Assembly: GCA_964270895.1 (NCBI GenBank)
Contig: OZ185437.1
Length of the DNA stretch: 64,000 nt
Direction: 5' to 3' (one strand)
DNA from: Podarcis filfolensis
Lineage: Eukaryota
Part shown: in pieces, positions 1 through 64,000 of the stretch
How the letters are laid out: every line of letters starts with the position of its first letter
How positions within the stretch are numbered: the first letter of the stretch is position 1
Program-made: the position numbers and the translations under genes
Notes under the pieces: model-generated
Told to the model about the DNA's origin: nothing
Seen by the model: only the letters and a program-made list of their open reading frames with translations
Databases searched by the model: none

Positions 1-1967
1 TCAAGCAACACCTCTATTATGGAACAACAATTACCAAGCAAGTGAGCATGTTTGCTCAGCTCTTCAAATTCAGAACATCAAGAACAGGAGAATGAAGAAA
101 TGTGTTTTTATTCTGTTTTGCTGAAACTTCCTAATATTTTATTTTGAATGATGTGTGGGGTGTTTGATTATTAATTTATTCCTAATATTACTTATCACCA
201 TTTACTCTATATCTAATAGCTATTTATTAATACCTGACAGTATTGGGCAGTTTCATTATATCTTACTCCACTTTGTGTTCGGTAACATTTGATAAAAATA
301 TCAGTTGACATTATGTTAGTGTTTGTAGTTGATAGTGTGTAGCTTGTAATGAATTTGTAATGTTACAGTGTAAATATTATTGAAATAAACGGTTGTATAT
401 TGGGATTGCTATTTTAAGTATTGTAATAATTGTGGATTGCTATCGTAATGCTGTTTGGTATGTATTCCTCTCACTGTATTAATTTATAGAAGGGTAACAG
501 TGTTAGGCCCTTAAAGAAAAAGAAAAAAAGTTTTGTGGCATCTTAAAGACAAACAAATTTATTACAACTTAAGTGTTTTATTCATAGGATGAATAAAAAA
601 TTGGTTAGTTTTTAAGGTGACACAAGTATCATTGCTCTTCTTCCTGTGGTGTGCTTGTTGTTTTACGATATTTATTGATTTTCAAATATAACAAGACCAG
701 CAACAAAATGTTGCAGTACACAATGCTCCCAGTTTAGAATTACAAACATTCCATTCTTCCCTGTGCCAGTTTTCCATTCTTCCCTCAATCAGCATTCTGG
801 TGGCTACTGAGTATGCTCAGTCTTCATTAGCCTGTTTTTGGGTTCCCCCCTAAAAGTTTTTTTTGACTTATTTTTGTGCGTCTGCAAACAAGAATACACA
901 AGCTGAATCATACCTGTGTCTTGTCCATCAGTAAGTGTGATTTTGGCTTCATAGCACCACTCCTGTTTGAATATCATCAATAAAGGGAATGAATATATTT
1001 GTTCACCCCCCCCCCATGCCATCATAAACATTATATGTAGCAGGAGCTTTTGAACTTTGACCTAAGAAAAATCCTTAGGTTGAAAAAGAAAATCTCTCTG
1101 GTAGATTAGTGAAGTGTTTAGACCTTATCCTGATCATTTTTTTGCTGTAGTAAAGATGACTTCACTGTGTCAAAAAGTAAGATGAGGCAATTTTGCCTGA
1201 AAAATAGCTCAGCCACTGATCTGTGACATTTATCCTGATCACTGATCCAGAATTACATGAATAAAGGGGAGGGTGCAGGACCATGCTGTCTTCCAGTGTG
1301 CTTTGAGGTCCATAAAAGATAGACATTAAACATTAAAAGAACCCTCCCTCCGTCCCTCCAGAAGCCTTCCCTTTGTGAGCCTCAAATAACACTACAAGAT
1401 TCCTGTTCAAGGGTGCATGAAATCCTACAGAGAAGCACTCCTCTTAAGGGCTGTGGGTACACTACAACAGTTTGCTGCAAGTCCACACTTGGTTCTTCTA
1501 ATACTGAATATGATTACCCTATTCCTAGCAATATGACAGTGATTTTATGCTATGCACAGATGTCCCCAGCATATTAGCTTGTAAATTTAAATTTAAAAGA
1601 AAGAGGCAGCAAATAGCCCAGGAGCCATGGAATGTTGAGGGTGCCTGTCAGAAAAGGTGAGAGTGGCTTGGTTTCAGTCTGCAATACCTTTTAATATCTT
1701 GGTCACGAGAATCAGACTTAAGTGATTTCTTTCTGTGTAGGGTGGGGTAGGGTAATAGAATATCCCAGTATAGCATGGTGAAAGAGGATTGCTTGTTTCC
1801 ACTATTTGGTCATCTGTGTCTGCACAGTGAGGTTCCATTCTACCTATTGTGACTCATACTCATGATAAGCCATGAATTTGTGAAATCCCTTTAAGCATTT
1901 TTGCTGGTGACTGACCATCTCACGTCATATACTAGTATAAATCTGATAACAAAGTGTGTGTACATGC

Positions 1968-1970
<3 letters not shown>

Positions 1971-2004
<34 letters not shown>
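1971..2004. repeat. (TA)n(GA)n compound microsatellite
   Basis: Direct reading: TA run followed by GA run. Confidence 0.95.
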
Positions 2005-2005
2005 A

Positions 2006-2054
2006 CAGGGGTTGGACTAGATGAACCTTGGTGTCCTTTCCAACTCTATGATTC
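2006..2054 (+). mobile_element. CR1 LINE extreme 3' end (~50 bp), flanked by GA repeats on both sides
   Basis: caggggttggactagatgaaccttggtgtcctttccaactctatgattc matches the conserved CR1 3' terminus (ggggttggactagatga...ttccaac...(attctatg)n). GA runs lie at 1983-2004 and 2057-2070. Confidence 0.75.
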
Positions 2055-3005
2055 GTGAGAGAGAGAGAGATTAACAAAGCAGAGTATTTTTTATTTATTT
2101 GGCAAAACCTTTCAGCTTCCACCTCCATCAGCTGCTCCGATCAAAATGGAATGATGCTGTTTTCAAGGTGGCAGTTATAGAGCTTTGAGGATGGAATGCC
2201 CAGAAAGGCTTCATTCACTGAAGCTAAGCGATGCTGGCACTCTCCTCCAGGTTATATAACACACCTGCATCTAAGTAGATTTTCTGTGTTTTTTGGTAGA
2301 TACTGAGTAAATTTTTAAATGTGCTAATTTGTTTGCAGTTGCTATAGAATACTGGTTGTGTCTAGTTTATAGTATGTTGTTGTAATATAATGTAAAAGAA
2401 CACATGATTCCAAATGATTCATCCTATTGTTATTGTTTCCAAAATTGTACATGATAAACAGGGTTTTTTTTAGAAGTAAGACCCTACTTTGAAACATATT
2501 GTGCTGCTGTTGTTTTCTACTTTAAATGCGTATTCTTTATACTTTCTAGTATTAAAAATGGGATATATGTCAGGCAGTACTTAAATCTGGTGTGCTTATG
2601 GTTCTTAGTAGGCTTTACGGATTTGTTTTTAATAGCATATGGGTCATAAGAATTTATTGTTTCATAGGTTGGAAGCTATGTTTTCCAAGTATCTTCTTCT
2701 TTATGCACCTCAAGCCCTTTAGAATTCTCTTCTCATTGGGTTCCAGAATTCTGGACAAAACTGTAGCAGAATCAGAGCAGCTCCATAAAAATATAAAAAA
2801 TGGCTTAATTTGAGCCAGTTCTTACCATAGTTTAGTCCTGAATCTGTTTTCATTGTTAGGCCAACACTGCAGAAATGCAAAATCCAGAAAATTATTTGGG
2901 TTCTTAAAGAATGATAAATTATTTCTTATATTTAATATTGCCCCTCCCAAAAAAGTGTAAAAGGAGAACGTCTTTCTACAGAAACTCCCTTGTGCATTTC
3001 AGATA

Positions 3006-3246
3006 CAGTGGTACCTTGGATTACATACGCTTCAGGTTACATACGCTTCAGGTTACAGACTCCGCTAACATAGAAATATTACCTTGGGTTAAGAACTTTG
3101 CTTCAGGATGAGAACAGAAATTGTGCTCTGTTGGCGCGGCGGCAATGGGAGGCCCATTAGCTAAAGTGGTGCTTCAGGTTAAGAACAGTTTCAGGTTAAG
3201 AACAGACCTCTGGAATGAATTAAGTACTTAACCCGAGGTACCACTG
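3006..3246. mobile_element. Tc1/mariner (Tigger/pogo-like) MITE, copy 1
   Basis: Terminal inverted repeats CAGTGGTACC(T/C)...; left TA at 3004-3005, right TA decayed to TG. Close paralogue at 56803-57028. Carries an internal 16-bp duplication (catacgcttcaggtta x2). Confidence 0.9.
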
Positions 3247-5464
3247 TGCTCTCCAAATGAATCATGACTAAAGAATGCCCCTGACACAAGGACCATTGGC
3301 GGGATCATCATACCTAAGCCTATATGTAATTCTTGTTGAGATCTGTAAGATTACCGGTATAACTGCAAGGTACGTCATGGTATCTTTTTCCTTCTAAAAT
3401 CTATAACTGTTTCAGTAGGTATGAAGAAAGATTCCCTCCCTGGATATATATTCTAGAGAATTGGCTCCTGTGGATGAAATTACACATTCAATTTTTTATT
3501 GAAAACCTCACCACATAGTGAGAAATCTGTGTACATCTTCAGTTTTTAATTTTAATCAGATTTGTAAAAATGTTAGAGCAAGTCAGTATATCTAAATTTA
3601 TGATTTTCCCGCTTGCATTTTTGAATATTTGTATTCCTTTTTTCAGTTGCACAGGAAATTAAAAATGCTGTTAGCTAACTTACTGTCTAGACAATTAAAC
3701 CAGAAGGGTATTTTAAGATTTCTCGACAAACACTGTTAGCTGCTGCTTTGTAGTAAAAGGTGGCCTAACAATTACAAACATGGATGAATTTAAATTGATT
3801 TATTGTAGTGTTTTTCACTAGGGGTGTGTGCTTGTTAGCTAAACTGTCAGCATTAAATGAGCATTACATGTGCTGGTTTCTGTTATCTCTATGACTTCTA
3901 AACATTACTGGAAAGATCCTGACTGTGTGTTTCTATTTCTGAATGCTACAGACAGCTTTTTAGATACATATAAGGGTTAATCTGAGTTTATTTAATATAT
4001 ACTGCCTCTCTGGCAAGGCATTCAAATGCTAACTTTAAATAATGGTTCACAATCTCATGGACACAGTACCATTTAAAAAAATTATAATAATAACGAGTGG
4101 ACAGAAGAATGTCCATAAATGCTGACTACAGAAATTCATAAATACTGAATAATGACATTCAGTATCCAGAGAGAATTTAACACATTACCGGGTCAGTATG
4201 GATAATGGCCAACAAATGTTGGAAAATGTGAATTGATCAGAAATGTTTCAGAAATAGGAATAGCTTTCCTGCCAATTTTCTGCACTGCCTAGGAAATATA
4301 AAAAGTTCCCAAGTAGAGAATCCATCTTTTGACAGGTTGCTGTGTATATTACTTAATTAAAGTTGTCAGCTTTTGTACATTATCTGATATCACTTGAAGA
4401 CTACGCTTCTTGACCAGTCAAGGTGCAAATTTCCCTGTGCATATTCTGGTCACATTCTTTGTGCCTTCATGTGAATTTGTGCTGTCACTAGTATTTGTAC
4501 ACATTTGCCATTGAACTTGAAGTATACATAGAGTGTGACTAACTTTAGTGATGTACTTGCTCAACACCATGTAGAATTAAATTCTTAAATCAAAAGAGAT
4601 GTGGTAATTTATTATCTGTGATGGGGTATTTCTGTATAATTAGGCTGATAACTGTATATTGGTGCTGAAGGCAAATTGGTATTGACCAAATGCTACATGG
4701 CTAATCATGGCTACAATCTTATATTTAATCTTTTCTGGGTGTTGTGCTTTCCTTATTATGTAGGATGGTATGCTGCTTTGTTTATGGCTGATTTTATTTT
4801 ATAATGCACTGAATTGTTTCTATTATTACAGACATGGAGAGCACTTCCTTCCTTCCTTTAAAAAAGGAGGAGAAAGCATAGTAACAGTGCTACTGCATTT
4901 GGCTGGCTTCAGTAGAAATGACTTATTACAATGAAATGTAATCAAGGCAGATTTCTAGGAATGTTCTTTGAGCATATTGCTTTACTTATCATAAGAAGTG
5001 TGTTTCTGTGTGTTTCTGTGTCACTTTCCCTCCCCTCAAATTCTCTGGTGAGTAACCTTGGGTTTCCTGATTCTCTGTACAGTGTTTACTGCCAACAAAC
5101 TTCCCCTGCTGACTGTGCTACAATTGCAAGTCTGTGAGTTATTTCGAGAGTGACTCTCCTGTTGAAGTCTGATAAGATCGTGTACCACCAGGAAGGCATA
5201 ATATTATAATCCTAAACGCCACATGATCCTCTTCTTTTTTGCTCTTGTACTTGTCACATGGACAAGAATAAAGGTTGTGCGTGGTTGGAAGCAGAGGAGT
5301 AAAGAGGAGATAGCTGTAGATAACACCCTTACTAAGAAGTATAAATCCTGAACAGGAATGGCTTGGTTACAGTAAAGCTTTTATCTGTAAACTAGCTTTG
5401 AGGACCTGGTCATGGTATAATGACTAACATAAAGCACAGGCTGACACATCTTTGGGGTAACAAA

Positions 5465-5515
5465 TAGGTAGGTAGGTAGGTAGGTAGGTAGGTAGGTAGG
5501 TAGGTAGGTAGGTAG
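5465..5515. repeat. (TAGG)12 tetranucleotide microsatellite
   Basis: Direct reading. It explains the YLPT repeats in ORF 5381-5755. Confidence 0.97.
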
Positions 5516-6893
5516 ATACCCCTTCCAACTCAGTCCCAAAGTTTTAACCCTAAGCAAAGCACTAAAATAAAATAAGAAGAAATGCACTGTGTACATGAAA
5601 CAAACGGATATATAAAAAAGAGAATAGTAGTCAGCAGTTCTTATTCCCAGGAAACCAGTGCCTTGCCAAATGCATCCTCTGAGAATGAAGCAGACTCTTC
5701 GGGCATGCCTTTGGGGATGTATGGGGACTTCCTTCCCTTTAAAGGATCCCTGCAATTACCCAATCTGCCAAGTTTCCAAAAAGATAAATGGAAGCACTGT
5801 AGCTTGAAGGTGTCTTGGTTTGAATGAGATGCAGTAAGTAAGGTCTCTTTGTTCTTTACAGGCATTGTAGATCTGATTGTACTTATAAAAGAAGAATAGA
5901 GTTGGTGCCCTGCTGACTAAATTGTCCTCTGGAGAAGTATTAGTTACAAAGCTTCTTCATTAACAAGGCTCCCTGTTTAAGCTACTGTGGAGTAGCTTAG
6001 TGCTTAAGCTACTTCTCTTATTTGCTTCTTTCTAAACATTAACTTGGCACACATATATGGTTAAATAGGTTTGTGACAAATAAATATACTATTGATTTTG
6101 AAAATGTATGTGTGCATAAAGAGGCTAATACATACAGTGACACAAACATAAAAACAAACCTCTCATATTGAATAATTTGCTATGTTCACCTGTTATGTTA
6201 CTATAATCATTGTCAACAGGAAAGAATTGTTGCTCTTGCTATTCATATCTCTGAATTGTAAATGTAACTTGACTAGATGGCAGTGTCATTTCTGTATATA
6301 TAGTGTGAGAAACAGGAGTAGAATGTCAGGTTTTTGTAAAGTCACCATCTTGAAAACAGTAAAGGCAAAATGCTCGTTTAATTTTGAATATGGCAGAGTA
6401 CATAAAAAGGTGAAAGGAAGTTTAGCTGATGTGTATATTCTGTTTTCTATTACATATTATATGTGATTGTGTGTATATGTGACAGAGAGAGGAGGAAGAT
6501 AGTACTACTATATGTATATTGTTTGTTTGTATGTATAGTACATATAACTGCTGCTGTATGAAGCACTATATGTACACAGACACTGAATTTTCTTATGAAA
6601 GTACATGTCTAGGAAATCATAGCTGTCGGTTTTCATATATGAGAAATGCATGTATATCAACTTGTGCACAAATTTTTGGTAATAGTTTATTGCCACAGAC
6701 ATACGTGGCAAGTTGCATGCAGATGTTTATCATATGTATTGAATTACACATAGGGTTAACACAAATATTATTACCATGTGAGGAATTTTATCTTGTGCAG
6801 TGTGGTGTTTCATATATGCCAGTTTTACATTTGATCAGGATAGGATAAATATATTGATTCACTTGTGAAGAGAGCTGACTTTTTTTCCTTAGC

Positions 6894-6961
6894 AAAAAAA
6901 CCATTCTTTTTTCTGTACTAATATCTAAAAAAAAACCATTCTTTTTTCTGTACTAATATCT
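6894..6961 (+). repeat. Exact 33-bp tandem duplication separated by 2 extra A
   Basis: aaaaaaaccattcttttttctgtactaatatct at 6894-6926 and 6929-6961. Confidence 0.9.
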
Positions 6962-8503
6962 TTCCATGAGAAGTTAAATGATCTGCAAGTTAGCCTTGTA
7001 ATGTGGGAAAGAAATCCTTCTGGTTTATTTTTATGGAGAATGACATACTGGTGGGGTGGGTAGGGATAGTTTTTAAAAGAGAGCATAAAGCATTTGAAAG
7101 CTGTGCCTGCTTGCTCTTCACTCCCCAGCCCCTGCTTCTTCTTTTTGGACACAGTATAGCTCTTCATGCAGAACGGCATCACATGTGCCCCTTTTGATTT
7201 TATGAATGAGCTGTGTCAGATTTGTGAGGAAATCCCTTGAAGGCAGGCACTTGAGGAAATGCCTGGGACTTGTCAGTCACTCCACCCCCATGGGGGATTA
7301 GTAAAATGAGAAGCCGTAATGTGACCTGATGGGGGGAGGAAAAAGCCACTCTATATACCTTCCCCCTCCCTTCAAGCTTTCCTCCTCATACGCCTTCACT
7401 GAGGGAGTCAAAGATAAATGGTTGCATTACAGTGGACTCTTGGGTATTCCCTTTATCCCTGAACTGCAAATCATTTTATCCTTCGGTATGTTACATACTT
7501 AATAACATTTTCAAACATTACTTGGCCTTATAAAACAGGTTACCTGCAGTTCAAAAAAATGTTATCAATTTCTTGGATGCTGTCTGAATGGAATGGCTAC
7601 CCTAAAAGCCATATTGTGCATTATTGTAACATGTTTCCCTCGGGGGCACATGATTTCTTTCTTTCTCTTTTTTTACAATGCACAAGATCGGTATTCATTT
7701 TAAGCAACTGAACCTATCTTGAGGGAGTTTGTTTTCATATTTTATTATATTCTTTGTAGCCTGTACTTGTTTTATCAGCAGTTTCTGTTGCATTTGTTAT
7801 ATATTTGACTTTGTCAAAGAATGCCCTTTATTACATGAAAACAAAACTTAGTGTAAATGTTTATCAATAGGACAAATATACTTCTCTAGAAAAAAACACC
7901 CCTCTGCTTTATCAAAGTATTCCATCATGATTTTATACATAATAATTAGCAATCATTTTTAAAATACATACTGAACATATATCTCTTAATATACCGAAAT
8001 TACTGCTTCATGAATTTCTGACTTCACTGCACCTGATTGCCAAGTTCAAATAATTCAGAAAAACTCATTTTCTTAATTGAATTGATCCTGGCATATACCA
8101 CAGCTCTGTCTAAAACACTGCATAATAACTTAAAAGTATCAATTGTAGATACTTCAGTATTCCTATTTAAAAGAATAAACTTTAATTAGAAAAGAAGATC
8201 CTGGGTAGAAGATTCTGTGAAGTGAAAATGTGTCTTCATTACAAATGGAACTTGTTAAGCTTAAAAAGGCTTTTTCAACAGTAGTACACATTCATCAGAG
8301 TTTTGTGACATGAAGAATGTCACTTTGATTTTGCATTTCACAAATTCAACAAAAATATTTTCTTTATCATCTTCTACTGAAAAGCATTCCCAATGTGGCA
8401 TGCTAACAAAGTTGGCCCTATAGTGTGTGTCTACTCATACTCGTATTGTTGTATATCCTAGTGCTGAATGCATTGACCCCAACCCAAAACAGGTGCTCTA
8501 GTT

Positions 8504-8750
8504 CAGGGGTCAGCAAACTTTTTCAGCAGGGGGCCAGTCCACTGTCCCTCAGACCTTGTGGGGGACCGGACTATATTGGGGGGGGGGTGAACGAGATGCT
8601 ATGCCCCACAAATAACCCAGAGATGCATTTGAAATAAAAGGACACATTCTACTCATGTAAAAACACGCTGATTCCCGGACTGTCTGCAGGCCGGATTTAG
8701 AAGGCGATTGGGCCGGATCCGGCCCCCGGGCCTTAGTTTGCCTACCCATG
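8504..8750. mobile_element. hAT (Charlie-type) MITE with intact 8-bp TSD
   Basis: Imperfect TIRs CAGGGGTCAGCAAACT / AGTTTGCCTACCCATG. Exact TSD CTCTAGTT at 8496-8503 and 8751-8758, resembling the NTCTAGAN Charlie target. Confidence 0.92.
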
Positions 8751-9201
8751 CTCTAGTTCATCAGCAAAGCGCTTGTGTGAACTGGCTTCACAGATGCATC
8801 ACTCTCAGGGGAGATCCATGAATGCTCAGCAACATCCACAAGGGCCAGGAAACAGATAGTTTGGCCACCATTGCCAGCTGTGACTGACATAGGCACAAAG
8901 AGCAGGTGTGTTCTCATTTGAGGGCACAAGGTAGCCTCCTTAGATTGTGCCCATTACATGGAAGTAAATATACTGATTTTAATAATAAACCTGAAACCAC
9001 AGGAAGGGATTTGTCCAATTAAGCTTGAGTCTAGTGCTGAACCTTTTTTTTTATAAAAAAAAGAGCATTCTATCCACTAGCCTACCCCATGCACAATGCT
9101 AAATCATGGTTTAGCATTTTGAGAAATATCAGGAACAGATGCTGGGCTTGCAGAGTCATATCCCATTTCTGTACACACAAAGCAAAGAATGCCTTTTAAA
9201 T

Positions 9202-9341
9202 CAGGAGTGGCTAACCTGTCACCCTCCTGATGTGCCAGACTTTGTCTCAAATCGGGCCCAACCAGTATTGACAGTGGTCTGAGATGCTGGGGTTTGTAGT
9301 CCTACAACATCTGTAGGGCCAGAGGCTTATGTTTCTCCCTG
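9202..9341. mobile_element. Diverged ~140-bp palindromic hAT-type MITE
   Basis: Shares the ...tgtagtcc...acaacatctg..gggcc motif with 22730-22865 and 28444-28583; CAGG...CCTG ends. Confidence 0.6.
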
Positions 9342-9544
9342 TTATATCTGAATACAAATATAATGTACTGGAATCCTTTAACACTATGTCCTATTTACTC
9401 TCAGCAGCAATGGATTAAGTAAAACAGTGCCAATAGAATCTGCCAATTCCACTGGCACCAACCAGCCATAGCTTTGCTCATCGACTGTTTCCCCAGGGTA
9501 CCTGTGCATGGAAGGCAGTGTGCGACATTAGCTGAATTAGAGGA

Positions 9545-9670
9545 AGGGCCATAATTCAGTGTCAGAGCACCTACTTTGCATGCAGAAGGTCCCAGGTCCA
9601 ATCCCTGTCATCTCCAGGGTGGGAAGTATGTCCTCTCTAAAACCCTGGAGGGGCCACGTAGTTTAGACAG
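9545..9670 (+). mobile_element. tRNA-Ala-derived SINE (Squam2-like), 5' part, diverged
   Basis: gggccataattcagtgtcagagcacc..tttgcatgcagaaggtcccaggtccaatccctg..catctccagg is a tRNA-Ala-like head; it is homologous to 15761-15947. Confidence 0.7.
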
Positions 9671-11134
9671 GGGGCAGAGAACCTCCAGCTTGCGGACCTG
9701 ATTACCAAAGCTGTTTCCTCCAAACCATGCCCAAATCCAGCAGGGCTCTTTGCAAGCCCCGTGCTCCTTGCAAAGGGCTGGCTCAGTACTTTGATGATCT
9801 GCTAAGCCCACCTCTCAAGCTTAGCCAGTCAGAGTAGGGGATGCTTCACTTTTGCAACCCCAATTACAACAATGGAGATGAGGTGCGTGGTGGGTTAAAA
9901 CAAAATCCAGGGTCCTGCAACAGAGTACCTAAATACACCCTAAGTCTTCTCATGCGTTACTTTCCCTGTCACCATGTTTTCCATCACCAGAGCTTTCATT
10001 TGTGCATTCACAGCCACATGCCACAAAAATTTCTATATGAGATCTGTTTTTTCTTTCTGGAACTCATAGATTGGCTTCTGAATTAGTCAGAATTGTATCC
10101 TTTGATGTGGCTGGGTGATAGACAAGGAAATGAGGAAGCGTTTGCATTTGATTCTGTGATCCAATGGAATGTTTTTATTATGCCACCATTTTCTGTTATG
10201 TCATCGTTGAGAGTGAGAATAACCTTTGAAGTAACATAGGACTTCACTCTGCCAGCTCTGTGCATTTTTTCCTATTTCACCGGCATTGTGATTGTACACC
10301 ACTGGTGCAACTGGCATAAATTCACTACTTGTCATAACTTTGTGTTCTGTTGGTATAGCAGAAGTGATTGCTATGTTTCCAATATTCTGCCTTGTGGTTA
10401 TGGAAAATAAATAAATAAAAATGGAACCCCTGAAGCCTGAGGGGTATTTTAAATAAGCTCACTGTATTTACTATAGTGGTATGTAAGCAGCACACCAGAA
10501 CAAATCTTGCATTAATGTAATTTGCTAAGGGATTTGGGTCTTGCTTTTTCTATCTGATTTTAAAGTGAATAAAAGTACTGTACTGCAGCACCAGCATCAT
10601 ATTCAAAAACTCACCATGTATAAATGGGTTAATAGGATAAATAATTGTACAGGACAGTCATCTAATAAACTGCAAAACAAAATACCGAGAACATTAAAAT
10701 ATGCACAAATGGACACCTGTGAGTGTCCTAGAAACCCAGGTAATATATATATAGAGAGAGAGCACCATGAGTGATTCACTGGGGTTTTAGCAAAGGTCTA
10801 ACTTGCAGCCACATTGTAGTAAGAAATAAGGTAAATTGAAATGTGAATGCGTTTCCCCTCTAACAGCCTTGACTTCCTAGGAAATATGACATGCCTGAGT
10901 GTGTGTTGCACATTTGTTATGCCTTTATATTGTGGGGTGGCGTGAGGAAAATCCAAACAGTGCTCCATTTGTTTAAAATTTTAGCCCCTTCTTTTCAGCT
11001 CAAGACAGTGTTTCCATGACATCTGTCTCAAATTGAAAAATGTCCTACCATCTTCTGCTGTTCCACATACTTTACCTTGGATGTTGGTTCCAACTGCTCC
11101 TTTACCAATTTCCCCCTCCCCTCTTTTTTCTCAG

Positions 11135-11378
11135 GATTTATCGGGTTCCATTGATGACCTGCCCACAGGAACTGAAGCAACACTGAGTTCAGCGGTTAGT
11201 GCATCAGGTTCCACCAGCAGTCAAGGGGAGCAGAGCAACCCGGCACAGTCGCCTTTCTCCCCTCATGCCTCCCCACATCTCTCCAGTATCCCTGGGGGGC
11301 CTTCCCCTTCCCCTGTGGGCTCTCCCGTTGGAAGCAACCAGTCAAGATCTGGTCCCATTTCTCCTGCAAGTATTCCAG
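11135..11378 (+). CDS. ARID1B: ARID1B internal coding exon (244 nt, phase 0 to 1)
   Basis: Pyrimidine tract...tcag|GAT and CCAG|gtaaat. Encodes [81 protein letters not shown], recognisable as vertebrate ARID1B (ARID1A differs here). Confidence 0.97.
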
Positions 11379-12834
11379 GTAAATGGCGGGCTTAAAAAAA
11401 ATATCCATCTAACCTCTACTGTTTCATTTTTAAAATGTTTCCTCCAGCATTTGTATATGCTTTGCACTTTCCCATCATGGGCAAAGATCACATTTTCAAT
11501 GTGCTAAATAATTCAGACATTAGATGAATTATCACATTGTGACATAAGATTTAAGTATCACACTGCCATTATAGAACTGGGTTGTGCAGGAGGTATTCTT
11601 GGTAGTTTGCTACACAAACTGGTCTCCGGCATCTCAAAAACATTGATTGTGGGTTTCCACTATCCCAAAGGACTTGAATGAAGGGACTCAACTTGTCTTA
11701 AAATGTTCCTGTCATGTGACCTTTCTCTACCTTCAGTCAGGGCTGGATTAGCCATTAGCCCAAATAAGCACATGCTTAGGGCATCAAGGGAAGGGGAACA
11801 CCACAGAAATTTTCTGTTGCCAGATTTTTAACATTAATGGTCACAAATTGCTCAGCTGAGCATTCATTTTCCCAGTTGAAGTACATTTAAAATACCAACA
11901 GAACAACCATGCAGCAAGGCAGGCTGAAGACCTTATCTCTACTAAGTATAGAATCAGATGTGTTACGTAAGATTAGTTTTGAGAATCTGATCAAAGGTTT
12001 TGCAATTAGAAAAAGTAGGAGAAAATTCTTCAAAAATAAATAAACTGGAAGTATACAAAAATAAATATTTTCCATTGTTTTGTAGGTTTTGTTTCATTTC
12101 AAAAAGCAAAATTTTATTTTACAGTTTGTTATTGTTTATATTTTGAATTAGATATAGTTTATATGGGGGCACCACAATCTTCAAAGTTGTTAGGGCCTCT
12201 AAAGGTCTTAATCTGGCCCTGCCTTCAGTGAATTTTCTCTTCCTGCTCATCCTACCTTATTTGTTCTGACCTCAATCCTCTTGTATTACCACCTGTTATG
12301 TCTTGCTATGAGCATCTCCATGTGACATAGATTGGCTTCCTCTATCATTTTCTCTCTAGCAAGTCATTGTAAAACAAGCAGCTGTTGTGTTGCTGATAGC
12401 TATGACAAGACAACGCCAAAATGTAGCAGGGGGTTCCTTTCTGGGAAGGCTGTTAAAATAAAGGTGTATTCCTAGGGCTTGCTGGCACGAAAGAATCCTT
12501 TACTTCTTTCCTTCCTCAAATGAGATTAAATTGGCAGCTAAAGAAACATCGAAAGGACACACACAACTAACCTGCCACATGAGCTTCCCAGTGGCTTGTT
12601 CTGTCACATGTAATGTTTAAATGCTTTTCTCCCCCATTGCAAATTTTCTCTCCCATGTTGTTCATGATCACCCATTGCGAGTATTAGAATACATTGGCAC
12701 AGCCCCAATACTAGACTATCCCCTAAAACTCAATAGGCATTTCCCCCCCTGTGCAGACCAAAAACTGTATTTCTGATAATAATTCCCCAGAGTGGCTGGG
12801 AAAACCCAGCCAGATGATTGGGGTATAAATATTA

Positions 12835-12870
<36 letters not shown>
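12835..12870. repeat. (ATT)12 microsatellite
   Basis: Direct reading. Confidence 0.95.
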
Positions 12871-12871
<1 letters not shown>

Positions 12872-15215
12872 TCTATAATTGTTCCCTGACAGCATTTCCA
12901 CTCTGGGAATAAAATACAGAGTGGAGAATTACTATTAAGGACAACAACTTGTACAAGTTTATGAATAAATAATTTATCAAATCATCTTCCTTTATAACAA
13001 TGCCACAATGTATAATTTGTTTTTTGGGGATGTTAGCAATCTGTAACTTAGATTTTGGTTTTAAAATTTTTCTTTCTAAATAAACACCCAATGGAGGGGA
13101 GAGAGATCGTGCATATATCTCTGTACAGTCTATACTTCGGTTTCCTCATTTATGATTTGTATTTTACTAAATTATTATGCTATATGTCCTGGTATATTAA
13201 TACTAGTAAAAAATGATGCATGTCATTTAGGAGGCTTGCACACTACTCTCTCTTAATTCAGCCAGAGCTGAGGAGTGGAAGCTGACACAGCAGAACATCA
13301 AAATGCATTGCTGATGCCAGAGAAGAGAGCGAATGCTAGCTTGGCTTGCCTCCTGGGCCAAAACTCCCAATTTACTAACAAAGCAAAAATGTAAAAAGGA
13401 AGAGACTGTGAGTGCATGATTCTATGGCCAGCTCTCAAGCCCTAATATTATATGTTCACCAGGTGCTTTAGTAGCCACAGAAACACCCTGATGCAAGCCC
13501 TGATTATTCTGTGGACTAACTATCCAAAATAGTAAACACTACCCCCACTCCCAATTGTCTTGGGAGTGCGAGCAGTCTGTAATGGAAGAGGATGTTGTTA
13601 AATCTTAGGAAACTATAAACTAAGACCCATTCCCATGCAGCCAAATCAAAGAGTAAATAGCAAACACTTATACGCCTTACCCAACCAGTTTTGTTTAATA
13701 TTCAAAGGAATAGACAGCTCATTTGAGAGGAACCTTTTGAGTCTGTTCTGGTTTTGCTGTTATTTTAACCCACTCTAACAAAGGGATTATGCATTAGTGA
13801 AATTGACATGATCGCCCTTTTAAAATCTCTCATGTTTAAAAAGGTTTCACTTCTCTCCAGAGTCAAATGTTCTACAGCAGCTTGTTTTGTTTTGTTTTGT
13901 TTTTTGAGATTCATGAATGACATTTATTGGCCTTGGCAGTACAACAATTTAATTGACAAAGTTACACCTAATGCACAAAACGGTTACTTAGCAGTTTTAC
14001 AAATTTCAGAACGTCGTCACAGCAATACAAGGGAAACATTTCATTTGTTCACTTAACTGTAGCTGTATTTTTCAATTCTCTGACACTATGAAGAGCAAGA
14101 TGAACTTCATATAATGGTGTGTAGTATGCCTACATTTTATATGCCTGTCTAAAAGTCATTCCTTACTTGCATAGATGTGGGTTTGTTTGTTTTTACTTTT
14201 TTATTGATTGTGTTTATTGTCATTAGTGCTTGTATTTCTACTGTGTCTGAAAGTCACTTTAGGTCATTTCCATGAGTAAGGTGGCTGATAAATAATAGTA
14301 ATAGTAATAGTAGTAGTAATAATAGTAATTATATTCTTACCATGGACAGAAACTGTTTTTACAAAGTTGGTAACTCTAGAGAGTTTCAGGTAGTGTTTGT
14401 GGGACAAACATGGACATAGGGGCTTGAAGAAGAAGTGTTAGCTATGTAAGGGGGGCAACTTATTTTGTTGATCATCAAAACACAGTCATACGCCTCTGTA
14501 TCTCCTTTGATGTCAGATATTTCAGATAATTCAACAGAAACAAAACTTGAATTACCAAGTTTTTCTCAGTAATCTTTTGCAAATAGTAAAAGAAAGCAAA
14601 GAGACTTGGCCTACTACTTTCTATCATCCTGCCAATAGCTCTTTGGGGTATAGTTACTGGTTTTTCTTAGGTGACTTTTCAAATATTCTTTTGCTGCTGT
14701 ATATGACATTTTGAGGTGAGTTCTCGGTCAGCGGGGAACACAAAGGCAGGGAAAGATGACCAGTTGCTAGGGTTGCCAGCTTTTCTGTGGCACAGCTCCT
14801 GTGCCTTTACCAGTTGCATCTCATGCGGAAATTGAGCAGGTGATGCTTTTTCTGACGCACAATTGAAATTATAGGAAAAATAATACCGGCTCAATTTCTG
14901 CCTCTGATCCAGCTTTTAAAGATGTGAGCACCTTGTTGGGAGGAAAAAAGGTTGGCCGCCTCTGAGTGGTTGGTTGCTTATATAAAGCTTAATGCTACTT
15001 CAGCCATGCTGTAATCATATTCAGAGCGCTCACCCGAAAAGGCTCCAGAATTGGCCCTGACGGTTTAGTTTTACAAATCAGATTGGTATCATAAAGTTTA
15101 GGAGCGTAGAATGTGCAGATCTGTGAAATGGTGAATTAAGATACATAGAATTACAGTCCATGTTGCCTTGTGATAATGATAATAAGGGAATTCAGTTTCC
15201 AGGCTTCTCAGTCTC

Positions 15216-15314
15216 TCTGTCCCCAACATATAGCAGCAGTTCATGAGCAGCAACAGGTTCTGTCTTACCAATCAAATAGAACAGGTAAGCACCAGGCTTC
15301 TCCACAAGGGAAGA
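15216..15314 (+). repeat. 99-bp exact direct repeat, left copy (right copy 15566-15664), flanking a SINE
   Basis: Base-by-base identity at an offset of 350 bp. Confidence 0.95.
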
Positions 15315-15567
15315 GAGCCAGTGTGGTGTAGTGGTTAAGAGCGGTAATCTCGTAATCTGGTGAACCGGGTTCGCGTCCCCGCTCCTCCACATGCAGCTGC
15401 TGGGTGACCTTGGGCTAGTCACACTTCTTTGAAGTCTCTCAGCCCCACTCACCTCACAGAGTGCTTGTTGTGGAGGAGGAAGGGAAAGGAGAATGTTAGC
15501 CGCTTTGAGACTCCTTAAGGGGAGTGAAAGGCGGGATATCAAATCCAAACTCTTCTTCTTCTTCTTC
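15313..15567 (+). mobile_element. Full-length young tRNA-derived SINE (Squam3-like) with (CTT)n tail
   Basis: A-box TGGTGTAGTGGTT (~15324-15336), B-box GGTTCGCGTCC (15368-15378), MIR/L2-like core gctgggtgaccttgggctagtcac, tail ctcttcttcttcttc. CpGs retained. Highly similar to 63759-63962. Confidence 0.9.
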
Positions 15568-15760
15568 TGTCCCCAACATATAGCAGCAGTTCATGAGCAG
15601 CAACAGGTTCTGTCTTACCAATCAAATAGAACAGGTAAGCACCAGGCTTCTCCACAAGGGAAGATAGCATTCCCTACGTACAGGAATCTACACATATCAG
15701 CTTGGCTTTACTGCCCAAGCCTCTGCCTTTGTGCCTATTCCTATCTACCTATTTGAGGAA

Positions 15761-15947
15761 GGGTCATAGCTCAATGGTAGAGCACCTGCTTGGTATGCAG
15801 AAGGCCCCAAATTCAATCCTCGGCATCTCAAGATAGGCTAGAAAGACTGAAATCCTATTTGAAATCTGTAAGCCACTTCCAGTCAGTGTAGACAGTAGTG
15901 TACTAGATACAACTATGGTGTCACTCAACATGAGGCAGCTTCCTATG
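15761..15947 (+). mobile_element. tRNA-Ala-derived SINE (Squam2-like), near full length, diverged
   Basis: Head gggtcatagctcaatggtagagcacc...tatgcagaagg..aattcaatcc; body ccagtcagtgtagaca; end aggcagcttcctatg. Confidence 0.8.
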
Positions 15948-16291
15948 CCCTCTCACCCCTTGGGCAAGCCCATGGAGTCTGGTCTTACTTGCACCAGCAG
16001 TGTGGAGAAGGTAAAAAGTGGCAAATATGTCCAGTATTTCGTTTCTTTTTATGAACCATTTCTCTTCCAAGCCCCCTATGTTTGCTAGAAGCCAGAAAGG
16101 AATGGTGGGGTCTTCTCTCCTTTGCAGAGGTGCTAGCAATGGAAAGTTGCAGCGCGTGTCTCTCTCATTTTCTGCCATTCTCCAAGGCAGGGGAGATTCT
16201 GGTGGAATCTACACACATATAAAAAAACGCTGTGAAATTGCTTTTTTAAAAAAACATTTTGAAAAATACATTGAATTTTGCATAGCTCAGT

Positions 16292-16309
16292 TTCGCCATC
16301 TAGTGTCAC
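16292..16309 (-). promoter_or_regulatory. Candidate CTCF motif
   Basis: Minus strand reads TGTGACACTAGATGGCGAAA, matching the core CCACTAGATGGCGC except at the first and last positions. Motif match only. Confidence 0.35.
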
Positions 16310-19300
16310 ATTTGTATATTGCATTTTGCAACACATTTAAAACGGTTTATTTGCAGCTGTGTAGATGAGTCTTCTGTCTTCTCCTTGTGGGCCTCTAGGA
16401 AGCACAATAGGTTTCAAAGGGGGACAGGGTCTTGTCCTACTTGCAGGAAGATTTGAAGGGCTGGTACTTGTCTCTGTTGCCAACACTTCCTGCTCACTAA
16501 GTACTTTTTTTGCCTTTCCCTTTAACCTTCCATGCTTGCTAAAGAGAAAGGCAGAGTTTCCCCATCTGCAGAAAGCTTTGGAGGGGGAAAGAAACAGGTG
16601 TTTCTCAAGCTGATTCTATCTTTCTCCAAAGCAGAAATGATTATGTTGTTGGACTCCATCTCCCCATCATCCCTGGCCACTGGCCATGCCAGCTGGGAAT
16701 TGTGGTACCTGGAGTTCTAAAGCTTCCGGCAAGTCAGACAAGAACCCGCCTCTTCCTCCACCCATCTAGCAAGCAAAGGTGGGGCCTTGCCTTACTTGTG
16801 GACACTTGGCTAAAAACAGAAACTGTCGATTAAATACCAGTTGTTTCTTTTCATAGCCAAACTATTGCACAAGCCTATCTGAGACTGCTATGAGTCTGTC
16901 TTCTCCAGTTATTTACATGCAGCAGGGAGGCAGGTAGATTTGTCAGTGCCTGCCTGTGAAGCAGACTGTTCTTTATTTCATTTAAGTTTTAATTTGTATA
17001 CCTCCTTTCTATATTACTATACACAAGGCAGTTTACAAGCTGAAGAAACAACAAAATAGCAAAGACCACACACGTAATAACAATCTGATCCAATACAAAA
17101 AGTCACAATAACTTTAAAATAAACAGCTTATATCAAATAAAGCAATCTGCAATATTCTTCATTCATTGCGATCCTTGGTAGATTTACTGTGATATTGAGC
17201 AACACAATTGTTTTTTTCTGGTTTGGAAGAAATTTTAGCTTCGAAGAAAAGATAAATCCACCAGATTATAGACATTAATTGGGTCTCAATCCTGAACACC
17301 TTTAATGATAAGTAATTTTTGCTGAATTCTATAGTTGCAATCTTGCAAAGTAATGAGCTGCTCAGTAGGACTTCAGCAACATAATTCAATGCAGGATAAC
17401 AGCCAAAGGACTTACTTCACATAAGGTATTAGCACCATGAGGATAATTCCTATTCCCTCTTTTTCAGAGCTTTTAATTTCTTATGTTACTATTAAGTAAC
17501 TTAAACCTTTAAGACATAGGTTACCCATGAATAAATGTATTGCACTAATTTAAATTACCACAAATAATCAAATCATTAAAACCATGTTAAAATAATTAAA
17601 CTATGTTTAATATGTGTCTAAAACGATAGACATTTCCTTGTATTAGAGGAGACTATGACAAATAATTACAGTATTTTCGCCCTTGTTAGTCGTAAAAGTG
17701 TTGTTTACCTGCAACATCTGTTGCTTAATTCACATTGCCAGTTAGAATTTTCTTTTAATTTGTAAATGTTTAAAATCTGTTCCTTTATTGAAGTAATACT
17801 TTTTATCCCATCATTCATCCACAGTTGTCACATTCATGAAAAATACTGTATTTTTGATTATTGCATTATGAAAATATGAGTTTTATACATGTCTAGTTTA
17901 TGGTCTTACAGATGAAACAATTTACATTCTCCTCTTTCCATTTCATGTGTTCTCATCATAAAATATTGATGTGAACGCATCATAAATGGAAAGGTATCTT
18001 TTTTTCCTCCATCAGATGTTTCAGTATTAAGAAATGATGGATGCATTTACAGGGCAATTCAGTTAGTCTGCTCCCGCTTTGTCAACTAATTTTTGTTGTT
18101 GTTGGCTGCAGGGCTTTATTTCTTGGTAAAACTTCTTATAAATCGAACTCTGGCTGATGTTTATTTTCTGAGCTGCTGTAGACTGTCACCACTTCTATAT
18201 AGATTAGGGACCCTGCAGAGCCCTGTCTTCTCCACTATCCTCTGACGCAAACGCATGGAGCAGAAATAACTTTTAAGGTGTACACAAATCTTCTATTCCC
18301 TACTGTCATTGGCATGAAATAGAGGAAACATAGTTCTGTGGAACTTGCAAGTGTAGTTGCTGGACTGACACTTCAACAGTTTCTTTATATATTGTCACTG
18401 CCACTTCTGTAAGAGTGTAAGAACTATGAGAATTGTGTAGTCTATCCAAGGAAGACAGTGTCTATTCATGGAAGACATAACTGTCAACCACTGTACCTGG
18501 ACAAAGTCACTGAAAAAGAAAAGTATTTGCAGGGGGCATTTATGAGCTGCTCCTATTATCTTCTATGGCAGAGCTACAATTTTGGAAATTAATTCAAATC
18601 CAGAATTATTATTTACTAATTTATTAATTTCCTTTTTCAAATTACAATTTCCACAATTAGTTATATTTGTAAAGATGAGAAGTGCTTAAAAAAATTCTTT
18701 AGAGGTCATTGATAATGGTGTTTCTAAGGATGTATTCAAATAATAACAAACTATCCTTGTGGATTTACCCCCCTTATCCCCAGATAGTGGTGGACTCAAA
18801 TTATTGAGATGTGTTGATTGATTACAGCCGTTAAGTTTCTTAGTAATCAGTTTCATCGCTTATTCTCAATTCACACTTGTACCTTTGATTTCTCTTCCAC
18901 AACAGGGTGATGTAGGTTGTCGTTGACTAATGAAGAACAGAATTGGTTTCGGCATGAGACAAACGGAATGCCGACACCAATCCTGAAATGCATTAATCTT
19001 TAATAACCCACATCTGCATGTTTATAAATGATATAACCAGGAGTTATTAATGCTGTTACTCCCCCTTGCAAACAGAAACTGACATAAGAGCTGGATGTTT
19101 CCAAACCACATTAAAGGCATGTGGCTAAGTGTTGTGTGTGACCTTGTGGAGGATTCTGAATTGATAAAGGGTTCATGTGGATTAAAGATGCATGGAGAAT
19201 TGCAACACTCAAATACCACAGCTAGTATTCTAGATTTAGCATTCTTTATGTATGTTCAGATTTGTCAGGAGAGGCTTTGTCTCCTCTGTTACTTAACTTT

Positions 19301-19315
19301 CTATGGTACTTGAAA

Positions 19316-19870
19316 ATGAATGGATGAATCTTTACTTGCGCCAACCATCGGCCATAGCAATAAAACAACAATACAATATACAAAAAAAAAAAAGAAGAAG
19401 TCAATTATATAAAATACATTTTAGGCTTTGAATCAATAGTCAAATAGTGGAACTTATTCTAATTGCCCCAGCTAAAAACCTTTCAACCTTTGCTGTCACC
19501 TGCTCATCTTGATCTGCCAAGAGAAAGGACACTGTGGCAGTGGCTGGGCGACCTGGAATGGACAATAAAAAGGGGGTGATAACCCCATTCCTCAAGTCTT
19601 TATAAAGAGTGCAAGCCAGAAGGGCATGCACCACCGATTCGGTACTGCCATCTCCACAGGGACATAAGCATTTTTCGTGTGGAATCTGTTGGAATCGTCC
19701 CTCAAGTATAGCCGAGGGCAATACATTCAATCTTACGAGAGTAAAATTTTCTATGGTTCTTGAGATGTTCCAGCCTGCGGGTTTCTCCTCTCTCCATTCA
19801 GATTCACTTATTTCTTGGTTTGAGCTAAACTGGCAAACCATGTTTTGGCTTGCCCTCTCAATTTCAGCTT
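19316..19870 (-). mobile_element. Non-LTR retrotransposon 3' fragment (RTE-X-like): ORF2 C-terminal CCHC knuckle, 3'UTR and tail
   Basis: ORF 19440-19883 contains FTLVRLNVLPSAILEGRF..IPHEKCLCPCGDGSTESVVHALLACTLY (C-x-C-x7-H-x4-C). The minus strand ends ...GTAAAGATTCATCCATTCATT, a short-repeat tail. Confidence 0.75.
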
Positions 19871-20403
19871 GGAGGGTATGCACAACCCTATTTCCCAGTT
19901 CAGATGTAGCAACAGACTGTGGATCACCTTAAAACAGGAAGTAAGTGAATTAAAAGTAAATGAATCCCCCAAGTGAGGATGATGGAAGGGAAGGACAGGA
20001 ATCTGAGGCTCACTCATGTAACATCAAGCCTCTGCTAGTTTACTAGGAGTAAATATTTACTGTGATTTTCTCAGAGCCATTTTCCATGTCATACAGCAGT
20101 TAAGTTATACCTGTTTCTACAGTGCTAACATATGTGTCTCCAAGCACACAGTGGAAATCTGCCGCAAACTGTGGCCAGTCATGATTCTCCAGCATGTGGC
20201 TAGTGCACATTCCTAACTCAAGGTGTAAATCTCCCTTTCACACCTTATGCAACAGAAGGAAAACATAAAAGCTGCCAGACAATGGCGGCAAACAGGAATG
20301 TGCGTACATTTGAGGAAAGGTGAAAAGAAACAAGTACACAGGGTGGACAGACAGGTCGCACAAATCGTTTTAACACTAAAAATTGATGTAATAATAAAAG
20401 TAA

Positions 20404-20520
20404 ACATAAGAGCATAGTAAGGATCCTGCTGGATCAGACCAAAGGCCTATGCAGTTTCCCACTGTGTCCAATCAGATGCTTCCTGGAAATCCCACTCCCC
20501 ACCTCTGCTCTTAAGCTATT
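20404..20520 (-). mobile_element. Old L2/CR1-type retroelement 3' fragment
   Basis: acataaga..cata...ctgctggatcagaccaaagg is the reverse complement of a common squamate retroelement tail. Diverged. Confidence 0.45.
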
Positions 20521-20996
20521 GTCTCTGAGCAGGCAACAATATTCAACAAAACAGCTAGTGCAAAATAAAACAATTAGTGTTTTGGTCTGGTCTGATGCTG
20601 GACACCACAGAGAATGAGGCAAGGCTGGGCTGGAGAAAAAGCAAGGCAAGGCTTTGGAGAACTGCAACTTCTTCTTAGGCATTGCAAGGCCAAGGCAGTT
20701 ACCACCACCTACCCGCAACAGCATTATCACACTTCACTCAAAGCTAACAAAGGTTGGGAACAGACAGGCCTTTTGAGCCTCTTGTCTCCAGACCACCATC
20801 TCCAGACTCCATCCCTGTCTAGAGAATGCCAGACCTTTAAAGGGCCAACCCTCTGGCCTGAAGACAGGGACTCCTCCATTCCATAGAACTCTTTCCCGGT
20901 GCACTCCCTGCAGTGCCAGACCGATGATGTGTGATGGGAGGCATTTAGTTCTTCAGGCACAGGGCACAGGGCCTAAGAGAGTCCAGGCTCTGGCCC

Positions 20997-22110
20997 AGGG
21001 GGGCCGCTAGGGGGCGCATCAGAAGATCTCTCCGGCTCACACGAGGTAATTAAGAGGCTGTTATGGGAGTATGCAGCCTCCCTCGTTACCCCAAAGGAAT
21101 GGTGAACGCTGCCTTGCCTGCTGTGCCCATAATTCACCCCCAGATTCGAAAGGGGGTGAGGACACTAGGCACAAAAGCCCTCGTGTGGGTCGGCTCTCCT
21201 GGACGCTGTCTCTGATCTGCGCAGCTAGTTGCGGGAGCTCAAAATAAACAATCAGAACAGAAGCAAACGCACATACTTCAAGCGATGATCGGGAGTAAGG
21301 ACTGCTAACTAAAGGGATCTCTGGGAAGAGGAGCGACGGGCTGGAGTTAACAATAAATCAAGAAGAAGAATAAATCAAGAAGAAGATTCATCAAAGGATC
21401 GGTATGTCGGAGCGAGACTGAAAAGGAGGGGGGGAAAAACTTTTCTTTTTTTGTCTTATATGAGTACCCAATAATCCCCCCCCCCCAAAAAAAAGAATCG
21501 TTGCAATTACTGATCACAAGCAGGAGGAATAAGAACTGTGTGGAAAATAATTACTATGCAAGGACGTGGCTTATGGGAGCATCGGGAAACGAAAGTAAGT
21601 CCTTTGTGATGCAGTCATAAAAAGAGATTTATCATGGCAGGCCCGCCCGCAGGAATCCAGGGGAAGTAGGACTATGGTTGTTACTATGTTGGAGTGTGGG
21701 CTCGGCCTAGCAGGGCCCCCTGAGAAAATTTATGAGGGAGCGGTGGGCCTGGGGAGATCAGGACAGACTGTCGGAATGTTTTGTACAGAGGTGTTGAAAT
21801 GGCATTGGTCTACTTTTATGGCTCTTGGATGAGTGTAAAATCCACACAGGACATAACAACGTTTGTCTTCAACCCGCTTGTGGAGATTATCAGAGATCAA
21901 AAAGAAAGGAGATAACAACAAGAAGATGAGGAAAACAACAAAGAGAAGATTGTTGTAATTAAAGCAGCAGCAAGAGAGACGATCGGATCCCTTTCGGAGC
22001 TTGAAGCATGGGTACCCCCAACAAAAAATTTTAAAATTTGGCTGTGTAATTTGGAATTATTGTTATTTGGAATTAATGTGATGTGATTGGCCTGTTAATA
22101 AAAATTATTA

Positions 22111-22153
<43 letters not shown>
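20997..22153 (+). mobile_element. 1.16-kb non-coding, CpG-rich retro-insertion (probable non-autonomous L1-type element) with 21-bp TSD and (GA)n tail
   Basis: TSD AGAGAGTCCAGGCTCTGGCCC at 20976-20996 and 22154-22174. AATAAA at 22097-22102 then a GA run from 22113. About 20 CpG in the first ~420 bp by hand count. No long ORF. Confidence 0.85.
21001..21019 (+). promoter_or_regulatory. Near-consensus CTCF motif at the 5' tip of the inserted element
   Basis: GGGCCGCTAGGGGGCGCAT versus consensus TGGCCACCAGGGGGCGCTA; the core CCGCTAGGGGGCGC fits the degenerate matrix. Confidence 0.6.
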
Positions 22154-22161
<8 letters not shown>

Positions 22162-22304
22162 CAGGCTCTGGCCCTATATGTCCTGATGCTCTGGGATGTT
22201 TCTCTGGGTGTTCCTAATTCCTGAACCTGAGAACCAACAAGCTACAGCATCTGCATCTTATCAGGATGAGCCCTGATCCAATCCATACCAGTGTGACCAG
22301 TGTT

Positions 22305-22940
22305 CAGGTCAGAACTTGCTCAACCTCCCCTGACGGATGACCTGGAGAAACAAAGCTGAGTGACATCTGCATACTGATGGCACCCAGCTTCAAATTTCCT
22401 GATATCCAGCAGCTTAATGTAGATGTTGTAAAGCAGAAGGGACAGGATATAATTCTGAGGGACCCCATGGGCCAGTTGTCACGGAACCAAGCTGTAGTAA
22501 TCAAGCACCACCCTCAGCAACCAGCCCTCTAGATTAGTAGAACAGCACCATAACCCTGTGGCTCCATGCCAAACCCATGGAGCCAGTCCAGTCACTGTAT
22601 TAAAAGCCAGTGAGAGATCCAATACAAGGTCACAGTCCCATGTTTTCCCCAGAAGGTCATCCTTCAGAGCAACCAGTGTCATTTCCACCCTCAACTGGGA
22701 CCTTAAACCAGACTGAAATGGATCTAGATCAGGCTTCCTCAACCTCGGCCCTCCAGATGTTTTTGGCCTACAACTCCTATGATCCCTAGCTAGCAGGACC
22801 AGTGGTCAGGGATGATGGGAATTGTAGTCTCAAAACTTCTGGAGGGCCGAGGTTGAGGAAGCCTGGTATAGATTATAGAATGTCTGGAACAACCTGGCCC
22901 CCACTCTCTTGAGCACCTTACCCATAGCCACCATGATTAA
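22305..22940 (-). mobile_element. L2 LINE reverse-transcriptase fragment, interrupted by a MITE
   Basis: Minus-strand translation GKVLKRV.ARLFQTF..[MITE]..LDPFQSGLRSQLRVEMTLVALKDDL..DLVLDLSLAFNTV, then GSLRIISCPFCFTTSTLS (decayed PQGSILSP..FNIY), resembles L2/CR1-clade RT motifs. Confidence 0.8.
22730..22865. mobile_element. 136-bp palindromic hAT-type MITE, young, nested in L2
   Basis: Perfect 28-bp TIR caggcttcctcaacctcggccctccaga. 8-bp TSD atctagat / gtatagat (6/8). Confidence 0.92.
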
Positions 22941-25177
22941 GTTGTAAAAGATGCTATGAGTATTAAGGACTACATCCCAACTATAGATAAGTTTCAGTTA
23001 TGTATAATAGTAGTACTAAATTTGATTTTTGATTTTGTAATTTGTATTGTATGATGCATTGTGTTCAGTGCTGCTAATTTGAGAATAATGGGGGAAATAA
23101 AATAAAAAAAGAAATAAAAAGTAATGTGACATACTGATTTGTCATGGCAGGGACATTTAGAGGCAACATCTAGCCCTCTCCATTATATGCAAGAAATAGA
23201 CCGAGAAGGTTTTATGTATGTGTGTGAGCATGCATAAGCATACACCTGCATGGGCAGAGATACGGCTTGATTCTTTGGGCCATCTTGAGCTGTAGCAGAA
23301 CAAGCAGTGTTCCTATATCCGGAATGTGAGACTGAGACAGCTGCCTCTGGCATATTTTCCGGGAAGCCTCCTTCTTACCGGTACTTTTACATTTGCTGTG
23401 CAGGTTTTCTCTGGCAGCTTGTTGGTCTGACCTCTGTTCCCTTTGTAAAAATAGTGAGAAGAAGGGGGGTTGTCATTATTGTGAGCCCTTTATATGGCTT
23501 AGTGGCTCCCTTGATAGCCTGTGAATTTCCAGCCATCCACTGGAAAATAGGATTATAAGAAAAACAACAAGGGTCTTGAATCACCTCTGGGTTCTTTGCA
23601 TCTTCTGTGGTGTCATTTGGGTTTGAAGACAGCCATTAATTTACTGGAAAACAAGAGAAATGCAAAACAACAAAAGTGTAAAGTGATAAACAAATCTATT
23701 TAGGGTATAAATGGCATGCTTCTTAGGCTCTTCTTCAGTAAATTTAATTTGCAGGTTCAGTATTTGAAATTACTTTCAGGCCAGAATAGATGGCAATAAA
23801 ACATCTCCTTCCCTTATAGTTACCTTCAAAATGCAAACCACGTAGCCGAGAGGCATACATTGCAAGACAGGGGTTGTAGAGGCGATTGCGTTGGCAGATG
23901 CCCATCCCTTAATCTCGTAACCTGTGCCGCTATGGAGTTGATGTCCATCAAGTTAACTGTGTGTGTATGTTTACACTGCGAGGTAGAAAGGAAGAGGTGG
24001 TTGTAAGAGGAAAAGATAAAATGCCCCTTCCCTGGCAGTCATTCCCACAACCTGCAGCAAACATTTCCAACGGTTTATTAGGCATCTTCTTACTGTTTGT
24101 ACACTAACTGTGTTTCTCTGAAATTAACATTAATCTAAAAATGTAAGATTTCTTCCTCTTCTATTTTAGGTAGGTATGTTGGTTTTTTCCAATTATTTTA
24201 TGGCATTGTTGCATTTTGTATTGGACATCTCAGTACGTACCCAGCATAACTGCCAACGAGGACAGCCATACTTCTGTCCAGGGTTGGTGGCTTTCTAACT
24301 AACTTGGCAGCCCTTCAGTGAACCACATGCTCCTTCTCCCCCCCCCCCTTTTCTTTTTAAGTCATGAGGAGTTTAAAACAATTGGGCAACTTGTGAGGTG
24401 AGAGTTGAAAAGACAACAAAAACACCAGGTGCACACCAGAGTCTCTCAGTCACAAACGTTGTGAATTTTTATGTAGTAAAAGGATGACAGTAATTTATAA
24501 ATCACTGTAGAAATACAGTGGAATTTGTGGAACATCATACATTGCCTGCCCGCCCGCCACTCTAGTTTTCCCATTTTAAATGCTGCACGATTCTGTGCGT
24601 TATTCCCAGGGACACTGGGGAAATTGAAGGAAAGCTTTTTTGAGGTGGTCAAATTAGACCTTTAAAAATGCAGTACCTCAGTTCTGAAAATGCCTAAGTA
24701 TAGAGCAGAGATGAAGTGGGTAATAAAAGAGCAAGCTTTCATCTAATCTTTCTCCTAGAGACCCAGGTGGACAAATTGGCAACCCTGTTCACAGCCTTTC
24801 TCCCCCCCCCTCCTCTTTGTACCATAAGAACTACTAATCGGATCCATGCTGCTCTAACTGTGGTTAGTTATTAGCAGAATAAAAGCAGATTTCTTCGAAA
24901 GAACAGGTTGGGGTGGGGTGGGGGAAACGACTATACAAAATTGCAGGGTTGTTAGAATCTTAAATGCACAGCAGTTGATTCTCCCCCCCATTCTGAATTA
25001 TATGATGAATAAAGTCTTTCATCTGTCACTATGCCCATTTCCTTCAAAAGGCAGCTAAATATTAAGCTTTTCAAACAAAAAAAAATCACTAAAGGAATAA
25101 ATAATGGGGAGGAGGAATAATAGGCAAGCAGATAGCGGAAAGCCAGGCTTGTTTTTATTAATTTGCTGTAGAAATGT

Positions 25178-25400
25178 AGAATCATAGAATTTTAGAGTTG
25201 GAAATAACCCCGGCTCTAAGGTAGCATACTTCCATACCAAATGCATTCCTGTCCATGCTTCTCTGCTGTAAGGGGACTTCACAATCTCTCAAGCAATATG
25301 CTCTGTTGGTGAACCCTTAGCCAAAATCTGCTTTATAAGCACTCAGGACCTCACTTCTAGTTCAGTCCCTGATGAATCTGATGATCGGTCCTTTTATATA
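25178..25400 (-). mobile_element. CR1 LINE 3' fragment, diverged
   Basis: gaatcatagaatttagagttggaa is the reverse complement of the CR1 tail ttccaactc..attctatgattc. Confidence 0.65.
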
Positions 25401-26463
25401 TAGATTATTTTGTTTGAGTATTGGCAAAAATAACAAAACTCATGAAGTTTCTTTCGGAGGGCGTTAATAATTCAGCCATAGATACATCTTGCCCAGTTAG
25501 TTACACAGATTCCATCTGCTGTGATGGGTCAATTTCTCTTGTTTCAGCCTACCTTTAACTTTTAAAATTTGAAAACTTCATCATGCTTCCCTTGAGTCTT
25601 TGTAATATGGCTTGCCCACTGGAAAGTGGCATTCATATTGGTAAGCTCCTTTTGGTTCGATTCTGAAATGAGCAGTTTCTGCCAGTGTTCATATTGTGGA
25701 GCATTTTATGAGTCTGTTGTTCAGCCTTAGAAGTTAAGATGGAGTACCCTCGTGGATTGTTTTTAGTGGGGCAGTTTTCTGAGCTAGCTGTCAGCAGGCG
25801 AGCTTGGCAATATGCTCAGCAACCAGAAGGTGAGGGGGAGAATATCTGAACATCCCCTCTAACAACTGCTCCTCTTTTTTCTTTTCTTTTTTGCAAGTGC
25901 TTGTGTCATTTGAGTGCCCAGTGAGGCTGTTTCATCTTATGATTCGGTCTGGTTTTAGGCAGAGTCACATATATTCTATTTTTCCCTTCTGCAAGGCTCC
26001 AGGCCCCACAGCATCCTCCTCCAGAGAGGAGGCATGGGAAGAGGCAGAAGGTCAGGCACTAGAGAACTGTGAGGAGCCAGAGTGTCTCTCTTCATTACTG
26101 AGTGAACATAGAGCACTGGCAAGAGGCAAAAGGTGGCGGAAGAGGAACTGGGCCAGGGGAAGGTTTCTCCCTGTGAAGATTCATTGGCTGTCTTCAGTTC
26201 CTTCCATTCTGCATTCCTCCTTCCTTCCTTCCTTCTCCAAAGTGCTGTAGTGGCACTTGTAATGACAACTCAAAGATATTTTCTCCAATCTGAATATATT
26301 CAGGACCTTCAGCTGTATATACAGCATGCCTTCTGGACATTTCATCATCCTTCTTCTCAATGTTGTTCTTGAAATTATTAGCATAATAATGACAATTGCA
26401 GGCCTGTGTTGAATTGTATTTTCCCAGGTTTTAAAAATCATGCTACTTTTGATATGAACTAAA

Positions 26464-26586
26464 ACGGGCAGGCAATGTGGTACCCTCTAGATGTTTTTGG
26501 ACTTCCATAGGCCACAACCAGCATAGCCAGGATGTGGGGAGTTATAGTCCAACAACATTGTGAAGGCACTACATTGGCCATGCCTG
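26464..26586. mobile_element. Diverged palindromic hAT-type MITE (22730 family)
   Basis: ccctctagatgtttttggac...gggagttatagtccaacaaca...catgcctg. Confidence 0.6.
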
Positions 26587-28443
26587 TACTAAAACGACAT
26601 GGATATTTTGTGCCAAGCTTGCAACTGTTGACATACTTTTCTCGATACTCAGCCTTAACTCATAAACCCGTCTCCTCAGTGTTCAAACTAGACATTTATC
26701 CCCCTTCCTATAAGTAATGCTCTTGGTTTTTATTCTCGTGTGTGACATCTTACATTTGTCCTTGCTGGATTTCACATTACTGCTACCAGCCAAGGCTAAA
26801 CAACCTGTAAACATTTTGGATTTTTAGTCAATGTGCTCTTTTAAATAGCCTGATGTTATTTCTGTGCCTTTTCCTACTTCAGTTTCTTGAAATATTCATT
26901 TATAAAGATTGAGCAGAATTTTTTGCCCTGGTCTGTCACCATTTCTGGCATGAAATTTGAGGACTTCATTCAAACATCCTGAGGGCAAGAAAAAATGAAT
27001 CTTGTTTTTTGCTTCTCCTAATGAAAATAGGGGTGTGGCTAGAGTGTACAGATGTTATATAGCTGGCAAGAGATCTACTTCCTGCTCTATAACTACCAAA
27101 CTAAGAGATGGTGGATTAATATTTGAAACTCCTAAGAATGTGCTTTCTTTTGGTGCTATTTTGATAACACCAAGCAGCCAAAATGTGAATGAGGTTTCAC
27201 TGTGCTAGATACTGCACAAACAATGGGGGGAACTTGCTCAGGCATTATGTTTTTTTATATAGCAATTGCTTTTACACAGCAAATGTGGCAATTCTATTCC
27301 AGATCTATCAGCACACAAAGCAACCATAAACACAGCTTAAATGGCCAATTTCACAGGGTTTATGACTGCATTGTATTGTCGCTATGACACCAATCAGCCA
27401 AGGTGTAATCTGGCCCTTAGAAGGCTGTTTAGTCTGTGTGTAATGCATTGCAATTATCAAGGTCCCAGGCTTAGTTCCAGGTGAGCAGTAAAACACTGTC
27501 GAGGGAAAATCTATCCATTTGGCTCTGCAGTAGAATTAAAGGAAGGGCAAAAGATTGGCTTCATGGATTAATGTTGGTAACACAGTTCATTGTGCAGATT
27601 AGGGTGTCTCCAGGCCAGCATTCTTATGATATTTTATTTTGTTTTGTATTTTCCCTCACTGTACTAATTTTTGCATGCCTTCTGTATGCACACACGTCAT
27701 CCTCCCATAATTGATTTTTGTAAACCGATGCTTGATTTCCCTGGTTGCACATGCAAATACACACAGGGACACATTGACATGATAACAACTGATGCAATGT
27801 GCTAAGGAGACAGAAGGTGAGGCAGGAGAGGGGAACCTCATGATGGAATCTGGAAGTAGCTATTTTAGTTTGTGTGAAAAATCAGTAACCAGAATAAATG
27901 ACCAAAGGCTTGAATCCCAAATTACACTTCCAGGAATGGAAAAAGCTCCTCCCATTTACAGAACGGCCCTTGATCCTGCAGAATCTCCCATGGATGAAGG
28001 AGTGAGGCAGTTTTTGTCATTTCCCCCTTTCCCATGCAGCTACCTGTGCACAGTTTTCCAGAGGATCCCCCCAACCCTCCATAGCAGATTTTGGGAGAGC
28101 CCAGGGGAATTACAGAGAATTGGATAACTGGTTAACACTGCCTCTCCCTTTTCACTCGCAAGATTTCAGGATCCAGGATAAAGTGATTATGTTGGCATGG
28201 TACATGGGTGCTACAGTGAAAATGGAACATTCCTTTTAAATAGATAAAATGAAAATGTTCTTGACATCAGTAATATAGTAGGAAGCAAGGTACAAAGACT
28301 GGGAAGAGGGACTCTAATGGATTTTATGTCTAGATCAGTTATGGAAAGATTCCTTGCATTGATGTACAACCTTTTATATAAAAAATAAGTAGTAACAGAC
28401 TATTGTTACTCCTCACCATGTATCAGTAGCAGATAATGTAAAG

Positions 28444-28583
28444 CAGGTGTAGGAAAAACCTTTGGCCATCCAGATGTTGCTGGACTACAACTCCCATCAT
28501 CCCTGCCCTTTGGCGATGTCAGCTGGGGCTGATGGGAGTTGGAGTCCAACAATATCTGAAGGGCCAAATGTTCCCCATCCCTG
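28444..28583. mobile_element. Palindromic hAT-type MITE with 8-bp TSD
   Basis: ccagatgttgctggactacaactcccatca...tgatgggagttggagtccaacaatatctg. TSD atgtaaag (28436-28443) / atataaag (28584-28591), 7/8. Confidence 0.85.
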
Positions 28584-31500
28584 ATATAAAGGGATTCCTT
28601 TTCGGACATATCTTCAGAGTTTGTACCCGAGAACATTTGGCTGTTTAGTTGGTAAAAGCATAGTATTGAAGGAAAGATAAGCCATAGCATTGCCATGGAC
28701 CTTTTTAGCCACTGGTACAATGTCATTGTTATCATGGTTACTACTATTATACAGTGCCAAAGAAAGCAATTCATTGCCATGGCCAGACATGGAGCAGAAC
28801 GGAGCAGCAGATCCACTGCCACACCTCAGGCTCTGCTGCTGGTGCTGGCCAGGGCAAAAGGAAGGATATGCATTAGGCCCCTCCCTGGAAAATGGGACAT
28901 TTTTAATCCAGCACCAGTCCTTGTCCTTCGCTTCCCTTGTAACACCCTGCTTCAGAAGCTTATGCTGACTATTGCTTGTGGGACTGCCACTAGTAGTAGA
29001 GTGCAGTGCGCTGCATTTTCAGCATGGCCACTGAGACCCTCTATAGCAACTGAGCCCCTGCCCTGGCAGCACAGTCCAGTGGTGAGACCCCTCCATGTCA
29101 TCTTATCCTTCTCCAGCGGTGCAGATTGGGGGTTAGGATTGCTCAGTAAAATGGTTAGACCCTGTACAAAAATTAGAAATAGCACAGACGCTAATCTCAA
29201 GCGTCATCCAAAGGTAAAAATGTGACACATTTGTGGAGGAAAGGAAAGGAGACTAAAGAGGAAGGAAAATCAATCTGGGAAAACCAAGGTTATAGCTGTC
29301 AAAATAGGCCAATGATGAGACCTTTTCCTTCGGCTCTTGGAACAGTGGCTGATCATTGATGGGAGTTAAGGAAGAAAGTAATGGGCAAGGTAGGCTAATG
29401 GAAAGTATCAGTTAAAACTTAGCCCTTTTTAAAACAAATATATGTTTTAATCATTATTTTCCTCATCCTAAGCTTCACAAGTCAGGGACTTGGTTTTTGT
29501 TTTGCTGCATTTTTCTGGAAAGTACTATGAACACTGGTGACAGTCCACAAAGTAATATTTGTTGTTGTTGCAGTAGTAGTAGTTACTGCAGTTGTTATGC
29601 CTAGAATTTATTGTGGGTGCAGAGATTCCAGCTTTTAAAATATTAAAACTTGAAAAATTAGTGAGACAAGAATCAGAAATGTTCTGATTTACTTGGCCAC
29701 GCTCTGCTGCCTGAAGTACTAAAGTAAAATGTAGCCTTTTAAAATAAATTCCGCAGGGAACAGTTGCTACATTGCCCTGTAGCCAACAGTTATTTGTTCA
29801 CTTATATAGCAGCTCTAGCAGCATGATATGGAGCTAAATTCTTTGGGTTGTTTCCAGTCCCATTATGATCAACAACAATCTTGCCATTAAATTCAGTGGC
29901 AAGTAGATTGGGACCTTTCTCTACTGAACTCAGAATGGCTTAACAGCACCACCAGTTGACTAAACATCCAAAATTATTTGCTGGCTCAGTTACAAAATTC
30001 CTCTTGGTTTCTAAATCAAAAGTGACTTCTCCCGTAAGGTAAAATAGCAAAAATTGATTTTAGTGGAGCTCCTTGAAAAAGAAAAAGAAAAACCAAGATA
30101 GCTCAGGAACAGCATACCTTCATGGTGATTTGATGCAGTCAATTCATGGATTGGATTTACATCAAAGTCCAAAGTAAAAGACTTTCTGAAGGTCTAATCA
30201 AACCAGACTCTTTCTTTTCAACATGGCATCCATTCCTGTTATGTGCAGATTAATTGGGTCTGAGTGCCACACCACCTGATAAATATTAAATAATTTGATT
30301 GTATTGATCTGTTATGTGCTTTCTTTTTTGTAGTCTATTTGAAATCTCTAGATTCCACTCTTTATGTTTAGAGTTTAGTCATTATATTTAAAAAACTATT
30401 ACTGAATTTTAATTCATATTGGCCACCCTTTGGTGCCTGACGATGGTGTAGTGTGTTAGTGGATAAAGTGATGTTGTCTACATCACTAAGTGATGTCATG
30501 TTGGATTAGAACCTGAGTCCCAGTACTGTGGGTTGGATCTCACATTTCTGTTGCATTCCCTGAAGGGAAGTTTGCTTACACAATGGGGTCTTCCATTGGT
30601 GGAAGAGATTATTTCATAAATTCTGCTTACGGATGTTTGTGTGAAAAAGAGGAGTATTGGCCAAATCAAGTCCAACTCTCCCGAAAAAAAGCTCCTAATT
30701 AACTTGAGAACTATATTTAAAAGGGAAATATTGAAAGAACCAAGAAAACCTGTCAATAAAAGAAATTTTGCAGTCTTTTTCACAAGTGCAAGTATGTTTC
30801 TGAACACTTTATAAACCCTTTTCAGTCTCTCTTCACTTTTACCCAAACATTACTTGGGATATAATTAAGGCATAATATTGAGTCCTCCTTTTAGGCATTA
30901 TCCCAACAAATATGAAGAGATAGTTAAATTTAAAGAGCTACTATTGTATAAGCACCAGTAGCTGCTTTTCATAAAGATTTTTATGGGCATTCTGTTTCAG
31001 ATAACGTATTATTTAATAAGGACTTTATAGCCAGTACACAATGCAGTCGATTTGACTGGCACCCGTTCTACCAAGATCTATACCTTACTCTGCTAAAATA
31101 TCTTGAATTGTTGTTTGATATTTTATTCCTCATGTATTTTCCATTCCTAAAAATGTACGGTAGTGGTTAGCCTGTGTAGCAGATACAATAACTCACCATT
31201 GTACAACCATGGTTAAACAAAAGTGGCAGAGCAATATTAGTATTGTGAAAAGTTCTCTTTTATTGCATTGGTCTATAAACACTGCCAGCAGCTTTCCTCT
31301 TATGTATAACGATAGTAATAATGATGATGAATATGTGTTTGCTGGTTGAAACTGTCCTCGATACTTCACTATTGCAATTTGTCACCTAGGCACTCGCTTA
31401 TACATTTATGCTATGGAAAGGCTGTGTGATACCACATAAAAACCAAATAAAAAGGCAAATCATCTTTCTCCCTATTCCTTTAGAAGTAAATGTAATATTT

Positions 31501-31748
31501 ATTGCTACCCACAGGTGATTCTGTGTAGCGCAATATAGTGCATGGTTTCTGCACCTTGCATACAATTCAGGATACATGGCGAGTTTTCACTTTCTTTGGC
31601 CTCTTTTACTCAAATTAAAAATGCAAATGCTACATATTGTTACCTGTCTGGAGCACTCCTCTTTCTGCGCGCAGCCGCTGCTTCCCTTACATTGCCTCCC
31701 CACAACACTTGAAACCTATGGGCAGCTTTCAAGAGTGTTCATAAGGAC

Positions 31749-31895
31749 TCGGGAAGATGCTTTGTGCCAAATCAGACCAATAGTGCGTCTAACTCAGTAT
31801 TCTCTACACTGACTGACAGCAGCCCTTCAGGGTATAAGGCAAGAGTCTTTCCCTGCTTTACATAGAGGTTCCAGGAAGTGAACCTGGGACCATTT
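31749..31895 (-). mobile_element. tRNA-Ala-derived SINE (Squam2-like), diverged
   Basis: ggaagatgct...tcagacca...ctcagtatt.tctacactgactg...gaacctgggacc is the reverse complement of the 15761 family. Confidence 0.7.
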
Positions 31896-32379
31896 TTGTT
31901 CTCAGGAAAGGAGGATATGCATAGGAAGCTTTCCAGTATAGACAGTTAACTCCCCAGTGTACATGTGCAAGTCTTGGTGACACAACCATAATTTTCTACA
32001 AGTTTTGTTAATTGCTGAAATTTTTTGTTCTGCTTTGAAAATGTATATCTCACCTACTTTCTGTGGAACTCAAGGTAGCAATCCCCGAGTTAAACCCCAT
32101 CATAAAACTACACAAAAATACAGCAATAATTTCAACAAAGCTAAGCACCAGAAAGAAAAAATAAGAACCTTTTTTTAAAAAAAGCCGTAACTTACCAGGC
32201 ACAGCAAATCATATAGTGAGAAAACCTGAAATACCTCATTAGGGGAGATGTTCCACATAACATTATAGAAATTTAGAAGATTGTTTATTTAAGAAAAAAC
32301 AACAACACAAAACATTCCTTCCTCTTCTACCAGGTCTTTGGCTGATTAACATGCTGTCCCCTTTTAAATGTGTTTGTGG

Positions 32380-32528
32380 GAAGAGGGAGGGGATTATTGG
32401 TTGTGTGGGCTGGTTGTTATTGTTTTTTGTTAGGAATTTTGTGTTTCTATCTTGTATTTTTATATTGTGAGCTGCCCTGAGATCCACGGATGGAAGGAGA
32501 GTATACTAATTTAATAAATAATAAATAA
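32380..32528 (+). mobile_element. L2-type 3' end with (AAT)n-like tail
   Basis: ttgtgagctgccctgagatcc...gtatactaatttaataaataataaataata. Confidence 0.5.
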
Positions 32529-35057
32529 TACTAGCATTTTCAGAGTAAATAATTTATCCCCAAATAGCCAGTAAGTACTTTAAGCAATTGTACAATTATG
32601 GTGTATATTTCTTTATACTGCATATCACTCTAGCATCTTTCCTCAAAAATCAGCTGTGGAAACAGTTGGCTAATTACTTTAAAATGATGCAACGGATGGA
32701 GCAGGAGAAACATATAGTTCTTTGCAGAGATTTACAGTTTGCCCCAGAACTCAACAATGACAATTCAGAGTAGCTTTGAAGAAAGACACATCATCATGCT
32801 CTGGCTTCGACAGACAGAATACTCTTGCATAAAAGTTAACATGGGTTTCACTTTGATCAACTATGCAGAGAAGGGAGCATTTTTAATAGCTTAAACAAAT
32901 CATATATTTTATGTGCTTCCAGTTGTTGAAAAGAGAAAAATGATTGCAAAGCGAGAAATGTGTGTTTGTCTTTGAAAATACTTCGGTTTAATTTGATGTG
33001 TCTACCATTTATACCATGTTCGCTAACATAGCTAATAAACACCTATATTGATAATACAGTATATATTTGTTGCCTAACCTGAGGTGGTACCAGCTGTTCT
33101 TGGTAACCAGACCAGCCATTTCTCAAATTAACAATGAATGAAAGCCTCAGGAGTTACTCTCCTTCCTCCTGTGGCAACTTGATTGCTTGGCATAAGGCAG
33201 TCACCACAATATAACAAAAAGAGAGGTGTTCCTGTGCTGTGTGTTCCGTTGTTTGTCACAGAGAAGGGCTTTGTGTGAGTGATTTTTTAAAATACAGCAT
33301 TGCTGAAGGAGAAACTCTGTGCCCCATGTCTAATGAGTTTGAAAATAGACTGTTAGTAGTCACAAAAGGAAAATTAGACACGTATGATTTGTGTGTTCAT
33401 TTTCTCATAGTAAATATAGTGTGATTTGTGCATGTGGACTGTACAAAGGTCTTTGGAATAAGAACCTGAACTAGCTTATCCATTCTTTGTATTCATGAAA
33501 AATTGTGTCCTTTGATTATTTGTCCTTTGATTATTTGTTTGGATTTCTACCCTGCTCAGTGTTGTGGGCTCAGTGTGGGTTAAAACATTTTGAAGCTAAA
33601 ATATTAAAAATACACGTTGGGAAGTACGTAGTTCTTTCAGTATGGAAATACAATTAATAATAATAGAAAATTCTCCTTGGTCACAAGTAAATGAAACCAA
33701 TACTATATCCAAGACCATTTTTCTTCCAGCCTTAAAAAAAACAAAAAACCAGTCCAAACAATAAACCCCTTAAAAGATTCAGAGGATACTTCATATTTCA
33801 AGTTTTAAAAGCAGGCGTTTATGCTGGTGTTGGTGATTAGATTCAAGTCTCTCTCGGCATTTTTCAGTGTTTTATCAGTTTTTGGCTGACTACCACTTTT
33901 GAAATGAATAAATTTTTAAGCCTGAGAAAACCTGATCACTATCAGTATATAGAGGCGCAGCACAAGGAATTGTGCTTCCCGTACTCTATGCTTCATGCCG
34001 CCACTGCTCTTCCCCCATTCTCCTTTTAAGGTGGCCACAGAGCTGCTGCCATCCTCCTCCTCCCAGTTTGTGCTGGTGGCAATAGTGCTGGTGGCTTCTC
34101 CACCATTTCCTCCCTGCATTACCCTATTCTGAGAAGAAGCCAAGGGGATCGCTCTTCAGAGCCCAGCATTCTAGAAATGCTTTTCAAACCTAGACATTTT
34201 CCAGGAAAATGCCTGGAGCCAGAAAGCCAACTCAATTTTTTAAAAAGCTCAAAAAGTCATTATAGCCACCACCTGTGAATCATGGCAGTAGCACAGCAAT
34301 TCTGCTGTCCACCTCACCCCAAATGAAGAGCTCTGAAGAGGACCCTTTGACCCGTTCTCAGAGTAAGGTGAAGTACGGCAGAGAAAGTGGTGGCAGAGAG
34401 CCTTGCCTCACAAACTGCACCGTAATGAGGAGGGGGGAGTTTGGCCTTGCCTCCCTACACACACACTTGCACCTGAGACCATTGTCTCATTTCACCTCTG
34501 TAATGCACTAGCCCCGAGTACCTATTTTATTAAAATAATACGGCCCTTTGTTACTCACGAGCACCTTTGTTTTTAAAGTTCGTTTTTAAAACATGAATTT
34601 CTCGACCCAGTTGCAGAAAAACCCTTGAAAAGTGCAGTGTGTGTTACAATGTATACCCGTATTAGCCTTTGCTTATAGCTGTCATGAACTGCATTGCTAA
34701 AAATGCACATTTACTAGGTCAGCGCATGATAAGTAAACAAGGGCAGCTGCAAACTTCCTACTTGTGAGGCTACTGTTAACATAAGACTTTGGAAGCTTTG
34801 CAAATACAATATGCTGTAAAAGGCTAAGTTATTGCTGACAGTTCATTTCTGCTATCAGTACTATTTGTACAAGGTTTTTCGGGGGGGAAGAAAGTGCTAG
34901 ATATTAAACTCTACGAGAATTTTGTAGCAGAGCAGACACACGGGGCTGGAGCAGAAATGGAGTTGAGTTGGCCATCACCTTAATAACTTTTTGGCTTGTT
35001 GCAACTGGCATAGTCAACACAATGTTACGGGAATTATGTAACAAGTCATATGGTGAG

Positions 35058-35244
35058 CATAGGAGCCAAGTCCTAGGGGCCAAGGTCCCTTTGCTCCTCC
35101 CAATAAAATATTTGAGGGACCCGCCACCCAAGCTGATGGACATTGCCATTCAAATATTGTGTGCATGCTTCATCTTGTGATTAATTATGTGAGGTCGGGC
35201 TTACCTGCCCCTCCCCCATATTTTTATTCAAGTTGACACCTCTT
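35058..35244. mobile_element. hAT-type MITE, paralogue of 49933-50099
   Basis: cataggagccaa...tatttgaggg...tgatggacattgccattcaaat...ttttattcaagttgacacc. TSD not recognisable. Confidence 0.75.
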
Positions 35245-35269
35245 TCGCAATTCGCATTACAGCTATTTA

Positions 35270-35375
35270 TTTATCATAGGAATATCCTACCTTTTCTCCC
35301 ATGAGCTCAAGGTGGATGTTCGGTCATCCCTCTTTTTATCCTCACAGCAGCCCTGTGAGGCAGGTTAGGCGGAAT
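35270..35375 (-). mobile_element. MIR/L2-like SINE 3' fragment
   Basis: atttatttat...gagctcaaggtgg...tttatcctcacagcagccctgtgaggcaggttagg. Confidence 0.55.
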
Positions 35376-36433
35376 CTTTGCCAAATAGAAGTTTTAACCT
35401 AGTAATTCTGTTTCATGTTTTCTGTATTATTGATTATGAAAAAGTCAACAATAGTCCCCTGCTGCCAAAAAAACCTCTTACCCCTCATACTCTTCTGGAT
35501 CCCGACATCCTCCCTGCAGCTGTTAATAGTGGGAATAAAGAGAAGGAGAATCCTTATCATGGGATTCCAATATAGTTTGATCCTCACAGAGGTGATGCAA
35601 GCAATTCTGTTTGCACCGTTGCCCAGAGCTATGCAAGTCTCTGGGTCAAGATGGCATTCTGCTGCACTGTGTGTAATGCCATTTGTGAGTCTCCCTCTGC
35701 CTCTCTCTCTCTCTTTTGTTAAACATTAACTTGGATTCCTTCCCATGCCAATTTATATGTTAGCTCTGTATTTTTACCAGGTGCAAATTATGAATTAAGC
35801 TCTTGTTTGAATAACTAAGTGCACAACACAGGCTTTACAGAAATACCAGTTTTATTGCTGTGTTACACTTAGAGGACACCAAGATATCATTAAAACCTCA
35901 GATTCTTTACAATATTCTTCTTCCCAAAAAGCATAAATGGAATTTATCTTTAGTTGCTGTTGTTGGCAGCTGTCCATGTGTTCCTGGCTGGCGGCCAGTC
36001 CATGCTCAACAGGATGAGTCCCACCGTTCAGCAGACTTGGATTTTGTTAGAACGCCCTCATAGAAATGTATGTCAGGAGATTTCCAGCTATAAATTGGAT
36101 CATGTCAGTAAGGATGGGAACAGGCTCGGTACGAAATTGAACAATTCGGCATGCCTGATGTTAAATATGTTTATGCATGCTTTCTCCTTGGGTTACGAAA
36201 ACAGAAAACATTGTGAAATAAACCTGTTGCAGTATCTCTGATGTTCACACCACATTTTTAGTCATTTGCAGTGTGCTGGTGTTCACACTTTCTAGGAGTA
36301 TGCCCTGCTGGATACAATGGGACTTATGTCTGAGGGAAAGTGCATAGGATTGTGCTGTAGGAATAGGTTTTATTTGCATATGTTACTTCACTAAGAACTA
36401 ATTATTTATTTCCCTTCCCCATTTGTGTTGCAG

Positions 36434-36523
36434 GTAGCCAGATGCCATCCCAGACTCCAGGTAGCCAATCGGAATCCAGCTCCCATCCTGCCTTGAGTCA
36501 GTCCCCAATGCCACAAGATCGAG
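36434..36523 (+). CDS. ARID1B: ARID1B coding exon (90 nt, phase 1 to 1)
   Basis: ttgcag|GT and CGAG|gtttgt. Encodes (G)[29 protein letters not shown](G), in frame with neighbours. Missed by the ORF track. Confidence 0.95.
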
Positions 36524-37436
36524 GTTTGTGCTGGAGGATGAAATAGCCACAGAGCATAAAAGCCTGAAAGGGGCAAAATATATTCCTATGTCCTCTGTTT
36601 CTTGCAGCAAGGAAATTCCACTTGTAATTGTCTCTCAGCAAAATACTGTAAGAAACATATTTCCTGAGGGAGAAGTAAATAAAAAAGGAGTATCTACAAG
36701 AACTTGGTTAAAAACAAAGAGCTTAATGTTCCAAAAACATTCTTTATCAGAAGATCTTGCTAGATTCTTAATGGTCTTTAAAAATCTGGATACAGGAAAC
36801 ATTATTTATAAATATCTGACATAGCATTTGGTCTCTGTAGGATAGAAATGCTAGCTGCTTTACAGTCAACAATTTTCCCACAGTTATTAAAATGTTGATG
36901 AATTCCTGTGCTTTGGGGTATAGGCCATAACATATATCTTCCTATAGAAGCAGGATTGGGGTCAGCAGGCTGGAAATGGCCACATTCCCAATCCTCTTGT
37001 CTCAAAAAGTATCACGATCCTATCACAACATGGCCTGAATGTGCTTGTAGTGCTGCTCTTTAAGTAGAGTTTTTAAACCCACAGGAAGAACTGAGATTTC
37101 ATGACTTGATGTGTAAGAGCGCACTGCTAGTCTGTATATCAGCATTAGCAGCTATTAAAGCATTAGAGAGGTGAGAAGCTATGTGAGCTTTCCCCTTCCC
37201 TTCCAGGCTCTTCAGAGGACACTTTCAGCGAAGGGCATGCATTGCTGTAGGCCAACTTTGGAAATGCTCACAGGAAGATGTGCACCTTCCCAGCACACCT
37301 GCTTGATAGCTAGAGAGTAGTGTAATGTTGGAGGGGTAGGGGGGAAAGATTCACAGGCACTTAAAACGACAAGTACCAGGGAGTTACAGGCTTCAGTGTA
37401 TCTATTAAGCAGGATTCCAGTAAAGTGGGTGAACCA

Positions 37437-38680
37437 TCACCACAGCATGTTATGCATTTTCTTTTCTTGCTGGAAACTTCCTTTTGTAAATTCTGCAAGA
37501 TATTTTGAAAGCCGTTGATCAGCAACTTGGCCATAGACCCAGCATCTACTGAACTTCCATTTTATCTGACCCTGCACTCCTAGGAGTGCCAGGTGGCTGG
37601 ATCTAGCCACCCTTTTAATTTTATTTAGTGCCCCCAACCTTGTGTCACTCACAAGCACCAGAGGAAATTGAAAGAGTTGCTGGGCATAGCTGCCCAGTGC
37701 TGCTTGGAATGCTGCCACTATCATCAGGTAAGTGTGCCAGGACTCACTGACAGGAGGGAGCTCACCAGAGGACACTTTGCCCAAGGCCCTCTCAAATCTG
37801 GAGATAGCACTAGATGGAATACCCCCTCTGGTGCTAACCGGAGTCATTTCCACCAGAAGATATTTAGGAGAGGCATTCAACATGCGTTGAGGGTGCACTG
37901 TCAACTGGTTCCAGAATTGTTTTATGTCTTGGAGACATAGTAAAGCTTTCTCTTTATCCACAAATAATAGTGGCATGAGTTTCTTGGAGTTTTCCCATTG
38001 TACTGTGGTGGCTTATAGTGTGTGGGAGGAGCCGTTCATCTCAATGCAGCAATGAGGTTGGGACTATGCAGATGCACCAATTAGCTGCAACAGCACATCT
38101 GCACAACCCTGGTCTCACCACCACCCTGCCCTTCCCAGTAAGTGGCAGTTACATCACCGCCAGGAGGCTATTGCTGTGGCTCCGTCCCATCAGACAAGAG
38201 GCCCCTGATACATGAACTATCCATTCCTCATTCCATCCTTGGAATCTGACTTGTTCAATATGTCCCAGTGACTCTGTTGCAGCAACTCTGTTCTAAAGGA
38301 TGTGTGGTTTAAGAATTTCACCAGGAGTTGACTCATTTGGTACTTCCCATGAACTAAAGTTGCAAGCATTCCTTATCACATCCTACATGCTGTGCATGAG
38401 GTCCACTTCCAGTCAATTAGCTTTCAGTTCAGCTGGGGCATTGGCCACCCTGACTTGTGACAGAGCTGCAGTGCTTAATGCAGTGGAGTGTTTTGTGCTG
38501 AGTGGTGGATCCCATGCTGTTGATGAGTTCCAAGTCCTAGGACTTAAATCTCTTTCTGCTGTCCATTTCTCCACCCTTGGGAATGCTTCCAGCTGAGTCA
38601 TTGATTGGAGCCAAACATCAGTGTCTTCAGTGCCTGACGTGGAATCTGATGAAGTGTGGTAAAGAGAGGCATCCAACTCT
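37437..38680 (-). mobile_element. Decayed coding segment, tentatively DIRS-type retrotransposon ORF1 (gag/LAP2alpha-like)
   Basis: 179-aa and 87-aa minus-strand ORFs with interrupted coding-like sequence between them. VAAFQAALGSYAQQLF resembles, from memory, the conserved (V/I)ANYQA.L..Y...L stretch of vertebrate DIRS ORF1. Confidence 0.35.
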
Positions 38681-40213
38681 GAATCACAAGGCCAAATAAA
38701 AATGGTCCATTTTTGAATTATTTATTGTAACCTGCAGTTTGAGAATTTAGAATCTAATCTTCAAATTGCTCTGCTGGCACTAGTCTCGGTGCCATTTTGT
38801 TTCTAAAAAATTCTTCTGATGTTTGCCTTCAACAGACCTGGCTTTTTATTTAGAGTATTTATTGAAGCTCCTGTCATGCTACGGCTAATCTTTGTGACCT
38901 AGCTTGTTTAAAATGTACATTTGTTTCATGCAGCAGATACAAAATTTGTAACCAGTGAGGCCATATTGATTTTGCAGAACATGTTTCCCCAAAGCTTCTG
39001 TAAGGTCTGAACAGTGCGCGGATAAACATGCGTGCATTCCCTTTTGTGCCCTGTCATTGATTAGAGACTTCTTTGAAATGGAAAACTTCACCTTTTAAAA
39101 AGGGTGTTACATTAGTTGATTCTTTTGCTTGCTTGAACTGCTTTTCCACTGAAGTTAGAGAGGGGAGGGGAGAGCACAAGGGCTCAAAGGGAAGGTGCTT
39201 GTCATTTACTGATAAAAACCCAAGCAGAAAATCGTTCCTGCCAAAGACACCTGATCCACAGGCATCTGTTACAGTAATTTAAACACTTGGCTTACTGATA
39301 TAAACGTTTCCATCTAAAAACACCAAGTGACCCTCCACTTTCAGAGTGTTTTTGTTCCTTCTAGCACTTTGTGAAACATTTTTCTCCTTCAAAGAAATGA
39401 ATGAATGCATGAACAAAAGACCACTAATATGTTTATTGCTCCTCGATATATTGTTAGTCAGACTTTCTGTGGAATTTGCTTGGCTATGTAAGATCTAAGT
39501 TTCACCGTTCTTAAATGAAAGCCACACAAACAAATTATTAAGTTTATACATAATATCATTCTGAAAGTGTGTGCATTTATTTTACCTTGTTATCAATGGT
39601 GGTTCAGCACCCAGTTGGGATTTTTCATCTTTTCAAGCCTAAGGGTGTATATATATATAATAGAACAGAACTTTCAAACAAACAGATTTTTCCTTTGTGC
39701 AGTTTGCATGTGTGTGGCACAAATACATGTGTATAATATAGTTCAGAATTTTTTGGGGAGATTTGGACATTCTGGTCCCTTCAAGTTTTTCTTTGCTGGC
39801 AGTAAGAGTGATAGATTGATGGCTTTTACAAAAGTTCAGGGAGCAAAATATAGGTGGGATAGTCTTGCTTCTTATCTCCCTTTGTACGACATTGGAACAA
39901 TTTCTAGAGTTTTATTCTGTGTTCATCTGCTTGATAGTGTTGGTGCCTGAGCCACATCTTACCTTCTCGTTGGGTGGTCAGGTCAAACAGGGAATATGAG
40001 ACATGCCTTACAAGAAAGAGGTAGACACTCAGGGTCATCTCTGACTTCAGTAGGTACCATGAGTTGCTGTTGCTTACTGGGAGGGGCAAGATGGTAGGGA
40101 TGCACCAGCGGAGCCAATCAGACACTCCTGCCGTGTGCTTACATCACCTTCTTCCACCTAGTAAACAGTGACACCCGCTCCATGCTGGGAAGCTAGCCCC
40201 ACCCAGCAAGTTA

Positions 40214-40474
40214 CTGTATTGGCCTGAATATAAGCCTCACTTTCCCCCCAAATTCTAACCACGAAAAGTTAAAATTCGGCTTAAATTCGCGACCTTACAA
40301 AAATTGGCTTTTACGATATCGCTGCTGTAACAGACATACGATAAAATGGAAAGGGTGTGGGTGCCCTGCGGAATTTTAAGGGAGCAGTTTATATTTGGGT
40401 ATTGTCCTTTTCCCCCCTTGAATTTTAAAGATGCGGCTTATATTTGGGTGCGGCTTATATTCGGGCCAATACGG
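40214..40474. mobile_element. Tc1/mariner (Tc2/Kanga-like) MITE with TA TSD
   Basis: TIRs CTGTATTGGCCTGAATATAAGCCTCAC / reverse complement CCGTATTGGCCCGAATATAAGCCGCAC. TA at 40212-40213 and 40475-40476. Confidence 0.9.
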
Positions 40475-42340
40475 TACTTCTGGTATATCCTTTATCATGC
40501 CTTGCTATACCTGGATATGTTCAAGGAAGCACCTAAGTTACAACAAAGTTAATTAAAATGCAGTGTACGATATATTTTCTATATATGCTAAAACATTCTC
40601 ATTTGGCATCCTCAGTGCTCTTTTTGGTTTGAAATAAGTACACCCTGGCTCATCATATTCAGATTAAAATAGTAGATAGGGAACTGCTAAAAACACAGAA
40701 TCTAATGGAAGCATTAAATGGTCTCATGCTGTTACTCTGGCACACACTATCATGAAGGGGATGCTTAAAAAGCCTTTATTTATTAAGGCAAATGTATATG
40801 GGTCAGAATTAATTAAAAAAAACTTTTAATTGTTCTCCCATTATAATTTTCACAGCAGTGTATGGTTAAATATTCATGATAATGCTGATGATATGCTAAA
40901 GGTCTGGAATAGGTCTGGAGTTTCAAAATCAACACAGGTTATTTAACCCTTTTCATCTGATATACCATCAGAGACTCGCTCAGTAAAATCCCAGAGCTCT
41001 GGAATAATTAGAAGAAAGTAATGAGGATTTAATTAGTCCTTGAGATGTGCTGAAACAGGACCATTGAGAACTTTTTTTCTGTTTGGACATGGATTGCAAG
41101 TAGAATTGATGCTATTGCAGTTGCTGTGATGTACTGGAAAATGTATTCTATTGCTAGAGGCAGTTTCATGGCACCATTCTGTGCCTGTCAGATCTGCATG
41201 GAAGGTACCCATCACGAGAGCTTCCGAAAACCCCTTGTCTTTGCCACCCTTTGCCAATATCCTGCTTTTCATCATTTCTCCTCTAGGGTCTTTTTTTCCT
41301 TCCCGTCATTTACATGTTGCATCTTGTGATAGCGTTTCATCTTGCTTTGTTTCTTGGTTTTTAAATGGAGGGGGAGAAGGGGGGGTACAAGTAGTGTGTT
41401 CTGGGGGGAAAATGTATTGCAAAGAATCACAGTGGGTAACAAATTGCAGCCTTATAGAATCCAGGTGTTGAGCTGAGCGAAACCTTGATCTATTTGACAC
41501 AGCTGCATGTAAGCATTATCTCAAAATCAAGTTTTTATTTAGTATTAGATCTTCACAGAAGTGATATTTATCAGTAGCTACAATGTAGTAAATTTAAATG
41601 GCTTTTTGGCAGTGGAGATTGTTATCCAGTAAGAAGCAGAAACAGATGGGATGTGATCAGGCATTTTGATGTTCTCTTTGTGCTTTCCTGCACACACATA
41701 CTAAACAGCAAACTGAATTTATGTAACTACAAGCTCTTGCTTTCCTTATTCCTTTTAATGTTATTTACTTCCATCATCTATATCCTGTCACTTCATCATC
41801 CATTTATTTTCATTTAATGAAACACAAAACATATTTATCTCTTTAGAAGTCATACGTACCACTTAGGGAATTTCCCTTCATATTTCCTATTCAGATACAA
41901 TTATGACTTAATACTGACATTTGATAAAGAGTATCTTTTCTCTGACATCTATTTGCCATCTTTAAAGAAGAGACAGAGAAAGAAAAATCCGAATCAAATT
42001 GCAACCAAAAAGCACTGTGAATAGTTTTTAAATCTTAAAAGGATGTTCTTCCTCCATTTTTATTGCATTTTAGGATTTAGCATCTGACCCACAGAAAAAG
42101 AGAATAACACTGTTCTTGTTATTATTTATAATTTTTCTTATGCATTTATTTTGTATATCTATCTCACCTTTTCTGCCACCCAAAGCAGCAAATAGAAGAA
42201 ATACAGTAATATAGCATTCATTTAAAAAAACACAAGTTAAACCTAATAAAATACTGGATCATTTGTTTAAAAGAAAAAAGTGGGATGGCTCACAACAGAC
42301 AAATAAAGTATGGTCAGAGATTAATGTTTTTCCACATCTG

Positions 42341-42349
42341 ACACACACA

Positions 42350-42396
<47 letters not shown>
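42341..42396. repeat. (AC)13(AG)15 compound microsatellite
   Basis: Direct reading. Confidence 0.97.
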
Positions 42397-42399
<3 letters not shown>

Positions 42400-45300
42400 A
42401 TATATAAAGCCTCTTTCTGGTAGTGTTAGCATGTTCATCCACAAGGTACCGAAGCCAATTTTATACTTTCTGTGTGTACTTCGTGATTACTCAACACTTG
42501 AATGGTATCAGTGCATTCCTAGAGCAGTATGGAAGCCACTACCGCTTGTCCAATCCCATTCTGCTCCAGGAAAGTCCATAGAGAAGAACTGTGAGTGTCT
42601 GCTGAGTGATTTGAAGCTTCCCACAGCAGTGTTGTCCCTCTCCTGGCATTTAATTGGAACCATTTTCCTTTCTACATATATTACCAGAACGGTGTAGCAC
42701 TAGACTACTGGGAAGAAGGTTCTATGTTGTTCCAGTAGCAAATAAACCTATAGTGAAAGCATGCATTACTGTTAAGAAGTCCTAGCTCACCAAAAGGGAT
42801 GCCTGTTTTTTAACATGCTGGGATAATTTACAGCAGCTTTCTAGAGGTAAATGACATGCAGCATTGATGCAACAACAAAGGAGGCCCTGCTCTGTTTCCC
42901 AGTTGTTCATCCCTTGTACAGAATGATGCAGCTCAATTCAAGGAAATATTTGTGTCCTTCCTGAGTCTGGGTTACACTGATTGAAGCAAGTTGGAGATTG
43001 GGGGTTTTGTATAACTGTGCTCATTTTTGTAGGTGCTGAATTTGCAATACCAAAAGATACGTGGAAGGTCACCTTTATTAAAGTAATCCCATAACGCAGT
43101 TGTAGCTTTATGTTTGAACTGGTTTAAACCGATTTCAGCTCCTAGCCTGTGAAAAGTTGGGAGTGATGTGGTACTTCTTTTCCTACTGGGAATAGTATCT
43201 GGTTTGAGGATTGCCCAAATAATGTTTGGTCCAGTTGCAGAGTACATATCAAGAGCTGGGAGTTTCTTCCTTTGTTCTGCAACCTTTAAAAGTGGTGTAA
43301 GAGTGCCAAACCAGCTCTATTCTTGGAGAATATGAGTGCCAATTTCAGCACCTGATGGATGTCAGTTTCAGATTGAATGTTGAATATCAGGCATATTATC
43401 CTCCCCAGCCAACTTCATATTTAGACTGAGTTGATTAGTTTTGGCATATGCTAAATATACAGCAGCTATGCCTTATTTCAAGAAGACATGAAATCGGCAG
43501 TGTCTACCTACAGAGAGACGGAGCCACCCTCATAAACTGCTCTGGGGCAGAAGACAACTAAATAACCACGTCAGCAGAATCAAAACCTAAAATCAAGTCT
43601 CTAGACAAATATTATCATCTAGCAGCTGGTTACTGGGGGTTTTTTCCACTTTGATAAACGCAGTTATATTCTTGAAGATGAATTTTTATTTACTTTAGCT
43701 AAATTGGGTTTTTTGTTGTTGTTGCTGAGACTGGGGAAAGGATTAGATTATATTTCTGCCTGTATACAATTGCTAACAATAAGACACCTCAGTAGAAACA
43801 TTTTTACACATTTTTTTTAGTGTCTGAAATCTCAGCCCCCAGGCTAGTACAGAAATAGGTCAGAACCATTCATTGGTAAAGGGCTTAACAAAGTGACAGT
43901 GAATGTTCCTATCACCAGGCTTCCAATAAAGTTTACTGAATCTGGTCGTTGTCCCTGGCACAGGTTTCCCTCATGAGCTGTGAAATTCATGGTTTCTCTA
44001 TTTTAACTTAAATAGGTAATACCTTGGATGATCTTTGTTAGGAAAGCATTCTTAAAACTATTTAACTGTTTATTGAAGATCTACAGCAATGGATTTCATT
44101 TGTAGGTCGACATATAGAATATAAGCTTAAAACAAGCTCTTTTTTAAAAGAATACCAACGGATTGCAAGCTGTAATACATTTTTTTTAGTGGGGGTTGGA
44201 AAACCACTGAAGTATGTGGGTGCCTCAAGGGGCCAAGCAAGGGCCTTTCTGCTCAGTTCTTTTCTGACTGCCACCTGAGCAGCATAAATGTCTAAATTTG
44301 AGCTCCTCTTTGAATTTGAGGCCCCCAGTCAAATGAGACCCCCATTGACCCTGCTCCTGTCTGAACCCCTAGACAGCCACTGCCTGTTAATATATTGAAT
44401 TAGATGAGTCAATGATATGAATCAGCTTCCTGAGTTCCCAAAAAGTAAGTTTTCTATTCTGTCTCTTCTGTCCAGTTTTGATGCTGGAAAACATTTATTG
44501 GGAAGGTGGTCTCCAGTCCTGTTATGCATCGTCACAGGACACACTTATTATCCAGGAAGACAGAGGATAGTATACCTTTGGTTCTGTCAAGAGTTGTAGA
44601 GCTTTCTTCTCTGAGCATTTCAGTGTGCACATACATATTCCGCAAAATGGGACTGCTCAGTAGATAGCTGGATAATAGTAGTGAAAGGGAAACAGCTCAA
44701 TATTCAAAAGGATGTTCCTGTTAGATCACTTTACATGGCATGGCAATCCATTGCACATGAGATAGCAGGCTAATGGCTTCAGGTCTGTCATTTCTTTGCT
44801 GCTTTCATTGTATTGACAAATGTCACTCATGTCTTTGTGTCTGTGCCCTTTGTGCATCACGTTACAATGTGTATCAGACAGCATTGGGCAAGATTTGCAT
44901 AAGGAAAGGTTTCCAGGCTACCATCTGGGTGATCTGTCTAATCCTTCCCCCGATTCCAATTTATCAATGATAGATGATATTAATTTCAAGACTAGACAGG
45001 AAGAGGGTAAAGAAGGGGGAGGGGATATATTTAAACATCATTGCCTGCCTTACATAGTTGAGGTTTTTGTCACATCAGAGAAAGAATTGGGAGAGCGATT
45101 CAGCCACTTAGCTTAATAGCACAGCTGGTGGAACAGTAGGGAGTCTGGGTTAAAGCTTTAGCTAGGTCATTATTTTCTGCCTTCACCAAAGCAATTCAGT
45201 TTGTGAAAAGAAATTGGCAAACAAACACTAAACATAGTATACAGAATTTAAGCATGTAGGATCTTATAAGAAATGAAGCATACTTCTCAAGTCCCTAGAA

Positions 45301-45705
45301 ACTTGGCACCTTGGAGAGGAGGTGAATTGGTATTACCAGCCTTTATAGTGGGAGACAAATTTGCTAAGGTGACAGGTTGTGTGACTATTATTTCACCCAA
45401 GCAACAGAGAAACATCTTTTGTTGAACTGGTGTGAAGAAACATGTCAATCATTCTGCACACAACAGCAGATGCAAACATGAAAATAAGCGGTTGCAATGC
45501 CAGTGAACCTTCACTACTTTCATACCGCCCAGTAGTGGCCACTGAAGTGCTTGAGTTTATATTAGCTAATGGAACTGCTCACCAAAAACACTCTTCGTTT
45601 CTGTAGCTGCTGTAGCATCAAAATAAAACAACAGCAAGTAGTGGGGTTGTTTATAAAAATTAATGTGACAAGTCAGGTTTGCATTAGCTGGTTTTCTTCC
45701 CATAG

Positions 45706-45733
45706 ACATTTATAGGGGCCCCCCTATAAATGT
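45706..45733. repeat. Perfect inverted repeat, 13-bp arms, 2-nt spacer
   Basis: ACATTTATAGGGG-CC-CCCCTATAAATGT. Confidence 0.95.
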
Positions 45734-47825
45734 AGTATTTGACATTTTGTGAAGTGGAAGATGATGTGTTATTAGGGGTAGTTAAGAGAGCACCCTGCCT
45801 TCACTTTCCACTGCTTCTTTGATTTGGTTCCAATTGATTTTGTAATGCTTCTTCCCATCTGCTGAGATGAGTGCATTGGTAATGCAAATGTTTAAAGATG
45901 GTGTTTTGTTAACAGTCCATTCTATCTACTATAAATATCATTCCCTGCACCCCTTGTATCCCGAGAAGATAAACTCCTGAAAATTTGAACCTCTCTTACT
46001 TACAACCGGCCTATCCATCTCCTCTTACATTTAAATTTACTTTTTGTTCTTTGACAGCAAGTTAAACAATCAGCTTGGCTTTCAGCTTACATATCAGTCC
46101 AATAGATCCTTTGCATGAAAGTTCATTGCATTTGTCATTTCATTACTGTTGGAGTGAAAAGTGTCTTATTACCAATATCATCTCAGTCTTCACGTTGTTC
46201 TGATTTGAACAGATTACTCTTAATATAATTCATGTATCCACACACCAAATAACACTGCACTCACTAGAATATCTTTATCACCCTCGTGTTTGATTCTGCT
46301 CATCCTGGAAATACAGTCATAGTCTGTTGATACGATCAGTAAGAAAAAGCAAATTGTCACTGAATACTGTTTGCTAAACATTGTCAGATTTGTTAGAGGC
46401 TGTGACTGTACTTGACAGCCAGACCACTTATTTATGTCCAAGTACATTGTAGCATTGGGGAAATGTTTGTATATTGAGGCAGTAATTTCTTCTAACTTCT
46501 GTCCTTTTGCTTATTCCATTTCTTTCCTGATTTCATAGCCTGTCGGTTTCTTCTTCCCTTTACATTTCCTTCCAAATCTCTATCTCCCATTTGTAATATT
46601 CAGTCCCTAGAGAGATTAATGCTAGGAAAGTGAAATTGCACCTCCCCTCCGGGAAAGTTGTACAAATTCAGCGTTTATTGGCACAATCCTTGGAGAAGAA
46701 AATATGAGTTCTGGTCTGAGCGATTCCTTCATTTGAACAATTCTCCTTTTGGACTTATACTTCCAGTGACTCTTGTCACTTCTGTTTCTACAGAAGCTAT
46801 ATACCTTCACTTAATGTTTAAAGTACTAGTTTCCTGTTCGTTAAGACTTGTCTAAAGAACAGTTTTACTCATGGCAGGCTTGGTATTGCAGTTCTAAATA
46901 AGGTCAGAGGCGACAGAGTGGTGGTGGGGAGGTACCGGGTAATCAAGTTTGAGCAACAGTTGTTCTGTCAAACTGTGCCACCTGTGCTAATCCTGCCAGT
47001 CCTCTTTCAGCTTCTTGGAGTAGCAAAGAGCAGACTAGTGCAGTCATCCTGAGGATTGCAAATTGCATCTGGGCTCCTGCCAGGCACTTATATAAACCCT
47101 TCCTCTAGAAGCACTCTCCTCAGCATCAAGGTGAACCCATTAAACATGAGCACCCAAACTACTATTTAAAAATGGATTGGATTCACTGAAGGTCACAAGA
47201 TATTTGCCTTAGTTCTCCACAAAACAAAATAATAAATTGCTGCATCTAAAATACCGTACCTTTACTGTTAGTTACGGTAAGTACTCTTGAGTGGTGCAGG
47301 CTGGTTGGTGTCTTAAATATGACCTTTGTGATCAGCTGCTACAACCCCAAACTCTTGGGATGACTCTCCAGAGAGCAGTAAAATGTCTAGGATAGGTAAA
47401 ACAGGTATTGGTATTTGATTGAATATTCATAATCTGTGTCCATGTCCATTAGCAGCAATCGTCAAAGATATTTGAATGCTTCTTCCACCACTTTCACAAA
47501 GCTTACAAGAAGTCCCCTTGTGCAATCTGTCTTAATGTCAATCTGCCTAGAATACTTAGTCCATATAACATTGATTGTTCTGCCTTCAAGGTAATTGCCA
47601 ATTCCTTGTTTTCTCAGCTTGTTTTATTTTAATATTAATCCATTATCTTACTATTGAATTTTACATGTGGAGTAAATTCCAAACCGCATAATTAGTATTT
47701 TGTTCACAAATGATGCCCTTAAGTAATGTCATGTGTTATCTGTGATTTGGAATTCTGCCGTGGATCAGCTCTCCATATATAATGATATGTGATACAAATA
47801 ACCATTGCCTTAAAACAATCTTCCC

Positions 47826-47938
47826 TAAGCTGGTGTCCTTGAGATGTTTTGAGCTACAACTCCCCTCAACCCAAGCCAGCAAGGGATGGGAGTTTTAGTC
47901 TAAACATCTGGATGGAGGGCACTAGGTTGGTGAAGGCT
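47826..47938. mobile_element. Diverged palindromic hAT-type MITE (22730 family)
   Basis: agatgttttgagctacaactccc...gggatgggagttttagtctaaacatctgga. Confidence 0.6.
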
Positions 47939-48050
47939 ATCTCAAACCAAAGTTTTAATGTTTTGTGGGGGGGTTTTGGTAAAGAAATGTTTGAGTTTTC
48001 CATGTGGAAGTCTTTAATTTGTTCCTGTGTTGTGTTTATTTCTCTTTTAG

Positions 48051-48230
48051 GTTTCCTGGCAGGCATTCAGAGAAACCCTCAATTGTCTCAGTACACGCCT
48101 CAGCAAACTGGACCATCTATGTCACCCCATCCTTCACCCGGAGGCCAAATACATTCTGGAATTGGTAGCTTTCCACAGAGCAATTCAAGTGGTACTTATG
48201 GAACTCAGATGAACCAGTATGGGCCACAAG
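48051..48230 (+). CDS. ARID1B: ARID1B coding exon (180 nt, phase 1 to 1)
   Basis: tctcttttag|GT and CAAG|gtaaaa. Encodes (G)[59 protein letters not shown](G). Confidence 0.97.
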
Positions 48231-48935
48231 GTAAAACAGATAACACATAAAATAACCAGCTCTTAATCATTCTTTAATAAATGCTATAGAACATTTCTTA
48301 TGCTGCAGAAATTTGTGTGTTTTTCTTTTTATATTTTTATAAAAAGACTACACACACACTCCTTTTATCTTTATTATTCCTTTGTGGATATCTTGAAAAA
48401 GAGTTATTATGAGAAATATTCTTAATTTTAAAAATACTAGCTGAACATAATTGAAATACAGGAGTCTACCCCCCATTTTTATTCTAAACAGATAGCAAGA
48501 ATTCATAAGTTCACAGCCTGCACAAAACAGCACCTAATATGTACCTCCGGTCACAAGTGTGCTTTCTGTTGCTTGTAAGAAGTTGGTTTAAGCCTGTTTC
48601 AAAATATCACATGGATTAATCTTCATCTCAGAGTCTTCCTTGGAAAGTGAACTCAATTCTGATTGCCTGCCTTGCATGGAACTCTATTCCCCTGGAAATA
48701 CCCCTCTCCCATGTGGACATTGGGGGCAGGGTGGAGGACAAACTCCCACGTTCTACCTCTACAACTTTTTGGAATTAATTTCTAGGAATTAAGATGAAGG
48801 GGTGGTTCCAGACAGAGCCAGCATAAACTTTCTTGGACACCTTCCAAGATCCCAGGAGACCCATGATCCTGCTGATTTAGGACAGGACCCACTAGAGGAC
48901 ACTTTTTCAGGAACCCCGTCAGAAAAAAGAATATA

Positions 48936-49360
48936 ATATCAATCAGTCTTTATTGTGGTCCAAGACCAGACAGCAAAATTAACAACAACAACAACAACAA
49001 CAACATAAGCCACAACAAATAATATCAGAATCAAACATCCATGTGAATATTTAATTCCAATACAGTTCTTCCTCCAGAAGGGTTTTTATAAAACATTGTT
49101 GTACAAGAAAATTTAACATTGGGCCAATATATAATAGACGTCATGTAGTTTTCTGGTCAGTTTTTATAGACCTTTGCAGTCACCAACAACATTCACATGT
49201 CATCAGGTTTTCAGAATTATTTTATTTAAAATAAAGGCCATATCTTTTGGGGCAGGGTGAGTGGAAAAGTCGATACTCATAATTTTTGTGATGAACTGTC
49301 CCACAGTTGTTAGGATCATAGAAGAACAGATTATGCAAGTCTTCATCTGCGCCTCCCAGC
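48936..49360 (-). mobile_element. Second, older RTE-X-like LINE 3' fragment
   Basis: Minus strand ends GGACCACAATAAAGACTGATTGAT, the same tail type as 19316. Upstream decayed EDLHNLFF resembles the E..H.L..C knuckle. Confidence 0.5.
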
Positions 49361-49932
49361 ACTTTTCACTCCTGCTATTATTCTAGCCACGGGTCAGCAC
49401 CACTCAGTTCAAAGAAATGTTGCCTTAATATATTTGATCCTAAAGTATGCTCATTCATTTGTGAGGGGAAGCTAGCTAGCTGGCAGCTAGCTGGTGTTGT
49501 TATTTTTAGCCGACAAGAAGCCTGCTTGCATTCAAGAGCTTGTGGGTGAAACATGTTCGTTAGCTCAGATCTTAATATCTGAACATCAGTAATTGGCAAC
49601 AGTACAGCTGAAACTTCCAAAATGTAGCAGATTTTTCTTGTAGAGTAATAGCCACTACTAATGCACTTAAGAGATATGCCTGGCTTATATCCATGTGGCT
49701 ATAAAACGATAGCAAACTGAAAGAGGAAGTGTCTATTGAAGGAGGTTGTCTCTTTTGACTAGCCCAGATGGTTCAGTTTACTGTTAGTTCATTGGCAATC
49801 ACCCCTTAATTCTGAAAAGGTATACTGCTTCTGTGATTATTCATTTACTTCTGCATCATACATAAGTTCATCCTTCTTATATGGGTTGTGGTGGTGCCAA
49901 CTCATTTTGAGTAGCTACTGGTTTGTCCAAAG

Positions 49933-50099
49933 CATAGGAGCCAGCTCTTTGGAACCAAAGTCCCTTCAACCCTGCCTCCTAGTAAATTATTTGAGGGGAC
50001 TACCCCAAAAAAAGATTGATGGGCACTGCCATTCAAATGATGCATGTGTGCCACATCTTGGAAACGACCCCCCATATTTTATTCAAGCTGGTACCCCTG
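49933..50099. mobile_element. 167-bp hAT MITE with perfect 8-bp TSD
   Basis: Ends CATAGGAGCCAG / CTGGTACCCCTG. TSD GTCCAAAG at 49925-49932 and 50100-50107. Confidence 0.9.
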
Positions 50100-51008
50100 G
50101 TCCAAAGTCAGCAGCTATCTGTAGTTAATGCTTGAAATGTAAGTGAGGCGAAGTAACTCAGTTCACAGAATAAATATAGTAATGCTGGTGTGCATGTCTG
50201 TAGTTCAGTCCATGTTAAGTAGACCAGGAATACAGGTTGATTTCTCAAAAGTCTTGACAGAATGCAAAAAGATCATACTTGTGGATCATAAACTTTGGGT
50301 TGCCTTGGGCAAGATAAAGTTACTAACAAATTTAATACATAATAAATATATATATTTTTTTAAAAAAGAAACTTCATTCACTGGTAAAGTTAATTTAGAG
50401 ATGTGTGAAGTTAGTCAATTTGAAAGTGTCAGTCACAACTGTCAAACAATTTGCAAGTTAAAGTTACCTGTTGTGACATTTCCAGGATATGCTGCAGACT
50501 AGAGATTTTCAAGTTGTGGCCAGCTTTTTGAATAATGCAGACAATTTCAGCTGAGTGCTAGAAGACAGTAGCTGATATCCAATTGTTACAGCCAGCTTGT
50601 GCAACAGCCGTTCTGCTGCCAGGAGGCCCTAGTTTACCACAACAGCCAAATTCAATTGACGTCTTGTACTTGTGAAATATGTTGTGCAACCCCTAGCACA
50701 ACTTCTGCAGTTTTTATTATTATACTTGGTGACAGTTAAGCCTATGTGCATAGTTAAGCCTATACAGGACAGGGGAACGGGGGTGAGGAATGTCAGGAAT
50801 TCAGCCTACACTCGAGTAGGAGTGTAGGCTCTAACAAAGAAGTCCCATTGCACAAGCAGAGGTTGTTCCACTCACACTTAGTTAAATATGCTCCTCAGAC
50901 TTTAAATTGAGGAGCATGGACGAAATCAAAAGGTACCAATGTGAAAGTAGCAATAATGAATTCTGCATTCCACTAGATTTTATATTTCACAGTAGGAAGC
51001 GGATTAAA

Positions 51009-51094
51009 GATGCAATCATAACTCTGCTTATCTGGGAGTGAGCCCCGTTGAATTCAATGGGACATTGGAGTAAATATGGTTAGGATTGCAGCCT
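51009..51094. mobile_element. ~85-bp palindromic MITE-like repeat
   Basis: tgcaatc...ctgggagtgagcccc.ttgaattcaatgggac...gttaggattgcagcc. Paralogue at 62010-62097. Confidence 0.7.
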
Positions 51095-52214
51095 TAGCAC
51101 CTATAAGCTGCCCCTAAAAACAAAGTCAACTCTCAATCAACACTGCAGAAGAAAGAAAAGCAATGGGGCTCCTTATGGGACAGCAGGAATTATATATGAT
51201 TGAATATGTAAACAGTAAAGCAATTTACATCTCTATTTGCATATAATGTCCACTTGTTTAGAAAAGCATTTATATAAGAATCCATGTCAGCTCAATGGTC
51301 CATTTTCAACAGATTCCTCCAGCATGCTTAATCTCATCCAGTGGCATGGCTACAATACATTTGTTTGGGCCAATAAAATGGGTAAGTGGTTTTTATGGGG
51401 TGGTGGTCCTGTAGACCATTCTGTGCTGCTTGGAAGAAAGTCAGGATAAAAAATAAATAAGTGTTGAATTCTTTCTAGCAGACTTCACATGAAAGTTGTA
51501 ATGTTTAAATTGGCCCTCAGAGGCATTGTTGAAGAACTATAGCCAGTCATATGAAACCTTTGTTTTTGCAGTGTTTCATATTGCAACTTTATTGGCTCAC
51601 CCTCTGTGGGTTTGTATGCTTTTCAGGTTTGTCCAAAACGTTAGATATGAACGAACACAGATTCCAGTAAAAGTGCATGTTGCTTGCCAAAACTCACCTA
51701 GCTTCGCTGTAAAACTTCCGAAGAGGTTGCCATAATTAGTATATCCCTTATCTTCCTGGCATATACTGAGACCCACTGATCTTTTCCCAACAGCTTATTT
51801 GGAGGAGAGATTTTTTTTTTAATGGTGTGGTTTTCTGAACATAATATACAGTACTTTATGGTTTATTATTCTCAACCAAAATGTCATTTTTGTCATAGAG
51901 CTGTTCTTCATCTTAAAGTTTTTTTTGTCCAGGCAACATAGATCATAATTCTTTACTGGAATATTTCATCTTAAAATATTGTTCCTTTAGTGTGAACAAT
52001 AGGTATAAAAATAGACTTCATTGTAGATTAATTTTACTGGTACATAAAGCCTTTGGTGAATGAGATTAAACTGATACTAATTCTAGGCTAGTTTCTATGT
52101 GGATTTTGATGCTCCTAAACTATTGGTCCAGTTCAGACATCATGGCCTCTGACTCACATGGCCTCTGACTTTGTCTCCTGTTCCCTCCTACAGTTGCTTT
52201 ACAATAGCTATAGT

Positions 52215-52530
52215 TAATTTTACTTACAAGTCAGGGCTGAGAAGCTAAGATCAAGCACAGTGAGGCATGGTCTAGTAGCAGGGTCTTGAAGTCAAACACA
52301 GCAGAGTGGTCCAAGGGTAGACGGGATTCCAAAAACAAGGTATTAGCAAGGGTTGGTAGTAGCAGGTCAGTCAAAATAGGAACAATAAGCTGGCTTGCCC
52401 AGAGCTAAGAAGGACTAGTGTTGTTCAAGCAACTAGGAGTTTATGTATCTGGTCACCCAAATCGGCTGCAACTGATTAGCTTAGCCTTCCAAGTTCCCTG
52501 CTCCCAATTAGGCCCTTATTCCTGAGAAGT
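52215..52530 (-). mobile_element. Possible Gypsy solo-LTR remnant
   Basis: Repeated gtcaa/gtccaagg tracts and tgttgttcaagcaact, a style typical of lizard LTRs. Termini not resolved. Confidence 0.3.
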
Positions 52531-55500
52531 CCCATTCTTACAAACCTAGAGTGGGGGTTGAATGAACCTGGGAAGAAGCTAAGTTCATTCAAATAGTACC
52601 TGAATATATCACTGATTGTTTGTGCAGTTTGCACTTCATCCTGTGACCAATCAAACTAGGGAACTACTTTTTTTTTTAAAAAAAAAGCATGAAAATCAAC
52701 ATACAGTTTTTGTATGTTATGCTTTTTTGGACAAAAAATCCCTACATTGTTCCTGATCCCAGTAGTTGTACAGCTCCTTCTCTTCCATTATAAGCACTTG
52801 GTGTGCCCCCCACCCATGAACATAATGTTTTAGTTGTGGCATAAGTATTCCATCTTTTGACTTCTTGATCTGTATATAGATATGACAGAAAGGACCTCCA
52901 TTCACTTTCGTCTCATATGGTTTTAAAGCAAGATGTAATAAAACAGACCTTTGCCTCAAATACAGCTTTTGTAGTGAGTGCTTTGAGTTCTGCCATACAA
53001 GGATTTTGTATCCATTTATTTCTCTGCTTCACATAAAGACTTTCCTTCATTGATGGAGGATGCGGGAAAGCCTGTGAGGATTCAACATTGTTTAGTGTGT
53101 ATTGTAATATATTTACTGTAGAGAGGAAACATAACATTTGTGCTGTTTAAAGAAGCCTTCAGTTTCTGTGAGCTCCCTTATTACATGTTTTAGAATTTTG
53201 GGGGAATATTTTAAAGAGCTTTAAAACTCTTGTTGACTCCTATTGAAGAGATGATGCCAAAGACTGCTTTGACTGCTTTGTTTTCCATGAGCTAGGTTTA
53301 AAGTTAATAGGTTAAATCCAGTTGTGTCCCTCTCCTGGCAGAAGGCTATTTGATCCAGTAGAAACGTCCTTGAGTAGAAAGGTAGAAGAGACTGTTTTTA
53401 GAAATTTCACCTTTCTTCTGCAGGCCCCTTTGTGACACCTCTCACACTGTTCGAATCTAAGGGGTCCCCACCTTAGAGGGGTGCAGAGAGCAGCAGATGT
53501 AAGGGGGAATCAGCAAAAATAATCTCTTCCCATTTTCTCTTCATGGAAACCTCCAGTAGATCAAAGAGCCTTCCACCAACCATTGGATGCAACCATATTT
53601 CATTAAGTGTTTCAACTTGCCAACCATTTTAGCAAATTCTTCAGCTGCTTGCAAGGATTTTTGGACACAAGTGTTGACAATAGTTCTGTTCTGTTGTGAA
53701 ATTGCTTAATTGGGATAGTAATTTTAGATGGATTATTTCATCTGCTTGTTTTAGAAGCTATTTGATTGCCTCTAATTCCACATTAGTTACTTCGCATGGT
53801 TGCTTTTGGTGCCTGCATGTAATGATGCCACTTGGAAACAACAATGGTTGAATCCTCTATAGGCAGATTCATCCATTTCTCTAGTTTTCTAAACTGAACT
53901 GTGAATTGGGTACATTGCTGAATGGCAGCAGTTTTGAGAATTAGCTTTCCAGCTGGTGGAAACCTTTTGGTTTGTAAAATATTATGCAATTATAAGGTCC
54001 CAAATTGTACGAACTGTGCAATAATTAGCTGCTAGCTTATGTTGTAAAGAAGAAGAAAAAAATCCAGATTTATAATTTACCATAATGACCTAGCCATGTT
54101 GAAATTATTGAGATTCTTGTCTGAAAATGGTAGCTTTCTTCTTAGTAAAACATTAGCCATTCAAACTGACTGAATGGAATTGATTTTAATGCCAAAGCAA
54201 TGCTCTCAGATAACATGCCAAATACTGTGTCCCTTTTCCTGTTAAGTTCTGCAGTTCCCTGTTCCCCCACTTTCTTTATACTGCAAGTGTCTCTGCAAAT
54301 GAATTTCTGGGTTTTAGTCAAGAATTGGAGCTATGAAAGCATTGGTGTATCAGAGATGTACCCGCCTGCCAAATCATACAGAGGTTTGTTGATTCCATGC
54401 TTTGGTGATCATACAGTATCCTAAAAGTTACGCTGAATAAGTGACAACCTTCATTTTATTCAGTGGCATGTTTGACATGTATCTAAAATGGTAGACACAT
54501 GCACTGGAATTGATACATTTACAACTAGAGTTTTGTTTTTCTGTTCATTAAGCATAACGTGACATACACACATAAGCAATATAAAATGGCTGGATATGTG
54601 TGATTTATTTTATAGGAAGAAACACTTCATGAGCAAATGGTTAGTGTCTTCAGTTAGCCGTGTTAGAATTGATTCGGAACAAGCTTGTTACCAAAAATCT
54701 GTATAGAAGCACTCAGTAGAATTAAAATTCTGTTTTAAATAGTTTATTTAAAATATTTATTTGTTGAGTATCTAAAGAAGAACTACACACTGTACAGAAC
54801 ATGTAAATAAGAAGATAGGCTTTGTCAAAATAGGTTTATTGTTCAGTCTTAAATGTGTTTGTATTTCTTGCCAGATCATCTTTAGGACTGTGAGTTTTCC
54901 CAATGACACTGACACTGAGACAGTTTCAACTTAAACCAGAGTACAAGTGCTTCTCTGGATTTGGTGCATGTCATATTTTATTTCTGTTTTCAAGCTTAAA
55001 CGCTGAAGTCTATGTCTCCATTCCTCTATTTTAAATTTGGTTTAATAGGGCCACTGCTTTCTCCTCTATATAAGACTCTACAGCTCCTGCAATTAGTGAT
55101 AATTCACTGAAATGGGCTGGAATCTGAAATCCATTGGCTGAAAGGAGAATGGGCTGCTTGTTAATGTTCCAAGGCTGCCACGCCAACCGGTACCCACTTG
55201 AAAAGTGTGGCTCTTGCACTTGGCTGCTTGACATGTCCAGCTGATGGAGGCTGGCTCAGCATCTGCTGCATTCATTGTATCTAATGGTGTATCCATCTGT
55301 TGGCTGTCAAAGCCATTGCCAGCAAATTACTAATATATTAGAGAAACATGGAAATAAGTTTGTAATTCTCATTCCTGGCTTTCTGTCTCGTTTGTTGCTA
55401 TTTATTTATTTATTGAGGTGTTGAGGGGGGGAAATCTACATTTCCCCCCCAAAAGGTTATCGTGTTCTTGTCAACCTAGCCTATTCTGACTCAACCACTT

Positions 55501-56802
55501 TGATAAAGAAGATTCCTCTGTGTTTGTGGGTGATGTCTATTCTACTGCTGCCCTGCACGTAGCCCCAATAAGGAAAATTCAGAACAAATGTTTGTTTTTT
55601 TAATACCAGAAGATTACAAGGCGTTAGAGATCTATACTCATACTTCTTTGTTGCAAATTAATTTTACAGTATCATATGAGGGGCTTCAGACAGGTCAATG
55701 TGTCTCTGAGACAAACACACACACATGTATATACATACACACTTGCAAGTGTGTGAGTTGAAGTTCAACAACATCTGGATGGCCACAGGTTCCCCCTCCC
55801 AGCTTTAGATGAGACTTCAGTGTCATCCCATGGAGACACTCTTTCTTTCTTTAAGATAAATGATTTGCATCGGAATGGTATTATTTGGATTAAATAAGAA
55901 TGGAAGCAGGAGAAGGAACAACAACATCATCTCCCCAAAATCAGAACATGGGAAGTCACCCAAAAATGTTTAATTTGGAATGGAATAATTTGGCTTCTTA
56001 AATTGTATTATGATTTGGTATTGTATCAATATGGCTTATATTGGATTATTTTTAATGAAAAATTAATTAATTTTTTTTTAAAAAGAGACATTCTTTCTTA
56101 CCTGAAGCCACAAGACATTTGAGAGATCAAAAGAATTTTATTGTGACTCATCTTGTCTATGAACAGTAATATAGAACCTTTGTCTTTAACAGCTAGCATA
56201 GATCCTCCTCCTTGTATAAAGAAACTGGGAGACGCTTCTCATGCTGTTTCAAAGACTCAGTTACAATCTCAAGAAGTGCAGTCATACCTGATAAAGTTCC
56301 ATTCTGAATTCCCCTAAGTCTTGAACAGAGATTCCTAATATAGCATATAAGGGTCAGATCTATGCTGACGATTGGAATTATATACATTATATATGTTAGA
56401 AAGATTACTATGTAAAGCAGAAGTAGATAATGTTAGATTTCTGAGGGCTATTCAACCTCCAAGGTTTTTTCTCCTGACCACAAAGTCCTCACTGCTGTCA
56501 TGTGATTACTAGGCAGGTGTGAAGAAGTTTTTCCAGGACAAAAGACCCAGCAGGTGTTGATGTCACGTAAAGATTTTCCTGTTTCACATAGAATATGAAT
56601 GGGAATGTCTGGTTTGTGTTCCGCAAACACAGCTGCATAATAAAAATAGATATGTGTAGAACAAACAGTGGATATACCAGTGAATTTATATCTGAGTGGA
56701 AGTAAAATGTCAGCAATAAAGGCTGTTGGTGAATTGTTTATCAATTATATTAGAAAGGTTGATTACCTATGGCTGTGCTGGGGTGGGGATTAAAAAGTTG
56801 TA

Positions 56803-57028
56803 CAGTGGTACCTCGGGTTACATACGCTTCAGGTTACAGACTTCGCTAACGCAGAAATAGTGCTTCAGGTTAAGAACTTTGCGTCAGGATGAGAACAGAA
56901 ATCATGCTCTGGCAGCGCGGCGGCAGTGGGAGGCCCCATTAGCTAAAGTGGTGCTTCAGGTTAAGAACAGTTTCAGGTTAAGAACGGACCTCCGGAACGA
57001 ATTAAGTACTTAACCCGAGGTACCACTG
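56803..57028. mobile_element. Tc1/mariner (Tigger/pogo-like) MITE, copy 2, intact
   Basis: Perfect 18-bp TIR CAGTGGTACCTCGGGTTA. TA TSD at 56801-56802 and 57029-57030. CpGs retained. Confidence 0.93.
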
Positions 57029-57813
57029 TATTTAAAATAGCAGCTAAAACTGGAGGCTGGCATTTCATTTTAAGCACATAGTGGGAGCGCTTGTTGTCAG
57101 TTCCTAAAGTGAATGCTCAGTGTTATTTGATTTCCTTTAAAATCACAAGATAGAACTTGTAAGGCATGACTGAGTTAAAAGTGTACGGAAAAAGAAAAAG
57201 AAATAAACATGATGTAACAGGGCTTGCATATGAACCTATTATGAAGATACCATGACAATGCCAATCTAGATCTTTATTTGTTAATGTACAAAGGGCACGG
57301 GGAAGGAATTATATATGTTCTGTGTTTCTTATTCTAGAATGTGGAGAATGAGAGGAAAGGGATCTAATGTTTGCATTTCAGTGAAAAGTCTGCTTAATGG
57401 GAACACTTTTTCAAAGTGTAGGAGCAACAAGGAAGACATGCCACCACAGCCTGCAATGCACAGTACTCACCCTAGCTAGATTTCCTTAAGGTCCTCCTTT
57501 GTTTCACCCCCATGTTTCTACTTCTCCACTCTTTCAACCCTGCTCCTGGTTTTGCAGGATGATTATGCAGCTGCAGCCCCCACCTCCCAAAAAATCCTGC
57601 CTTCTCCTGTCCACCACATCTCCTTAGTGAAGCAGGTCCACCACTTTCAGAAATCCGTATCTGCAGAACACCAGTATTGGATAATAGATAGGGAATCCTC
57701 CATTTGTGTCTTGCACTGTTTGGGTTACTTCACTGAACAAGATTTTCCAGCAAGCTGTTTCTCTGAATCCAAGGTTTTAACTTTATTTTCCTCTGTTACA
57801 TTGTTTTGTCTAG

Positions 57814-58141
57814 GAAACTACTCCAGACAGCCAACGTACTCTGGAGTGACCAACACGAGTTACAGTGGCCCAGGACCTGGTATGGGTATAAATGCCAGCA
57901 GCCAGATGCATGGACAAGGGCCAGGCCAGCCTTGTGGTACCATACCCCTGGGACGAATGCCATCAGCTGGGATGCAGAGCAGACCGTTTCCTGGAAATAT
58001 GAGCAGTATGACCCCCAATTCTCCAGGCATGTCTCAGCAGGGAGGCCCAGGGATGGGACCACCCATGCCGACTGTGAACCGTAAGGCACAGGAGGCGGCT
58101 GCAGCAGTGATGCAGGCTGCCGCAAACTCCGCCCAGAGCAG
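57814..58141 (+). CDS. ARID1B: ARID1B coding exon (328 nt, phase 1 to 2)
   Basis: ttgtctag|GA and AGCAG|gtatga. Encodes (G)[10 protein letters not shown]...[32 protein letters not shown](R), including the [12 protein letters not shown] motif characteristic of the ARID1 family. Confidence 0.98.
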
Positions 58142-59857
58142 GTATGAGTCCAAAGGAAAGGATCCAAAACCATTTAAAATGTACTTGCTTATAAAGTAAA
58201 GGAGGTTTGTGCAAAGGACAAAACGGTATAATTGTTAAAAGAAACCCAAATGACAGTGGCATGTGTTTACCATTTCAAGACATGTTTTATATCTATGAAT
58301 ATAAGTATTTAGAACAGGAAATCCCACAGTTTTAATATGACGTAAAAAGTAAAATCCCTGGAATTAACCCCTGCAATTCTGAAAGGGTAAATTTAATACA
58401 CACAGGTGTAACATGAATTGTTGGGGAAAGGAGGGTGGAAAGAAGCACCATTGCTGGGATCGTTGTTGTCTCTTGGGCATTTGAAGTCTCCAGAACATTT
58501 TCAAATTCCATTTGCCAATGGATATAAGCAGTTGTGGGCAGGGGCCACCCTTTTTAAAGCTAACCAGAATATCTAATTTATAACTGCTGTTCTGAGGTGG
58601 AGACTGAAATATGGATTATTAATCTCTAGTCTTGTGGTTTTTGCAGTACAGGAAGCATCTTCCTCAGGTCTTGAGGTAGCACCATAAATTTACACTCCAT
58701 GGCTAATATGTGCAGCCTACTATCCCTGGGATGATATCTCCAAGACCCTTAAGGGAGAATACCTGGTTACTGGATTGCAGTATGTGCCTGCAGTTCTAAA
58801 AACCTGTGGAAACGCAAATAGCATCTTCCCTTGTGCTGCCCATGGCAGCCATGGGGAACACATGCTCTCACGTTTCTTGAGATCATGTTGTGTTTCTCTG
58901 TTTCATAGTGTTGAAATAGACAGACTTTTCCCCAGCAGAAAAATGAATTTTATTATTGTTTTGCAAGATGGATCTATATGCATGTATATATTAAGTGCAT
59001 GCATATATAAAATACATATTTATACACATTTCTACAGACATATACATTGCATTTGGTTATATAATATACCATTGATGACCTTACGCACGAATTACTCCAG
59101 ATATTTTTATGTCTATTATGCATATAAAGGAAAAGGTATACACAACTTGTTTGTACTATGGAGGATTAGAGAGACCTAAAACATCTTTTAAAAACCCCAA
59201 AATACTACTATTTTAATAGGATAAAATCACATTACCTTTCTAAATTGCTGACCTGGGCTCCTGTGAAATTCAGTAGATCAACAGGTTTTATGCATTTTTT
59301 TGTTTTGGTTTGAGCAATTGGTATTTTACAAACATAAAAGCAATGTAATTAATTTTAAACATTAATAATTGCCAGTAAAATAGAGTGCATGGTTGCAATT
59401 CACATTATGAATTTGGATAAAGTATTTCATATTTGATTTAAACACACAAACATAATACCCGTAGATTGCTTTCCCACTTGAAGCCTAACTCTCAAATCTA
59501 TTTTGTAGACTTACTTTTCAGTTGCTGTATCTCCATAATCAAAACACAACATTTCAAAACCTCTTCATCACATTGTGCGCCCCAGGTAATCTAACACCTG
59601 TAGGAAGATTATGAAGTCATTAGACCTTAATTGCAAAAGGAACATTAGGAAGCAACTTGTGGGATGAATCCCTTTTTATCCAAGAGGTTTGGAAGCACAG
59701 CATTTTTCTCCTTGGTTCCTAATGGAAAGCTATATGGCTATTTGCCCAACAGTAAGAATCCTACATGCTTCAGTGTGGAAGGATTGTAGCTGACGAGGTG
59801 GTTCATGCTTGTGATCCAATACAAATCCAAAGAAGCTGTTCTTTTGTTCTGCTTTAG

Positions 59858-59986
59858 GCCACCATACATTAGGTCGCCTGCTTATCCCAGCCAGTCTGGG
59901 GCTGGCGGACGCCCCATGTTTTCTTCACAGCACCCCAACTATGGCAGCACTCAGGCTCCCATGATGCATCAGCCTGACCAGTACGG
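59858..59986 (+). CDS. ARID1B: ARID1B 129-nt phase-symmetric exon, probably an alternative cassette
   Basis: cttttgttctgctttag|G and TACGG|gtaggt. Phase 2 to 2 continues the upstream exon. Encodes (R)PPYIRSPAYPSQSGAGGRPMFSSQHPNYGSTQAPMMHQPDQY(G), with the same P/Q/Y/G bias as the flanking exons. Confidence 0.8.
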
Positions 59987-60128
59987 GTAGGTAGCCATGT
60001 AAACTGGACTTGCTGTGGGATCTTGACAGGGTTTTTTCTCCTAAATGTTATATGCCATTTGGCTATTGAAGGCACTCCAGATCAAGTATAATGCTTGCAT
60101 CTGAAAAGGAATTTGCTTTTTTGTTTTT

Positions 60129-60206
60129 ACTAACTATGTCAGATATGAGTTTTAAAAAGACAAACAAAAAACTGCATGTCACCCACACTGCATGGCTTGT
60201 GGCATG
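60129..60206 (+). promoter_or_regulatory. Intronic splicing-regulator cluster (QKI and RBFOX motifs)
   Basis: ACTAAC at 60129-60134, TGCATG at 60173-60178 and 60189-60194, GCATG at 60202-60206. Confidence 0.55.
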
Positions 60207-62009
60207 GCTCTGTTTCCTTCATGCCTGAGAGGGAAATGAAGATCTCCATTGGCTGCAAATAAATTAAATCTTGTGTTTTTCTGCACCATTACTTGTCCCT
60301 TCCTCCATTTTTTTGTCGTTGTTGTCTAGGAGCAGAATCATGAGACACTGAAATTACCATGGCTGTCTTGTTGTTATCATCACATTAAGCTTCTCCCCAA
60401 AAATACGCTATGTATTTATGAAACTGATTGCAGAAGCAATGGCAGTAGTTAGTAATGGGGCTTATAAAAGGTTCCATGGTATCATAATTTAAACAATTTA
60501 TAAAAGGGTGACAGCCTGCTAACACTCTGCCAAGGGGTGTAAAACTTGAGGTGTCTAGTATGAAATTACCTGAACTACGCGGGATTTTGTTCCAGTTAAT
60601 TGTGTTTTCATCAGTATTTCCCTACTCTTTTTTTTAAAAGATTACATCACTGTGAAAGTGCTCCCACCATTCAGTTTCAAAATTTTCAGAAGTAATACAC
60701 ACCCAGTCAAATTACTGCTATAACTGGCCAACTGGAAATCCCCAAAGTTGCAGTATTCTTCTCTGGATGCAGGGACACCAATGAGTCCTGATTTTGCTAA
60801 CATGAAATATTTAAAAGAATTGTGTGGCACCCCTGGAAAAAAATGAAGCAAAACTATTAGGACTTTTTAACACTGTGGAAGTTTATACTTCCTTTTACTT
60901 AAGATTTCTGATAGTCAAGTTAACATTTTGGTCAGCATCTACATGCATTTGAACGTAACTGTAAGCAGTGGTTTGGCACTCCAAGCATGAACTGGAACAA
61001 GCCCAAGCAAAGCCTTAGGCACATTTGCCCCCCTCGTCTCCTTCCACGTGACCACTAGTGTCTACCTCTGGTTTCACAGAATTTTGGCTTGTTATATATG
61101 AATAAGAGATTATGGTTTGAAACAAATTCTGGGGTGTTAAAACTTGCCAGCTACATAACCCGTAATTTGAAGTTGGCTTGTTTTGAAACCCATCAGAGTT
61201 CGTTTAAAACTATGATGTTTAGTTTGTACACAACAACAAACCAGGATTCTCTGTAACCAAAAATAAACACATATTTTCCACAGCTGCATAGAAGGAGGAG
61301 GAGGAAAGGCAAAGTTTATGAGCCCAATAATTTGCTTGGGCTTGTTCCAGCTCAAGTACATAGTACATGTGAACTGGGCCATGATAGGTAGTTGTTGTTT
61401 TTCAAAACAAAAACAAAAAACCCTAGAACAACACACTTATAAATGTCACAGAGAGTGAACGCGCACAGTGTTTTTCTACCACATCATTAGTTTTGAAGGG
61501 GAAGCCTGTAGTGTTCGAATGTCATTGGCAATTGAAACAAATTACCGATCTTTGGCGCCTCGATTAAAATAAAATAAGAGAGTGCAATCCACCTCCCCCA
61601 AAGTTCCTTGGAATGAATGAAGTGTTGAACTTGCTTAAGTGAGTTGGGTGGGAGGTAGTTTTATGAAACGCTTTTGATGGCTTCCAAGTCATATACTAAA
61701 CTGTAACATGATCCCAGTGTTGAAAGCACGGGTTTCTTTTTTTCTAAACCACAAGAAATGCTCTTAGAAATTTAGGAATCTTATTTAGACACAGAAAGCT
61801 AGTTTGGCTTTGCTGTGCCAAGTCACATTAAGCAACTGTGTAAAATGAATTTAAATGGCATGCATCAGAGCAAGCTCACTTCTGCTGAGGCAGAAAATCA
61901 ATGCCTGCTAAGCAGAACTTGAACAATCAAGATCAGGGATTCAATCGGTTATATTATCCTGTATTCTGGTGCAGAATTCTACCCTTCTAATTAAAAAGAA
62001 AGGTTAATA

Positions 62010-62097
62010 GTGCAATCCTAACAATGTCTACTCAGAAGTACTCTTACTGAATTGAGTAGGCCTTACTCCCTGGTAAGGAGGGTTAGGATTGCAACCT
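62010..62097. mobile_element. ~85-bp palindromic MITE-like repeat
   Basis: Perfect 12-bp inverted repeat tgcaatcctaac (62011-62022) / gttaggattgca (62082-62093). Confidence 0.75.
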
Positions 62098-63758
62098 AAG
62101 ACTTTTAGAAGCAACATCATTCCGACATCTCTACAGAAGAAGTAGTTACCCTCTTGAATGGTAACTATTTTTTGTTTTAATAACCCAGATGGTATATTAT
62201 GTAGGAACACTATATTCACTACTAAGCAGACAAGCCTCTCTCTAGTGTGGTTTGGACTTGGTGCCAAAGAGTAATACCATTCTTGGAGATCAGCAAATAA
62301 CCCTGAAAAAGCAGGAAGCCATAAAGAGTTAAATCACTTTCCTTTTCCTTTTTCTTGTTTTTGTCCTGGCCAAGACTTTCAGAAGCTGTATATTATGGAT
62401 AAGGAGAGTATGCTCACATGTGACAAATCTCTGCAATTACCATGGAAGGATACAGTGAGTGCACTATAAAAATGAAGGATGGCAACAACAACTGAGCTTT
62501 AGACTTCCTCAACGGGTTGGATATGAAGAAGTAATAAAGGCAACAAATAAACTTGGGATTAAATTTTAAGGGGTTTCCAATTTTGAATGTCTCTTGATGG
62601 GTGCCCAAGTTGAGACACATGGGCTCTGATAGACGCTGCTGAGCACACACATTGTAGCTTGTAACACTTCAAAAAAGGAGTGTATTTGATGGTGTGTATT
62701 TAATAAAGGCCTTCAAGCAGTGGGAGGCTTACATCTTTTTGGGGTATGTTTGTTGAAATGGAAGGGGGATACAATCTGCCGGCACAAAATGCTATAGCTT
62801 TCTCCGTAGCAAATCAGTGAGCACAAAGGGGGACACACAGCTTTAGTTCACTTCCTTTGTGTTTATCTTGAAACTGCTAGAGAAGTAAAGGAGGGGGAGA
62901 GTTAAAGCAGTATGCATTCCTGGGTTAGTTCTTGTTTCCCTGTTTTGTTTTTGAATACAAGGAGACCTAAGAAGAGATTCACAGATTCAGGTATTTTTTA
63001 TTTGTGGTTCTAGCTCACCCTTCACTGAGTGGTCCCAGGGCAGGTTACAAAAAGGTACCATAGACACAATTTTTATTTATTTATAATTAGCACTGCCTTC
63101 CTGCCATCAAGCATAAAGATACATGTCCAAATGTGTCATTGTAGGTAATTTCTGGTAATACGTTAAGTGATTCCACTCCACCAGAAAGTAGCTGCCGGCT
63201 ATGTTGGATGTCAGGGTATTGCCAAGTGTCTTATGTGAAATGACTAATGCCTTCCGACACTTGCCTGTATATATAGTAAAATATGCTACATATACAAAAA
63301 TTGCAGGAATAGGTGTGGTATTCAAATATGCAAACCCAGTTTTAAGTGTGAGGAAAGCAGATATTCATCACAGTCCAGACTGGACAAATGTAGTATTGCA
63401 GAGTTGCACTGTGTGAATACTATATTTTTTCATATGTCATAGGGTTGGGGGGGGCATACAATGACCCAAACTATTGTGCGATGTGATGTATACAAGAGGA
63501 GGTTTTTACAGAAGGAATTTCACTTTAAGCCATGCTACCACCACCCCCAATTATAGTTCAGACAATTGGTACAAAAATGTTTTAATGTGTATGCTCAGAA
63601 TGTTGTTTGTTCCTTCTCTTAAAATAGGGGGGGGGGTAGGCACTTCATTTTAAAGTTTGGAAGTACCAGTTGGCTAGTTGAGACATATCAGCAATTAGTG
63701 GTCAGGTCACCATGTGAAAACTCATAAGCATCTGAATATTGCAAATTGTTATTCAGAT

Positions 63759-63962
63759 GAAGAAGAAGAAGAAGAGTTTGGATTTGATATCCCGCCTTTC
63801 ACTCCCCTTCAGGAGTCTCAAAGCGGCTAACAATCTCCTTTCCCTTCCTCCCCCACAACAAACACTCTGTGAGGTGAGTGGGGCTGAGAGACTTCAGAGA
63901 AGTGTGACTGGCCCAAGGTCACCCAGCAGCTGCATGTGGAGGAGCGGAGACGCAAACCCAGT
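63759..63962 (-). mobile_element. Squam3-like SINE, 5'-truncated (A-box missing)
   Basis: (GAA)n tail at 63759, then near identity to the reverse complement of 15365-15567. Homology stops just 5' of the B-box. Confidence 0.9.
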
Positions 63963-64000
63963 GTTGAGTGAGGGCTTCTTTTCTCTTTATCTAGAACTTT

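Follow-up and report, generated by a model that had tools for sequence, protein, structure and literature searches.

A large family of ORF-less, probably L1-mobilised retroposons with a CTCF-like head in the genome of the lizard Podarcis filfolensis

The stretch of Podarcis filfolensis DNA analysed here (64,000 nucleotides of contig OZ185437.1, referred to below as the window) carries at 20976-22174 an insertion bounded by an exact 21-nt direct repeat (20976-20996 and 22154-22174). The insert lacks a long open reading frame, its longest stop-to-stop frames (98 and 108 amino acids) both being antisense and without a Pfam match. As described in the first-pass annotation of this DNA, it is rich in GC and CpG at its 5′ end and in T towards its 3′ end: the first 300 nt contain 55% GC with a CpG observed/expected ratio of 0.66, compared with 0.21 across the window, and T makes up 37% of the last 100 nt upstream of the AATAAA at 22097. 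The internal tandem repeat and the GA tail reported in that annotation were likewise recovered, the former as a 17-nt unit at 21352-21386 and the latter measured as (GA)23.5 at 22113-22159. Since position 20976 is a T in three of four related organisms, the original target site duplication (TSD) was probably 20 bp, with the twenty-first match reflecting a later change, a refinement of the 21 bp first proposed. The parts of the insertion are as follows.

20976-20996, plus strand: left TSD, 21 nt and exact, probably 20 nt (20977-20996) when the element inserted.
20997-21003, plus strand: element start, a 5′ G-run of variable length; G-runs head most copies.
21004-21017, plus strand: CTCF-like motif, matching the consensus at 13 of 14 positions and the chicken HS4 site, as given in PMC6746451, at 12 of 14.
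21022-21030, plus strand: remnant of a YY1-type motif, most of which was removed by a 15-nt deletion in this copy.
21004-21212, plus strand: conserved 5′ domain, predicted to be structured, with several hairpins and long-range helices and with compensatory changes across subfamilies.
21213-21984, plus strand: non-coding middle, fast-evolving and purine-rich, from which this copy has lost 32 nt near 21952.
21352-21386, plus strand: 17-nt tandem duplication, common to the window's subfamily.
21985-22109, plus strand: conserved 3′ terminus; a 16-nt tandem lies within it at 22045-22079, and the polyadenylation signal at 22097-22102.
22113-22159, plus strand: (GA)23.5 array, expanded after insertion at the tail/TSD junction; in organism A the array is shorter and is preceded by an A run.
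22154-22174, plus strand: right TSD, an exact match to the left copy.

The window copy is a slightly damaged member of a large family, bearing both the 15-nt and the 32-nt deletion and differing by 2% from the majority sequence of its own subfamily. Sister copies retain the whole YY1-type motif and so, judging by gap count, does the related organism C; having lost this motif, the window copy is probably a dead end. In contigs from all four related organisms the left flank is joined to the element, implying an insertion site common to them, and an empty site was not seen among the four. The earlier description of the insertion as young holds only loosely, given its presence in all four related organisms and its 2% distance from the subfamily majority.

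A search of the organism's own 1.5-Gb genome, a check proposed with the first-pass annotation, revealed the extent of this family. It returned 1,860 candidates, of which 40 were scored, most of them end-to-end copies at 79-92%. Exact matches across the genome numbered 1,961 for a 20-mer from the 3′ end and 134 for a 3′ 27-mer of older subfamilies, giving at least 2,095 copies, together with 1,228 for a 21-mer that marks intact heads; these exact-motif counts are floors, the reversed-pattern controls being 0 for each. For each of the two 3′ motifs (the young 20-mer and the older 27-mer), 30 loci were read, and all proved to be family members. Full-length copies made up 20 of the 30 in the position-ordered young sample, the remaining 10 being 5′-truncated, and most of the 30 older copies were also truncated at the 5′ end.

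At least 14 subfamilies, defined by eye from 118 de-duplicated full-length copies, are mutually 59-94% identical, with the members of each lying 1-6% from their own majority at non-CpG sites (1.8% in the small group to which the window copy belongs and 1.0% in F, the largest). Majority lengths range from 1,095 to 1,300 nt, with the longest copies reaching 1,376 nt, and the GC content of the family is 42-46%. Across subfamilies both ends of the element are conserved and the middle is not. No ORF is shared among the subfamily majorities, and tblastn gave no match to ORF1 or ORF2 within intact copies, the LINE ORF matches that do occur in family copies being nested insertions only. A frame of 41-79 amino acids running from a conserved ATG was rejected as an ORF, as it shifts between subfamilies. 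The family trees are ladder-like and multi-lineage, with many supported subfamilies, rather than star-like; and since at least 14 subfamilies have propagated, a single retroposed lncRNA, one of the origins first suggested, is unlikely. No description of such a family appears in the titles and abstract openings of the literature searched, in keeping with the earlier suggestion that it may be undescribed; an automatic consensus of the family may well have been deposited in a repeat library.

In these trees the inner branches between subfamilies are together about tenfold longer than the terminal branches leading to the oldest copies, which may reflect faster-changing source lineages, purged old copies or recombining lineages. 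At 102.66-102.77 Mb of G000:C4, identical flanks surround the element in four places (L006, L008, L010 and L011); all four derive from a single insertion, belonging to the window's subfamily, that was copied by segmental duplication. A further copy (L204, G000:C19:16009672-16013033) is nested within a copy of an older subfamily, and is useful for the time order of subfamilies.

Intact heads consist of a G-run and a GC-rich 14-mer followed by AAGATGGC, a YY1-type motif. Scored against the CTCF consensus, five of the 14 subfamilies reach 13-14 of 14 positions and the other nine 10 of 14; subfamilies F, D and E have the full 14, and B, C, G and H are among those with 10. Perfect matches are found in 977 family heads, which represent 21% of the 4,712 such matches genome-wide (reversed control, 232). 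In a tree built from the body of the element only, copies with the CTCF spacing fall into three distinct clades with 100/100 support (the window's group, D/E and F) and two smaller cases, all of them nested among relatives one base shorter. This pattern suggests that the full consensus was gained separately in at least three of the younger clades, although head exchange between subfamilies could mimic such convergence; a one-base insertion in the head would have created the motif. If bound, the predicted CTCF sites would add about a thousand strong sites to the genome, and the family may thereby contribute chromosome-folding anchors; a consensus match does not amount to binding, however, and the CpGs that the motif contains may be methylated.

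There is close to an even chance that the CTCF-like head is instead incidental, a by-product of one-base slippage in the G-run of a GC-rich promoter, and that it is methylated and unbound in vivo. The gain takes a single inserted base in or beside the G-run, nine of the 14 subfamilies spread without the motif, and L1 5′ UTRs of this genome also contain CTCF-like words. What speaks for a function is the retention of the consensus at 14/14 through a further change of the core (GGG to GTG) in two clades, together with the presence of the perfect form in F, the youngest and largest subfamily.

The 5′ domain has features expected of a maintained RNA fold. Over the 5′ 245 alignment columns, 18 of the 56 pairs in the consensus structure have changed on both sides, with 96% of cells able to pair, and neither shuffling (none of 500 as high) nor sliding the partners (3-13 such pairs) reproduced this figure, although the counts overstate significance, since the changes were counted in the very alignment that yielded the structure prediction and the rows are related and share changes. 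The best helices are marked by swaps between U-A and C-G and between G-C and A-U, in both directions and with hardly any breaks, and the compensatory swaps fall in different clades. The 5′ domain of the window copy, folded alone, gave z = -1.39. Taken together, the modelled 5′ base pairing is conserved, and such a structure would act at the RNA level, through stability or through loading onto L1 particles. Neither the CTCF/YY1-type head nor the conserved 5′ RNA structure figures in the first-pass annotation.

The head also bears on the origin of the family. The longest (1.3-1.4 kb) and most diverged subfamily (8.8% pairwise) starts GACTTCCG-N18-ATGGC, with the same spacing as the young L1 examined in this genome. 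In the account given in PMC5381506, lizard clade-1 L1s start GACTTCCGGTGN8ATGGCG and have 5′ UTRs of 1,268 ± 198 nt with 45% GC, and mammalian L1s start with a G-run and a YY1 motif. The family is like these lizard 5′ UTRs in start motif, ATGGC spacing, length and GC content; it differs from them in a body that cannot be aligned, in ending with a polyadenylation signal and an A tail of its own, and in having no ORF1 behind it. The resemblance to L1 starts extends over the first 30-55 nt, and the body of the element does not align to L1. Head alignments to the L1 at L088 scored 25-31, against shuffle maxima of 24-26 (500 shuffles), beating or equalling the best of these, and those to three other L1 heads did not score above the shuffle maximum. 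Element length declines along the tree from the longest, L1-like-headed group to F, which suggests, without proving, a root at the former; that subfamily is probably the oldest, although the tree is unrooted, so that the L1-like head could be derived.

Searches for an L1 relative of the remainder of the element gave little. No alignable 5′ UTR was found among the L1 upstream regions compared (23 + 40 + 29 + 19, many of them lacking a true 5′ end), and 36 L1 3′ regions showed no match to the 3′ end of the element beyond the A/T tail. The best signals were one low-complexity nhmmer match (E 1e-4) and one shared C/G hairpin (E 0.012-0.1), the position of which differs; a covariance model run on 38 L1 upstream loci recovered one hairpin only, with E 0.012 at best. 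The 20 L1 3′ fragments that were followed upstream proved short and unrelated, a zf-RVT profile search for a parent gave one match, and the genome searches found no autonomous parent. A GACTTCC start in L157 was rejected as an L1-type start, as it belongs to the TSD of that locus. We put at about even the chances that the ancestor of the family was an L1 5′ UTR, from a lineage now extinct or unsampled.

Somewhat unlikely by comparison is an origin in the host itself, either in a Pol II non-coding RNA or in the 5′ end of a gene, whose ETS and YY1 promoter happened to lie within the transcript; the logic would be SVA-like, without L1 ancestry. Such an origin would fit the lack of L1 homology in the body, the strong conserved structure, which suits a former non-coding RNA, and the finding that an apparent host gene start (L331) bears the same pair of motifs; but no exon-wise or single-copy parent was present among 30 loci read, in a search reaching its weakest matches, Rfam gave no match, and head spacing, length and GC content agree with lizard L1 5′ UTRs as described in PMC5381506.

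Whatever its ancestry, the element has little in common with a Pol III transcript. A B box was absent from all 14 subfamily majorities and an A-box-like word present in three, and each majority contains 4-7 internal runs of four or more T. With these features and no Rfam match, the family, which also exceeds the length limit, falls outside the definition of a SINE as a Pol III-transcribed element of less than 700 bp (given in PMC3531059). An HDV-like ribozyme was considered and dropped after no Rfam match was obtained. Pol II would transcribe the element, with the YY1 motif in use, and L1 enzymes would then copy the ORF-less RNA in trans.

The marks left at insertion sites point to the same partner. 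Clear TSDs are present in 74 of the 82 copies that have both ends (a set including a few paralogues and miscalls), and 51 of these 74 are 16-19 bp long; two full-length L1s of this genome have TSDs of 16 bp (L088) and 15 bp (L428). Targets are varied, with a T or C followed by a purine-rich start: the -1 base is T in 42, C in 22, G in 6 and A in 4 of the 74, A being under-called here by the TSD caller, and +1 is a purine in 71. Copies carry a polyadenylation signal and an A-rich tail, and L1s with intact ORF2 are abundant in this genome, whose L1 start motifs, like the SINEs in the flanks, indicate a lizard host. L1 as the partner is therefore well supported by TSD, tail and target marks, and it is likely that the family comprises ORF-less Pol II retroposons mobilised in trans by L1. 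The initial classification of the window copy as a target-primed, non-autonomous, L1-type insertion is in this way borne out across the family by TSDs, A-rich tails, cut sites and 5′ truncations.

That a LINE other than L1 (from the RTE/Bov-B, Vingi, L2 or CR1 clade) mobilises the family, which would make this an ordinary bipartite non-autonomous LINE, appears very unlikely: other LINE clades do occur in this genome, and PMC5786205 reports ORF-less bipartite non-autonomous LINEs only for RTE, Ingi, Vingi and R2, but the polyadenylation signal and A tail, the 16-19 bp TSDs and the T|purine-rich targets all agree with local L1s, and none of 60 3′-anchored loci runs upstream into a LINE ORF without an intervening TSD. 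At L339 there is LINE sequence upstream, yet the family copy has its own TSD, and the heads that precede coding sequence at L125/L176 and L212 were rejected as an autonomous parent, being nested LINE insertions instead.

The GA tail of the window copy is a local quirk that grew by slippage. In a set of 66 copies, obtained after removal of 12 named paralogues and doubtful calls, only two tails terminate in at least two GA units, so that the GA tail does not stand as a family trait, and 44 have a T run followed by an A run. In the organism A ortholog, which lies in one contig at single-copy depth, 22109 is followed by TAAAA, a GA stretch and the TSD, the array being about (GA)9 compared with 23 units in the window copy. 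It is the T-run/A-run form of the other tails, the variety of targets and the A run and shorter array of the ortholog that point to slippage, which the first-pass annotation had offered as the alternative to microsatellite targeting. In the simplest history, the element inserted at T|GAGAG, producing a 20-bp TSD and a short A tail of the usual kind, and slippage followed.

Target-specific Tx1 elements insert into a fixed microsatellite or repeat. That the family is a Tx1-like, microsatellite-targeting or GA-tailed retroposon can be set aside as highly improbable, for although the window TSD starts GAGAG and a short tandem unit spans the tail/TSD junction in 9 of 66 copies (versus 2.9, maximum 7, with TSDs swapped), these units vary by locus, mirroring the first target bases, and of seven targets starting GAGA the window copy is the only one with a long array. 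Slippage at an ordinary tail removes the novelty first proposed for the locus, and the tail matters little, except as an example of microsatellite growth at a tail/TSD junction. What stands out is the family.

A fuller scenario, rather unlikely in its entirety, would have an L1 promoter region shedding both ORFs to become a self-propagating, structured Pol II RNA parasite of L1, the first ORF-less derivative in the L1 clade, with the CTCF motif gained repeatedly because it aids transcription, and with about one fifth of the strongest CTCF sites of the lizard genome seeded in this way.

Several known systems resemble the family in part. HAL1, as described in PMC5753468 and PMC5786205, is likewise non-autonomous and A-tailed and uses Pol II and L1, as the family would, and differs in encoding ORF1p, whereas the family has no shared ORF. 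Bov-A, RTESINE, WALLSI3, Vingi-N and RIME-type elements are similarly non-coding, self-propagating and Pol II-type with a LINE-like 5′ start; the family differs from such bipartite LINEs in its L1 marks, its greater length and the lack, in our searches, of a parent matching both ends. The SVA and LAVA elements of apes are also long, non-coding and mobilised in trans by L1 (according to PMC5753468), but SVA is a composite, whereas the family shows no Alu, VNTR or ERV module, its 5′ domain instead being structured and its head L1-like. With regard to CTCF, the account in PMC5880236 describes how a one-base change in Mus caroli turned a spreading B2 subfamily (B2_Mm1) into a CTCF carrier present in thousands of copies; that carrier is a short SINE of the Pol III type whose binding has been measured, in contrast to a 1.1-kb Pol II-type element with recurrent gain and a motif known from sequence. 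Sauria/Squam1 and Squam3 are non-autonomous retroposons of the same genomes, among which microsatellite tails occur, Squam3 differing in its length of 218-271 nt and in having no tail (as reported in PMC7983390), and squamate SINEs as described in PMC7983390, PMC13295347 and PMC10670947 are all far shorter than the family.

If the proposed reading of an ORF-less retroposon mobilised by L1 is true, the family would represent a further kind of L1 parasite, with features intermediate among those of SINEs, HAL1 and SVA: a Pol II-type element that is long, non-coding and mostly full length. Its conserved 5′ fold would then be a testable signal for a non-coding RNA competing for L1 proteins. The family would also extend to a reptile the expansion of CTCF motifs by retroposons, which has until now been measured mostly in mammals; sister subfamilies that differ in the one-base gain would serve as internal controls.

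A number of minor observations were made at other loci. CTCF-like words on the minus strand, a short way upstream of ORF1, were noted by eye within the last 200 nt of the L1 5′ UTRs of several lineages, at L088, L322, L325 and L300, and the window contains two further 13/14 matches to the CTCF consensus outside the element, at 38135 and 48889. The family copy at L176 (G000:C1:84624280-84633280) is interrupted by a 4.7-kb LINE of another clade, whose ORF1-like, endonuclease and reverse transcriptase frames are only 25% alike to L1. At L380/L427 (G000:C19:31902500-31910473, minus strand) a 5′-truncated F copy with its A tail abuts a 5′-truncated young L1, followed by an older L1; there is no TSD around either the family part or the whole unit, which may be a template-switch chimera or a set of nested insertions. 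A high proportion of the full-length L1 ORF1/ORF2 matches fall on the 43-Mb contig G000:C19, as do many segmental duplicates, a pattern that would be expected of a W-like, low-recombination chromosome. Also on G000:C19, an L1 fragment (L096, 37261200-37270499) lies among long frames, which we take to resemble endogenous retrovirus gag, pol and env.
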